From NCBI GenBank assembly GCA_001599295.1, contig BCGN01000002.1, forward strand, positions 496,001 through 560,000: a DNA stretch of 64,000 nt, given 5' to 3'. Shown here piece after piece: positions 1 to 64,000 of the stretch (its first letter is position 1; every line of letters begins with the position of its first letter). A program made the translations under genes and the position numbers. The stretch is from Sporopachydermia quercuum. Taxonomy: Eukaryota. The notes under the pieces are model-generated. The model ran no database searches, was not told the DNA's origin, and saw only the letters and a list, made by a program, of their open reading frames with translations.

Positions 1-825
1 TTTTTCTTCTTCTTCTTCCTCCTCCTCCTCCTCCTCTTCTTCTTCTTCATCGTCTTCTTCGATTTCTTGAATTTTAGGCTCAACACCAGGAGGAAGGACT
101 TCGTCTTCATCAGGTGTCAAATCATACTCGTCACTATCGAATTCACCTTCATCAGAGCCATAATCATAATCATCTTCATCGGAGTCATATGGTAAATCAA
201 CGTAGTTACCAGTAAGGTGGACAGAATGGTCACCAGAAACCATGAAGTAAACTCTTTCATTAGGTGTTATAACAAGATCTAATGGTTGTTGGAAAACAGA
301 CTTGGTAGACAAAGTGCAAACAGTGTAAGGTGCGTTGTTGAATTCTTCATCGAAATCGAAACCTTCATCATCTTCATCATCATCTTCTTCTTCTTCGTCT
401 TCATCGGAGTCTTCATCTTCATCATCATCAGAGCCAGCGTCTTCGAATTCATCGGAAACGGTGACTTCTTTGGCTGATCCGTTAGCCTTTTTGCCTTTCT
501 TACTCTTAGGAGTCTCTTCTTCCTCCTCTTCTTCTTCTTCTTCTTCTTCTTCTTCTTCTTCTTCTTCTTCTTCGATATCCATAATATCAGCTTCGTCATT
601 ATCATCTTCGCTATCGAAATCATCATCATCGGTATCTACATCGTCAGAAACACGAATTATGCTCAAAGTAGTGGGTTTTTCTTCTTTTTCGTTGAAAGAT
701 TCAAAATCCAATGCAGCCATAGTGATTCTGACAGCACAAGGAACTCGCAAAGCTGGGACAAGCTCTTGAGGACTCACATCTAAGATGTAAGTACCAATTG
801 GCACAGCAGTAAATGACTCGGACAT
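1..825 (-). CDS. FPR3: Nucleolar FKBP-type prolyl isomerase / nucleoplasmin-like histone chaperone (Fpr3/Fpr4 family), 5' part; runs off the window
   Basis: ATG at 825 (MSESFTAVPIGTYILDV...VRITMAALD). The nucleoplasmin-like domain is split by Asp/Glu tracts and continues as CTLSTKSVFQQPLDLVITPNERVYFMVSGDHSVHLTGNY. The frame is open to the window edge. The FKBP domain is not in the window, and FPR3 vs FPR4 cannot be distinguished. Confidence 0.85.
   Translation of the reverse strand, partial: MSESFTAVPIGTYILDVSPQELVPALRVPCAVRITMAALDFESFNEKEEKPTTLSIIRVSDDVDTDDDDFDSEDDNDEADIMDIEEEEEEEEEEEEEEEEEEEETPKSKKGKKANGSAKEVTVSDEFEDAGSDDDEDEDSDEDEEEEDDDEDDEGFDFDEEFNNAPYTVCTLSTKSVFQQPLDLVITPNERVYFMVSGDHSVHLTGNYVDLPYDSDEDDYDYGSDEGEFDSDEYDLTPDEDEVLPPGVEPKIQEIEEDDEEEEEEEEEEEEEEEK
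361..575. repeat. TTC/TCA trinucleotide tracts encoding poly-Glu/Asp in FPR3
   Basis: (ttc)n run at about 527-573 and tca/ttc mix at 365-430; a similar tract at 1-60. Confidence 0.9.
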
Positions 826-1063
826 GATGCTATGTGTGGATAGAGATATTATTGAATTACAGTAAATGACANACAACCAAATCAATATAAACGGTTATTA
901 TTATGTTTATAGAACAATTGATATATTATTGCTTGAACTAATATTGTTATAATTACTGTAGCAGATTTTATAACATAGCAGTCAAACAGTAAGATAGCAA
1001 GCAAGAAGAATAAATACTGAAGTGCAAACAAAACTCACAGTAAACATCTTTTTTTTTATATTG

Positions 1064-1074
1064 TGAAAATTTTT
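1064..1074. promoter_or_regulatory. RRPE-like element (TGAAAATTTTT) upstream of FPR3
   Basis: Matches the yeast ribosome-biogenesis RRPE motif, about 240 bp upstream of a nucleolar protein gene. Confidence 0.5.
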
Positions 1075-1755
1075 TATTACTATGGGAGCTATAGAACAAG
1101 ATATTTCGGAAATGATGTCATTGAATAGGATAGGAGATGTGAAGTTGTCAAGGAGATCATGAGTAGAATATTTCTACAGAAATGTGCGCATAAATAGTGA
1201 AAGAAAGCAAAACGTGCTGGGAAATTAGCTGAGGTACTAGTTTAGACAGAACTACAAAGATTATCTAAGAATGTTGACAGCTGGAATTTCGTTTTGACTG
1301 ACATTACCAGTTATCGAGAGCAAATGCTTTACTATTAGATTTTCAGAGTATTTGTCGTATTATTTCCGATATCCATTCGAGGGAATGTGAATCAAATCAT
1401 AATTTGCACGTGCTAGTCAAGCTTGCATCTGAAGCAATTGAAAAACAAGNACCAGTAAATAGCAGCAATTCCAATTGAAATTTACAGAACTACTAATAGG
1501 TATCATTAGAAATAGTTTCAATACATGAAAATAAATAGTATCTCAAAAAAGCCAATGAAAAAATTGAGAGTAGGAACTATATGACAGAGAATTATTAAAT
1601 GATGACACAATCATGTAAGCCAGAAAAACACATAGTCACGTGTTACCACATGCTCATCTTAACTATTCAGCCCTTGTACTATCATAATTATACAAAACAA
1701 TCCAATAAAGCATCTATAAACATACAAAATGGAACCCAAAAGAAATATCAATAAT

Positions 1756-4700
1756 TTATAGCTGCTTGTAGTTGAAATTAGCAATCAAAGAGCCTCCTGT
1801 TCCAGGTATATCAATAGAAACATCCTCATTCACCCTATCCAGTACCACTGACAAAGGTAATGAAGTTTTACCTATTTCATGATGACGACCGAATGATTTA
1901 CTCTCAAATAATCTGAACAACAAGTTGCAATCAGGTGACGCTCTAAAAGGGAATGATTCATTCCAACGAATATTAACTGAACTATTTTCTGAATCGGTAC
2001 TTGAATTTTTAGTAGGTGTAGATGGTGTTGATCTACTGTTCTTTGACTTGTAAATTTCTTTTGTTTTCTCAGCACGCTCCAATAATACCCTAACTTGGAG
2101 ACTATGAATATTAGACAACTCACCTTTGAAACCAACGATAGTTCCTCTTCCTGGGAATACGTTTCCATTATTGGCATTCGTGAAAAGTGATGCATTAGAA
2201 GATTTAGATACAATACTGGCGATTGCTTCTAATGGGTGATGTTCTGCTTCTGTTTTGCGATTGGGTGTGCTAGAATTTGAGTGGGTAGAACTTCTTGAAT
2301 GACTGCCAGTAGTAGTACTTGTAGCAGTACTACTGGAATTCGTACCATTCGAAACATGTGTTGTATTATTTTGAGTAGTGTTAGCAGAAGTGTTGTTATC
2401 ATCATTGTTCTCACCATCTTCTTCAGGATAAACAAATAAATCATCATCCTCTTTTGTTTCCTTGAATAAATCATCACTTGAAATGCTCTTCTTACTAGAT
2501 TCCTTCTTGCGACCTAAGAATGTTCTCTTGATTAAACTAGACCCTCCTTTGACAACTCCACCGCTAACGTTTCCAACATTACTCAATGTTCTAACTGAGG
2601 TTCCTGCAATATTACTAACCACTCTACCACCGGTATTTGACATAGTACCTCTAGATTTCAACAAAGGTCTGATGTACAAGGGTTTAAACAATAGTGCATA
2701 AGTGATAGTTCCCGATTTACCATCAAGTGGCGCAGCATGAATATTCTTCCTTTTAAACGGTTCGAGACTTGCAATATCGACTTCGCATCTTCCTAATAAA
2801 TCATTAGAATTACCTAAATCCCAATCCCATACTTCGAATATGAGCTTATCACGAGTTCTTGAGTGGATTTGAATATCAGTTTGAAAGTTCCATTCTGGAT
2901 TTAATGTCCTTTTGATAGTATCTGTTACACCNACTGTCTTACCGTTCAGTTTAAGTTCAGTGAATGGGTCAGATCTGTTTCCCCTATCAGCAGCAGGGAC
3001 ATTTTCTGCCTTCAGTATAAAAACAGTTAAAACACCAGAGTTCGAAATTTTTTCATCTTCAAGTAAATCGATAGAAACAGGCAGGTAATAAACTTGCACA
3101 TTAATCTTATGAACTGTTCCTGATTTAGTTTTTAGTTCTATTTGCAAGGGTTTGTTGTATGCTTCTTTGATCAATGTCGGGGTTGCTATATCACCTATTG
3201 CATAAATCTCATCAGGAGCGAAACCTTCTTCTTTCTTACTCAATTGGAAGGTCACTCTTGAAAACTCCATTGATTTAATGAATGACTCTCCAACTTCATC
3301 TAGTTTACGAGTTCCAGGAGTAATCTTACTGGAGGTCCAATCAGGATATACTCTATTATCAAAAACAGCACTTAAATAAGTAGAAGAAGAAGAAGATATT
3401 GATACATTTGATATTTTATAGACCAGAAGGCCTGAAGTGTAGTTCATCAATTCCTCCAATGAAAGCTTTTGCTTCTGAGGATATACGTCTTCTGAGTTCT
3501 CATCTTCCTCGTCTTCATCATAGTATTCCCATTCTTCGTCGCTAGCTAATTCATTATCCTCTAACTCTTTCTCTTTTTCTTCAAGTGTCTTACCTTCTTT
3601 CTCAGCTTCTTCCTTCAATTTCTCCTTCTTCAAAGCTTCCTCCTTCTCTTGTTTTTCAAGCTCTTTTAGTTCACTAGGATTGTAAACAGGAACTGAAGGA
3701 AAGAAGTCAAGTGTATAGTTTAAAGTACCCCTTGCTTTACCTCTCTTTGTTAATTGGGCAATAGTTTCTTTTTCGTGAATATAACGGTTATAAACAACAC
3801 CTTTGCCATCAGGGTTTTTACCCTTAGTAATGATATCAGATAGCTTAACTTCAGTTCTACCAACAGTTCTATCAGTACCTCTTTCAACATCCATTACTTC
3901 AATTCTCAGTTTCTGATTTTGATTTTGAACAGGAACATAAAGGATTTCGTTAAAATCGGGGTTCAATGTTTGGGGGACAGTAATAGTTCGTGAGATCGGA
4001 ATATTATTATTGAACACTTTAACATATGGATCAATAGTACCAATTTTCTCCAAGTTGGGTAAATTCCGAGCGCTGTTAACGTATAATCTAACAACACCAA
4101 TAGGATCAACATAAGAAGCTGCTGATTCAATACCTTTAAGCATAACAGGTTTCCATTCGAGACTCAATCGAACTTCACCTGTTGGAGATAAATCAAACCA
4201 ATCTCTCTTATCAGCCAATTGCATCAAAGCGCTATCAAGACTTGTATGAAGTGAACCAACAATGGGATCAGCTGATAAACCTCTAGAATCATAAACTTTG
4301 AGACCTATCTTACATAGTTGTCTATTGGGGACAAGGACTTCGATACGGTCTTCAAAAGCAGCATCATTCGTTCTACGAAGAGTTCTTGTCTTCTTCACTA
4401 ATTTACCATCAATGCTCAGCTCAGCATAAGGATTCAACTGTCCTACCAAAGATCTTGAAGCATCAAGTTCTCTAGCGGAGTGTAATGTCAATGATAAAAT
4501 ACCAACATTTGAATCAAAAGCGATACCGGAATCACTATCATCTTCATCATCTTTACCAGCTTTCAAGACTGGGAAGAACCGTAAATCATATATGATACCA
4601 CCATAAGTCCGTTGCCTACCAGATCCCTCACGAAGAATTCCTCCTGATTGATTTTCCAAAATGGGGTCTTTCTCAAGTTGAGATAAGGGGATTCTGACCG

Positions 4701-6460
4701 TACCGAGATGCTTATCTTTTCTGAAGTCATTGAAATCCCAAACTTGAAACAACAAGTCATTATTATGAAGCTGGTTGACAAGAATATACTTAGTTTCATT
4801 CCATTTAGGGCTTGCAGTGTTGTTCTTAATTTGCGTTCTTCCCACGTCTTGATCAGCTTTATTTGAGAATTGAAATCTTATATAAGGGTCACAAGTATTG
4901 CCAATAGACCCACTGGTAATCAAACCTTTACCTTCTTTCACAGTCACAGCCAATACACCAATGGCAGAATCATCGACATTGCTCTTGAACAGTTCTTCAA
5001 CATTAATAGGTAAGTAATTAGGAGCATACATCAACGGTTCCAGATTAGAATTAATGATGGAATTAATGAAAGAAGAAAGACCGGGCATATACTTGATAAT
5101 ATCAATACCAAACAAATCACCACCAATAGGCTTTAAACCAAAACTGATATCAGGCTGTTCCAAGAAAGATATTCTCACCATTTTTATATAAGGTAAATCA
5201 GGCATCAAGTTAATTTTTATTTTCATATAACCACTGAAAGAAGTGTTTTCTACCAGCACAGGAATTGATTTGGAAGCAATACCGATACCCAGTGAAACAC
5301 CCAGTTTGATTTTTGGTTTGATCAAGTCTTTGACCTCTTGTTCAGTTAGATCAGATGTATCATCAGGAGTAAATCTGAACTTCCAATCCATTTCAAGGTA
5401 ATCATCACGTTTGGTTGGGTAAGTTCTACAGTATTCNACTTTTGGTGCTTTATTACCAAGGGTAAATTGATCTAATGACAAACCATTAATACCACCACCA
5501 GGAGCAGCATCAGCTAGTTGTTCATTCGCCGTTGAAATAACTGTTTCAGTTAACGCATTCATGTAGATAACCCAGAATTTGGCGGCAAATATGTTTAGCC
5601 AATTCAAAGTTTCTTCCTTATCATCAAGCTTTTGAAAAGCTTCTTCACGAGTAAGATCATCACGTAAGTTACGAGTAAATCTATCAGTTTCCATCTTGTA
5701 AACACCATACGTGAACAAGAAGACAACAGCTAACCAGGCAATCGATTTACCCCAGCGAGCAACCAACCAAGCGAAAAAACAACAGCCCATCATTGTCAAT
5801 GTGTTCTGTAGCCAATCTTGCAGGAAGCTCTCGGTCATGTTCTTCTCAACTTCCCGGGACGAAGCAGCGATAGCGGCCGATACTTCAGGATCGACTTCAT
5901 GATCAGGCTCAATCCATCCACCAATATTCTTCCAACCATCTCTTGGTGATATCATGAGTATCTTGACTTTCTTTGGCGCTTTTCTGGTAGGCAATTCAAT
6001 ATCATCATCTTTTGATTTGAATTTTTTCTTCTCTACATCATCACCCAGTAAACCATAAGGTGCAGACATAACTCCTTTTGTGACTTTCATACCAGTTTGA
6101 AGTACAGCACCCCCAGCGCTTACCCCGGTTTTAAATATAGCACCACCAGTGTTTACACCAGCGTTATAAACACCCCCAGTTATTGCATTATCACCAGCTG
6201 CTTTGGCAGTGCTTTTAACCGTGTTGGTTATAACATTGTCTTTCGCAAGGTGTTTGAGCTATGTTGTTAGTAGATGGTCCGGTATGAGAGGGTAGGTCGA
6301 GCCTTGATGAGACATCAGCAACATCGTAAGAAGGTGCTTAGCAAAATACGGATAGTAAATATTAAAAAAGATAGCTGCCTCAATATCAGCCTTGTGTTTC
6401 TTGCTACGACTCTTCTTTCTTTATTCTAGTATACTTCTTCTCAATACTTACACGATTCAT
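1756..6460 (-). CDS. TCB: Tricalbin (SMP + multiple C2 domains, ER-PM tether); 2 exons: 6452-6460 and 1756-6258
   Basis: N-terminal TM hairpin, SMP domain (ETLNWLNIFAAKFWV...LDQFTLG) and several C2 domains (CDPYIRF, NPYAEL, IDPYVKV, SDPFTEL...VWDWD). Exon 1 is ATGAATCGT|GTAAGT. Branch TACTAAC at 6272-6266 and TAG at 6261-6259 give an in-frame join to the 1444-aa ORF. Confidence 0.92.
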
Positions 6461-7662
6461 TCTGACAATTGTATAGTATCTCTAGTAGCTACTGCTATTA
6501 TAGAACAAACAGGGTCAACTAAAACCATAGGCAAATGTCTCCTAAAGCTTCAAAAACCAATCTAAGTAAAAANATCAATTGATGTTCTATGAAAGAACTG
6601 GTGGATTGATTATATGAGATAATCAAGATGTGATTGTTACAACAATGACAACAGATGTCGTTAGAGAAGATAGGAAAGAAGACCAATTAATGGATTGGGG
6701 GCTTATTTGCGTATAAAAGGTGAAGGAGTTACGTAATTGTCCGTACAAAAATATGTACAAAAGCCAATAGAAGTAAAAAACCCGATAGGGTTTATGCAAA
6801 ACCATGTGGAAAAATGCATAATCGTAAATTAAGAGGAAATGAGACATTCATAATATATTGAAAATCAGATATTTTTGACTGAGGTAAAAGTAAGTCATAT
6901 GGAACTATAGAGTTTGTATGTGGTAACTTTGAAAAATACATAACTGTTCGGGTCTTTTAGTTTCCGATTTACCAGAAATAAGCAAACAAGGGAAATTACC
7001 ATTGGGTTTTGAAAATGCAATAATAATTAAAGTTTGAATATCAGGTTTTTATCCGTCTTTAGTCTATGATTCAATCGAACTCTATTTTGAGTTCTTGCAT
7101 CAACATGAACTCTGTCGTAAGTAAAAACATTGTCAATTTAGCGATTGTCAGCGTGAATATAAAGGAAAAACAAAAATAATAACAGTAGACTCAGGAATCC
7201 TAAGGCAACCCGCAAATAGGTACTAATAGCTGACTTGTTTGCAACAGATGCCTCATGAATCATTTATTAGTGCCAGTACGTTTTTGTTTACCTCAATTGT
7301 CGTATTTTTTGCAAGCAAATCTACGCAAACCTTAATGCGATTTTTAATCAGCTTGAAGCTTCTCTGCATGAATTGTACATATTCACATGTACCTCCTTTT
7401 TGATTGTCAACGAGAAGGAGAAATGGGACAGCACGGGCATTGAGCACGTACTGGGAGAGAGACGTGGAGATGTCTAATTGTACGGAAAATATTCAGAGAT
7501 ATTCGGAGTTAGGGTAGCAGATGAGGATGTTGAGAATTAAGTCAGCAACCGAAGGTAAAACAAGCGAAAGAACAGGGAAATTGTAAAAAGTACGCTACGC
7601 CTACAGTAGTGTATAGATCTGTGATCTCCTTCATTAATACAATGCTACGTAAATCTACCTCC

Positions 7663-9135
7663 TCAATTAATGTTTCTAATGAGATTTTTCTGCTTATTGA
7701 CCATTTCGTACCATNTTTCCGGGCTTATACCAATTTCTGGCTGCAACATGAGATAGTCGAAGTCAGCACCAATACGACCCAGACTTTGACAGCAGTATAC
7801 TAATTGTAGGATAATACTATCCATATCTTCTTTGGATTCCACTTTACTGGCAGTTGATTCAAATGCTTTGACTAACTCTTGCATTACCATGTCAATGAAT
7901 GATCGAACTAATGGATCAGTCAATACAACGGTCTCATTGCCATTATTATTGATAACTGTATCAATAGCTGATAAAATATCCCAGTCGTGATGGCCATCAG
8001 CACTGGCTTTGGTTTTCCCATTTGTATTGCCATCACTACTTTTCCTTTTCCACAACTCCCGTTGTTCTATTGGAAAAATGGTTTTATATGCAACAACAGT
8101 ACCCAACATGTACTCTCTTATTACTTCGATAAATCGTTTCAAATACTTCACATGTTGATCTAGTTCTTTGAACCTAACTAACACATTTAACTGTGTTGTA
8201 ATGAACTGATACCGGGAATTCAAGAATACTCGTTTGACCAGTNCAATATCTGCTTCTCCAGTTAACTTGTTATTACTCTCATCTTCATTGTTCTTTTTCG
8301 TAAAACATTGAATACGTTTCAAAAAAGACACTAATTTGATCATCATTGAAAGTTTGATATCTGATTTCAATATAGAAATCAAGCTAGATGCCATTTTGAT
8401 TAATATTTCATCAATTTGATCGTTGATTTTACTTATTAATCCTATCGAACTGTACCTTAGTTTTAGCCTTTTAATATGTGACGATATTTCCAATACTTCA
8501 TTGTATCTTCCTAATGATAATCTTGCTTCCGCTAGCACAGGCAAATCAAGAATATCACTTATCTTATTTAAATTAGATAGTATGACAGAAGGAGTGACAT
8601 GACTTTTTCGCTGGTTATGCAGTTGATGATATTGCTGTTGTTTCAAAAGAAGGAACTGCTCATCTTTCTTGATATCGACAACGCCATTTGTCAAGTCCTT
8701 TGACAGNGGTGCTAATTGATTATTGAAAACTTCGTTTGCTTTATTCTGAGCTTGATATGCTTTCAACAGATTAGCAGTAGATTTCAATGACAGGTCCTGT
8801 AGTTCATTGCTCAAGACTATTTCCTCATTTTTCAAATACACACTTTCGTGATTATTGCTATTGTTATTGTTACTTTCGTTTGATGCTTGTGAATTTGTGT
8901 TTGTTGATGAGCGCTGTTCAGTATATATCACAGTTGATAGATTACTCAGACTAGTTCTCGAATGATACTGTGAGCTTGATTTGACGTCTTGTAGCGATAA
9001 TTCAGATAAGTGCTTACAGTAATTCGACAGCTCCTTTTTCGCCGAGTCATCTTTTTCCAATGACTCAATAATTGATTTGACGTTTGTTGATAGACCAGGC
9101 AGAATCCTTTCAAGCACTAAATCTGCCACGTCCAT
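7663..9135 (-). CDS. COG8: Conserved oligomeric Golgi complex subunit 8 (Dor1 family)
   Basis: ILSNLNKISDILDLPVL...YNEVLEISSHIKRL, YLKRFIEVIREYM, QLVYCCQSLGRIGADF. The first ATG is at 9135; the ORF-track start at 9174 is GTG. Confidence 0.88.
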   Translation of the reverse strand: MDVADLVLERILPGLSTNVKSIIESLEKDDSAKKELSNYCKHLSELSLQDVKSSSQYHSRTSLSNLSTVIYTEQRSSTNTNSQASNESNNNNSNNHESVYLKNEEIVLSNELQDLSLKSTANLLKAYQAQNKANEVFNNQLAXLSKDLTNGVVDIKKDEQFLLLKQQQYHQLHNQRKSHVTPSVILSNLNKISDILDLPVLAEARLSLGRYNEVLEISSHIKRLKLRYSSIGLISKINDQIDEILIKMASSLISILKSDIKLSMMIKLVSFLKRIQCFTKKNNEDESNNKLTGEADIXLVKRVFLNSRYQFITTQLNVLVRFKELDQHVKYLKRFIEVIREYMLGTVVAYKTIFPIEQRELWKRKSSDGNTNGKTKASADGHHDWDILSAIDTVINNNGNETVVLTDPLVRSFIDMVMQELVKAFESTASKVESKEDMDSIILQLVYCCQSLGRIGADFDYLMLQPEIGISPEXWYEMVNKQKNLIRNIN

Positions 9136-10241
9136 TGTGCAAAGATAAGAAAATGGTATAAGTATGGGGAGCACGATGTCAATCGTTCGGAGAATGAAAG
9201 GTCCGTTTTACCAAAGGCTGCTGTAATAATATTAAATGCCCACACTTGGTTTGGTTATCTTCGATATGCAGGCGCGTTCAGCCAATTAGCTGTGGATAAT
9301 CAGCCTTTTGATTTAGTAGTTGATGCTAGGAATAGCTAGGAATAGGGCGGTGCTGATTGATTGTTCCAGGATCAGTTCCACTATGCAAAGCATCGACATC
9401 AAAGCTTAGTTATAGTATGTTCAATTAAAGAATCCCAGCACAATAAGTTAGCAACACCTAACACACTCAAACCAATGAATTTGCTTATTCTCTTTTTTAT
9501 TCCCCTTCGCTTTACATCTCATCAGCAGCAGGAACGCCATATCAACTGTTGATCCTTTCTTGTTGGTATTTGTCTCATAACAGATACCACTCTCTCCTCT
9601 CATTATCATCACGAGAACAACCCTCTTTCATTATGTTCCTCCTTGGTACCCCTTAAGATGTTAGGGTGTACGTTCTGTTAGCTCCAAACTAAATTAACTT
9701 CAGACCCACTCATGCATCTCTCGCATCTTATGCATATCTCAGTTTGCAGCCATTGGCTTTCCTATTAGCTACAGTCTACTAATGGAAGAGTGTAGATGTA
9801 TGTATTGATCATACTTACCAGGTTGCTTCTTTACTATGAAGAAAAGGAGTAGTTACAGAAGACGAGATATCTCATCGATCAGTAGGAATATCAGGATTTG
9901 ACCAGGTTATTTCAATAGTTGATTGATTGACCATTAATCTGTCTTGTTCGACTATACTGCAGTCTAGTTTAGCTTGTGATCTTCGGATTCTTCATACTAG
10001 TCAAGTCTTAAGTTAGGTGATTTCTATCAAGTAAGAAAGAATAGGGAAACGAATAATAGAACGTCCAGATAGATACAAAAGACGACTTTGATTGAATCAT
10101 AACGAAATACAGTAGGAGAAAATACAACTGAGTAGAGTTACACTTGGATAGCACCTTTACCGTACCTTTGGATTCAATCGAACTTCGCGAACTTACGAAT
10201 TATTGTTTATTCTAAAGAGTCAGAAAACAAAAAGCATTAAA

Positions 10242-11381
10242 ATGGAAGGCCTTTTCTTTAATATTGACTTGTAAGTAATATTTTTCATACCTTGGCTTGG
10301 AAAATCAGAAGCTGAGAGAGCCCTTCATCTATTACATCCAATTATTCACTACTTACTAACATCAAACCATAGTGGCTATGTTGAGGGATTAGTCCGTGGT
10401 TATCGTAACGGGCTTTTGTCATCATCACAATACATTAATTTAACTCAATGCGATAGTCTGGATGATTTGAAACTTCAACTATCAGCTACCGAGTATGGAA
10501 ACTTTTTAAGTAATGTTCCATCACCGTTAGCAACATCAGTCATACAAGAAAAAGCAGCAAACAAACTATACAATGAATTTCACTACATTAGATCACAAGC
10601 AGTTGAACCATTAGCCAAATTTATGGATTATATTACTTATGGTTATATGATTGATAACGTTGCATTATTGATTACTGGTACTATTCATGAAAGAGACCGT
10701 AGTGAAATATTAGAAAGATGCCATCCTTTAGGCTGGTTTGATACTTTACCAGCATTATCTGTTGCGACCGATATCGAGTCGTTGTATACCACGGTTCTTA
10801 TTGACACGCCATTAGCACCTTATTTTAAAGATTGCTTATCAGCCGAAGATTTAACTGACATGAATATTGAAATCATTCGTAATAAACTATATAAAGCTTA
10901 TTTGGAAGATTTCTATTCTTTCTGTTTGAAAACATTGCCGAATCCTTCAGACGAGATTATGGGTAGGTTACTTGAATTTGAAGCTGACAGAAGAACTATT
11001 AATATTGCTCTTAACTCTGTTGGTACTGAATTATCAAATAGAGAAAGAAGTGAATTATGTCCTAGCTTTGGAAAGCTTTATCCCTATATCAGTGAAGAGT
11101 TGTGTAATGCTGAAGATATTGAACAAATAAGATCATCATTGGAAAATGTTGGGGATTATAAGGGATATTTTGATTCCGGCAATAATAAAAGTTTAGAAGA
11201 CAATTTCTACCAACGGGAAATGGAATTATGTATGATGGCTTTCACTCAACAATTTACGTTTAGTACTATATGGGCTTGGGTTAAGAGTAGAGAGCAAGAG
11301 GTGAGGAATATCACATGGATTGCTGAATGCATTGCTCAGAATCAAAAAGAGAGAATCAATAATTATATCTCTGTTTACTAA
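10242..11381 (+). CDS. VMA6: V-ATPase V0 subunit d; exons 10242-10270 and 10373-11381
   Basis: Spliced N-terminus MEGLFFNIDF/GYVEGLVRGYRNGLL. GTAAGT at 10271, TACTAAC at 10354, TAG at 10370-10372. C-terminus EQEVRNITWIAECIAQNQKERINNYISVY. Confidence 0.97.
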
Positions 11382-13419
11382 AAGGAGTACGANTGTTAAT
11401 GATTGCTGATAACTAGTTTCGTAATTGATATAGTTAATACATTTGAATTAAGAGAAGCAAACAATAGAATAGTAGACTGCAATTATTTGAATTCTGGTAG
11501 AGAGTTATGAATTATGAGTTGTGAACTATGAATGCCGTTGATAGTAGTTTTTTATGTAGTATGCTAGAGAGATAGTGATGGTGGCANAATTCAAAAATGC
11601 CTGCCTGGATTGGAGTTCTATAATTTCATGCTATTTCTTGAGAGTAGTATAATCTGCTGAAATTCTATCTGATTTCGTAAATACGAGAGAGAAATCTAAG
11701 ACTTTATTTAATTAGTGGATGAACTTTGGCAAGCTTAATAGTGGTGAGACTTTCTATTATTATACTACGTTTAATGGAGTTTTATAAGAGTCAAACAGAT
11801 TACGTATGCTATTACATATTCATTAAAAAAAGATTGATAATCTTGACAGTAGTTATTAATTATTCTGACTCCGTCTTGGGTAGACAGAAATCTACGCTTG
11901 CTTTTGGGACAAGCATGAATTAACCACTGCTATATCAATTGTCATACAATTCTTTATTCTGTTAATAAAAGTTGAACCTAAGATAAGGCAGAGAAACGAT
12001 GAAAATAAAGTTGATAAAGGTAGAATCAGTTCATGAGTTTCAGTATTTCGCTACCTTCAGGAGCTGATTCAACTAGCTACAATGCGANCCTACCTCCCAA
12101 ACTTGTTGTCTTACTAAGGATGATCTTAGTTCTTCAAATATATTCATATAAGGAGAAGATCAACTGCTATTTTATGGTCTTATTACATATGACATATTTT
12201 GTTTCTAGTTTCCACTTGTTACCAGAAAGTGCAATTGAGGAAAAATAGAATGAAAAATGTCCTCGCCAGTCCGGAAATTCAGACTAACTGTATTATTTGG
12301 ACTTTGTAGATAACTGATCTAAATAATCTTCATGAATATTTCTCATAGTATCAAACAATTTTATTTTGCAATCTAATGTCTAATATTGATGCTTAAGCCA
12401 GTTCTATGAAATTAGAATTATATTTTCTAGTAGACACTCTTATCCTATTGTTCTGTGTACTGCAGACTCCATTCACACTTTGAATGCAAGCTAGAAAGTC
12501 GTCTGTTGGAAAATTCAAGGAAAATAGTAATTTTAAAACTAGAATTCTTTCGTTATAATCAGTAGATAAGCTGTTAGTCTTTGAAAAGCAGAGAATAATT
12601 TTTAATGTCAACCATTGTTCTCAGTGCTTTCCAGGCNTTAGACTGATAAGCTCGAAAGGCACATTCGGGTTATAAATCTTATTCTGTTAGCGTTATTTAG
12701 GTATAAGGTTTGACTCTTAGTAATAAACTAGATATACTATTTTTCAGTTTAACTGGGAAGAACAAATGGAAATATAGTGGATACATGAATAATGATATTA
12801 CAAGAAATATATTCGTTGGACTTTCTTAACTACACTGAGTTGAAACAGCTAAACTACCATCAACTATTCATATTTTTCTGTTGAGCTATATATCTTTAAG
12901 TCGAACTATTGACTGCTGAATTGAGTTTTATAACCTTATACCGTAGATCCAGAATGGTATTTTAGAATGGAAATCTTCAAACTTTGCTTAGCAACGTTGG
13001 AAACCAGTTGAAGATCGGTTTCTTTTTATCACAATCACAGGATTTTGATACAGAAAAAGGGCTTTATAATTTTGTCAATTAGATTAGATAATGTAAGAAG
13101 TTATTTACATTAATTTACCGGTAAATACTCGGTTGAATTGATCTCTTTTCTTCAAGCCTTTTCCCGTTTAAGATCTTAGAAGCATAGTAAAACAGAGATC
13201 ACATAATCAAAAACTTGCCAGCTATGAAACGGAATAGATCCATCACTTCTGATACATAATATCCGGAAAATTTCTATTACTATAACGATATGAACCTTCC
13301 TACATCTGTATCACATAGATTGTAACCAATTTATCCTCTATCCATTATGGCATATANATACAGAACTTTGATTGAATCAATACTCAAGGATAAATTCCAA
13401 TTTAATAGATGAATCTCAA

Positions 13420-14108
13420 ATGGGGGAAATTAAACAAGAATCTTGTGCATTTTGTTCTCAGNCTTCTAAGTATAAGTGCCCTAAATGCAATGCGAGATAG
13501 TATGTAATTATCCATTATCATAGCATTGCTTGATTTTCATGCTTTTACTGAATTCTTTCAATAAAAAAGTGTACTTTTTAACTGAAATGTACTATTGAGT
13601 GCAAACAGCTTGTTTTGGTTGTTCTGGTTATTCATATTATCCAATGCCTCCTATACTAACTTCATTACTCTCTAGTTGCTCCTTAGGATGCTACAAATCA
13701 CCTAATCATGTCCATAGCGAACCAACAGATTTAACCCCCCAGGAAGCTGGAAATAACGAATCAGCCGACATCATTTTACAGTCAGTTAATAGTATCCTAA
13801 ATACAACACAAGAGGATACAAGCATTGCACCAGAGAATAACAAATATGCGAAGCTCTTAGAAGATGATCAAATAAAGTATTTACTGAAATTCCCTAGTGT
13901 TCAGTTTCATTTGGCTACTATCTACAAATTTTTATCTGACAGTAAGATAACGAGCCAATCATCTTCTCTGGGTAGAAGAGAATTTGCAAAGAAGAAGTTA
14001 AACGAACTACGACTAGGAGGAAGCGAAGAGAATGAAGCAGTAGAAGAATTTGCTTGTAGAGTTTTAGATCTACTAGAGCAGACAGGTAAAGATAAAGACT
14101 TTGCTTGA
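13420..14108 (+). CDS. HIT1: zf-HIT protein, box C/D snoRNP assembly factor Hit1; exons 13420-13499 and 13676-14108
   Basis: Splicing (GTATGT at 13500, TACTAAC at 13654, TAG at 13673-13675) restores CAFC...KYKCPKCNAR-Y-CSLGCYKSPNH. C-terminus LRLGGSEENEAVEEFACRVL. Confidence 0.88.
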
Positions 14109-14151
14109 GTATACGAGTCAGGAACGGGAAACTGTATCAAAGCTATGCCAA

Positions 14152-16146
14152 TCATTTGGCATATTTTGATACATCACCTTTCCAGATAGGCTTCCTTTTC
14201 CCTTTCAACCCAGGTACTTTGATTCTGAATAAACAACCGGAGAAATCAGCTTCTCCACCTTCAGGACATCTGAATCCCTTTTCCATGTGATTTTCATGGC
14301 CAGTGGTAAAGAAAGCTTCATCTAAATCTTTTCCTGCTATTTCTGCACATGTAATAGGTCCCGGAGGTAACTGGAATTTCTCCAATACGTTACCATCGCG
14401 GGTTACTCTAATTGCTGAACCTGTTGAATAAACAGCTAGAATGAATTCGTCATTATCAGTAAGGACCAAACCGTCAGGACCAGCTAGATTATATGTTAGT
14501 TATTGAAGGGGAGAATAATAATCATATTTGATAATATTTGATTCCTAATAGATGTAACTCAAGTTGATGTGAAGTAATGTGTAATAAATTGATAACGCAA
14601 TGTTTTATGCTACTCTTTAATCCTTCACAGTGTTCCGTATCCAATATCTTGACCATAATTTAATACAATACGTACGGTCTGCATATTGAGAGAACAGTCT
14701 TGGTATATTGATGAATTCCCGTTTATTAGATAAATCTCCTTTAGAAGCATCATAATCATAGGCATAAACAATACCTGCAGCTGAGTCTACCATCAGCGCC
14801 GTTTTCTTGTCGCTGAACCAAGTAATGGTATTAGGAATTGGAATGTTCTTGATCTTTGTTGTTATTGTAAGATCATTCTCAAGACGATAATATTGACCTA
14901 TTTAAGAATAGTTAGTATATGATAAAAAAGAAGACGATGCATGTTGATGGTACAACCGCGTGTAACATGTTTTATAATGCTACAGCACAATTAGGAACCT
15001 TCAGATGAGCGTACTGAGATTATCCGCATATAGTTAGATTACGCCGATCTAATTGCTAACGAAATGATTTACTTAGATATTATTATTTTGTTTTGACAGT
15101 CATATCAACCCAGCGGNATAACTCAATGAATAAATGCGAATAGAAAACCCTCAACAGGCATTGATAACGATTCAAAATAGCTTTTAGCACACTGCAGTAG
15201 AAGCCCTATCTAATCGCTAACTAATAAACAAATTTCCTTCTATCAGATCTCTTAAATCAAATCATCAACTTGAATTATCATATTCTGCACTTACCACATG
15301 CAGTTGTTTCTTGTCCAAACCTAACAATTGTTAGAAAACTCATTCTATACCATAAAGAACGGAAAACATACAATTAGACGTAATCTGCCAAATTATGATC
15401 AATACTTACGTTCTCATAGTACCAACCCAAAAGTTGCCTGTAGGATCAATACCTCCGTCATTAGCTCTAATCTCGAGTTAGTTCCAATTCCATATTAGAA
15501 AGCTTTACGGTAAATTTAGGTTCTCTGGTATTAAATTCAAGTATGCCTTACTCAGACTGAAATGTCAGCATTGTCCCTTACCTCATATCACTTCAATTTG
15601 TTAGTAGACATCATCAAACATTTGTATTCACAGTCACCTCCGGTCTATTCTTCTTATTTAGACACTCTACTTACTTTGGATTTTCATCTGATTCAAACTT
15701 GGCAATATAATCAACATCAATAATCTTGTCTTTTTCCTCCCTCAAATCAATAATCCCGAAACCAAATTGAGCACCGGCAATGAATACACCAGGAATATCT
15801 GTCAGTGCTAATACGCCAATATGATCCTCTATGTTAAACACAGTATAACTGTCAGTCACACTCTTTTCTTCATCAGCAGCATAAACAGTATTGGATGTGT
15901 TGGGTAGTTTGATTCTTTGAACTTTTTTCTCAACAATATCAACCCAATATAAATGATTAGTTCTATAATCAAAAATTGGACCTTCTCCAAGCGTATTATT
16001 ACACCTGATCAGAGGCTACAACTTGTTAGTAGGTTTTCACTACGGAGGAAGAAGATTACAAGAAGTTTTGAATCCTGTCTGAGCTGCGTATTCACAAATA
16101 CCAATCATACCTTATCTTGCATTATTGTTTTGAAATGAGGTGTCAT
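14152..16146 (-). CDS. SMP-30/regucalcin/gluconolactonase-family protein; 7 exons: 16111-16146, 15675-16015, 15582-15590, 15410-15466, 15295-15320, 14676-14897, 14152-14483
   Basis: The spliced product has the family motifs LGEGP...LYWVDI, RANDGGIDPTGNFWVGTM, IPNTITW, PGPDGL and ITCAEIAGKDLD. All six introns are GT-AG with CTAAC branch points and consistent phases. Confidence 0.88.
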
Positions 16147-16898
16147 TTTGAAGGTGGTGGTAGAAATAGACCTACAGATGGTCCGAGTGATGGATTATTA
16201 GAAGAGAGGTTGGCTTTATAACGCTAGATTAGGCCAGAAGACGAGTTGATACTAGGAAAACAAATTCGCATCCATCTAAAAAATGAAAACAAATTCCTCA
16301 TGCAAAAACTTAACAATGAAATAAATGGAAACGTAAACGAGATAAAGAGATTGTTTATCGGAAAGATAGTTCAAGTGAGAGTAAGTGATAAATCGAAGGA
16401 AGAGATGAGAAAAAAGTCTAGAGAAAGGCTAATCGAAATGAGAATAAAGTTGGAAGTAAAGAGTAGAGTTTGACTAAGATAAGTTGCAATAATATGGCAC
16501 TAATAATTGCCCAAAGAAACAAGAACAAAGTTCAAAAACTGTAACTGCATTATAAAACCTTAACCTTATAACCGAACCTTATCTGTATCAACATAGAATG
16601 ATAAAGCCATTCAAATAATTCTATGACAGACTTGATGTTAATTCTGGCCTATTAGTGATGTATTTCACGTTAAATTCCCTCCAATGATCATTTCTGCATC
16701 TATCAAAGACTGTCTTCGAGCAGGAATGCTTTTTCAGCCTCCATATCACAACTATATGTATCTACTTGAGTATCCTACAGATAGTATATTACGTTACTTA
16801 CATACCATATTGCAAATTAGTATTTTTTCATATTATCCCTAGGAAAACAATCCAGTTTAGCCATTAATTAAAATAAATCAATCCAATCCAATCCAATG

Positions 16899-18368
16899 TC
16901 AATCAACCCCTAATGCAGAGTAGATAAGCTTATTCATGCCTTCATCTTCTCCATAGTATCCCAATAAGATATTCAACAAGCTCATCTGTGAATAAATTTT
17001 TATTGTTGTAGTGTATCTTTGTAAATTTATACTTATTCCACAGTTTTCATTAACTTTTAGGTTTCCAACTACTCCTTCTTTCCTATCCTGCTTACCGGCT
17101 TTACTAACATTCTCTTTTCCATCCCATGCATCCTCCATTATCTTGTGTATTGTGAAGCTTCTTGTTTTAATACTTTGACGTGTCTTCTGAACTGAGCTTG
17201 CTTTATTACTCGAAGCTGTTCTAAAAGCATTACCTCTAGTTTTGGGTATATTCAAACCTAAAAGATTTTCATTTTGTTTCAAAACTCTATTTTCATGTAC
17301 CAGCGAGGCGTTCTGTTTCTTCAATGATTCAATGTAAAACATATTGTCAAATATCTGTCTCTCCAAACTCTGAATTTCTTCCCTTAAATCGCTATTGCTA
17401 ACAGTATTTAATTCTAGAACTCCAAGTTCTTCAGCAAGTGTCTTTCCTTGATTGTTCAGTGAATCCACTGAGTCATTGAAGCTTTCACCAAGAACAGCAA
17501 AGGAATTCTCATTACTAGTTAATTCTCCCAAGGAAACTGAGCTAGAGTTTGCAAAGCTCTCTCTTGAAACTGAAGCACTTAGTCTTTCAATCTCATCTTG
17601 AAGAATGTTACTCAATGATACAGCTTCGTTAAGTTTGCTAANCAATACTCTATTCTTCTCTCTTTCAATCTTTACTGTTTCCTGAAGTTCTTTGATGTTT
17701 TGTTCCAAATAGTATTTTTCTACTGTAGCTTCTTTTATTAAATCATCAATATCATTTGGCTTCTTTCCTTGGGCATTCAGAATTCTTTCTAACTCATTGT
17801 TCAGTCTTATTATCTCCTGTTCCATATTGAATGCTTCTTCCCTTGATGTGATTCTCTCTTTATGTTCTTGCGACTCTTTTTCCCTTAATGAACAATTCAG
17901 CAGTTTCATTTGATCTTGCAAATCATCAATTTCTTTACTACTTGCTGCCAGCAATTGATCTTTCGTTACCAGGAAAGATTCAAGCGTTTGAAGCTCTTGT
18001 TGGGACAGCTCAAAACTTTTCTGCATTTTGATCAATTTTGACTCCAATTGTTTGTTTTCCAAATTCTTCTGATCTATCACATCTTTGAAAGTTTTCAAGT
18101 CTTCTTGGATCTGATCGACTGTGATAAAAGAAGCGCTGATCTGAGATTTGTCATGAAACTCATTGCCATTGCTCGAATTCGAATTCATTGAAGAGTTACT
18201 TGTTTTCCCCGATGATCCATTGCTTGACATAGAATCATCAGACACGCCCGACCATTCAGCATCAGAACTACTACAAACAAATAGCTTATCATTATCGTTT
18301 TGGTTCATAAAACAAAAACTTTTCTGAACTGAAATATGAGTATTTGGATGATTAACCGATTGATTCAT
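16899..18368 (-). CDS. Coiled-coil protein of unknown function (489 aa)
   Basis: Long ORF with a Ser-rich N-terminus and heptad-rich Glu/Leu/Lys segments; no family recognised. Confidence 0.7.
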   Translation of the reverse strand: MNQSVNHPNTHISVQKSFCFMNQNDNDKLFVCSSSDAEWSGVSDDSMSSNGSSGKTSNSSMNSNSSNGNEFHDKSQISASFITVDQIQEDLKTFKDVIDQKNLENKQLESKLIKMQKSFELSQQELQTLESFLVTKDQLLAASSKEIDDLQDQMKLLNCSLREKESQEHKERITSREEAFNMEQEIIRLNNELERILNAQGKKPNDIDDLIKEATVEKYYLEQNIKELQETVKIEREKNRVLXSKLNEAVSLSNILQDEIERLSASVSRESFANSSSVSLGELTSNENSFAVLGESFNDSVDSLNNQGKTLAEELGVLELNTVSNSDLREEIQSLERQIFDNMFYIESLKKQNASLVHENRVLKQNENLLGLNIPKTRGNAFRTASSNKASSVQKTRQSIKTRSFTIHKIMEDAWDGKENVSKAGKQDRKEGVVGNLKVNENCGISINLQRYTTTIKIYSQMSLLNILLGYYGEDEGMNKLIYSALGVD

Positions 18369-19137
18369 CTTGTAGATGAGTTACTTCATGGACTCACTGT
18401 TAACTGATGGATATCTTGTAAATTTGCGACTCACTGTCTCTATTTTCTTTTTTCTTTATTTAATTTTCAATGCGTATTTTCTTGCTGCTATCAGAACCAC
18501 TACTAGTAACTTCAATTGAATTTTGTAAATGTCCTGCTGAATGACATGGTCGTACCTCACTCACACCTTGGTACACTCTTTGCAATTCCAATCACTATCT
18601 TTTGTTTTCAGTAGCTAATATTTTCCACAATATTCCTTTTAAAACAACTATGTACAAACCAAGCTTCTGAAGATCAACTTTCCGCTTAACAAACGATGAT
18701 CATCGAACCAATCTTGAGCATTTATCATCGCTTCTCCATTTGTTTTATATCTCATAGTAAATGAAATTTGGATTTCTCGTATTGGATCTCAAAGGAGCAA
18801 GATGTTGATCATTTGCTTAAAAAAGACTATTTAAACCCAATATTGGACGGGTGTTCCAGGATACGTCTAAGAGGGGAGTGCGTGAGATAACACCTATTTC
18901 GCCTCCGCAGTCAGTGACTGAATATACACTATAATTACTGGTCAAACAAGAATATCTCAGTATGGAAACTTTCTCAACTTTATTTGTAACACATCGAAAA
19001 TGTGGGATTTTTTCATCAAACTGGAACTACAGTTGAGAATAGCAGTAGTTGGTTATATAAAGAGAACCATTTACAATTTAATATTAACAAGAGACCACTG
19101 TAATTAGGGGAAGTAATTGAATACCATCATAATAACA

Positions 19138-19345
19138 GTAAGTTTATATATATCCTAACAGTAAGTTTTGCTCGATTGAATTGATAGGGGAACAGGCATT
19201 CTGATCACATAGCATAGTCATAGATGATGATCGAAGTGCTGATGATCGAAGTTCAAAGTGACTGAGAAGCCCATTGAGTAATGCGTTTAATAGGGTGTAG
19301 TCGCAGGTAATTATTGATATAGTCCTATCTACTAACAACTATCAG
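19138..19345 (+). other. 5'-UTR intron of EGD2 (donor at 19138 or 19161)
   Basis: TATATAAA at 19054; GTAAGT at 19138 and 19161; TACTAAC at 19330; CAG at 19343-19345, 10 nt before the ATG. Confidence 0.75.
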
Positions 19346-19355
19346 AACAATCAAA

Positions 19356-19970
19356 ATGTCTGTCGAAGAAGTTCAAAAGGTCGAAGAAATTGTCGAGGAA
19401 ACTCCTGCCGAAACAGTTGAAGAAACTGAAGAAGCTGAAGCTGAACTTGAAGAAGGAATTGAAGCTGGTGCCGGTGTCACAATTCACTCCAGAAATGAAA
19501 GAAAGGCCAGAAAGCTGATCGCCAAGTTAAACTTGAAGAAGGTTGACGGTATCTCTAGAGTTACTTTTGTTAACTCCAGACAAATTGTCTTTGCTATCAC
19601 CAACCCTGATGTTTACAAGACTCCTTCGGGATCATATGTCGTCTTTGGTGATGCCAAGGCCGAAAACTTGAATGCCAGAGCTCAAGCTGCTCAAAGAATG
19701 GCTGCTCAAGCCAGAACTGCTGGTGCCGCTGGTGCCCTTGGTGAAGAAGACAAGAGCCCTGAATCCATCACTGCTGATCTCCAAAATGCTTCTATTCAAG
19801 ATGCTACTCCAGCTGAGGAAGAAGAAGAAGGTGAAGTTGATGCTACTGGATTAGAAGAAGACGATATCAAGTTGGTCATTGAACAAGCCAGTGTTTCCAG
19901 AGCAAAGGCTGTTGCCGCTCTTAAGAAGAACAATGGTGATTTGGTCAATGCCATTATGGAACTCTCTTAG
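19356..19970 (+). CDS. EGD2: Nascent polypeptide-associated complex alpha subunit
   Basis: SRNERKARK...GISRVTF...YVVFGDAK (NAC domain) and C-terminal UBA (DIKLVIEQASVSRAKAVAALKKNNGDLVNAIMEL); strong codon bias. Confidence 0.96.
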   Translation: MSVEEVQKVEEIVEETPAETVEETEEAEAELEEGIEAGAGVTIHSRNERKARKLIAKLNLKKVDGISRVTFVNSRQIVFAITNPDVYKTPSGSYVVFGDAKAENLNARAQAAQRMAAQARTAGAAGALGEEDKSPESITADLQNASIQDATPAEEEEEGEVDATGLEEDDIKLVIEQASVSRAKAVAALKKNNGDLVNAIMELS

Positions 19971-20148
19971 GAATACCAAGCGGAGGATTATAATATTATA
20001 ATGTGAAAGTTTATCGGTAAGTGTGTAATATAGCATTAGTTACGGGTAAATTACGAATTTCCTTATGATACAAATTTACGATATATATGCTCTGTAGAAT
20101 AGATTAATAATGTGTTTATGTACCAGAGGTATGCAAGTTGAGATGTAT

Positions 20149-21201
20149 TTATTCAGTAGAGATTTCTAGACTCTGTCTCTGCCGTAAAGTCTTATCGGCA
20201 GAGTCCTCTTTTGATGATAAAGACGATGATACTGTACCTTGGCTGATGCTTGGTAGCTCTATTATCGATACTTCTTGCTCTGTGTCGGTAACGGGACTGG
20301 AATAACCCTCGCGACTAGGCTTAGGACTAACTTCCTCAGGGTTAGATATGTCAGGTGTGATATTTGTATTGGTATCATATAGGGGATTTGCAAGTTCATT
20401 ACTGGTACTTTCTTCTATATCNTCCCTGTTTGTTTCACCTTGAATTCCATTACTTTCATTCGCATTGATATTTAAAAATCCACAATTGGGGCACACATAT
20501 TTTACACTACTTGGAACCTGTCCTGGTGGAGCTAGACCATTATGTGTAAAACACTTAGCACATATCAATGCATATTGTTCTTTACCTGATGGTTCTTCTC
20601 CTAGTATTAAATCAAAAATTCGATCAGTCCAAGTTCGTTGGTAACCACTAAGGTTGAATCCACCCTCAGGGTAGTAAACATTACCATTTTGACCCATCAT
20701 GACTGGATCTAGAGCCATATTCATATTCAATGGTTCGCCGTGAGAATTGATAGCTTCCTCCATTGTCATCGACGGTTTTTCACCAAACCTATCTAGAAGA
20801 GATTTTGTTGATTCAAAGTTTGTAGCTTTCTTCACTTCTTCTATTATTTCTTCTCCAGCTAATTGCAAACTTTGAAGCTTGTCTTCGTTCCAAGTTGTGA
20901 CCTGTCCATAGTAGAGATCAATTATTTTGATTAGGATCCATAAACAAACAGGTACACCGAAAATAATGCCTATATCCTTATAATTCATTTGCTTAAATGA
21001 TTTTGCAGAGAACTTATAGCCACTGACTAAAAGAGTTCCTAAAATTCCATATATAATCAACCTCCTTTTGAATTTCCTGCGCATGTATTTCATTTTTAGT
21101 ATTCTTCTTTCAGTTTTCTCAATTTTCTCTGAAAGATCAACAAGTTTTTTTTCATAGCCTTGGAGGCCTTGTTTCCTCCAAGTGAAATTCCACCAACCCA
21201 T
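20149..21201 (-). CDS. LNP1: Lunapark, ER three-way junction protein
   Basis: N-terminal MG (myristoylation) and coiled coil, two TM segments, WTDRIFDLILGE, and zinc finger ALICAKCFTHNGLAPP...YVCPNCGFLN. Confidence 0.92.
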   Translation of the reverse strand: MGWWNFTWRKQGLQGYEKKLVDLSEKIEKTERRILKMKYMRRKFKRRLIIYGILGTLLVSGYKFSAKSFKQMNYKDIGIIFGVPVCLWILIKIIDLYYGQVTTWNEDKLQSLQLAGEEIIEEVKKATNFESTKSLLDRFGEKPSMTMEEAINSHGEPLNMNMALDPVMMGQNGNVYYPEGGFNLSGYQRTWTDRIFDLILGEEPSGKEQYALICAKCFTHNGLAPPGQVPSSVKYVCPNCGFLNINANESNGIQGETNRXDIEESTSNELANPLYDTNTNITPDISNPEEVSPKPSREGYSSPVTDTEQEVSIIELPSISQGTVSSSLSSKEDSADKTLRQRQSLEISTE

Positions 21202-22112
21202 TTCTTATGGATATTTAGTATAGATGAATGAGTATAGACCTGAAAAGCAATGTTTCAAAGTATTTTTCAATTAATAAAAAAAAGTTGATGATCAATCGGT
21301 TGGTTAAGCTTTAACAAGTATATAATATGTATGGTGTTTGTAATTGAGAAGATGTCAAAGTGAGTCAGAATAAAGCTATTAAAGAACGTCTTAAATACAA
21401 GTAGCGCCAGAAGTAACTTGAACTAGTTCCTTATATCAAAATTCCTCCAGATTTGAATACAAAGATTGTTCATGGAAGAAATAAATAAAGCATTTCTTAT
21501 TTCAAATCTGTTGATGCTGTCAAAATTCAACTGCAAGTCATGTTGATTTATCTGTTTTAAACATATGGCGTCATAGTGAGACCTTATGTTATTTGTGATT
21601 CGATCGTGATTAGATAAAGGCTTATTTAAGTATCACAAGAACAATTTTGGAAGAGTGTTAGGGGGGTTGTGTGAAGACTGAAACTGAAAGGAATTGAGAG
21701 TGCACGGTTAAAGATAAATGATAGCCACTGATATTAATGATATTAGGTGACGAAAGGTAATCAGGAAAATAAACCCCGAAAAAGTGTAATAGAAAACTGT
21801 CTTTAAAAGCTGGCTGACTTTTGCGAGATAAAATCTAACTTGGCAGCTATCGCAAGCTCGGTTTACATTCTCTCCTATCAGTTGTCTAAACCTTTAATCA
21901 ACTCTTTGATCTACACACTCAAGATTAGCAAGATTAGTAAACAGCTAGAGGTAAGGGCAAAACCTGGCTTACTAAACAATATAATAGGTGAGAGAAGTTT
22001 TCAAAACCTCTTTATAATCTATTCTCAGAACATCACAAGCTATTCAATTGTCACTAATTCTTATCCCAATAATTGAAAAGTTTAGTTTAGAGTATTCTTC
22101 ATAATGTTTGTT

Positions 22113-22395
22113 CCTGAATAGGCAACTAAAACTTCTGTTTATGACATTTTGAAACCTTCAATCAATCCTCTTTCAATTTGACACATATTCAATTATTAAG
22201 CATTCACCTTCTGTGAATCTCCGACTTACGATATCAACAATAAAATAAAAACACAGTTATGATTTAACTTGATACTTGAGAATTAATATTCGTATCAGAA
22301 AATCACCGAATAGAAACGCTGAAAGTGCTGAATTCCACTAGCAATGTTTAACTTTCCCTAGCCACTCTAATTTATGGTTCACATTCCTTAAATGG
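22113..22395. promoter_or_regulatory. Two Mcm1/CArG-like boxes upstream of the alpha-pheromone gene
   Basis: CCTGAATAGG at 22113-22122 and CCTTAAATGG at 22386-22395; TATATAAA at 22815. Confidence 0.35.
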
Positions 22396-22983
22396 TCAAA
22401 GTTTATTTAACATCTCATCTTTAACAAAGTAATAAATACTTCCCTTTCTGCTCTTAGAAAAATCACTAATTGAGATCTGAGACAGATTACCTAGTGTGTG
22501 TTCAACGGCATTGGAGATCATTCCATAAGTCAGATTTTATCCGTTGGTTACAGGTATGTTTCCATCATATGGAGTATTCAAGGAAATTGCTATATAATTC
22601 TTTGAATGAATAATTATTAGTTGATTTAAAAGTGGCAGTGAAATCAATATTTTCCATTATTAGACGAAAACCTTCTTTACTTAGATCTAGTAAAGCTGTT
22701 TCAACAAGTAGCGAGAACACCAGATTGGTTAATTTAATAACTAATTGCAAAATTAAATTGAAAATATGGAGATCTGAGTGTGATATTATTCTCCTAAACC
22801 ACATCTTGAAATGCTATATAAAGAGCTGTAAATCTCCAAGGAATTCAACGTTTATTTCTACGGAGAACTTGAATCGTTATTTCTCATCTTTCTATTTTCA
22901 TCATCAAGGAATTCAAATAAAGTAAGCAGTCAATCTAGAACCAGAATAACTCTTCAAACTTTTTCACGCTTTTATCAATCAAA

Positions 22984-23325
22984 ATGCAGTTCAATAAAAT
23001 CACTCTTTTGGCAATTCTTTATGCCCTTACTGCTAGTACTGCTGCTGCTCCTACTCCTAATACTACTGAAGTTACCAAGAACTTGACTGATTCCGACTAT
23101 AATCTTCCACCTGGAGCAGTTTCATATGTTCTTGAATTTGATGAAGAAGAAGTCCCATTTATTTATTTTGATGAAGACGATGTTCCATCCATTGTTATTG
23201 TCAACTCTACTATTTTGGAGCATTATGAAGAAGCCGGTGAAGGCGGATCTGAATTGAAGAAGAGAGAAGCAGAAGCTGAATCTTGGAGAGGCCAACACTA
23301 TAGATGGGGACAACCTCTCTACTGA
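22984..23325 (+). CDS. MFalpha: Mating pheromone alpha-factor precursor with a single peptide repeat
   Basis: Signal peptide, pro-region with three N-X-T sites (NTT, NLT, NST; IVNSTI resembles S. cerevisiae FINTTI), Kex2 site KR, EAEA spacer, then ES-WRGQHYRWGQPLY (compare WHWLQLKPGQPMY). Confidence 0.9.
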   Translation: MQFNKITLLAILYALTASTAAAPTPNTTEVTKNLTDSDYNLPPGAVSYVLEFDEEEVPFIYFDEDDVPSIVIVNSTILEHYEEAGEGGSELKKREAEAESWRGQHYRWGQPLY

Positions 23326-23720
23326 AACGAGTTTGGAAAAAGATTTATCGTTTTAGATCGCATCTACATTGATATTTGGCATCTACTGATCACCTCTTGT
23401 ACTCAGAGGCTATAAGATCAGTTTCTTTTATTTCTTCTTTCTATCATAGGTATATCTGCAGATACCTTTTCAGTTATTATTTTTTAGAGCAGTTTGAGTA
23501 GTAATCAATCTAACGTTGAATAAATATGTTTGATTTCAACAATTCCCAAAAGTAATTAAATAAAGTAATTTATAGGAATGATATAATATTGTTCTGGAAG
23601 GAAGAACTTTTTTTACTTTGAGTTTAGTCCAATGCCATNCATTCTTGATGTTCAATTAAGGTTCCAAAAATCACTGAACTCTATTGGAAGTTAATACAAA
23701 CCTTAGAATTATATATAACT

Positions 23721-26048
23721 TTAAATCACAATTTCATCGTCATACTTTGAGTTCCGTTTTGCTCCTATTAAATTCTTCTTCAAATCATCATCATCAATTA
23801 GCAGCTCATCTTTGGAAACATCTAGCTTCTTTGTATCGAGTTTTATTTTACTCTCATCTTCATTGTCTTGTATTGCTTCAATAACTGCTTCAGCTACTTC
23901 TTCATCTAGCTTCTTTGATGGTGGATTTCCTTTGGGTGTCTTCTTAGATAAGCCAGCTCCAGGTCCTAAATGTGGTTGTTGCTTTGGTTTGCCATATTCA
24001 ACAGAATCTTGTATTGCCTCTTTGACAGTGTCCAAAGTTTCCTTCTTTAAAGGTTTGGAAGGTTTTTGAGCCTCAGGGATCTTTTTTGATCCTTGTTTCT
24101 TCAATAATTCATCAGAAGTGTCATCAGAATACTCATCATCATAATGTTTGGCTAGACTATCTTTGGAATTTGCGTTTTTCAGGGGCTTATCTTCAATTTC
24201 TATATTGCCCTCAGATTTATCTAAAACAGCAGATTCTTCATCTGGAGAAAGTTTTCTCCCTTTCCGTCTATTAACGTTAGCTGCTACATCATTGTCACCC
24301 TTAGAATTGCCAATTTCTGTCTCTTTTCCAGGCTCACTACGTTGCCATCCTGTCTTGAATAAAGGATCCATATCGAATACTGGGAAAGGATGAGCTTCAG
24401 TATTGAACACATTTTCATTCAAGGGTAACACATCAGAGTCATCAAACAACAGATACAAATATTTCAACGTTTCTGACAACCAGAAGCTTTCCATATTATC
24501 AATAAAAGTGGGAGGAACAGTAGTAACGTCTTTCAAAGACGTGAATCCTTGTTCTTCAGAAATTAATGCGTATTTTACAAATGATTCAAAAATACTCCAA
24601 CCCATTTCTCTATAAATAGGATCCTTAGTAATCCTCCAGAGGTAAAACAAAGATTCAACTGTTTCTGGACGCTGTAAATTATGAGTATCAGCGTGCTTTA
24701 TAATGAAATCTTCAACACTGTCTTCATTCGTATTGAAAACAACAATTTCTGGAGCAAGACCGGTTGCTGTTCTAGCATAGGTTTCATAACACGTCTTAGT
24801 CAAATCAGTTGCCAATTGAATGTCTGATTCCTTCATAGCGTCCCAGTCAGAAGAGGACATGGCTGTCTTAAGGTCAACACCTCCTGTTGCTCCTACTGCT
24901 AGCATTCCACCAATAAAACATACTAAATGGTCCATTTTATTGGAAAATTGTCCACCAATGCCATTGGGTAGTTCACCAACAAATTTTAACTTTCCGGGTT
25001 TACTTTGTCTTACTAAATTATCTTTAATACCACGAACAGCTTCTGCATACATTTGCAAGTAGATTTGCTCATTTTCTCTTGTTTGTAGATACTGTTTGAT
25101 GAGATACTCGTAGTAAGAATCACCACGTGAACCAAGACGAATTAAGCTAGTAGTGAATTTACCTGTATCAGGATGAATATAAATAGGAACTAAACCATCA
25201 GTAGCATGATTATCATCTATAGCTTTCATTACTTTCTCAGCAGCTTCCCAGTATAAAGATTCACCAGTCAACTTGGATAAATATTTAAATTCAAGTTGCA
25301 ACGTGGTGGCCTCAGCAGTTGAACTAGCGCCTCTATCTACATGATTTGGAACACCTTTTGATGTTCCAAGGTTAACACTTGAGTAAGGAATTCCAGTTTT
25401 CGAATCGAAGGCACCCATTAGTCTATTGCCAAGATCAGTAGCTCTATCCAAATACAAATCATCCTGCGATAAATAATAGGCAGACAGTAAACCTCCAAGC
25501 ATTCTAATTGTCGTTTCGAAAGTATTTACTTCGTAGTTCATATTGTAATCCAAATCATTAGTAACGAATTCTTTAGCATGTTCTAATTCATCATCCAACT
25601 TCATTAGCATGAGGGTATCCAACGAGTCAACAATAATCCATCCTAAAGGTTTGGGACCCATATTCTTTCCTTTCTTTGACACAGGAGCATATACATCATA
25701 ACCCCAGCCATGCTTTTCATAGGCATTCCACGATATTTTGAAGGCATCTCGTACAGCATTCTGACGATCTTTCCAACTAGCATTCTTTTTGAATAAAGAA
25801 GAAGAATTTGAGACATCTTTGTTTGAGCTTGAGAAAAACCATTTGAATAGAAACCATCCCAAAAGTATCAGGACGAACTTTTTCCAGTACCTCATGATGT
25901 ATTGCTGAATAGTTGATTTTCTGCTCTTTGGTAGAAAACTATCACTTCTAGATGGTTTGTCTTTATATAAAGGTAACTCACTTTCGTTTTTCCCTGTCCA
26001 ACTCTTATAATCTCCTACTGAGGAAGCAAATTTGGTGAAATCCGACAT
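23721..26048 (-). CDS. MNS1: ER alpha-1,2-mannosidase (GH47) with a long charged C-terminal extension
   Basis: Type II TM; GWIIVDSLDT, FETTIRMLGGLLSAY, RLGSRGDSYYEYL, QRPETVESL, ESFWLSETLKYLYLLF, NTEAHP. Confidence 0.95.
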   Translation of the reverse strand: MSDFTKFASSVGDYKSWTGKNESELPLYKDKPSRSDSFLPKSRKSTIQQYIMRYWKKFVLILLGWFLFKWFFSSSNKDVSNSSSLFKKNASWKDRQNAVRDAFKISWNAYEKHGWGYDVYAPVSKKGKNMGPKPLGWIIVDSLDTLMLMKLDDELEHAKEFVTNDLDYNMNYEVNTFETTIRMLGGLLSAYYLSQDDLYLDRATDLGNRLMGAFDSKTGIPYSSVNLGTSKGVPNHVDRGASSTAEATTLQLEFKYLSKLTGESLYWEAAEKVMKAIDDNHATDGLVPIYIHPDTGKFTTSLIRLGSRGDSYYEYLIKQYLQTRENEQIYLQMYAEAVRGIKDNLVRQSKPGKLKFVGELPNGIGGQFSNKMDHLVCFIGGMLAVGATGGVDLKTAMSSSDWDAMKESDIQLATDLTKTCYETYARTATGLAPEIVVFNTNEDSVEDFIIKHADTHNLQRPETVESLFYLWRITKDPIYREMGWSIFESFVKYALISEEQGFTSLKDVTTVPPTFIDNMESFWLSETLKYLYLLFDDSDVLPLNENVFNTEAHPFPVFDMDPLFKTGWQRSEPGKETEIGNSKGDNDVAANVNRRKGRKLSPDEESAVLDKSEGNIEIEDKPLKNANSKDSLAKHYDDEYSDDTSDELLKKQGSKKIPEAQKPSKPLKKETLDTVKEAIQDSVEYGKPKQQPHLGPGAGLSKKTPKGNPPSKKLDEEVAEAVIEAIQDNEDESKIKLDTKKLDVSKDELLIDDDDLKKNLIGAKRNSKYDDEIVI

Positions 26049-27456
26049 ATTTTGCAGAAGTTCTCTTTATATCATCAATGTGAGAATCAATGTGGGTAAG
26101 ATCCAGTGAATCAGGCTAAACCCTGTGAATAATAGATAGTTCAGAATTCGAATATGAAAGTATAATTATAAAACAAGCGTTCCTGCCGGCATCAAGTATC
26201 TAATTTNTGGAATATTGTCTCCAAGAGCTTATACTGTTTATATTTGACTAGATATTGGATAAAAGAAGTACAATCAAACTAGATATCAGATCAAACAGCA
26301 ACGGAGAATTAAAGACAGATCATCAATTGAAATCTCAGATACCATAAATTTTAACCACTATAATCCTGAAAAAAACGACTTGTGATATTTCAAACCAATT
26401 ATATTATAAATCAATCACCTATCAAGTTTTCTCAACGATATATCCAAGAAGTTATCAGCTCCCATATGCTACAACCAATGAACAGATTATGGCCGGCCAT
26501 AATTGTGGAAAGGAGCTGACGGTTGTGTTAAGATTATGGGAGAAGGATTGAGTATGCATAAATATGCATAAATATGTATGATGATGTAAATTAGAGGAGG
26601 CTTCTTTTCTGTCTCCATTCAGTGAGGATAATTTCAAGCAGTATCCTGAGTTGTTATGCGTTTAGTAGCTGCAAGAGAGATAATTAATAACTGGTAATTG
26701 GACTTTTACCTGTATAGCAGAAGGGTATAAATGGAGGAAGAAAAGATCAAGAAAGAGAACTTGTGACGAAATCATACACTCGCCTGACGATTGCACCGAA
26801 TCCAAAATCTCCCTGGAATTTTTACCAGAACAGAGTGGTAGTTAGATGAAACATTCATTTTTTATTTAGCAACAAAGGCCTCGTGGACAACAATAATTTC
26901 TCGATCAAATCATTAAATCAAGCAGTCAGCTAGTCATATTTTATCTTGTTGTACAATGTTAATAATAAAAAACTACACTACATATATCGTGGTTACGTAA
27001 TCGTATAATAAGCGCCTTGTCAATAGTATAATGTAAACATTACACGGTTGAAGATGAATAGCATCTGATTAAAATAATTTACTTCCAGCAATAATTATTT
27101 GTAATAAAATATTATCAATAAAAATGTACGTAGTCCTCAGTGATTATTCATATTGAATTTTTTCATTGTCCCTCTTAGCTCTTTGTTTTACGGTTTTTTA
27201 TTAATATAACAACATGCATCGTACAACATGCATGGTGAAGCAAGGAATATATAACCTTGCATATACGTCCACTCTACAAAGAAAAGTATACTTACTTTCG
27301 AACTGAAAAACTATTAGAAGATTCACAGTATCACTCATACCTTTATTGACAAGTTACGATAGTTGAAATCATTGCTTTTGTTAATCATTATTGAAAAGAT
27401 TTTCAAATTAAGAAAATATTNTCAATTGGAAGTTATAGTCGATTGATTGTACTTGA

Positions 27457-28587
<1,131 letters not shown>

Positions 28588-28938
28588 ATATAAAGATTAG
28601 CACCCAGGTTAGCCTGGTTCTTATACTTTATTACATTTGTCAGATGTTAGTATATAAGCTGATGTAATGCTGTAGTATGTAAATGATCAATCGAATCATT
28701 ATATTATTAAATTTTTAATTATTTTTGTTCATTCAAGGGTGTCTGAAAGACATCGTGCATCGAAAACACTTGTTTCCATTCATTTCAATTCCTTATTTCA
28801 ATCTACACTAAATAGAACGCTATACATATAGTACTATTTATCGTACATTATAGTCACATATCTACGATTGCAAAAGCTATATTATGAATAGTCCAATTAT
28901 AAAATAAACATGCAATATAACACCCTGAAAGTAACCGA

Positions 28939-29631
28939 TTACTCAGGCTTTGGAAAAAACTCGGTTCTAGCCTTTCTAGGACCCAGTTCTTCTGTGTCAA
29001 GTAGATAACCTGGTTGTCGGCCTCTTGGAGAACCATCACCAATGATGTTGTAGCTTTGGAAACTGTGGAATACCTTGTCTGGTTGAGGGAAGTTCAATAA
29101 ACTGGCTTCTTCCTGCTTTGCCTTAACCTGCTTTCTATACTCAACATCGAGACCTGCATCATCTATAGGTCCAAACACCTTTTGGCCAAAATCGTATAAA
29201 TAGTTGTTTCCGTATTTTTCTCTCCAGTTCAAATCTTGCTTAATATAGGCAGCGTACCCCAAAATCAATCCAATAAATCCAACGACAGAAGGCTAAGATT
29301 TTGTTAGTAACATGACAATTATCAGCTATTTGGTAGTACACTAGTGGTCCAATATTCTAAACTATTGAGCTAATGTATGATATCAAACAATATACACAGT
29401 TCCGTATCTTCGTTGCCTATCNTTCCTACTATTTCCCTATCGAACGGAAAAAACACTCACATTAATCACACTTTCTGCAGGTGCATATTCTTCACCATGA
29501 TGATGATCGTCATGATGTTCATCGTGGTGGTCACTAGAGTATTTACGAACTTGACTCATTAAACTGGCTCTGTTGACCGACAATCTAATCGGTCGTACAG
29601 CAGGTCGAACACTTCTGATGATAGGATTCAT
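28939..29631 (-). CDS. Mitochondrial single-TM protein resembling the fungal complex I 17.8-kDa accessory subunit; exons 29461-29631 and 28939-29292
   Basis: Arg-rich presequence ending RKYSS, His-rich linker, one TM segment, C-terminal GSPRGRQPGYLLD. Intron: GTGAGT at 29460, TACTAAC, TAG at 29295-29293, phase 0. Confidence 0.6.
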
Positions 29632-30135
29632 TCTTGTATTTCGATTTTTATTGATTCAACTCCCTTGAAGCTACTACTGATGTACATTCAATCAATGATA
29701 GCTATTATAACTTGTGCTTTGTCGTGTATTTCATCATATTATTGCATGGTATTTTCTTAATAAAAATCTCACACAAATTCAACTAACCTTGATTTAATTG
29801 GTTAGCTAACTGGGGAGGAATACTGGAGATGAGACGAATCTGCCCATCAATGATAATTGTTGATGTGAACATTTAGCACTAAATGAGACATGAAGTAGTT
29901 TTGTCAGGTGTCCTGATATTTTGGAAATTACATTGTCTTCAAGGGTTAATTGAGAATGGAGACATGAGAATCCTTGATTGAACAGCAAGAGCTGCCACAT
30001 CTACAAAAGATAATTATTGATACCTGGTAATTACAGAGACTATTCATACGATTGAATTTTATTCTACTGAATTCAAAGAACTTTTACTCTAATGTTTAAG
30101 TGTATAACTTGTTTAAGTCATTGTAAAACTAACGA

Positions 30136-30622
30136 TTAATGCTCTTTTCCAACTCTAGTAGCACAGAGGAACTTCAGATATGGTCAATTGTTAGCGAGAA
30201 GACTCAGTATTGTAGATTTTATAATATCAATCGTAATAACCGAAAAATACTTACAGGATAAATTTGAGCTTTTGAAAGATCCCAAACACCGTTTTCAACA
30301 TAAACATCCTTCTTCAAGATTTCTAAAGCATCTTCTTTCGATTCTGCCATAATCGAAAATGCGGATCCTTTGATATCAAGAGATTCACCTTCTTCAGGGT
30401 GCTTCTCCAATATAGCTCCTCCCATTTTGACAATACCTGCCTTCACCTTGGGTGGAACGGAGTCAATGTGTTGTTGTCTAACTTCCATTCGTTTAGCCAA
30501 CTGCAAAGTAACAGATTAGTATACGAATCTATCAGCTATCACCCTACATGAATCAATCATTCCGGAATACATACCACACCTTCGTAATCAGGCAGAATGC
30601 AGAGGAATTCTTTGAGAGCCAT
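30136..30622 (-). CDS. YCII-domain protein (copy 1); exons 30575-30622, 30255-30500, 30136-30171
   Basis: MALKEFLCILPDYEGV/LAKRMEVRQQHI...GGAIL...GSAF...KKDVYVENGVWD...IYP/FLCA. Donors GTATGT and GTAAGT. Confidence 0.85.
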
Positions 30623-30990
30623 TTTTAGTGGTAGTGTAAATCTCATTATATCAGTTAGAAGAAAAATTGTGCAATTCAAATATAACTATTATGGATAATG
30701 AAGATAAGTGTTTTGAGAAGATGAAATGAGTTAGAATTGAGAAATCAGGGTGATAAAATATGTCAGTAAGAATCGGGAGTATATAATTTGTCATGGAAAA
30801 TCTGGGGGATTTTAGGACACGGTTCATCTCATAACTTGAGTTGCGATCCGACGAATCTGTCCGCTATTAGGTTGCACTTATCCGATGCCAAAGGACAAAG
30901 TACAGTTGTACCATTATGTGTTCTGACATTCGTGACAATTTGAAATTTCATTCTCTATGTAAAGAAATAATACATCAACTGTTCTTTGAT

Positions 30991-31447
30991 TTAGCTCAAA
31001 ATAATCTAATTGCAAACAGTTAGTAACTGAATTAATAGGATTTTTATTTATCCCAAAGCAAATAAAACTTACAGGATAGATGGAAACACGAGACTCGTCA
31101 TCGACGTTCCAAACACCGGCCTTAGAGTAGACATCATTACGGAGGATTTCTTTTACAGCTTCCTTATCTTTTCCTCTCATGACGATATGAGAACCAATTA
31201 TCTTGGGAAGTTCACCTTCAGCTGGGTGTTCTTCCATGAGAGCACCCCCACTGACAATGATACCAGCAGCAACCTTTTCGGGAAGAGCAGCTAGATGAGC
31301 AGCCTTATTCTGGGCTCTGATGGGTCTCTATTGGTAATATTGTTAGCATGTTAAACAGATCCAAAGGCAATGCAAATGATACACATAGTGACACACCTTT
31401 CCATCCTGATCAAGGACAATACAGCAAAAAGTCTTAAGATCTGACAT
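30991..31447 (-). CDS. YCII-domain protein (copy 2); exons 31397-31447, 31073-31327, 30991-31005
   Basis: MSDLKTFCCIVLDQDGK/RPIRAQNKAAHL...GGALM...IGSHI...RNDVYSKAGVWN...IYP/IILS. Intron positions match copy 1; first donor is GTGTGT. Confidence 0.8.
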
Positions 31448-31794
31448 CGTGCAATTATTTCATATATAATTATTCTATTAAATTTCAGAATTATTGCTTA
31501 TTTATTTTCAAATATTTTCAAGATTCTTCAGTCGTCAAGTAAGAGAACTGATAACGTCTTTCAGCTGTCGAACCAGATTTTATACATATTTCATCATTCC
31601 AATGTGGGGAAACTGTATTCCCGATAAAGCTTTCAAATTGTAGTTGAGAACAACGGACAGAGTTTTATTGATCATCAACAGAATTATTATACAACATTTA
31701 CCCGAATATTTAGCATTATTATTACTAAGAAAATGAGTTGTATTTACTCTATTTAACAGGGATCTATTCAATATTTATTTTATTTTTATTTTTC

Positions 31795-32844
31795 TCAGCC
31801 AAAGAGAGAAGCTTCAATGCCTTTATCATTGATATCTCGAAAATTAGGCAAATGCACATCGAGTGACGACGGAGACAATTGAGGATACTTTTCACTGATG
31901 ATTTTCATCAGCGAGGAATAATAGATATCATAACCTTTTTCAGAAAAATGAATACCTAATGTATAGAAGCGGTTAGTTGTCATGGATTTTAATGCTTTTG
32001 TTGCCCTTTCAAATTTAACATTTTTAACTTGTTTCTACTTTTCTCTTCTTTGAATGAAAAAAAAAAGTAGAGAGACAAAAAAAACTTACCATCACATAAT
32101 GCTTCAGTTGGATCAGCCAATTGACTGAATCCTTCAAATAAATCAACGAACCCAGTATTGAATTCTTGACTTACCTTCTTAACTACATCTCTATACAATT
32201 TATTCGTCGCAGAAGAACGAAATGACGTTGTGACTTCGGATGTTGTAATTTCGTTTATTATTCCTCTAGCCCTCAAGGCAGCATATTCTTCATTTTTCAC
32301 TTTAATCCATAATTTTTCATCGTGAGTTGCGGGACTTACCAGAATAACTTGTTTGATACCAGCGTCAGTTGCAATTTTGACAAGGCTAACTACATTCTGC
32401 TCATACTCATCAATTGGAACGTGTTGAATAGCCTCGCTATTTGAAGCATCATTCGTACCAAAAAATATGACTGCCAAAACTATCTTTTCAGCTCTTTCTA
32501 TTTCCAACAGTCGTGGAAGAATTTCAACCGCAACACGCGAAGTATACCCTGCATACCCTCTTTGTAGGAGATCTAATTTTCGTGAATAATCTTTCAAAAG
32601 CAAATGATGACACCAGTTAATATTCTACTACCTCAATCCTGCCAATAAAGCAGCATAACGAGTAAATAATCATCAAATTATATGCCCTTACTTTATGGAA
32701 AAGAAAATCCAAATCATACATACCATTTGCTAGCCGACGACCAAACTTAGTTCCAGCTTCATTGAACATGAACTCGGTGATAGAATCACCGAAGAACAAT
32801 ATCTTCTCGTAGTTAATTGAAGGTAGAAAAGAAAATACTGGCAT
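31795..32844 (-). CDS. IAH1: SGNH/GDSL esterase, isoamyl acetate-hydrolysing esterase family; exons 32724-32844, 32090-32590, 31795-31955
   Basis: FFGDSITE (block I), RGYAGY (II), FFGTNDA (III), and spliced DG/IHF (V); C-terminal LPNFRDI. Confidence 0.88.
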
Positions 32845-33273
32845 TTTAGAATTTACAATTTTTGATCCATACCATAATTACATAATTATATAACTATATG
32901 CGTAATTAAGTATCAGTTGCTTAGAAAAATTAAAAGAATTTTGAATATAGCTTTTTGATAAGGAACAATTAGATGCAATTGAGTAAGAGTGAACTAGACA
33001 ATTTGAAGAGAAGGAGAGATAAGGATGGAAAATGAACTTTATTACCTTTTTCATCTACGCGGCGTCAATTGAGAAACAATTAGCCTTCAAGCCACAGTGA
33101 AAGTTTTAAATGGGTAAATGAATAAATAATTAATAAATTATATTGTAACATTATTATTAAGTTGTAAACCGAATCTATGACAAGCATTAAAGAGGAAAAA
33201 TAAGAGGAAAAAAAAATATCAGAAAATGAAAATGACAATGATAATGATAATGATAATTATTGAATAAAAGCAA

Positions 33274-35052
33274 TCATTCAGTGTCTAAAGTCTTTTCTTT
33301 ATCACCTTCATCCTTCTCCTTCGGAGTGACATCAGAGCCAGTGAATGAAGGAGCGTAAGCACCATTGTTATTCATTGATGGGTCAATACCAGTCTCATCA
33401 AATTCTTCTTCTTCTTCAGCAAAATCTTCTTCCTGAGGAATGATCAAATTGAGAACCAGTGCAACAATACCAGCAATGGCATAACCGGTTTCAAGAACTA
33501 ATTCAATAGCATCCATGAAACCTCTGAGGCCACTGTTACTACCATCATAGGTAAAGACATATGAGAACCAGTCAGGGACTAATGTAGAGCCGAACCCGAA
33601 AAGACAGGCACCAGTAAGAACAAACCTATCACGTCTAGTGAATTTGATGGTAGAGATAATTCTCAAACCAGAAACAGCGACGGATGTGAACAAGAATGTA
33701 GTCATACCACCTAAAACTGGCTTAGGAATGGCAACCAATGCAGCTGCAAACTTGGAGAAGACACCCATAACGATCAAAAAGAAACAACACCAGTATCCAA
33801 CCATTCTGTTGGCACACTTGGTCAAAGAAATAACACCATTGTTTTGGGCAAAGGTGGACATAGGAGTGCAGGTCATAAGACCTGCGAAACAACCGTTCAA
33901 ACCATCGGCTAAAACACCACCTTGAATTCTGGACTCGTAAATCTTACCTTCAACTTCCAATCTAGATACATCACAAGTAGCTGTAATATCACCAATAGCT
34001 TCCATCATCAAAANAATNTAGACAGCTAAGAACGGTAAAACTGCAGGTCCATATAAACCTAACTTGAAAGTGTGGACCCAGATAAAGGTAGCAGCAGGAG
34101 CAGCNNTAATNCCNGTATCNNTGAAATATCCACATGCTGCTGCNACAATACAACCAACTAACAAACCAACAATGACGGCACATGATTTCATGATAGGTGA
34201 ACCATACTTTTCACAGATAACAATTGTAACGAAAACAAGGAAACCAAGACCGATGAATTGAGCGGAACCCCAAGGTGCCCTTCTTGGAGCCGCAGTATTT
34301 GATGGGCACATACTACCGGTACAATCACTACCACCACACCAGTCTTCCAGACCAGTAGCAATAAGTGAAACACCAATAAGTAAAACAACAGGACCAGTGA
34401 CGATAGCTGGGAAAATTTTTTGCAAGACTTGAGGAGGTAAGAAAGAAAGGATAATTTCAAGCAATGCGCATAAACAGGAAGTACCAATGATCATACCATA
34501 TCCATCGGGGCAAGGAAGCTGGGTTCCATCTGCAGCTGTTGGACAAGTTCCATTAGCATAAAGCTTAGGGAACACCCCATTGATAATCGTAATTGTAGCA
34601 AAAGAAGTACCAACTACTGAAACCAGACCAGTTCCGATGTAATAAGGTGTCTTGTAAATGTGAAAACGTGTAATTTGTATCAGTGATAAACAACCTGAGA
34701 CAATTAAAGATGCTGAGACTAAATACTGTTGAGCATCTTCTTCTAAGTTTGCTGCTAAGGAAATAATTAGTGGAGGTGTTACTACACCAGCAAGCATAGA
34801 TAAAGAATGTTGAAGACCCAAAATAAAACCCAAAACGAGAGGCATNTCACCGTTCAAGGGGAAAAAAGGTGATGGTTTTGGTTTTGTTCTTATGAAAGGA
34901 ATCTTAGGCATGAACAAATAACCATAATTGTATTCGCCTAATAACCCATCTTTTGTTGTCCATTTACGAAAACATCTTACTGGAAACGTCTTGATGGTTT
35001 CAAGATCAATGTGAAAATGGGCAGCGCCTGCTGCAACTTCTGGATCAGCCAT
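33274..35052 (-). CDS. NAT/NCS2 uric acid-xanthine permease, UapA/UapC-like (copy A)
   Basis: GLQH in TM1, NAT signature FAQNNGVISLTK, and a multi-pass membrane topology. Confidence 0.93.
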   Translation of the reverse strand: MADPEVAAGAAHFHIDLETIKTFPVRCFRKWTTKDGLLGEYNYGYLFMPKIPFIRTKPKPSPFFPLNGXMPLVLGFILGLQHSLSMLAGVVTPPLIISLAANLEEDAQQYLVSASLIVSGCLSLIQITRFHIYKTPYYIGTGLVSVVGTSFATITIINGVFPKLYANGTCPTAADGTQLPCPDGYGMIIGTSCLCALLEIILSFLPPQVLQKIFPAIVTGPVVLLIGVSLIATGLEDWCGGSDCTGSMCPSNTAAPRRAPWGSAQFIGLGFLVFVTIVICEKYGSPIMKSCAVIVGLLVGCIXAAACGYFXDXXIXAAPAATFIWVHTFKLGLYGPAVLPFLAVXIXLMMEAIGDITATCDVSRLEVEGKIYESRIQGGVLADGLNGCFAGLMTCTPMSTFAQNNGVISLTKCANRMVGYWCCFFLIVMGVFSKFAAALVAIPKPVLGGMTTFLFTSVAVSGLRIISTIKFTRRDRFVLTGACLFGFGSTLVPDWFSYVFTYDGSNSGLRGFMDAIELVLETGYAIAGIVALVLNLIIPQEEDFAEEEEEFDETGIDPSMNNNGAYAPSFTGSDVTPKEKDEGDKEKTLDTE

Positions 35053-38000
35053 GTTGTAATGATTTTCTACTGCAAAATTTTGGATATATTGTATGGTTGG
35101 TTTTCAAGCACAATATGCAAACCAATAGAGCATAAAGAGTAACAATATAAACCTAACATCTNAAATCTAAAATGAAGCAAAACAGAACCGAAATTTGAAT
35201 TGGGAATTTGGTCATTATATATAGATGCTACTCATTATTCATCGAATATTGAATAAAATGCACTCCAGCATCTTCAATTGTGAAGATAACAAATTGTGTC
35301 TCCATTCTGAGTTAACGTTAAACTTTACTGATTAGTATCAAAAACTTTGTACGAATATATGGAAGAAACCGAAAATTAATTCCATATATAGGAAAGTATG
35401 TTTATTATGCGTGTAAGAGCAAAAATAAAAGAAAGATTCTTATCCTAATCATTAACGGCTAATAAGCTACTCGTTTTTCAAGGCAGCTATGTAATATGGC
35501 TAAAAGAATTACTGAAAATGAAAAACTACTGGCCAAACCCAGGATTCCAAATGTTATGTTTCATAAAGGTAACCTGGTATTTTACTTTTCTGTAGTTCAA
35601 TGGTTAACATTTCCAATGTCAGTTGATCAAGTAGGTTTTTCACTGAGGTCTAGGAGTTTCCATACAATAATTATCACTGAGGATCTACTAAACAATTATC
35701 TATGTTTTCCTTGAATAATTTGCTTTCACAGATTTTGGTTCACATTCTACTGATCCGATTCACCTAACTCTAATTAAGCTTTGATTAAGATTCATTGAGA
35801 ACTAAGCTTATGAATAAAGTTTATTATTTTTATGGGAAGATTATATCAGGTAAGCTTTCTTAGTAAACTAATAGTTTGAGCTAAAGCATTTTTAGAGTAA
35901 ACTTTAATATAATAGAGCTCATCCAAGTATGAGAGATAGATTTGGTTAACCATTCGTTCCAGCTTTTATCCCAAAATTTATGCAGATATTTTCCAGAATC
36001 CTGATCTAATAGGCTTCAATAAAACCAGTTCCTTGCAAAAAATGAAAATAAAAGTAAGATAAAAAGGCAGGACCAGACTTTTCAAATATTGGTTAGCCAA
36101 TTCAGGGACGGTTTAGATTATTTTAAGGTTATCTACTAAGTCAAATATTTCTAACCCTATTTTCACGAAGCTAAAATTTTCAATATGACTCCAACAGAGT
36201 GAAAGGAGGAATNCATAAAATCAGGTTTTCTATTGTTAATTTCATTTGAGAGATCCCTTCGTTGATCAAATATCCAAATGCTAGATTCTTTAAAATATTT
36301 TTCCAAGATAACTGGATCGTTTTGGTAGTATTAAAGAGAGTTGCATTTATAGGTATTAGATTGACTTTGAAACATCAAACATTTTTGTCTTGGCAGCGCT
36401 CTTATTTTTTATATTTAATTTGGAAACGGAAGTTGAAATCAAAATTCTCCTTTTCAAGCTATCAACTAATAAATCTTGTTAGAGTCAAGACTTTTTACTT
36501 GAAATCCTTGATGATTGTTACATATTCAACTCTAAGACATTTAAAATAAGTAAGATTCTCTATACATTCAGTTCATATTTAGGATATAAAAGAAAAGATT
36601 CTTTTATTCTAAGACTCAATTTTAGCCTTGGCATTATTAAATTTTGAAAATTAAGTGAAAACTCAGGGGAAACCAAAAACAAAGAGATTAACTTCAGATT
36701 AGAATGAGTAGTGAGAAAGTTGTTCTCTTGTAACTCCTGATGAGGCAGTAAGAATATTCTCCACTTGACAATCTGCCTATTCACGATTAATAATAAATGA
36801 TAGTTCTTAGCTCNAAATAAAATTAGAAACGAAAAGAGTAAAATACTGTGGTAATCTTTTACTCAATACAGAATATTCCTTCCGCTGAAAAAGTACGCGG
36901 AGCCAATTTTTGACTCCGCCAAAAAATTTCCTCTGAAAGTAGGTGTCATGCACGATATTGATGAGCATCTTGCGGCATTCTCCAGTTTTACCCTAGGCTT
37001 ATTGCGAGTTTCACTACATATAGAAAAGCTGCCTACTCACATCGTGAGTAATAAAACTTTCATGTGATTTTAGTAATTTTCAGTACCATGAACTTCAACC
37101 CATTTTTATTTATCGGTCTTCTGCAGAAAATTCAAGGCAAGGCAATTAAACTTGGTTCACGGATCCTACGTATTTCTGTTATATTTCTTTTGTGTATATG
37201 GAGTCATTCAGTAATAAACCAGTTTTGCTTTTCCTGATGANTCCTGTGAACGTTTTAGATCCATCGAAGACAGTTTTTTTCAGTGTATGAAGAAGTTTTA
37301 AATAAGAAGGTGACTTTGTATTATAGTACACAGTACTATTTCCCAATCCTGCTTTCCCCAAAATTAGCATCAAGGTGGTAAATTCAATAGACAAGAAGAA
37401 AGCAGTTCATAAGATTTACTATACTGAATACTTTGAGAAGTGCAAACGGGAATCATCGACTTTGAAAGAATAAATGTATACTCCAATACAACAACGCGTT
37501 GGAAGCCTGATTCAATTTCGTCTATATAAGTAGGTGTTACCAAAAAATATTAAAAAATTTAGTATAGTAAAATGCTAAGTTTGAGAAATTGAAAAGTGAA
37601 TTCACTTTCATTGGACGAAGATGTTAATAATATATTAATAGTATAATTATATTCCAGCTCAAGCTCTTCATATCAATTCCTATAGTAAAACTTAACTATT
37701 CTATTTCAATTTATTTTGCTTTACTTTCTAAACTCTATTCTATATCTTCTTAACCACCTTCAACTATCGACATTCAGGCGCATTTCTTTTTTTGTTACCC
37801 AATCGCTCCTAACTTATTACCGTATTTTTTGCACCTAAACATCTATCTTGCTTCAGAAAAAGCTCAGAAGACTTCAAACTTAAAAATGTATTTCTTTATT
37901 CATTGTATTTTGTTCCAAATTTATAATAAATAATACTCATTGTCATTAACTTTTTTACTATGGAAAAATTGGATTTAGAAAATATTAATGAAACTTTAAA

Positions 38001-41000
38001 GTTAAAGCTTAGCATCAAAGTTTACTCAAACACCTCCTTTACCTGGGCATTGATAATGAAAACCTTATCTTAAAGTATCTTAAAGTTTTGGATTCTTCAT
38101 AACTATTTTTGGGAAAGCGAGTGTTATCAAATGGAAGCTTCTAATAATTTGACTGATAAGTCATTTTCTCAAATAGGCAACATCCTTGACCAAAGATCAT
38201 ACTGTATGATACATGATAAGAGTCTACTGATATCCAACGGTAATTAGCTATGGATTTCGACAGCCCAAATTGGAAAGCAGGTGAAAGTGAACTTGTTCGA
38301 ATTCATATGATTAGACGATTGAATTATAAGAAGAGTAGTTTCACCAAAGAATCGAGGAAGATGTTTTTCGGGACAACCAAGATTGAACATATTTTTTTAT
38401 CAGTCGCAAGGCTTAATACGCCGGATTAAATCGAGGCAAATACTATATTTTCATAAATCAAGTCATATTCTGTCAGCCATAAGGCTGTAGATATTTCATG
38501 AAGGCAAAGATTTTCTTCAAACAGGTGATCCAATATAGAAGTTAACTGCTACATTAATGATTTGCGAGAACGCATAACACTTACGTAAATGAATTATATA
38601 CAAAAAGTTTGATGTACAGAAGTTTTTGCATGATCGACCCTTTTTGAGTTAGGGAAGAAAATTATAGGAAGATAAATATACTGAAGTCCATCGCTAAATA
38701 TGAATCGTAGTNGTTTTTTTTTCGTACAACTTCAACTAAAATCTGCAGAAACCATTTACTCCAGTACAAACTTTAGTGATCTGTGCAGTCAAAATCTTAC
38801 CATTTCCTTGAGATGAAACTAAACTCCTGTGGAAGTTACCGAAAAAAATTGACATCTGGTCCATTTAGCTGGGTAACTAAGGGTCCTGCAAGATTTCTTC
38901 AATCTGGTGGAATTTGATCAAAGATGAGTCGAAGAAAGACCCAAAAAAAATCAAATATCTTACTCTCAAAGAATGCTATTGCAAATTTGATTATATACAA
39001 CTTGCCATATATATCAAGTGGTTTTTTATTGTATTTCCACTNTGCAGCTTTTTAAGCCGTAGGTGTACTGTATTGTATTCGTGATAACTAACTCAAAAAG
39101 GATTAGATAATCATATTCACTCATGTTAACCAAGTTTTTAAATATTAAGGTTTAATCCGAAAACTATGCATAAAACCTAAGATGCTCATTGAAACTTTAA
39201 AACAAAAGGTTTGAACTCAATTCATGGATTTCTAAAGACTGTATACCAAGAAAACCTATGGATATAATGCATAATATACAAAATTGTAAAGCTGTATCAA
39301 TATAGCTCCATTACCCAAAAAGCAAATAAGAATCGCAGATTTTTCTATTTTCAAATGAGAAGTTAATCCAATTCTTGTGTTGAAAGCGATAAATGAAATC
39401 TGGTTTCTTTATCATGGTTTGAAATAAGCCTTTTCCCAAATTATAGTTTACTCTACAACCTAATTGTAGTAAAACTTTATTTGCTCGCAGCAGAAAGTAT
39501 AATAATCTGTTTAAGCTCAAGGGAATAATAATTTTCATTTCAACAAAGATGGGATATACTCAGGTGAATGATTCTTCGTTAATCTTATTGAATTATAATG
39601 CTATTACCTACTTTTTGCCATGTTTGAATGATTTGTAAGCTATTGTTGTAACCATACAAGGTCGGTATCCGATAAAAAGTCTCCTTTCTAGTTTCAGAGA
39701 ATTAAGGGTATTTGGCTGGTCGGTGATAGGAATGAGCGGTCCCTGCAATAAAAAAAGTACAATCTCAAATATATTCATACTATAGACACAATTCAGCCAA
39801 AATCTCTTAAGAAATGTATATCAAAATTCGTTAATAGATTACTTAAAATATAACCGAAAAAATGATTTGATGGATTAAGAAGGGTTTTCAATGGATCTCA
39901 TTAAATCAGGACCCTCAGTATGTTTCCATAAAAATCAGAGGAAAAATCCTTACTATCTCGAATCAATATTGATACAGTTCCAATACCTCAGGTCAATAGA
40001 TCAAACAACTGAATGTTATTTTATTCTTATAAACCATAAAATATAATCTGTAATAATAGATCAAATGCTCTTTAGCGTCCCCAGTTTCAAGAACAATGTA
40101 ACATTAGATTTCATGGTCTTTTTTTAAGATTCAAATTAATTATATTGGTGATTGAACATTGTATGTAGATTTCTTATTTTCTTTTCCTTTTCCGAGTTTT
40201 CTGTGGAGATCGCCATGTAATACTTTTCTTTACAGAACATATCGGAAGCAATATAGCAGAACACCGATTTCTTTTTAAGAAATTATGTATCAAGGAGTAA
40301 TTCAAGTTCAGAGAGACAGTTTTCTTGATAATTCACGAAAATTTGATAACTATTATATTTTGTTTTCTGCTACAATTACAAGGTAGTAATTATTTAAACA
40401 GAATACATCGTTTTACAAGCCGCGCATAGAAAGACCCTAAGTTCCAATCGGTGATTCAAAATTGTGAGTGAGTTCCGCAAACTAAAGAAGATAACAAATA
40501 CTTTTCTATCTTACTTTCGAACGTAACTCAGCAGCGAACTTCCAATCAATTGTAATTGTTACATAAAACAGTTTATTCACATGCAAAATTTTCACTGCCT
40601 TCATTGAATCAAGAGCAATTCTTTTTTCTCCTTACCTTTCGAAGATATTCATTGCTTTGCAAATTTCTGTCTGGAAGTCTGATGATGTTCTATCGAGCTC
40701 GTTTGACCTCGTTTGTCAGTATGTTCTGCCGCATACGAAACTTTCACTTTCTGAGGAGGAAGGGAACATTTACGGTATAAAACCGTTGAAGCTTTTAACC
40801 TTAAAAAAAGCAATCTATTACATTTTATTTTCATCTTAGTATCTAAGTCAACCAAAGATTAATCTATATTTTATGATTATTTATTTTATCTTTTAAACGG
40901 AGATATCCTACATGAAACATATAATTTATCCATTTTCTTTTCACTGAATTATTTTCATGTAAGCTAAGACTACCAGAGACATTAGGCAAAAGTATAATTA

Positions 41001-41288
41001 ACGTTCAATGTACAACTCCGTAATAATGAACCCTTAATTCGGGCATTGTAAAGAAAAAAATGATCCAAAATGATGGATTTAGAAGCTAAAATAAACCTTA
41101 ATATCTAGAGTTCAGACATCTAGCATTATCATCATACAATTAACATTCCATTGCCAAGAAAGTACGAATAATTGTTAAATACACTTCGTTGTTAACTTTG
41201 AGTCAGATAAAGAATTAATCTTGCTCTAAATCTATCTCTTTGCTGACTGTCATGTCCATGTTCAATAATGATAATACTAAGTTCAATC

Positions 41289-41309
41289 AATATATATATA
41301 TATATATAT
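41289..41309. repeat. (TA)n microsatellite, possibly serving as the TATA element of permease copy B
   Basis: A run of about 10 TA units, roughly 200 bp upstream of the ATG at 41509. Confidence 0.75.
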
Positions 41310-41508
41310 CGGAACAAAGCCAGTTTATGAATACCAGCTTTGACTAGATCCCATAGCAGATGAACATTTTTCTGTTTGCTGATTCTTTATTCATTTTTCA
41401 ATTATTAGAAACATTCCAAAAATAATTTTACTATTTACTGTTGTTTACCTCAGAGATAGTGAAGGGATTGATATATCAACAGTCAATTCGTTAAGCATAA
41501 CCTGAAAA

Positions 41509-43290
41509 ATGGCTGATCCCGAAGTTCAGGCAGGCGCTGCCCATTTTCACCTTGATCTTGAAACCATCAAGACATTTCCATCAAGATGTTATCGTAAATG
41601 GACAACAAAAGATGGGTTATTAGGTGAATACAATTATGGTTATTTGTTCATGCCTAAGATTCCTTTCAAGAAGACTACACCTAAACCCTCACCTTTTTTC
41701 CCTTTGAATGGTGACATGCCTATTGTTTTGGGTTTTATTTTGGGTCTTCAACATGCATTAGCTATGCTTGCTGGTGTAGTAACACCTCCACTAATTATTT
41801 CCTTAGCAGCAAATCTTGAAAGTGATGTTCAACAGTACATGGTTTCTGCTTCATTAATTGTATCTGGATGTTTGTCATTGATTCAGATTACTAGATTTCA
41901 CATTTACAAGACACCTTATTACATCGGAACTGGTCTGGTTTCAGTAGTTGGTACTTCTTTTGCTACAATTACGATTATCAATGGTGCTTTCCCCAAGCTT
42001 TATGCAAATGGAACTTGTCCAACAGCTGCAGATGGAACCCAGCTTCCTTGCCCCGATGGATATGGTATGATCATTGGTACATCAGCTTTGTGTTCCCTAA
42101 TCGAAATTTGCCTTTCTTTCTTACCTCCTAAAGTCCTACAAAAGATTTTCCCATCTATCGTCACTGGTCCTGTTGTTTTACTTATTGGTGTTAAACTTGT
42201 TACTACTGGTATGCAGAACTGGTGTGGTGGTAGTGATTGTGTCCATGGAATGTGCCCACCTAATCCTCTGGCTCCAAGAAGGGCACCCTGGGGTTCCGCT
42301 CAATTCATCGGTCTTGGTTTCCTTGTTTTCGTTACAATTGTTATCTGTGAAAAGTATGGTTCACCTATCATGAAATCATGTGCCGTCATTGTTGGTTTGT
42401 TAGTTGGTTGTATTGTNGCAGCAGCATGTGGATATTTCANNGATACNGGNATTANNGCTGCTCCTGCTGCTACCTTTATCTGGGTCCACACTTTCAAGTT
42501 AGGTTTATATGGACCTGCAGTTTTACCGTTCTTAGCTGTCTANATTNTTTTGATGATGGAAGCTATTGGTGATATTACAGCTACTTGTGATGTATCTAGA
42601 TTGGAAGTTGAAGGTAAGATTTACGAGTCCAGAATTCAAGGTGGTGTTTTAGCCGATGGTTTGAACGGTTGTTTCGCAGGTCTCATGACTATCACTCCCG
42701 TGTCCACCTTTGCCCAAAACAATGGTGTTATTTCTTTGACCAAGTGTGCCAACAGAATGGTTGGATACTGGTGTTGTTTCTTTTTGATCATCATGGGCGT
42801 CTTCTCCAAGTTTGCAGCTTCACTGGTTGCCATTCCTAAGCCAGTTTTAGGTGGTATGACTACATTCTTGTTCACATCCGTCGCTGTTTCTGGTTTGAGA
42901 ATTATCTCTACCATCAGATTCACTAGACGTGACAGATTTGTTCTTACTGGTGCTTTAGTTTTTGGTTTTGGTGCCACCATGGTGTATGACTGGTTCTCAT
43001 ATGTCTTCACCTATGAAGGTGATAACAATGGCCTCAGAGGTTTCATGGATGCTATCGAATTAGTTCTTCAGACCGGTTTTGCTGTTGCAGGTATTGTTGC
43101 ATTGATTCTCAATTTGATCATTCCTCAAGAAGATGATTTTGCTGAAGAAGAAGAAGAATTTGATGAGACTGGTATTGACCCATCAATGAATAACAATGGT
43201 GCTTACGCTCCTTCATTCACTGGCTCTGATACCACCCCAAAGGAAAAGATTGAGAGTGACAAGACTGACAGTGACAAGGAAAACATTTGA
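41509..43290 (+). CDS. NAT/NCS2 uric acid-xanthine permease, UapA/UapC-like (copy B)
   Basis: Close paralog of copy A with the same GLQH and FAQNNGVISLTK motifs. Confidence 0.93.
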   Translation: MADPEVQAGAAHFHLDLETIKTFPSRCYRKWTTKDGLLGEYNYGYLFMPKIPFKKTTPKPSPFFPLNGDMPIVLGFILGLQHALAMLAGVVTPPLIISLAANLESDVQQYMVSASLIVSGCLSLIQITRFHIYKTPYYIGTGLVSVVGTSFATITIINGAFPKLYANGTCPTAADGTQLPCPDGYGMIIGTSALCSLIEICLSFLPPKVLQKIFPSIVTGPVVLLIGVKLVTTGMQNWCGGSDCVHGMCPPNPLAPRRAPWGSAQFIGLGFLVFVTIVICEKYGSPIMKSCAVIVGLLVGCIXAAACGYFXDXXIXAAPAATFIWVHTFKLGLYGPAVLPFLAVXIXLMMEAIGDITATCDVSRLEVEGKIYESRIQGGVLADGLNGCFAGLMTITPVSTFAQNNGVISLTKCANRMVGYWCCFFLIIMGVFSKFAASLVAIPKPVLGGMTTFLFTSVAVSGLRIISTIRFTRRDRFVLTGALVFGFGATMVYDWFSYVFTYEGDNNGLRGFMDAIELVLQTGFAVAGIVALILNLIIPQEDDFAEEEEEFDETGIDPSMNNNGAYAPSFTGSDTTPKEKIESDKTDSDKENI

Positions 43291-43699
43291 AGGGCGCTTG
43301 ACAGCTACTATTTTCATTTTATATTTCATATATGTATATTTTTGATATAATTTTTTCAGTAATGTGGGATACAGCTAGAGACTAATACTGTATTTATTAA
43401 TAATTTTTCAAATAGTCTGAGAAAGCAATATATTTTCTTAGTATTAAAATAAGTCTTCACCAACGTTAGCAATATACGTCGTATTTGTGAAGGAGTGTTT
43501 AAACGAAGGCTCTTTTAGATACCTCTAGATCTGGTGTAAACATTAAATTAATTATTTAAATCTCCTGAAGCATCATCTCGTATCTCGCATGGAGCTTTGT
43601 ACCGGTTGAATTTTAACAAATATTACGATGAAATGGACTATTTGAACTCACTTTCACATAAGCGTCATGAACAAAAAGTCCTCTTGCCAAATGATAAAC

Positions 43700-44610
43700 A
43701 AGTAATCCGAAAACAATTCCAGCAGATGCAGAAGTGATCGTACAATCGTTGAATTATCTCCAATTCATTAGTACCTTAATAAAGTCCGTTATTGTAGGCG
43801 AACAAATAGGATCTTGCAGCTTATCCATATTGGTCAACCAGTAACTCAGGAGCAAAAACCATCAACACAAGGTCCTGAATAAGTAAATACAGCAACTGAG
43901 TCATCCTTATCATCAATTGCTCCTACGGATAATATCCTCTAGCTGAAGAAGGAGAATAATCACAGGCAGACATGGCCTTATTCCCTGCTGATATCTCTAT
44001 TGTTATATCCTGTTTCAGCAATTCCTCTAGGGCATTATTCAAAATCCGGTTTTTCGCAAGGGACATTGCAATCGTTAAGACACTCGGGCAACCGGTGATT
44101 TCAATAATCTATATTGGATATGTTCAATACCTGAATTACTGTGGTCAAAGAAGATTCCCCTCGTTTGCTGGCAAATCTAGGGGAAATTCGCAAGGTCTAC
44201 TTTCTTTGCAACCTATATGTTCTACTTCCAGCAATACATATATTTGTGTCAATTCATTTAAATAATACTTCAAGCTGTAGTGTTCTCACCTGTAAAATCA
44301 ACACCAGCGGCAGCCTATTTTCGAAATCTTTATGTTGAAATACACCAAAACCCATAATCTATATATCGACACCAATACCCGTACTATCGTCATAAGTGTA
44401 AATACTGCTACCATCAACTGGTTAGTTGTCCTTTCTCCAATATGCAGTTATCACTTATAAAAATGGGGTCTTCAGGGCACCTGTTTCCTCTAATTTTCCT
44501 TAACTTGACAATCAGCNAAATGGCTTACAGCATCTTCTTCGATTTTGTCAATGGTCAAAACTCTATTCAGGGAGATGGCTGTAGCCTAAGTTTGCTAATC
44601 GAATGAAGAT
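43700..44610 (-). pseudogene. Decayed subtilisin-like (S8, proteinase K/B type) serine protease pseudogene; boundaries approximate
   Basis: Minus-strand fragments in the correct order, across stops and frameshifts: IEEDAV, YTYDDSTGIGVDI*IMGFGVFQHKDFENR, GVDFTG, IAGSRTY/VAKKVDL, SAGNKAMSACDYSPSSA, VGAIDDKDDSVAVFTYSGPCVDGF. Confidence 0.85.
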
Positions 44611-45654
44611 TAGAAATGATAAAATTCCCTGGGTTATAAACCACCAGTTCAATCATGCATAATTATCAAAAAAGGCTCCCCTGAGGGAGTCTGTCCAAAT
44701 GACCCATGAATACCTTGAAAATTTCCAATTTGAAACTATAGCTGACTCACCCCCATTAAATTCACCATGAGGTCTCTCAAGAAAGTCACGGATTGGGGTT
44801 GTTTGGTGAAATCTGTATAATGTAGCTTGGAAGCTCATTGACCCTTCCAAATAGAAGCCACAAGAACCCGAATGATCTAAGTGTAGCATCTTTAACAATA
44901 AGCTTGCTCTGTTTCGTGCTGTTTTGACTTCGATATTTTTTTTGCTCCACTACATCTAAACTTAAGCACATGCAGTTACTCAAACATCGACGTAATTCTT
45001 TCAATCAAGCAGACAGCAAATATCAAAGAAGATGTGGAGACATTGTCATTTATAGATTATGGTCTCACAATTGATGAATCATATTACAAATGCACTATTA
45101 TACATTTGTAGTTCTCATGAACAGAATAAATTGTCACATGCAAATATTCAGAACAATATAACAACAGAAGAGCGTGGAATTAATTTCCATTTCGGGATTT
45201 TCTTGAACTTCTCAAAAGTATCTGGACATAATTAGAATCGTAAATATTAGAAGGTCGAAACAAGCATTTCGTCTATCCGAGAGCTTTACTTTCTTTCTAC
45301 TACCAAAAATATCTACTATTAAATTACTAAATAGTAGGAAAATTAGCTGTTTATTAGTTGCGTCTGAAACTGAAGTAGCGATACGTCCATTAGCTGAAAC
45401 TCAGCTAACATGAAGAGGTCTCATTATTCAACATTATAAGAGTTGCTACAGTTATACCAAACAACAAAAAACGAACTTCGATGGATCGTTTAGTATAAAG
45501 CAAAACAAAACAAAACAAAAAAATTTTTGATATTGGGAGGTACAGCTAATGAAGCTTGAATTTGTTCAATTTTTCAGTGGCTTCTTATTGTCTTTTAATT
45601 CACTGATTGCTGTGACTCCTCGTCGACCGACCGTTTGTTCAAGATTATTTTTAG

Positions 45655-46478
45655 CTACTGGTCTATCAAACTATCAAAGTCAACAACTTCATCATAATCA
45701 TTGTACGTATACAAATCACTTGATTCATGCTGAAGATCAGCATCGTTATAAAACATCTCAGAAGGATTCACAAGCTGATTATCATTTTGGAAAGTTGCAC
45801 TTTTCTTTGCATTCCGTGATTGTATTTCTTTTATCCTTTTCCTCTCTGCTTCCATCAATTCCTTCTAAATTCAGCTGTTAGTGGAGTTCAATATTTTATA
45901 ATAATAAAAAAACCGTTTGATGAACCATCAGCAATCAATCTAAAGTTCGTTATTCCTTACCTCTCTGTATTTTGCAAGATAGATCTTTAGCGTTTCTGCA
46001 TAATTCTCAAAACCCAGAGTGTCCATTGCATACAGCACATCTTCACCATTCAGAGTCTTACGCTTATCAAGATTGCACCTTTCAACAGCTTCACTTGTAA
46101 TGAACGATATGAATTCCGAAACACATTCTTGAACGCACTCTTTAGCTTCTTTTGATATTTTAGCCGATGCCGGTAGACTTGTTCTCATAATTCTTCCAAC
46201 TATTTATTATTGTTAGTAAGTTATGTGGGTATCGTTTCGCGTATCTGTACTACTACCGGCAACTTTAGCAATTCTTGTACTATACGCAGGTGCTCCTACC
46301 ACTTTTCAACAACCCAATAGCACGAATTACAGCTGATCAAATAGTACTCACCATTAGCAATTGGCAACCATCTGTCCTGTTCTCTGATCTCAAACTCAAT
46401 CTTTTTGTCATCCGCACTGTTGACTTGGTTTCCTTGTACCACTTGANTTTCTTCTTGCGTTTCGTATTTCACCGCCAT
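45655..46478 (-). CDS. HAP3: CCAAT-binding factor subunit B (NF-YB); exons 46352-46478, 45961-46199, 45655-45864
   Basis: [49 protein letters not shown]...[10 protein letters not shown]...YLAKYRE. Donors GTGAGT and GTAAGG; branches TACTAAC and CACTAAC. Confidence 0.94.
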
Positions 46479-47587
46479 ATTTGAAAATTAAGAAAGATTC
46501 AAAGACCTTTCCTTTTTTCCACTCTACTAATCTATCAAGAATTATCCTATTTCCAAGGTTTAAGGCTTATTCATGGGTCAATTGAATGTTACTCAATAAT
46601 GGCCAATTGTTCGTTCCTTCAACCAATACTCAAACTGTCACCCCAAATAGCTTTATCAAAGCTTTCACCCATATCCAGCATTTGTTTCCTCAGAAAAACC
46701 ACATAGTATCAACATTGACAACAAGTCCCCGGCGAACTTTTGACCGTCGTTCGTTCCTCTTTATTCTTTGCTAACTTCACTTGTTGCTAATTGTTCATCT
46801 TCTTTGCAATCCTTTCATAAAACTGTTCTTTCACCCCTTTATTTAAGATTTGACAACTTGTATCTGTTTTAGGATAAAGGAGAATCATTTACGAAAACTT
46901 AATTTAAGGTCTGCATTATCTTTTTCATCAGTAAATATCACGTGAAGAAGTAGTTTGAAAGAAATGAAGAGAATGGCTTAAAATATACTGATCTATAATT
47001 GAAAATAGGAATACAATAGTTCAACTGTTCTCTGTCATTGAATGTAAATATACATGTTGGAAAACCTTGTTGGGGCATACTCCATTGGAGTTAGCCAAAT
47101 AACGAATTGTTTGTTGTGAAGGTCATCGTTCTGTTCAGATACATCAGCGANTATACAACTCAGAACAGCATCAAAGATACAACCTTTAGCTCATAATTAT
47201 TCACAAAACATATTCTTTGATGTCGCAAAGTATTACGCATCGTTTTGACAATTAAGTTTTACTGCCGTTGAATTTTTGCTTACTAAAACTTGTCTTTTTA
47301 TAGTTCTCATACTGTCATTATTTATTAAGATTGGTCATATTGAAGTCCTAGAGGAGATAATAATTAAATCTTAGAATAATACATCACTTAGCTTTAGGTA
47401 GTCAACCCTTCAACCCTACATTATTTACATTTTTAATAGAACCATCATTAAACTATAATTACGTCTATGATTAATGAATATATTATTACTATCTATGCAA
47501 ATGAATTGAAAACATTTCTAATGAAACTTTGATGCATAATATAACCAGCAAAACAGACACCCGAACTTCCGGTAAAGGAAAGAGTAA

Positions 47588-50500
47588 CTATGGCAATGAG
47601 GTATTAGATGAATTATTTCCTCGGTTCAAGTTGTAAACCAGGTTCGATGGTGATTCGTTTCCGGCTTCTTCTTCACTCTTCAGGTTCAGGGAGTCCAAGT
47701 CGTTGTCTACTTCCACTCGATTTCCGTTTTGAGACTTCGCCCTAACTTGACTTCCACTTTGCGTTCCGCCTGACCCCTTTCCATTTTCCTGCTTCTTCTC
47801 TTGTAACTCTTTTACCAAATCTATCAACTTGTTCGAGCTTTCTTCATCAAATTCATCTCCAGAGCTTATAGGCGATGCCCCACTTGTCGCACTTCTGCTT
47901 CCGCTTCCACCTGTGGTCAAAATGGGTGAAAATGCCATAAATGTATTGACTTTGTTTCTTCCAAAACCTCGAAATGTACTATACTTCTTCCGTGCTCCAC
48001 TTACCATTTTCCCGTTTGCCCCACTTTCTTCACTTTCCTCACTAAAAACATACAGAACTCCAACTACAACAAACACCACAATTCCTAAAAATAACACTAA
48101 GACAACCTCCAGCACCCGCAACATTCGAACCGCTGAATTGAGTTCCGATATCCGTCCCGAAGACTCTTGAATATACCCTTGTAGCTTCCGCTGTTCTCGG
48201 TTGAGCTCAGTAAACATTTCTCGTCTCATCTCGGTGTACAGGAACTTCAACTCATCAATCTCCTTAACTACAGTCCCATTGAGTCCCTTTATCAACGACA
48301 GGAGAATCTTGTTCTGTCGTTTATCAAATTTGCCTAATGCATCTTCAGCAAATTTAGCTCTTTCATGGAAATATTGAAATGTTAAAGAAGCATTTGATTC
48401 AAGAAATGATAACCGGTTCATTATTTTTTTATAGATTGATTCTTGAGTTGATACCGAACCAGATGACGAGTCATAATCAATGCTAGGGTTACCATCAGGG
48501 TTAGGGCTTGAATTGGGATTACTCGTTGAGTTATAATTTATGTTGTAATTATGGTAATTATTGTCATCCTCTGATTCTGTAAGTTTGTTTTTATTTTTGT
48601 CAGAACAACCAATTATTCCATTTACTTCAATACATCCATCATTTATGTTATCATTGTTACAGTTATTGTTATTGTTGTTATAGTTATCATTAATATTATT
48701 ATCATTGCATTGATTGTTATTGCAAATCGAGCTTTCCAAATATTTTGTCATTGCCGCTAAGAACGGATCAATCATTCCAATTTCAAATTCTGTTTCAAAT
48801 GATGGGTCTAACAAAATCTCATTCATTATTGAAGATTCATTAAGCGGTGTCAGAGAGGGGTACTTTGGATCTACTTCCGAGAGCTCGATATTTCCACTTC
48901 CACTTGTACTTCCGATTCCACTTCCGATGCTCTCCTCGGTAACCCCCTTCTCTTTCGCTTCTTTCCCCTCTTTCTGATCTCGGAACTCTTCCATCATTGT
49001 CTTCCCATACACCCTTAAAAGTGACACAGGACAATAAAACTCAGACCCATAATGCTCTAAAAATTCAACCCGGAGATAGCGAGCCCAAATCAACGGGTTA
49101 GCAATCTGAAAGTATTGTAAGTTCCGTTTGTTCTCGGCTTGGAACTCGCCTAATATCCTCCATCCTGAATCGGTTCCTGTTTTACTGTCATCACTATTCT
49201 TCTTATTANTATTAATGTTATTGCTACTAGTTGGGAAGCGATCTGCCACACTGATCCGGATCGTTTTAAACATTGAACTGAAAAACTCAAAATTGCCGAT
49301 AACAACAGTTTCAACTAATATATCATTACACATCTCAACTATCACGTATTTATTCTTAACTGAGCATTCATTGAGCATGTAAATATCCTTATTCTCTGTT
49401 AGAATAGCATTTGCTTTGCTTGCTTCTTTGTTGCTTTTAACAATAGTAGCTGCGCAGTCAATTGATGCATAATTAAACCGTTCAGCATATAATTTACCCT
49501 CTGGTTCTGGGTTTGACTCGGGTAGGTCTGAACCGGATGAGAAAAACCCGATATCAATTTCTAGATCTTCCCCAACGGGTTCATCGGAAGTCCTTTGATT
49601 ATTGTTTCTGTTCACTGAATTTATGTTATTATTATTGTTGTTGTTATTATTATTAAATTGATCGTCTTGTCCCAATTCTTTTAGTTTGTTTCGTTTCCAA
49701 TCGTCAAAGGAAATGAACTGCGGCGATGAATCAAAATATAGTAAATCTTCTTCAATAATGCCTGCTGATGATGACAATGACAATGTTGTTGTTGTTGTTG
49801 TTTTTGATGGTGATAATGGACTCTCGTTGTCAATTGATTCTATGATAGTGTTAATATCTTGTTGGAATAATGTCTTGGATAAGGCGTTTACTGATTGGTT
49901 AGGAAGAGTTACGATTGGAATATTGGTTGTAGATGTACTTGTTATCGGGGAATTAATGTCAGTACTTGCTTGTATTTCTGCGACAGTTTGTTTAGTAGTT
50001 TTCGACGTGTCTTCGGCAATTTTTATACTAGATTCTGCAACACTATCTTCGTTCATTTCTGCATCAATCTTTGCATCAATTTCAGCAGTTTCTGGTTTTA
50101 TTGATATTCTANTCTGCTTTGAAAGAATTGAAGCTTCAATTTGTTGAGAGTCTTCAGTATTCTCTGTTTCGGGTTCGATTATCATATCAATAGGATTGCG
50201 AACAATACTAGGGTTGTTGCTAACTCTGCTAGTACCAATAGTATGATTTATTGTATTAACATTATCGTTGATCATGTTGTTGTTGATATTATTGTTGATG
50301 CTGCTTTTACTATTGTCATTGTTATTGCTTTTATCAACAATAGTATTAATATCACGACTAAAACTGTCAACCTCAATAATGTCATCATTCACACTCGTAC
50401 TCACAGAACTTATTGCATCTATAACAATACTACTATAATCAGTGTTGCCATCAACGATAATAGTAGGATCTTTATTAACATTATCATTAATACTGCCACT

Positions 50501-51289
50501 AGAGCTATCATGACTATCACCAGCAATAACACTGTTCTCCTTGCCATAGGAAACATTATCTGTAATACTACTAATAACAATACCAATAGCAGAAACTCCA
50601 CTGAGAGCACTCCTTTCAACATTATTCATATCATCACCATTAGTACTTGTATCAATATCTCCTTTATTAAGGGTTGCTTCAGTTCTTTTTATTCTACTTT
50701 TTTCTTCTTCGCTANTTTCGTTCCCTCCATTGCTACATTTTTCAGCTGGCGCTAACCCGAAACCTCTGGTGGCACTTTGTCCTTCATTCGAACTACTTGA
50801 ATCATTTGCTTCTCCTGATCCTTTTAATCTTTTTGAACTTGCTAATCGAATTGTAGTTCTAGGTATGCTTTCTTGGTATTCGGAACTTCTAATCAACTCT
50901 TGTTGATCTTCAAGTTCAGACTTGTTGTTGGTATTATAAATACTATGAGAGTTAGTAGTACAATTTGAAACTCTGTGAGATCCATATGTATGCTCCGGAT
51001 TGTTGTGGATGTCATTAATGTTAATTATCGACTGACCTGCTGATATTATGGTTGAGGTTGAAACACTAATGGAATTCCTACCAACATTAATTTCTCCTTC
51101 CTCACTGACAATAATTCCATTGTCACTATTTGATCCTATAGTAGCAATGGTCTCCTTACATCTGATGTTACTATTATTCTCATTGGCTGTACCAGCAACA
51201 TTCCCATACACTCCAAGACTATGATATAACACTATCAAACACCAAACAAGCCAGCCGACTTTCTTACAATAAATAACGAAGTAAACCAT
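47588..51289 (-). CDS. SLP1: Mid-SUN domain ER membrane protein with large low-complexity expansions
   Basis: FISFDDWK, ERFNYASIDCAATIVKSN, KDIYMLNEC, GNFEFFSSMF, WARYLRVEFLEHYGSEFYCPVSLLRVYGKTMMEEF, TQESIYKKIMNRL; C-terminal TM. Confidence 0.9.
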   Translation of the reverse strand: MVYFVIYCKKVGWLVWCLIVLYHSLGVYGNVAGTANENNSNIRCKETIATIGSNSDNGIIVSEEGEINVGRNSISVSTSTIISAGQSIININDIHNNPEHTYGSHRVSNCTTNSHSIYNTNNKSELEDQQELIRSSEYQESIPRTTIRLASSKRLKGSGEANDSSSSNEGQSATRGFGLAPAEKCSNGGNEXSEEEKSRIKRTEATLNKGDIDTSTNGDDMNNVERSALSGVSAIGIVISSITDNVSYGKENSVIAGDSHDSSSGSINDNVNKDPTIIVDGNTDYSSIVIDAISSVSTSVNDDIIEVDSFSRDINTIVDKSNNNDNSKSSINNNINNNMINDNVNTINHTIGTSRVSNNPSIVRNPIDMIIEPETENTEDSQQIEASILSKQXRISIKPETAEIDAKIDAEMNEDSVAESSIKIAEDTSKTTKQTVAEIQASTDINSPITSTSTTNIPIVTLPNQSVNALSKTLFQQDINTIIESIDNESPLSPSKTTTTTTLSLSSSAGIIEEDLLYFDSSPQFISFDDWKRNKLKELGQDDQFNNNNNNNNNNINSVNRNNNQRTSDEPVGEDLEIDIGFFSSGSDLPESNPEPEGKLYAERFNYASIDCAATIVKSNKEASKANAILTENKDIYMLNECSVKNKYVIVEMCNDILVETVVIGNFEFFSSMFKTIRISVADRFPTSSNNINXNKKNSDDSKTGTDSGWRILGEFQAENKRNLQYFQIANPLIWARYLRVEFLEHYGSEFYCPVSLLRVYGKTMMEEFRDQKEGKEAKEKGVTEESIGSGIGSTSGSGNIELSEVDPKYPSLTPLNESSIMNEILLDPSFETEFEIGMIDPFLAAMTKYLESSICNNNQCNDNNINDNYNNNNNNCNNDNINDGCIEVNGIIGCSDKNKNKLTESEDDNNYHNYNINYNSTSNPNSSPNPDGNPSIDYDSSSGSVSTQESIYKKIMNRLSFLESNASLTFQYFHERAKFAEDALGKFDKRQNKILLSLIKGLNGTVVKEIDELKFLYTEMRREMFTELNREQRKLQGYIQESSGRISELNSAVRMLRVLEVVLVLFLGIVVFVVVGVLYVFSEESEESGANGKMVSGARKKYSTFRGFGRNKVNTFMAFSPILTTGGSGSRSATSGASPISSGDEFDEESSNKLIDLVKELQEKKQENGKGSGGTQSGSQVRAKSQNGNRVEVDNDLDSLNLKSEEEAGNESPSNLVYNLNRGNNSSNTSLP

Positions 51290-52612
51290 TTGATGATTGT
51301 TCTTCTAATTTATCCTGTAATCAAATGAAGTAATTTTCATTGATTTCGTAAAACTAATTCTTCCATTCATTCGATTATCGTCTACCAGCTACCATTACAT
51401 CAAAATTCTAGTTTTTGTATTGGTTTTTCATTTGCAAATTTCTTTGTTTGAAGTAGAAAGCTCACTTGACGATANTCAATCTACTTATAAGTTAGTTCAT
51501 CAAATAGTTGGTTCTAGTTGGTTTTATTCGCTCTTTTAGCATATTTCTTTATTGGGGTGTTGATATATATGTCGGTTATATATGAATTACTGTATTATTA
51601 GAATCACCAAATGAACAGGAATAATACTGATAATTGACAGTTAGTTATCACCAAACGCAGGCGATTGTCTACAACCAATAATCACAGCCTTCTTAACAAT
51701 TCGGTGAACCTTCAATTCTTTCAGTTCCTTTAAAATTATCTTATTTCCCCACCAATTAATCAACCAGATAGCAATCAGTAGATCTGATTCACAATCAACC
51801 AACCCAACAGACTATCCAATCAGGTAGGCATCAAATGGTTGAGTAGTTTAACTTGAACTGATGCAATTTCAATCGTTCTCTAAACCTTCAGTTTTAGTAA
51901 ATGTTCGACACTTCAAGTATTTAATAAGCTTTTAATTTATATACAATTATGCGTTCAATTTATATTATCACCAAATATATAGGTGAATAATAACGATAGT
52001 AATGATAAGCATGCAGTATTACAACAGCTTTGTGACGATCTAATTCGTTCGCGAACAGCCGAAATTATCATCAACATATGTAATTAGATTTTGTAGTTNC
52101 ATGAGACAAAGTTAATAATGGATTTGTGGTGGCACATCATCATCACTAACGCTGGGGAGAGGGCTTCGAGAGGTGTCCAAAATATGTAGATTATATAATC
52201 AAGAATTGATAAAGAATGATTATAGGAGGAATTGCAGTGTTAAAACTGCAAAAATAAATATTGAATTAGCAATTGAGGTTCCTAAAAGGTGTTGAAATAC
52301 TGATTCTTGAATGTATAGTATTCAAATTTGAAAATAAGCGGTGGAAGTGATGGAAAACCATAGAATTACATTTTAAGTGAATACAAAGGATAGTTTCCGT
52401 TGTATACATCTCGGATATCACAGACTGAAAAGGTGAAAATAACGGAAATTATAGATACTTGCAAGGCTTACAATATATTTCGGAATTATGGTTATTAATA
52501 TTACAAATTAGTGCCGGAATAGACAACTATCATATCCGTATTTGGATATTCCACTATATATTACATGCTCCATTATGTTCATGGTTGCCGCTATTTACCT
52601 TCCGTTTAGTCC

Positions 52613-55600
52613 CTAAAACTTCAACTTTAGTTTAACCTTCTTCCCGGTCGATGTTTTCAAATCTTTCTCTTTTTCTTTCTCCGTCTTTTTCTCCGTTTTT
52701 TTCTCCGTTTTTTTCTCCGTTTTTTTCTTCTTCTTTGAGCCTAGACTTAAAGATATCTTCGGTAAATCAGTACCGGTCTGTTCTGGTCCATCTTCCAAGC
52801 TTTGAATCACCTTTGTACTAATTTTAAGACGTTTCGGGGCAGGTGCGGTTTCTGTTCCACCTATGGTTCCGTAGATTGCCATTAAAGTTTCGTATTCATC
52901 ACTTAATTTCGGCAATTCGGAATTGCTAACCTCCACAAATTTCATTTTCAGTGAAATCGTCACGTGGACCGGATTCTTACTGTTAAACTTTGTCCCAGGA
53001 ACTATCCCTCCCGTTCTGATCTCTTTAACCGTCTCAGCGCCACTATTATTACTAACGGGCGGCAACTTTATATTAGCCAATTGAATCTTAAACCTTCCTT
53101 GCCGTTTAATGACTACCCCGCTGAACCCCTCTCGTTTAGCCACAACTTTTTTGGTATCCATAGCGGGAAGGATAACCGGTAAAGTGTCCCGAGGGGTGAC
53201 AACGACAGCTAGAATGTCTAAAAGATCCCGTTTATCTACTGGGGAAAAACATGGAGATAACGTGGCTTTCCAGATCTCCTTTCTAACGTATTCATTGTCT
53301 CCGTATTCGGATCTAAATGCGACTAAAGCACCCAAAAGGGAAGCTCGGGCTAGCTGGTCCTTTCTGGCAGTCATTCTTCCCGATTCGGAAGGTTTCTCCT
53401 CTATAATTAACCGTCCGGTTGGGATCACAGAGCTTAAATTAGTGTCATTGATCTCTTCATAACTAGCTAAATTATACGCTTTGGGAAGTTCGGACAACGC
53501 TAGCTGCCCGATTGATCGGGTCATAAAGTGCAAAAGCTTATTCTTCATACTAGGCGCGGGATCAAGTATTGCCATAGTAAACGCATAGTGCAATAGCTCC
53601 GATTGGGCAAATCTTCCTAATGAGAAAATCCCTTCAAAGGCTATACCCCGCACTTCAACCGAATACTGCGGGGTAGTGTAATGGACAAGTTCCGAAAAGG
53701 ATATCGGGACAACTCCGTGCCGAGCCAATCGGATCCTTTCTCGGAGACAGATAAATGTCAATACGTTTTGATAAGAGGGTAATAGTTTGTCCATCCGTTG
53801 GATCTTCTTGATTTCGTTGATAACAGCGGTAATTACTCCTAATTTGGACAAATACTCCGGTGTCTTATCGGCAGTTTCTAGATCGGTCAGTGATATCGGC
53901 TCATTCGTCTCATTCGGAAGCTGTCCCATTTCCCTCTGTTNCACCTTTACCTCCCGAACTTCCCAGTCATTGTCATTGTCATTGTCCNGAATAACATCTG
54001 CCAGAAATTCGTCCAGTGTCCCCTTGTCGGAACCAAGTAAACTGTTAACTAACGCAACAATCAAATTTCCCACATAAAAGCAATCATCAAAATCATTAGT
54101 TCCGTTCTCATTATAGCGAAGAATGTCGAGAAGAAACTTCTGGACTTCTTCCGGACATTTACCATCTTGATTCCGAATGATGGATAAGGCAATAGGAATC
54201 GCTTTTTGGATGAACAGCCGTTGAAAATCCGAGAAATCGTTGGGCATGGGAATTGCCGAGTTTTTATAGCAAAACAAAGTTCGGAATGCTTTTAATAAAT
54301 GCCACATTCCGATAAATCCCGCTTCTTCTTTGCCGAAATGGGCTAATGCCATTGCTGCTTCCACCCGAATGCCATAGAAATATCGAGAATCCATGACTGT
54401 TCGGATAAGTAATGTAGAATAAAGCGGAGTAGGCCGAGTGTCCGAAAAGTACTTTATACTTTCATACTGTGCCACAACGTCCCGATCTTGTTGTAATTGT
54501 GAGGCAAACATATAATCCGGTTGGTTAATAAATATGCGGCAAATCCATTCAAAATCGGCATCAAGTCTGAGCCATTCAAACGCCTCATTCATCATCCGAT
54601 CTTCTTCATCTTTGCCCCAATCGGCAAGACGCCACTCAGACATTTCCGCATCCGATTGTAGTACATCTCCGAGACAATGCAACAAGACTCCCATTTCATT
54701 ACTATTTCCGGAATTCCCGGTAGGGTTGTTATTATTTCCAAGATTGCTGCTGATATTGGCACCAATGTCCGTTATTCCGGCTTGAGCAGCTAATGCTTTA
54801 TCGGACAACGCCATATCCACTTTCTCCTTTTGCCGTTGATTCTTCCGAAGCTTTTTGTACTTTGTGTTATACTGAATATCCAGTTTTGTAAACGCCTCTT
54901 TAAGGTTCACTATATGCTCATACGGAGTTCCGTCCGCTTCGTGGATTCGGATAGTCATAGGGCCTACAAATGTGGTGTTTGATCCGACTCCGGCTCCGGG
55001 TTCATTTGAGCCGGAGATGTCGGGTAAATCGGAGCCGGCATTATCCGAACCTAATTCTCCGTTTGCACCATTTATGCCAACTCCAGCTGTTCCATTTACT
55101 CCGATTTGCTCCCAAATATCCGAATTCTCGGCATTGCTCCTAATATCATTAACAAATCCTTCATATCTCAACACAGAGCCCCGCATCTCTTGGCTTTGTA
55201 CTTGCCGAATGCCCATCTCAATGAACATCCGTTTCTTATTGAACCTTTGTGTAACCCGAAATATTGGATAGCCTGANCCAAACACCCACTGTTCGAAAAA
55301 AGTGTCCATCTTAGCATGAGCCACTTTTTCACACAACCGGATAAAATGCGGGGTGGATATCCCGCTATTGTCTAAATCTCCCGACATTGCTTGTATGAAA
55401 ATTTTCGGAATAACTCGGAGCAGTCCAAACGAGCGATCCGTCTTTGTCATTCGTCGATCTAATATAAATAATACTACTGGAGCTTTAAGTTTGACAAATC
55501 CTACTTCGGGATCTCGGTCCACAATCGGAAAGTTCCAGTTTTGGTAATAAAGGGGAAGCTTATTTATATCCTCGTCACAAATCCGATCCGCCATCCGTCT

Positions 55601-57313
55601 CATCCGATACCGATGCTCATTATTGCCCATTAGGTGTTTTAAAGCTAAGTTAGTCATGAACCCCGAGATACCGATAGTCAGCCATAAATCGGAATAACTT
55701 TTCGGGATCACGTGAACACCCGACCATTGATGAGCCACTGCGTCGATTAAAGTCTCCGTTACCGAAAACAGAGGTTCAATATGCTCAGGACCAAATAATA
55801 GCTTTGTGGAACATATACAGAGCCCCGCGGTGACTGAAATTGGAGAGGGGATGTCTTCCACAAAACAGAAAGTTAATCCTGGAAAGGGAAACATACCGAC
55901 TTCAGATGAAAAAAGATTAATTGCCTGGTATAAAGGTGCAGTTGTGTTCCGGGCTAGCTTTATATGGTGGGGCATACTGTAGATAACACTTGGAACCGAT
56001 CCGGACTCATCCGATGCTTCTTCTTCGGGCTTTTCTTGCAAATCTGGTAACCCGGTTTGTTGGAATGACCCGACAGCAAACCCAACATGCTGGGCAAGCA
56101 CAGGCGTGAAAATGCCGAAGGAAATAATCTTTTTAGACGGGTCCATTGGATGGGCGATTTCCTTGAAGTTGGGATCCGCACAAGCCACGGATAGTTCCGC
56201 CTCTGTGTCATCAGTGGAATCAGGTACGAATGAGCCGGATGGGTCCGGTGTTTTAGCGGTTTTCGATTTCCTGCCTGCAGACCGGGATTTCCTACCATCA
56301 TTTCCGGTTTCGCCGTCATAGTCGTCGTCAACATCATCATAATCATCTCCACTTTCTGCAATTACATTTAGTGTACCACTTTCTCCAATTTCTGCCCCTC
56401 CCCCTCTTAATTCCTCTTCGATCCACCTCCAATCGGTACCAATCAGCCGAGGATTTCCGATATCTCCAACGGTTTTCGGAATAATCACCTCAAATTGCCA
56501 AGTGCATCGTTCTTGCATGTTGTCCACACATGGAACCCAGCAACTAGTAGATAAACCCAATGCATAGTTGCATGTATATGCATGCCACAGGTTTTTAGAA
56601 ATACATGTTGATGCTCCAGTTCCGGATCCAATTCCAGTTTCGACTGTCCGATATCCTCCATAGAAGCAGAAGCCGAGGTTCGGATTTCGGACGGTGTATT
56701 CTATTCGAACAACAAACGCTGTATAAACTTGGGACACTTTCTGATCATGGATTTGACCCGGAGTATTGAAGCTTCGGACTGAAGGTTCTGCAGGCGAATT
56801 GATAGAAGAAGACGGAATGGCAAACTTCTCAGATAATGATCCGAGATCTAGAGGTTTGAGTTTCAAAAAGTCGGGCAAATCAATCCGAAGTTCACCCGAA
56901 CTTTCCCCTCGGAACAAATGGCCCAGTTTTTGTTTATACTGCCGATGTTGCTGAGCACTTGACTCTGGAAACATAGGAGAGAATGACAAATTGGGGAATA
57001 ACCCCGGATCTTTCAACGGATCGTTGAATCGGTAATTGACTTTGCGGTTGTTTATTAGCACGTCATGAATTTCCATTTGACGGCAGTCAAGATTTATGTG
57101 TTTTATTCGGTTATCAGTTGGAACTATTGTGATTTCAGTGTACCCGGATAAAATGCAATTCATTAAGTCAACATCTAAGGAAACTTTCTGATTGTACACT
57201 TTGAATTTTAGGTCTGGGGCAGGAATTCTAGAGGGGTTCGGATGAGATTTGAGGGCTAACGGCGTACCCGCGGAAGATGGTATATCTAAAATCAATGAAG
57301 TAGTGGAAGGCAT
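52613..57313 (-). CDS. TAF2: TFIID subunit 2
   Basis: WVPCVD...CTWQFE, KLKAPVVLFILDRRMTK, GPMTIRIHEADGTPYEH, EWLRLDADFEW, QLQQDRDVVAQ, RYFYGIRVEAA. Confidence 0.96.
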   Translation of the reverse strand: MPSTTSLILDIPSSAGTPLALKSHPNPSRIPAPDLKFKVYNQKVSLDVDLMNCILSGYTEITIVPTDNRIKHINLDCRQMEIHDVLINNRKVNYRFNDPLKDPGLFPNLSFSPMFPESSAQQHRQYKQKLGHLFRGESSGELRIDLPDFLKLKPLDLGSLSEKFAIPSSSINSPAEPSVRSFNTPGQIHDQKVSQVYTAFVVRIEYTVRNPNLGFCFYGGYRTVETGIGSGTGASTCISKNLWHAYTCNYALGLSTSCWVPCVDNMQERCTWQFEVIIPKTVGDIGNPRLIGTDWRWIEEELRGGGAEIGESGTLNVIAESGDDYDDVDDDYDGETGNDGRKSRSAGRKSKTAKTPDPSGSFVPDSTDDTEAELSVACADPNFKEIAHPMDPSKKIISFGIFTPVLAQHVGFAVGSFQQTGLPDLQEKPEEEASDESGSVPSVIYSMPHHIKLARNTTAPLYQAINLFSSEVGMFPFPGLTFCFVEDIPSPISVTAGLCICSTKLLFGPEHIEPLFSVTETLIDAVAHQWSGVHVIPKSYSDLWLTIGISGFMTNLALKHLMGNNEHRYRMRRMADRICDEDINKLPLYYQNWNFPIVDRDPEVGFVKLKAPVVLFILDRRMTKTDRSFGLLRVIPKIFIQAMSGDLDNSGISTPHFIRLCEKVAHAKMDTFFEQWVFXSGYPIFRVTQRFNKKRMFIEMGIRQVQSQEMRGSVLRYEGFVNDIRSNAENSDIWEQIGVNGTAGVGINGANGELGSDNAGSDLPDISGSNEPGAGVGSNTTFVGPMTIRIHEADGTPYEHIVNLKEAFTKLDIQYNTKYKKLRKNQRQKEKVDMALSDKALAAQAGITDIGANISSNLGNNNNPTGNSGNSNEMGVLLHCLGDVLQSDAEMSEWRLADWGKDEEDRMMNEAFEWLRLDADFEWICRIFINQPDYMFASQLQQDRDVVAQYESIKYFSDTRPTPLYSTLLIRTVMDSRYFYGIRVEAAMALAHFGKEEAGFIGMWHLLKAFRTLFCYKNSAIPMPNDFSDFQRLFIQKAIPIALSIIRNQDGKCPEEVQKFLLDILRYNENGTNDFDDCFYVGNLIVALVNSLLGSDKGTLDEFLADVIXDNDNDNDWEVREVKVXQREMGQLPNETNEPISLTDLETADKTPEYLSKLGVITAVINEIKKIQRMDKLLPSYQNVLTFICLRERIRLARHGVVPISFSELVHYTTPQYSVEVRGIAFEGIFSLGRFAQSELLHYAFTMAILDPAPSMKNKLLHFMTRSIGQLALSELPKAYNLASYEEINDTNLSSVIPTGRLIIEEKPSESGRMTARKDQLARASLLGALVAFRSEYGDNEYVRKEIWKATLSPCFSPVDKRDLLDILAVVVTPRDTLPVILPAMDTKKVVAKREGFSGVVIKRQGRFKIQLANIKLPPVSNNSGAETVKEIRTGGIVPGTKFNSKNPVHVTISLKMKFVEVSNSELPKLSDEYETLMAIYGTIGGTETAPAPKRLKISTKVIQSLEDGPEQTGTDLPKISLSLGSKKKKKTEKKTEKKTEKKTEKEKEKDLKTSTGKKVKLKLKF
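52677..52726. repeat. 12-bp tandem repeat (about 4 copies) encoding KKTE in the TAF2 tail
   Basis: (ttctccgttttt)n translates to KKTEKKTEKKTEKKTEK. Confidence 0.9.
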
Positions 57314-58997
57314 TATACGTGACTTATGGTTTTGGCTCTTTGGAAACGGGAAACCTCAGTTTGAGGGGGTTAGAAAGCGGACGCAAGTTTTCGGGATGTT
57401 TGAGGAGTAATTTCAGAAAAGAAACAAGATTTCTGCCTGGATCTTGGGTTGTGGTTCCGAAGTGATTAGCCGAAGCGCCGTTAAATCAGGTGGGNTGCCA
57501 GTTGACAATTGAGGTAGAACAACAAGCCGAAAAAGGCTATGTGAAATGCTGATAGTTTCCTAATTCAGTAAACCACACGATTTTATTGCCAGGTTAGATT
57601 TTGTATACTCCAAAGTAGGTTCCAATGCGGAATATCTATCGTTTTCATAGTTCCGTTCCGAAGTTCATGTTGCAAAAGGCTTGATACTGAATCAAAAGCT
57701 GAGAGGTGATGGTTACAGTGANTGTCTTATAATAGGGGNTACAAATTTGAGTTGGGAAGAAGCGGATATGATACTGCCTTGCATAAATGGGTGTAGCAGT
57801 TTCCGAAAATAGATTTTGTATGAGTATCTTCTCCGGTATAGTGNAATTTGTGAAACATACGGAAATGATGTGAGAAATGGATGTATCTGGGTTGATGGTA
57901 TGCTCCGGTTTAAATGAATATTTTAGCATACAAGCTATTCTGAATAGAAGGTTAAGATAAGAATACTTTGATTCTTCAATTTCTGCATTAAATTTGGCTT
58001 TTCTCGACAGAGTTTGTTCTACTGCTAAACAACACACAGTGTCTAAAATAACAGCTGAATTTGCAACCATATCCATCAGAACTACTACATCAATATTACA
58101 GTTATAAAAAGATTTTTATTTGCTCTAATATAATAATACTTTACTATAAGTTCTAATAATACCGATTCTTTAGATAATATCATAGCCCTCTTCTGTTAAT
58201 ATTTTCTGTCATTTATCACGCCTTCACTAATAATAACCGGAACTAAATTTTTTATGTCCCATTTCATATACTCATACACGTTCCGCTTCGAGATTTTTTC
58301 TTCGTCCAATAACAGGTGCAATTGTACAACACAAACAACTCCATTTTGTACCATTGTCTGGTGACAAGTGTACGAACACTCCCACAGTCCTTTATTATTC
58401 TCCTATTTCTTCTCCTTCTACTTCTATTTTACACGCTTTTTATATTATATTATGATGATGTATAAGGAGATTTAATGCAAAAGACCATTAAAGGGCTCTA
58501 GATTGATAGCCAGCTGGAAGTATTGCGTGCAGAACGAAGATCCACGTGTTTTTGGGTCGTAGTTGTGTGGATGTTAGCTGGTTGATACGGACAGTGTGGA
58601 ATACAGGTCTAGGAAGTGAATAAAGTGCTCAGGGAAAGATAGTTGAGCTGGTTATTTATATCAATAGTGTCTAGGGAGGTTAAACATCTGTCTTGAAGGT
58701 GATATTGTTGGTCACCATCTGAGTTTTGAAGGCAAAAGATAGAATTTGCTGTGTGATTCATTTGGCGGACTGATGACAGATTGATAACAAGACGATCTAA
58801 TTGCGCATTTACGGAGANCAAATTATTAGACACGGTCCGAAGATTAAGAGGATTATTTTATTAGTACTCAGTCTTCTACTTCTTAAATGTACTAATTGTT
58901 ACAACAGAAGAAGAAAGGTTGAATATATATCGGAGATAATAATCCAAACATAGGAAACTATACACATTTTTTCGGAAACAATAACAATATTTTGGAA

Positions 58998-61900
58998 ATG
59001 ATGAACTATATTAGGAGTAAAACGATGGCTACATCGCAGTCAGCTACATCCAATTCTAATTCCGGAAGTGATATTACTGCAACTGCAGCAAACGGGATAA
59101 GTGGAGCAAACGGATTTACACATTTTTCTTCTTCTCTGCCATCGGAATCCGATTCTGCGGCAGACTCGACGGCTTCTTCGGCTTCGGCAGCCCCTGGGAA
59201 TCTTCTTCTTCTGAGATTCCTTCAATCCGAGCATTTTACACCTTTTCTTTGCATTGCATACCTTGAACGCTATGCGTCAAACATTGGAATCCATGCTTAT
59301 CTGTGCAAGAAATTCAGAACATATAATTATAGCGACATTGAATTCTTCATACCGCAATTAATTCAAATTCTTGTAACAGTTGAAACTGAAAGCCTGGCTT
59401 TGGAAGACTTAGTCATTGATTTATGTACGCAACATCCTCATTATACATTACTAACATTCTGGCAACTGCAGGCGCATATTCAAGATTTAGCATTTGATCC
59501 ACAGTCATATGGATTTCAAATAGCCAGAAGGATTCTGAATAAGCTCCAGTACATTCTCTTCAATGTGGGGACCCCACCATCGGCACGATTTCGAGAAAAC
59601 ACATTCCCCGCAATTATAGCATCGGCAGCAATAGCGGGAGCAATAGGAGTTCCGCAACTTAGTGAGTATATTGGACCATTAGCCAAATCACAAGGAAGGA
59701 AACAACGGTCTTTTGTGTTTCAAATTGCATCAAGTGCGGGAAAAACTTTATCTAGAAAACGTAGATCCTCATCTACACCTACCCCACTTTCGGGAGGGGT
59801 TTCAAGGGGGAATACCGATGAATCATTGGGTCTGCAACAACTAGATTTAGCTGGAAGCGCGGATATAAGTATAAATACTCGATATATTTCTCAACCGAGC
59901 ACTCCAATATTAGAATCAACCAGTGGGATCGGAAGCCCATCGGGTCGCGTAAGAAATAGGTCTGGTAGCAGAAGTACGCTTGATGGAGCTGAATGTGATG
60001 ACCCAAATCGTAATGGTTCTTCCGAGACCGATTTTGATTTAGATGAAGGCGGAGAAACCGAACCGGATTTCGATGATGAAGCCCAGATCGACGGATATGG
60101 CCTAGATGATACCAGTATCGCCGGTAGAATTTCTTCTCAGTTCCGAAGGCCACTTATATACGAACAAGACGGAGAAGTTTCTGCTTCAATGCCGGAACTT
60201 AATATAGCCAAGACTCGCGGTAATAGTTTTCGCCCTCGGCATCAAAAAACCTTTTCGACATCTTCCGGATCAGGAATTGGATTAGATGCCCAATTAAGTA
60301 ATAATATTGGAACTGGAACCAGATCAAGTATCCGTCGGAGCATCCGGAACCATAAGCGAATGCTTAATTTAATGAAAATGCCACTACAACAAAAAATCAA
60401 AGAACTGAAAACTAACTACTTCCGCTGTGGAACGCAATTTGCTATTGCTTTACAGTCAATTTCAGTCCGGTTGTCCCAAGTTCCGAAAGACGCTCGGTTA
60501 TCTGCTCTCCGAGCCGAAATCGCAATGCTGAATACGGATTTACCCGCAGAGGTGGACATTCCTAGTCTTATGCCACCAAATAAACCGGGCAAACTGCACC
60601 GAATTGTCCGGATTGCCCCTGGTGAAACTACTGTTCTGAACTCGGCTGAGCGGGTCCCCTTCTTACTTTTTATTGAGTATCTTCGGGACGATTTGGACTT
60701 TGAACCGTCCAGTGAGAAAAATAAACCAGTGCTACTCCGAGAAAGGGACAGGACATATGTTTTCGATGTGGGATATAAGACAGGGAAGAATACAAACGCT
60801 TTTTTTGCGTCTGAAAGCAAAAATCAAGAGAATGGTGGGTACACAGAGACGGGGAAGCAAACGGGACTAGAAGCCGAGGCTGACTTAGGAGATTTGAGTA
60901 ATATTCAAGGGCATGTCACGTCCACTGAGTTAATGAGGAAAGATGTGTTTGTGGCCATGACTTCAAGTGTACCTCGGATAGCAGAACCAGGTAATTCTAC
61001 TTTTAATTCTACATCCGAAAATATCCCGCAATCCAACTACGAACTCCAGCATCAAGAGCCCCACAGAGACTCTGTGTCTTATTTCCCCTCTCTCGACTCC
61101 CCTAGGGTATCAGAATTAAGCTTTTCCTCAACTTATCAACTACCTGCGGCTCCCGGAACGTTTACAAATGCAACAGATTTAGCAACCCATATGCGAATCG
61201 CAGCTATTATGTTAAACCAACTTGAGACCGGGTCAGCCGGGTTTTCCCCCGATGGAATTCCCGGTGCCGGGTCGGGTTCGGGCATGGGATCCAATGAATC
61301 AGGCTCNGGAACTGGAGGTCCTAAGCTATCCAATGATGAAATTGCATCGATCAGAGCTAAAATCATTGCTAATATGAAAAGCATGCAAGATCATGCAGTA
61401 TTAATTGGAAAAGGAAACTTGGCATCTGATAACCGAGCATTAATGTATTCCGGAGAAGCGGGACAACGGAAGCTTGAAAACGACTTGAAAACTGGAGGAA
61501 TGTTACCTAGCGCTGGTGAATCGGAACTAGGAGTCGGATTAAACAAATCGGGAACCGGAAGTGGAACCGGATTGAAAGCCAAATCGGGTTCGTTATCCGG
61601 ATACATGGGAGAAGACTGGGAAACTAAAAAAGATCGGATCCGGTCGGAATCACCATTTGGGAAAGAGGAAAACTGGGAGCTGTTCTCTGTTATTGCAAAA
61701 ACCGGAGACGATTTAAGACAAGAAGCATTCGCTTGTCAATTGATCCAAGCTATCAGCAACTCATGGGATGCTCATTCCATTAACGTTTGGGTAAAAAAGA
61801 TGAAAATACTCATCACAAGTGCAAATACGGGGCTGGTGGAAACAATTGTTGATGCTCCAAGCATTCATTCATTGAAAAAAGCATTAACAGCAGCTAGAAT

Positions 61901-62513
61901 TGAAAATGGGGAGAATCCAAAGGGAACAATCAGTACATTAACCGATCATTTCCGATTAGCATACGGACAAGATCCAGAAGCGCCCAGATATCAAACCGCA
62001 TTGGACGCGTTTGTCCGATCGTTAGCAGCTTATTCAATCATATGTTATGTCTTACAAATAAAGGACAGGCATAACGGAAATATTCTTCTGGACTCGTCGG
62101 GACACATTATTCATATAGATTTCGGATTTTTACTCAGTAATTCACCAGGAAGCATGGGTTTTGAAGCAGCACCGTTTAAATTAACTATGGAATATGTTGA
62201 GCTTATGGGAGGAGTGGATAGTAAGCATTTTAAGATTTTTTCCCAGTTGATGAAAGATTCATTTAAAGCTCTCCGAAAAGAAGCGGAAGAGATAATCATG
62301 TTAGTGGAGATGATGCAACGAGATTCAACATTACCCTGTTTTTCATTAGGTCAGAATACATCCGCACAATTAAGACAAAGGCTACAATTGCATTTAAGCG
62401 AAGCAGAGGTTGATTTGTTCGTTGAGAATATACTTATTCAAAAGAGTCTTGGAAGCATCTATACTCGATTGTATGATCAATTTCAATTGCTCACACAAGG
62501 AATTTATAGTTAA
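58998..62513 (+). CDS. PIK1: Phosphatidylinositol 4-kinase (type IIIbeta)
   Basis: IEFFIPQLIQIL, LPAEVDIP, VLNSAERVPFLL, VIAKTGDDLRQEAFACQLI, QIKDRHNGNILLD, HIDFGFLLSNSPG, YDQFQLLTQGIYS. The first ATG is at 58998 (other in-frame ATGs follow). Confidence 0.97.
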   Translation: MMNYIRSKTMATSQSATSNSNSGSDITATAANGISGANGFTHFSSSLPSESDSAADSTASSASAAPGNLLLLRFLQSEHFTPFLCIAYLERYASNIGIHAYLCKKFRTYNYSDIEFFIPQLIQILVTVETESLALEDLVIDLCTQHPHYTLLTFWQLQAHIQDLAFDPQSYGFQIARRILNKLQYILFNVGTPPSARFRENTFPAIIASAAIAGAIGVPQLSEYIGPLAKSQGRKQRSFVFQIASSAGKTLSRKRRSSSTPTPLSGGVSRGNTDESLGLQQLDLAGSADISINTRYISQPSTPILESTSGIGSPSGRVRNRSGSRSTLDGAECDDPNRNGSSETDFDLDEGGETEPDFDDEAQIDGYGLDDTSIAGRISSQFRRPLIYEQDGEVSASMPELNIAKTRGNSFRPRHQKTFSTSSGSGIGLDAQLSNNIGTGTRSSIRRSIRNHKRMLNLMKMPLQQKIKELKTNYFRCGTQFAIALQSISVRLSQVPKDARLSALRAEIAMLNTDLPAEVDIPSLMPPNKPGKLHRIVRIAPGETTVLNSAERVPFLLFIEYLRDDLDFEPSSEKNKPVLLRERDRTYVFDVGYKTGKNTNAFFASESKNQENGGYTETGKQTGLEAEADLGDLSNIQGHVTSTELMRKDVFVAMTSSVPRIAEPGNSTFNSTSENIPQSNYELQHQEPHRDSVSYFPSLDSPRVSELSFSSTYQLPAAPGTFTNATDLATHMRIAAIMLNQLETGSAGFSPDGIPGAGSGSGMGSNESGXGTGGPKLSNDEIASIRAKIIANMKSMQDHAVLIGKGNLASDNRALMYSGEAGQRKLENDLKTGGMLPSAGESELGVGLNKSGTGSGTGLKAKSGSLSGYMGEDWETKKDRIRSESPFGKEENWELFSVIAKTGDDLRQEAFACQLIQAISNSWDAHSINVWVKKMKILITSANTGLVETIVDAPSIHSLKKALTAARIENGENPKGTISTLTDHFRLAYGQDPEAPRYQTALDAFVRSLAAYSIICYVLQIKDRHNGNILLDSSGHIIHIDFGFLLSNSPGSMGFEAAPFKLTMEYVELMGGVDSKHFKIFSQLMKDSFKALRKEAEEIIMLVEMMQRDSTLPCFSLGQNTSAQLRQRLQLHLSEAEVDLFVENILIQKSLGSIYTRLYDQFQLLTQGIYS

Positions 62514-64000
62514 ATGAATTTTGGGTAAATAAGTGTAGAGTTACGGTCTAGAAACGGATAACATGATAATATATATGAAAGTTATATGAAAAAATTGGTC
62601 GTAGGAGGAGAAGTATGTGGAGTAAGAATATTTTATAAGCATTAAACTGGATGGGATACTAGAACTAGTGGGATTTGGGACATTTGGTACTTTTGTTTTT
62701 CTTGTCTTGTTATTTATTCGATTATACTACTCATTTGACGTTCACAAACAACAATAGAATTAAAAATAATGATATCAGCATAGTGGAGAAGAAACCGAGC
62801 TATAAATTGATGAAGTAATTTAAATAAATATGCAGAAATGATTGCACGGAGATTTCAGATGATAATTATGATTTCCCCGTTAGACTGTCTTGTCCTGTGT
62901 TGCTTCGGGACAATGATTATCATCACTTTCCGTACTCTTGTCCGTTGTTACATCTTCTTCATTCTCCATATTCCAGATGTATATGTATGTCAAGTTAAAA
63001 GTTCAACTTAAATAAAGATCTGGCACCATTTTACCTCAAGTTGAAGAGTAGTTATGAAATAATAAAAACGATACTATAACTTTACTGGATACACAGTAGT
63101 AACAAGTCATTGCTAACAGTATATTACTTCCATTATTGTCTTGAAATTTCCCAAAAAATTTCCCTGAATTCAATTGCAAACACTCTTTGCTTCTTCTCCC
63201 CAATCGCGCGTCAATAACCAAAAGTATTTCTCTCCTAAAAAAATAGAATTCATTCATTTGAGTAGCAGCTAAATACCAGGCTGCTCAGAACTATTAATCT
63301 ATTTATGGTAGCCATTAGAAGCAACATCTATAAATAATCATTGAAATCGAAACTAAAGAAAGCGATGATTTGTCAAAGAAAACAATTTACACTAACCTCG
63401 GGACTGAGTATTACAACTGGACAGCTTCTTTCCATGTAATATAAGTGATAATGAAAATCCATCATCTTCTCTGGCGAAACACCAGGAGGAGCTATATAAA
63501 CGAAGAAGTTCTATACATGAGATAATAAGAACGATATGTTTGAACCAAATAGTGATAAATAGCCTTAGCAAATAATGCAACGCAGTGGCAAATATATGTA
63601 AAAGGCTGTCATCATTTAATTCACATTCGATGACCATTGAATTATCTCGGAAGGCAATACAATAACAATTGACAAATATATTGAAATCTGTTTATTCTCT
63701 CTATTCTCTGCTCATTATCTATGCAACCAGGATCCCATTTACGCTCCGGAAAGCCATCCCAACGCCCACATTATGCAAAACATTCCATCTTCTTTGGATA
63801 CCAATTTATGGAATTGGTTTTCGTGTTTCACATTGCCTTCCATCTACTCATCACATGACTTCCATCACTCTATTTCTATCACCGATCCATGCGAATTCTA
63901 TTATTTCATATCTTTACTACCTTTACAGCATAATATCTTGTATAATAAGCACTATAAAAAATAATGAAATCTCAATTATTTGTTTTATTTATTATTTGAA

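What the first reader, a model, noticed from the sequence alone, without database searches (positions are those of the whole stretch)
33274..43290. Inverted, divergently transcribed purine-permease pair: candidate flip-flop or gene-conversion locus
Seen: two UapA-like genes face away from each other across 6.4 kb and form a ~1.8-kb inverted repeat. Identity is mosaic. A 395-bp block (33878-34272 = 42289-42683) and a 96-bp block in the normally variable C-terminal tail (33331-33426 = 43135-43230) are identical even at synonymous sites, and they alternate with clearly diverged segments. Nine N positions are the same in both copies. Known: recombination between inverted repeats inverts the intervening DNA, as in flip/flop MAT switching in methylotrophic yeasts. 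Inference: a crossover in the identical core would invert the spacer and join each promoter and N-terminal half to the other C-terminal half, giving chimeric transporters. At minimum the pattern suggests repeated gene conversion. Caveat: the shared Ns show that the assembler could not separate the copies there, so part of the identity may be an artefact.
Basis: partly seen in the sequence, partly recalled or inferred. Interest (0 to 1): 0.8.

Follow-up and report, generated by a model that had tools for sequence, protein, structure and literature searches.

The report
Gene conversion between inverted purine permeases
A budding yeast carries two old, back-to-back copies of a purine-transporter gene that have repeatedly overwritten short patches of each other, which is a well-known process; the longest 'identical' patch is partly an assembly artefact, and nothing seen shows that the DNA between the copies flips.

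Summary
The inverted pair is real. Contigs of three public runs (two studies) span the 6.46-kb spacer with copy A's start at one end and copy B's at the other, and carry both copies' letters. Both genes are intact UapA-type purine permeases (524 of 575 residues identical). The duplication is old: the flanks no longer align and the diverged islands are near synonymous saturation. Synonymous identity is strongly patchy even with the N-bearing core removed (3% versus 69% of codons differ), so repeated short gene conversion is well supported. The 395-bp 'identical' block is probably not identical: its nine shared Ns are spaced like copy-to-copy differences, not like background Ns. That leaves tracts of 128, 86 and 136 bp. 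No data here test orientation. The locus lacks what defines flip/flop MAT switching: near-identical repeats and genes inside the invertible segment. Its closest analogue, the Saccharomyces FF region, re-inverts only over evolutionary time. Rare inversion giving hybrid permeases is possible (about 0.3 among strains); a regulated switch is unlikely (about 0.04). The scan noted a similar inverted transporter pair before, in another genome. Verdict: new example of a known process.

The parts
33274..35052 (-). Copy A: intact UapA-type NAT/NCS2 purine permease, 592 aa; TM14 gate motif E-T-G-Y (Tyr at the position of UapA F528)
41509..43290 (+). Copy B: intact UapA-type NAT/NCS2 purine permease, 593 aa; TM14 gate motif Q-T-G-F
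35053..41508 (.). 6456-bp spacer holding both divergent promoters (inferred). Single-copy in the genome, 31% GC, no Rfam match, no Pfam match above cut-off in 28 ORFs scanned, spanned by one 6682-bp contig in each run
33299..35055 (-). Left arm of the inverted repeat (coding sequence only)
41506..43262 (+). Right arm of the inverted repeat (coding sequence only)
42289..42416 (+). 128-bp identical tract (= 34145-34272); A-type and B-type contig arms both run into it
42417..42456 (+). Cluster of 7 shared Ns (= 34105-34144), probably hidden differences between the copies
   Evidence: inference
42457..42542 (+). 86-bp identical tract (= 34019-34104)
42543..42547 (+). Two shared Ns (= 34014 and 34018)
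42548..42683 (+). 136-bp identical tract (= 33878-34013), the longest N-free tract
41896..41984 (+). 89-bp identical tract (= 34577-34665)
42007..42080 (+). 74-bp identical tract (= 34481-34554)
42701..42789 (+). 89-bp identical tract (= 33772-33860), covering the NAT signature motif
42824..42916 (+). 93-bp identical tract (= 33645-33737)
43135..43230 (+). 96-bp identical tract (= 33331-33426) in the poorly conserved C-terminal tail (mean top-residue frequency 0.37 in 120 homologs)
41814..41895 (+). Most diverged island (24 differences in 82 bp; 8 of 9 fourfold sites differ)
34846..34846 (-). Lone N in copy A; contig difference counts (13 in X1 and X3, 12 in X2) imply two alleles, one equal to copy B's base
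   Evidence: inferred from counts, the row itself was not displayed
31989..32624 (-). Left neighbour: main exon of a GDSL lipase/esterase gene (the name IAH1 is recalled)
43852..44087 (-). Right neighbour: remnant of a subtilisin-family gene, matched in two pieces in different frames
   Evidence: tblastn with the genome's own subtilisin, E 3e-11

Best explanation
An old local inverted duplication of a UapA-type xanthine/uric acid permease gene, kept partly alike by recurrent short, mostly non-crossover gene conversion between copies 6.5 kb apart. SHOWN: two intact paralogs head to head; unalignable flanks; a patchwork of identical tracts and saturated islands. INFERRED: (1) breaks in one copy are occasionally repaired from the other, copying patches that survive as 30-140 bp identical tracts; (2) conversion is confined to the coding sequence because only that still has homology; (3) the nine shared Ns are positions where the copies (or their alleles) differ, left unphased by the assembler between the two longest tracts; (4) both genes encode purine/H+ symporters under separate promoters, perhaps with slightly different kinetics or selectivity. 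A crossover-type repair would invert the spacer and give hybrid genes, as a rare by-product rather than a switch.
For: Layout: one 6682-bp contig per run joins 35060 to 41509 on opposite strands in 3 of 3 runs, and 40 of 40 displayed difference rows carry copy A's letter (85 rows in all, 45 not shown). Age: 1-kb flanks align no better than shuffles (scores 27 and 28; shuffle means 26.0 and 24.6). Mosaic without the core: 57 of 380 synonymous-capable codons differ, in 65 runs (0 of 20,000 permutations as few); a two-state model gives 3.2% versus 68.8% differing, 2dlnL 43.9 against at most 6.7 in 25 permutations. Saturation predicts about 53% differing, and each of the 8 longest tracts has chance 1e-7 or less at saturation under the pair's own codon usage. 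With Ns counted as differences there are 8 tracts of 70 bp or more against 0.6 expected. The 96-bp tract lies in an unconserved tail. A and B are sisters (SH-aLRT 100) on a long stem. N spacing matches paralog differences. A tandem sugar-transporter pair in the same genome shows the same pattern, a 288-bp identical tract at 82.6% overall. NAT motifs are intact.
Against: No outgroup DNA closer than about 73% protein identity was found, so direction and dates of conversion cannot be tested and concerted evolution could not be shown on a tree with orthologs. With Ns as differences, the longest-run test at fourfold sites alone is not significant (p 0.12), and the 25-codon window test without the core is modest (p 0.013). 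Most tracts lie in conserved protein regions, so constraint helps keep them. The letters under the Ns were not seen. The two studies may have sequenced the same strain, and one may be the source of this assembly.
Confidence: 0.8

Rival explanations
1. Recurrent, unregulated inversion polymorphism, like the Saccharomyces FF region: the same conversion process sometimes resolves as a crossover, so strains (or the two homologs of a diploid) differ in spacer orientation and carry hybrid permeases. Compatible with the best explanation and additive to it.
For: Geometry is right. In Saccharomyces, homogenized inverted repeats re-invert the enclosed region, with about 4% of conversions resolved as crossovers (PMC9731477 Discussion). 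Komagataella centromere mid regions (PMC5010909) and C. albicans CEN4 (PMC6591007) are orientation-polymorphic. At least eight tracts of 70 bp or more mark past exchanges here. Short-read contigs cannot phase across the core, so the assembled orientation is unverified.
Against: FF repeats are 4.2 kb and 97.6% identical, intergenic DNA included; these are 1.76 kb and 91%. Even FF did not change in about 53,800 mitoses and 950 meioses. Two percent divergence cut repair between ectopic substrates about 5-fold in S. cerevisiae (PMC6511840). The contig arms displayed are wholly A-type or wholly B-type, apart from the one polymorphic site, though contigs drop rare forms.
Confidence: 0.3
2. Regulated or high-frequency flip-flop: the cell inverts the spacer, for example under nitrogen starvation, to put a different C-terminal gate under each promoter, a phase-variation switch for purine uptake.
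For: A flip would exchange 32 N-terminal differences against 19 differences in residues 392-580 plus the divergent last 12-13 residues, including Tyr/Phe at the UapA F528 gate position. Nitrogen starvation induces MAT inversion in Ogataea and Pachysolen.
Against: No orientation data. Repeats are far from identical. No gene or silent site is moved. Both orientations would give two expressed, full-length permeases with 25 of 26 examined functional positions the same, so the payoff is small. Hybrid-making crossovers at many tracts would erode fixed A/B islands, yet saturated islands persist (inference).
Confidence: 0.04
3. The shared Ns are a segregating conversion tract rather than fixed differences: one of four copies in a diploid carries the other letters (3:1), or both loci are heterozygous.
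For: Background Ns (0.6 per kb) look like heterozygous sites, and A's lone N has one allele equal to B's base. Shared polymorphism is a known sign of conversion (PMC3924837 passage).
Against: A fixed 2:2 difference between the copies needs fewer events and matches the other islands, whose arms have about equal depth.
Confidence: 0.2
4. Islands of divergence are kept by selection for different substrate preference or regulation while conversion homogenizes the rest.
For: Known signature (PMC3924837 passages). The segment 42193-42288 has more nonsynonymous than synonymous change per site (0.225 vs 0.154), and the TM14 gate motif differs.
Against: Counts are small and segments were chosen after seeing the differences. 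The 42193-42288 segment covers a variable loop. All substrate-binding residues are the same. Tyr at the F528 position occurs in 13 of 120 homologs and in the third paralog.
Confidence: 0.3
5. The whole pattern is an assembly artefact (one gene or two alleles assembled twice).
For: Shared Ns; assemblers are known to inflate inverted repeats in yeasts (PMC6692504 passages).
Against: One contig carries both different gene starts at its two ends; A-type and B-type arms each have about single-copy depth and shared pieces have more.
Confidence: 0.02
6. The spacer is an inverted-repeat centromere core, as in Komagataella phaffii or Candida tropicalis.
For: It is the longest gene-free gap in the window and the lowest in GC by a small margin (0.309; 13 other gaps 0.313-0.373).
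Against: Those centromeric repeats are virtually identical and lie in non-transcribed regions; here the arms are 91% identical intact genes. No GC3 trough in the neighbouring genes. The spacer has no similar sequence elsewhere in the genome.
Confidence: 0.04

Closest known systems
Saccharomyces FF (flip/flop) region on chromosome XIV (Salzberg et al. 2022, PMC9731477)
   Same: Inverted repeat made of duplicated protein-coding genes, homogenized by ectopic gene conversion; a crossover would invert the enclosed DNA; short reads cannot resolve orientation.
   Different: FF repeats are 4.2 kb, 97.6% identical including intergenic DNA, and enclose 15 genes; both orientations are documented. Here the arms are 1.76 kb, 91%, coding only, enclose no gene, and no second orientation has been seen. 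A flip here would make hybrid proteins with many more differences.
Interlocus gene conversion between linked paralogs (review PMC3924837)
   Same: Identical tracts of tens to hundreds of bases in an old duplicate pair, diverged islands between them, chimeric haplotypes possible.
   Different: No difference in kind; shared polymorphism and ortholog trees could not be tested here.
Flip/flop mating-type switching, FF1/FF2 (Ogataea polymorpha, Komagataella phaffii, Pachysolen tannophilus; PMC6692504, PMC5010909)
   Same: Inverted repeats about 2 kb long flanking a unique segment in a budding yeast.
   Different: [quoted passage not shown] Here: no enclosed genes, 91% identity, no evidence of induction.
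Aspergillus nidulans UapA, NAT/NCS2 xanthine-uric acid/H+ symporter (PDB 5i6c; PMC4837479, PMC3405029)
   Same: Gapless-like alignment over residues 27-542 (E 4e-216); Gln-His, Glu-x-x-Gly-Asp and NAT signature motifs and the binding residues are kept in both copies.
   Different: Both copies have Lys for R417, Arg for A469 and Val for M151, as most yeast homologs do; copy A has Tyr for F528. Substrates untested.
Chimeric maltotriose transporter MALT434 of Saccharomyces eubayanus (Baker and Hittinger 2019, PMC6448821, abstract)
   Same: Precedent that ectopic recombination between transporter paralogs can make a hybrid with a new property.
   Different: That chimera was isolated and assayed; here hybrids are hypothetical.
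Long inverted repeats containing ORFs in Candida albicans (Todd et al. 2019, PMC6591007)
   Same: ORF-containing repeats are common and serve as rearrangement breakpoints, including inversions.
   Different: The inverted examples in the passages read are over 99% identical, or centromeric.

Membership tests
Canonical NAT/NCS2 (UapA-like) permease | Pfam PF00860 above cut-off and full-length match to UapA | tested here: met
   216 bits vs cut-off 27; residues 27-542 match 5i6c, E 4e-216
Canonical NAT/NCS2 (UapA-like) permease | TM1 Gln-His, TM8 Glu-x-x-Gly-Asp, TM10 Gln-Asn-x-Gly-x4-Thr-Arg/Lys (as defined in PMC5972032) | tested here: met
   Q81-H82, E351..D355, Q403-N404..G406..T411-K412 in both copies
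Canonical NAT/NCS2 (UapA-like) permease | Transport of xanthine/uric acid | not testable with these tools
   needs uptake assays
Paralogs under interlocus gene conversion | Identical tracts, synonymous sites included, beyond chance in an otherwise diverged pair | tested here: met
Paralogs under interlocus gene conversion | Old duplication (diverged flanks, saturated islands) | tested here: met
Paralogs under interlocus gene conversion | Paralogs closer to each other than to their orthologs in sister species, tract by tract | tested here: inconclusive
   A and B are sisters, but no close relative was found, so this fits a lineage-specific duplication equally well
Paralogs under interlocus gene conversion | Shared polymorphism between copies | tested here: inconclusive
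   one lone N in A with an allele equal to B; letters under the nine shared Ns not seen
Flip/flop (FF1/FF2) switch | Inverted repeat flanking a unique segment | tested here: met
Flip/flop (FF1/FF2) switch | Repeats identical or nearly so over kilobases | tested here: not met
   91.4%; longest N-free tract 136 bp, at most 395 bp
Flip/flop (FF1/FF2) switch | [quoted passage not shown] | tested here: not met
   no ATG ORF of 100 aa or more in the spacer; none of 28 shorter ORFs scanned reached a Pfam cut-off
Flip/flop (FF1/FF2) switch | Both orientations exist and inversion is inducible | not testable with these tools
   only short-word contigs were held for the three runs; they break at the shared tracts
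FF-type recurrent inversion polymorphism | Homogenized gene-containing inverted repeat | tested here: met
   met in patches only
FF-type recurrent inversion polymorphism | Two orientations among strains or species | not testable with these tools
   no long reads and no related assemblies
Inverted-repeat centromere (K. phaffii type) | Virtually identical repeats in a non-transcribed, gene-free region | tested here: not met
   arms are intact genes, 91% identical
Inverted-repeat centromere (K. phaffii type) | CenH3 binding | not testable with these tools
   needs ChIP-seq

The most novel reading that the evidence does not exclude
The pair works as a reversible, possibly nitrogen-responsive inversion switch in which the repeats are the genes themselves: flipping the promoter-bearing spacer recombines N-terminal and C-terminal halves into two alternative sets of purine permeases with different TM14 gates. 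That would be a shufflon-like phase variation of a nutrient transporter in a eukaryote. The evidence does not exclude it because orientation could not be observed. The weaker form, slow orientation polymorphism among strains, is about 0.3 likely but is a known kind.
Probability: 0.04. Interest if true: 0.85.

Novelty: new member of a known kind. Interest (0 to 1): 0.25.

Why it matters
As it stands it is a tidy example of patchy gene conversion between old transporter paralogs, and a warning that shared Ns in a repeat hide differences rather than show identity. If long reads showed both orientations, it would be a compact natural test of whether inversion between 91%-identical genes yields functional hybrid transporters, with UapA genetics as a guide. 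A regulated flip would extend programmed inversion in yeasts beyond mating type.

Tried and rejected
A protein search with the core found no fragment above 78% identity among 62 hits. Depth arithmetic on the last bin gave 2.29, 1.51 and 1.71 times single copy for the core record: inconclusive. No RNA holder listed, which is no evidence on expression. Relatives: best full-length hits 62-73% among the 120 listed of 2320; 4 of 4 own-genome proteins not in the collection by exact look-up; one metagenome locus, L045, with a single permease and none of five neighbour genes within about 10 kb upstream. Flp recombinase (PF05202) and MATalpha (PF04769) searches found nothing, but the controls were silent too: no evidence. 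Peptidase_S8 family search did not list the right-flank remnant; tblastn did. GATA sites in the spacer are not enriched (GATAAG 4 vs 4.2 expected). No tRNA or Rfam match. Codon bias as the cause of the tracts: rejected. Rate asymmetry as a check on N/C phasing: uninformative (A closer to homologs 11 vs 9 in the N half, 7 vs 9 in the C half). A same-genome control for shared Ns among 35 transporter loci gave one similar pair, with a single long tract and no shared N, so it neither tests nor refutes the collapse idea. The careful tree did not finish; the quick tree is used. Literature: no description of an inverted UapA pair in the listings; 'F528Y' in 0 papers; the library lacks most subscription papers, and no supplements were read.
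Full report
Observation. The window holds two long ORFs facing away from each other: copy A at 33274-35052 (minus, 592 aa) and copy B at 41509-43290 (plus, 593 aa). They form the only long repeat in the window, arms 33299-35055 and 41506-43262, 1757 nt, 91.4% identical, no gaps, 6450 nt apart. Both proteins are PF00860 and align to A. nidulans UapA over residues 27-542; 524 of 575 compared residues are identical between them. The genome (16.4 Mb, 15 contigs) has one more family member, on contig C5, 68% identical at DNA level. CTG aligns with Leu at conserved columns. A quick tree of 53 rows (the three paralogs and 50 of the 120 listed homologs) makes A and B sisters (SH-aLRT 100) on a long stem, inside a 14-row group with Nadsonia, Lipomyces and Geotrichum proteins (97); the careful search did not finish. 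No homolog among the 120 listed exceeds 73% identity.

Is the layout real? Three public DNA runs hold the stretch, from two samples and two studies, all as short-word contigs; one may be the source of this assembly and the strains may be the same. I laid them on 35060-42416, the spacer plus the N-terminal half of B. In 3 of 3 runs one 6682-bp contig covers the spacer, ending in B's start on one side and, through a strand-changing joint, 113 bases of A's start on the other. Between shared tracts each run has an arm identical to B and an arm with A's letters, at roughly equal depth. All 40 displayed difference rows (of 85) carry A's letter (checked). Fifteen records were laid per run, 8 displayed; their identity classes fit the count the assembly predicts (my tally). 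So two different genes sit head to head, and the N-terminal mosaic is not an assembly error.

What are the shared Ns? Single Ns occur throughout, 125 in 209,595 bases of background (window outside the core plus 34 of 35 other loci; L009 left out for its dense N stretch), and only 2 neighbour pairs lie within 10 bp. In the core 6 of 8 gaps are that short, two are adjacent NN, and true A/B differences are spaced the same way (116 of 143 gaps; Fisher p 1e-7 against background). L009 has a 220-bp stretch with about 70% N, which suggests this assembly writes N where two alternative paths disagree (inference). The two tracts flanking the N clusters, 128 and 136 bp, are the only N-free tracts longer than 96 bp. 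The simplest reading is that the copies differ at these nine sites and the assembler could not phase them. The block is then 128 + 86 + 136 bp, not 395. A segregating conversion tract is the alternative. It also follows that nothing I could see verifies which N-terminal half is joined to which C-terminal half.

Is the mosaic more than chance? Yes. With Ns counted as differences, 8 tracts reach 70 bp against 0.6 expected (0 of 5,000 codon permutations), and fourfold sites are clustered (37 of 257 differ, 38 runs, 0 of 20,000); the longest-run test at fourfold sites alone drops to p 0.12. With the core removed, 57 of 380 same-residue degenerate codons differ, in 65 runs (0 of 20,000); a two-state model gives 3.2% and 68.8% differing (2dlnL 43.9; at most 6.7 in 25 permutations); a fixed-window test gives p 0.013. 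Saturation under the pair's own codon usage predicts about 53% differing, and each of the 8 long tracts shares 8-15 codons that are not the commonest, so codon bias does not explain them. The 96-bp tract lies in a tail with mean conservation 0.37. One kilobase upstream and downstream align no better than shuffles. An old duplication with recent identical patches is the signature of interlocus gene conversion (PMC3924837, passages). The same genome has a tandem sugar-transporter pair, 82.6% identical with a 288-bp identical tract, so the process is not special to this locus.

The proteins. All three canonical NAT motifs (PMC5972032, passages) are intact in both. Of 26 UapA positions examined (24 from passages of PMC4837479 and PMC3405029; D388 and T484 recalled, the latter mapping to Leu and so probably misnumbered), 25 are the same in A and B. 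The exception is the F528 gate position: Tyr in A, Phe in B; three residues before it A has Glu and B has Gln (Glu in 113 of 120 homologs). The F528 changes reported to widen specificity are Ala, Ser and Thr; 'F528Y' was found in 0 papers, and Tyr occurs in 13 of 120 homologs. Functional divergence is possible but not shown.

Would it flip? A crossover in any shared tract would invert the spacer and swap promoter plus N-terminal part against C-terminal part; at the core that exchanges 32 differences against 19 plus the tail. That is geometry, not evidence. The spacer is single-copy, has no Rfam match and no Pfam match above cut-off in the 28 ORFs scanned. [quoted passage not shown] The closer analogue is the Saccharomyces FF region (PMC9731477; abstract, Introduction, two Results sections and Discussion read): gene-containing repeats of 4.2 kb at 97.6%, homogenized by conversion, re-inverting over evolutionary time but unchanged in about 53,800 mitoses and 950 meioses. 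The repeats here are shorter and more diverged, and 2% divergence already lowered ectopic repair about 5-fold in S. cerevisiae (PMC6511840, passages). I put orientation polymorphism among strains at about 0.3 and a regulated switch at about 0.04. Hybrid transporters from paralog recombination have precedent (PMC6448821, abstract only), as do inversions at long repeats in C. albicans (PMC6591007, passages). Nitrogen-induced switching in Ogataea is cited from a search listing only (PMC5720833).

Novelty. The listings showed no description of an inverted UapA pair in a yeast; the library lacks most subscription papers and no supplements were read. The scan's own notes hold one similar case, an inverted MFS transporter pair with conversion in another genome (unchecked). 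The process is well known. Verdict: a real old inverted paralog pair under patchy gene conversion, with the headline 395-bp identity partly an artefact and inversion untested. New member of a known kind; interest 0.25.

Noticed in passing
L012 and L013 (G000:C1:1241238-1250694): Tandem, same-strand sugar-transporter pair, 82.6% identical overall, with identical tracts of 62, 288 and 74 bp near one end: a second gene-conversion case in this genome.
   Followed up: partly
L009:663-883 (G000:C2, about 968,224-968,444): A 220-bp stretch with about 70% N interleaved with bases, as if two unrelated equal-length sequences were overlaid. Its length is close to the 227-bp palindromic repeat in the scan's note e1-7518138; not tested.
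   Followed up: partly
window 43852-44087 (-): Subtilisin-family remnant in two frames, E 3e-11 against the genome's own subtilisin on C1.
   Followed up: yes
window 30219-30515 and 30914-31327 (-): Two neighbouring YCII-domain genes on the same strand, a small tandem duplication; weak Pfam scores just under cut-off.
   Followed up: no
window 22984-23325 (+): Short mating-factor-alpha precursor gene (PF05436).
   Followed up: no
L003:1242-2966 (G000:C5): Third, distant UapA-family paralog (574 aa) on a long branch; it has Asn where 113 of 120 homologs have Tyr near TM8, and Ser at the UapA A363 position.
   Followed up: partly
window 47588-51289 (-): SUN-domain (Sad1/UNC) gene of 1233 aa with long Asn/Ser-rich low-complexity stretches.
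   Followed up: no
window 57495-57844: Four Ns within 350 bp in the gap before the PI4-kinase gene, a denser patch than background.
   Followed up: no
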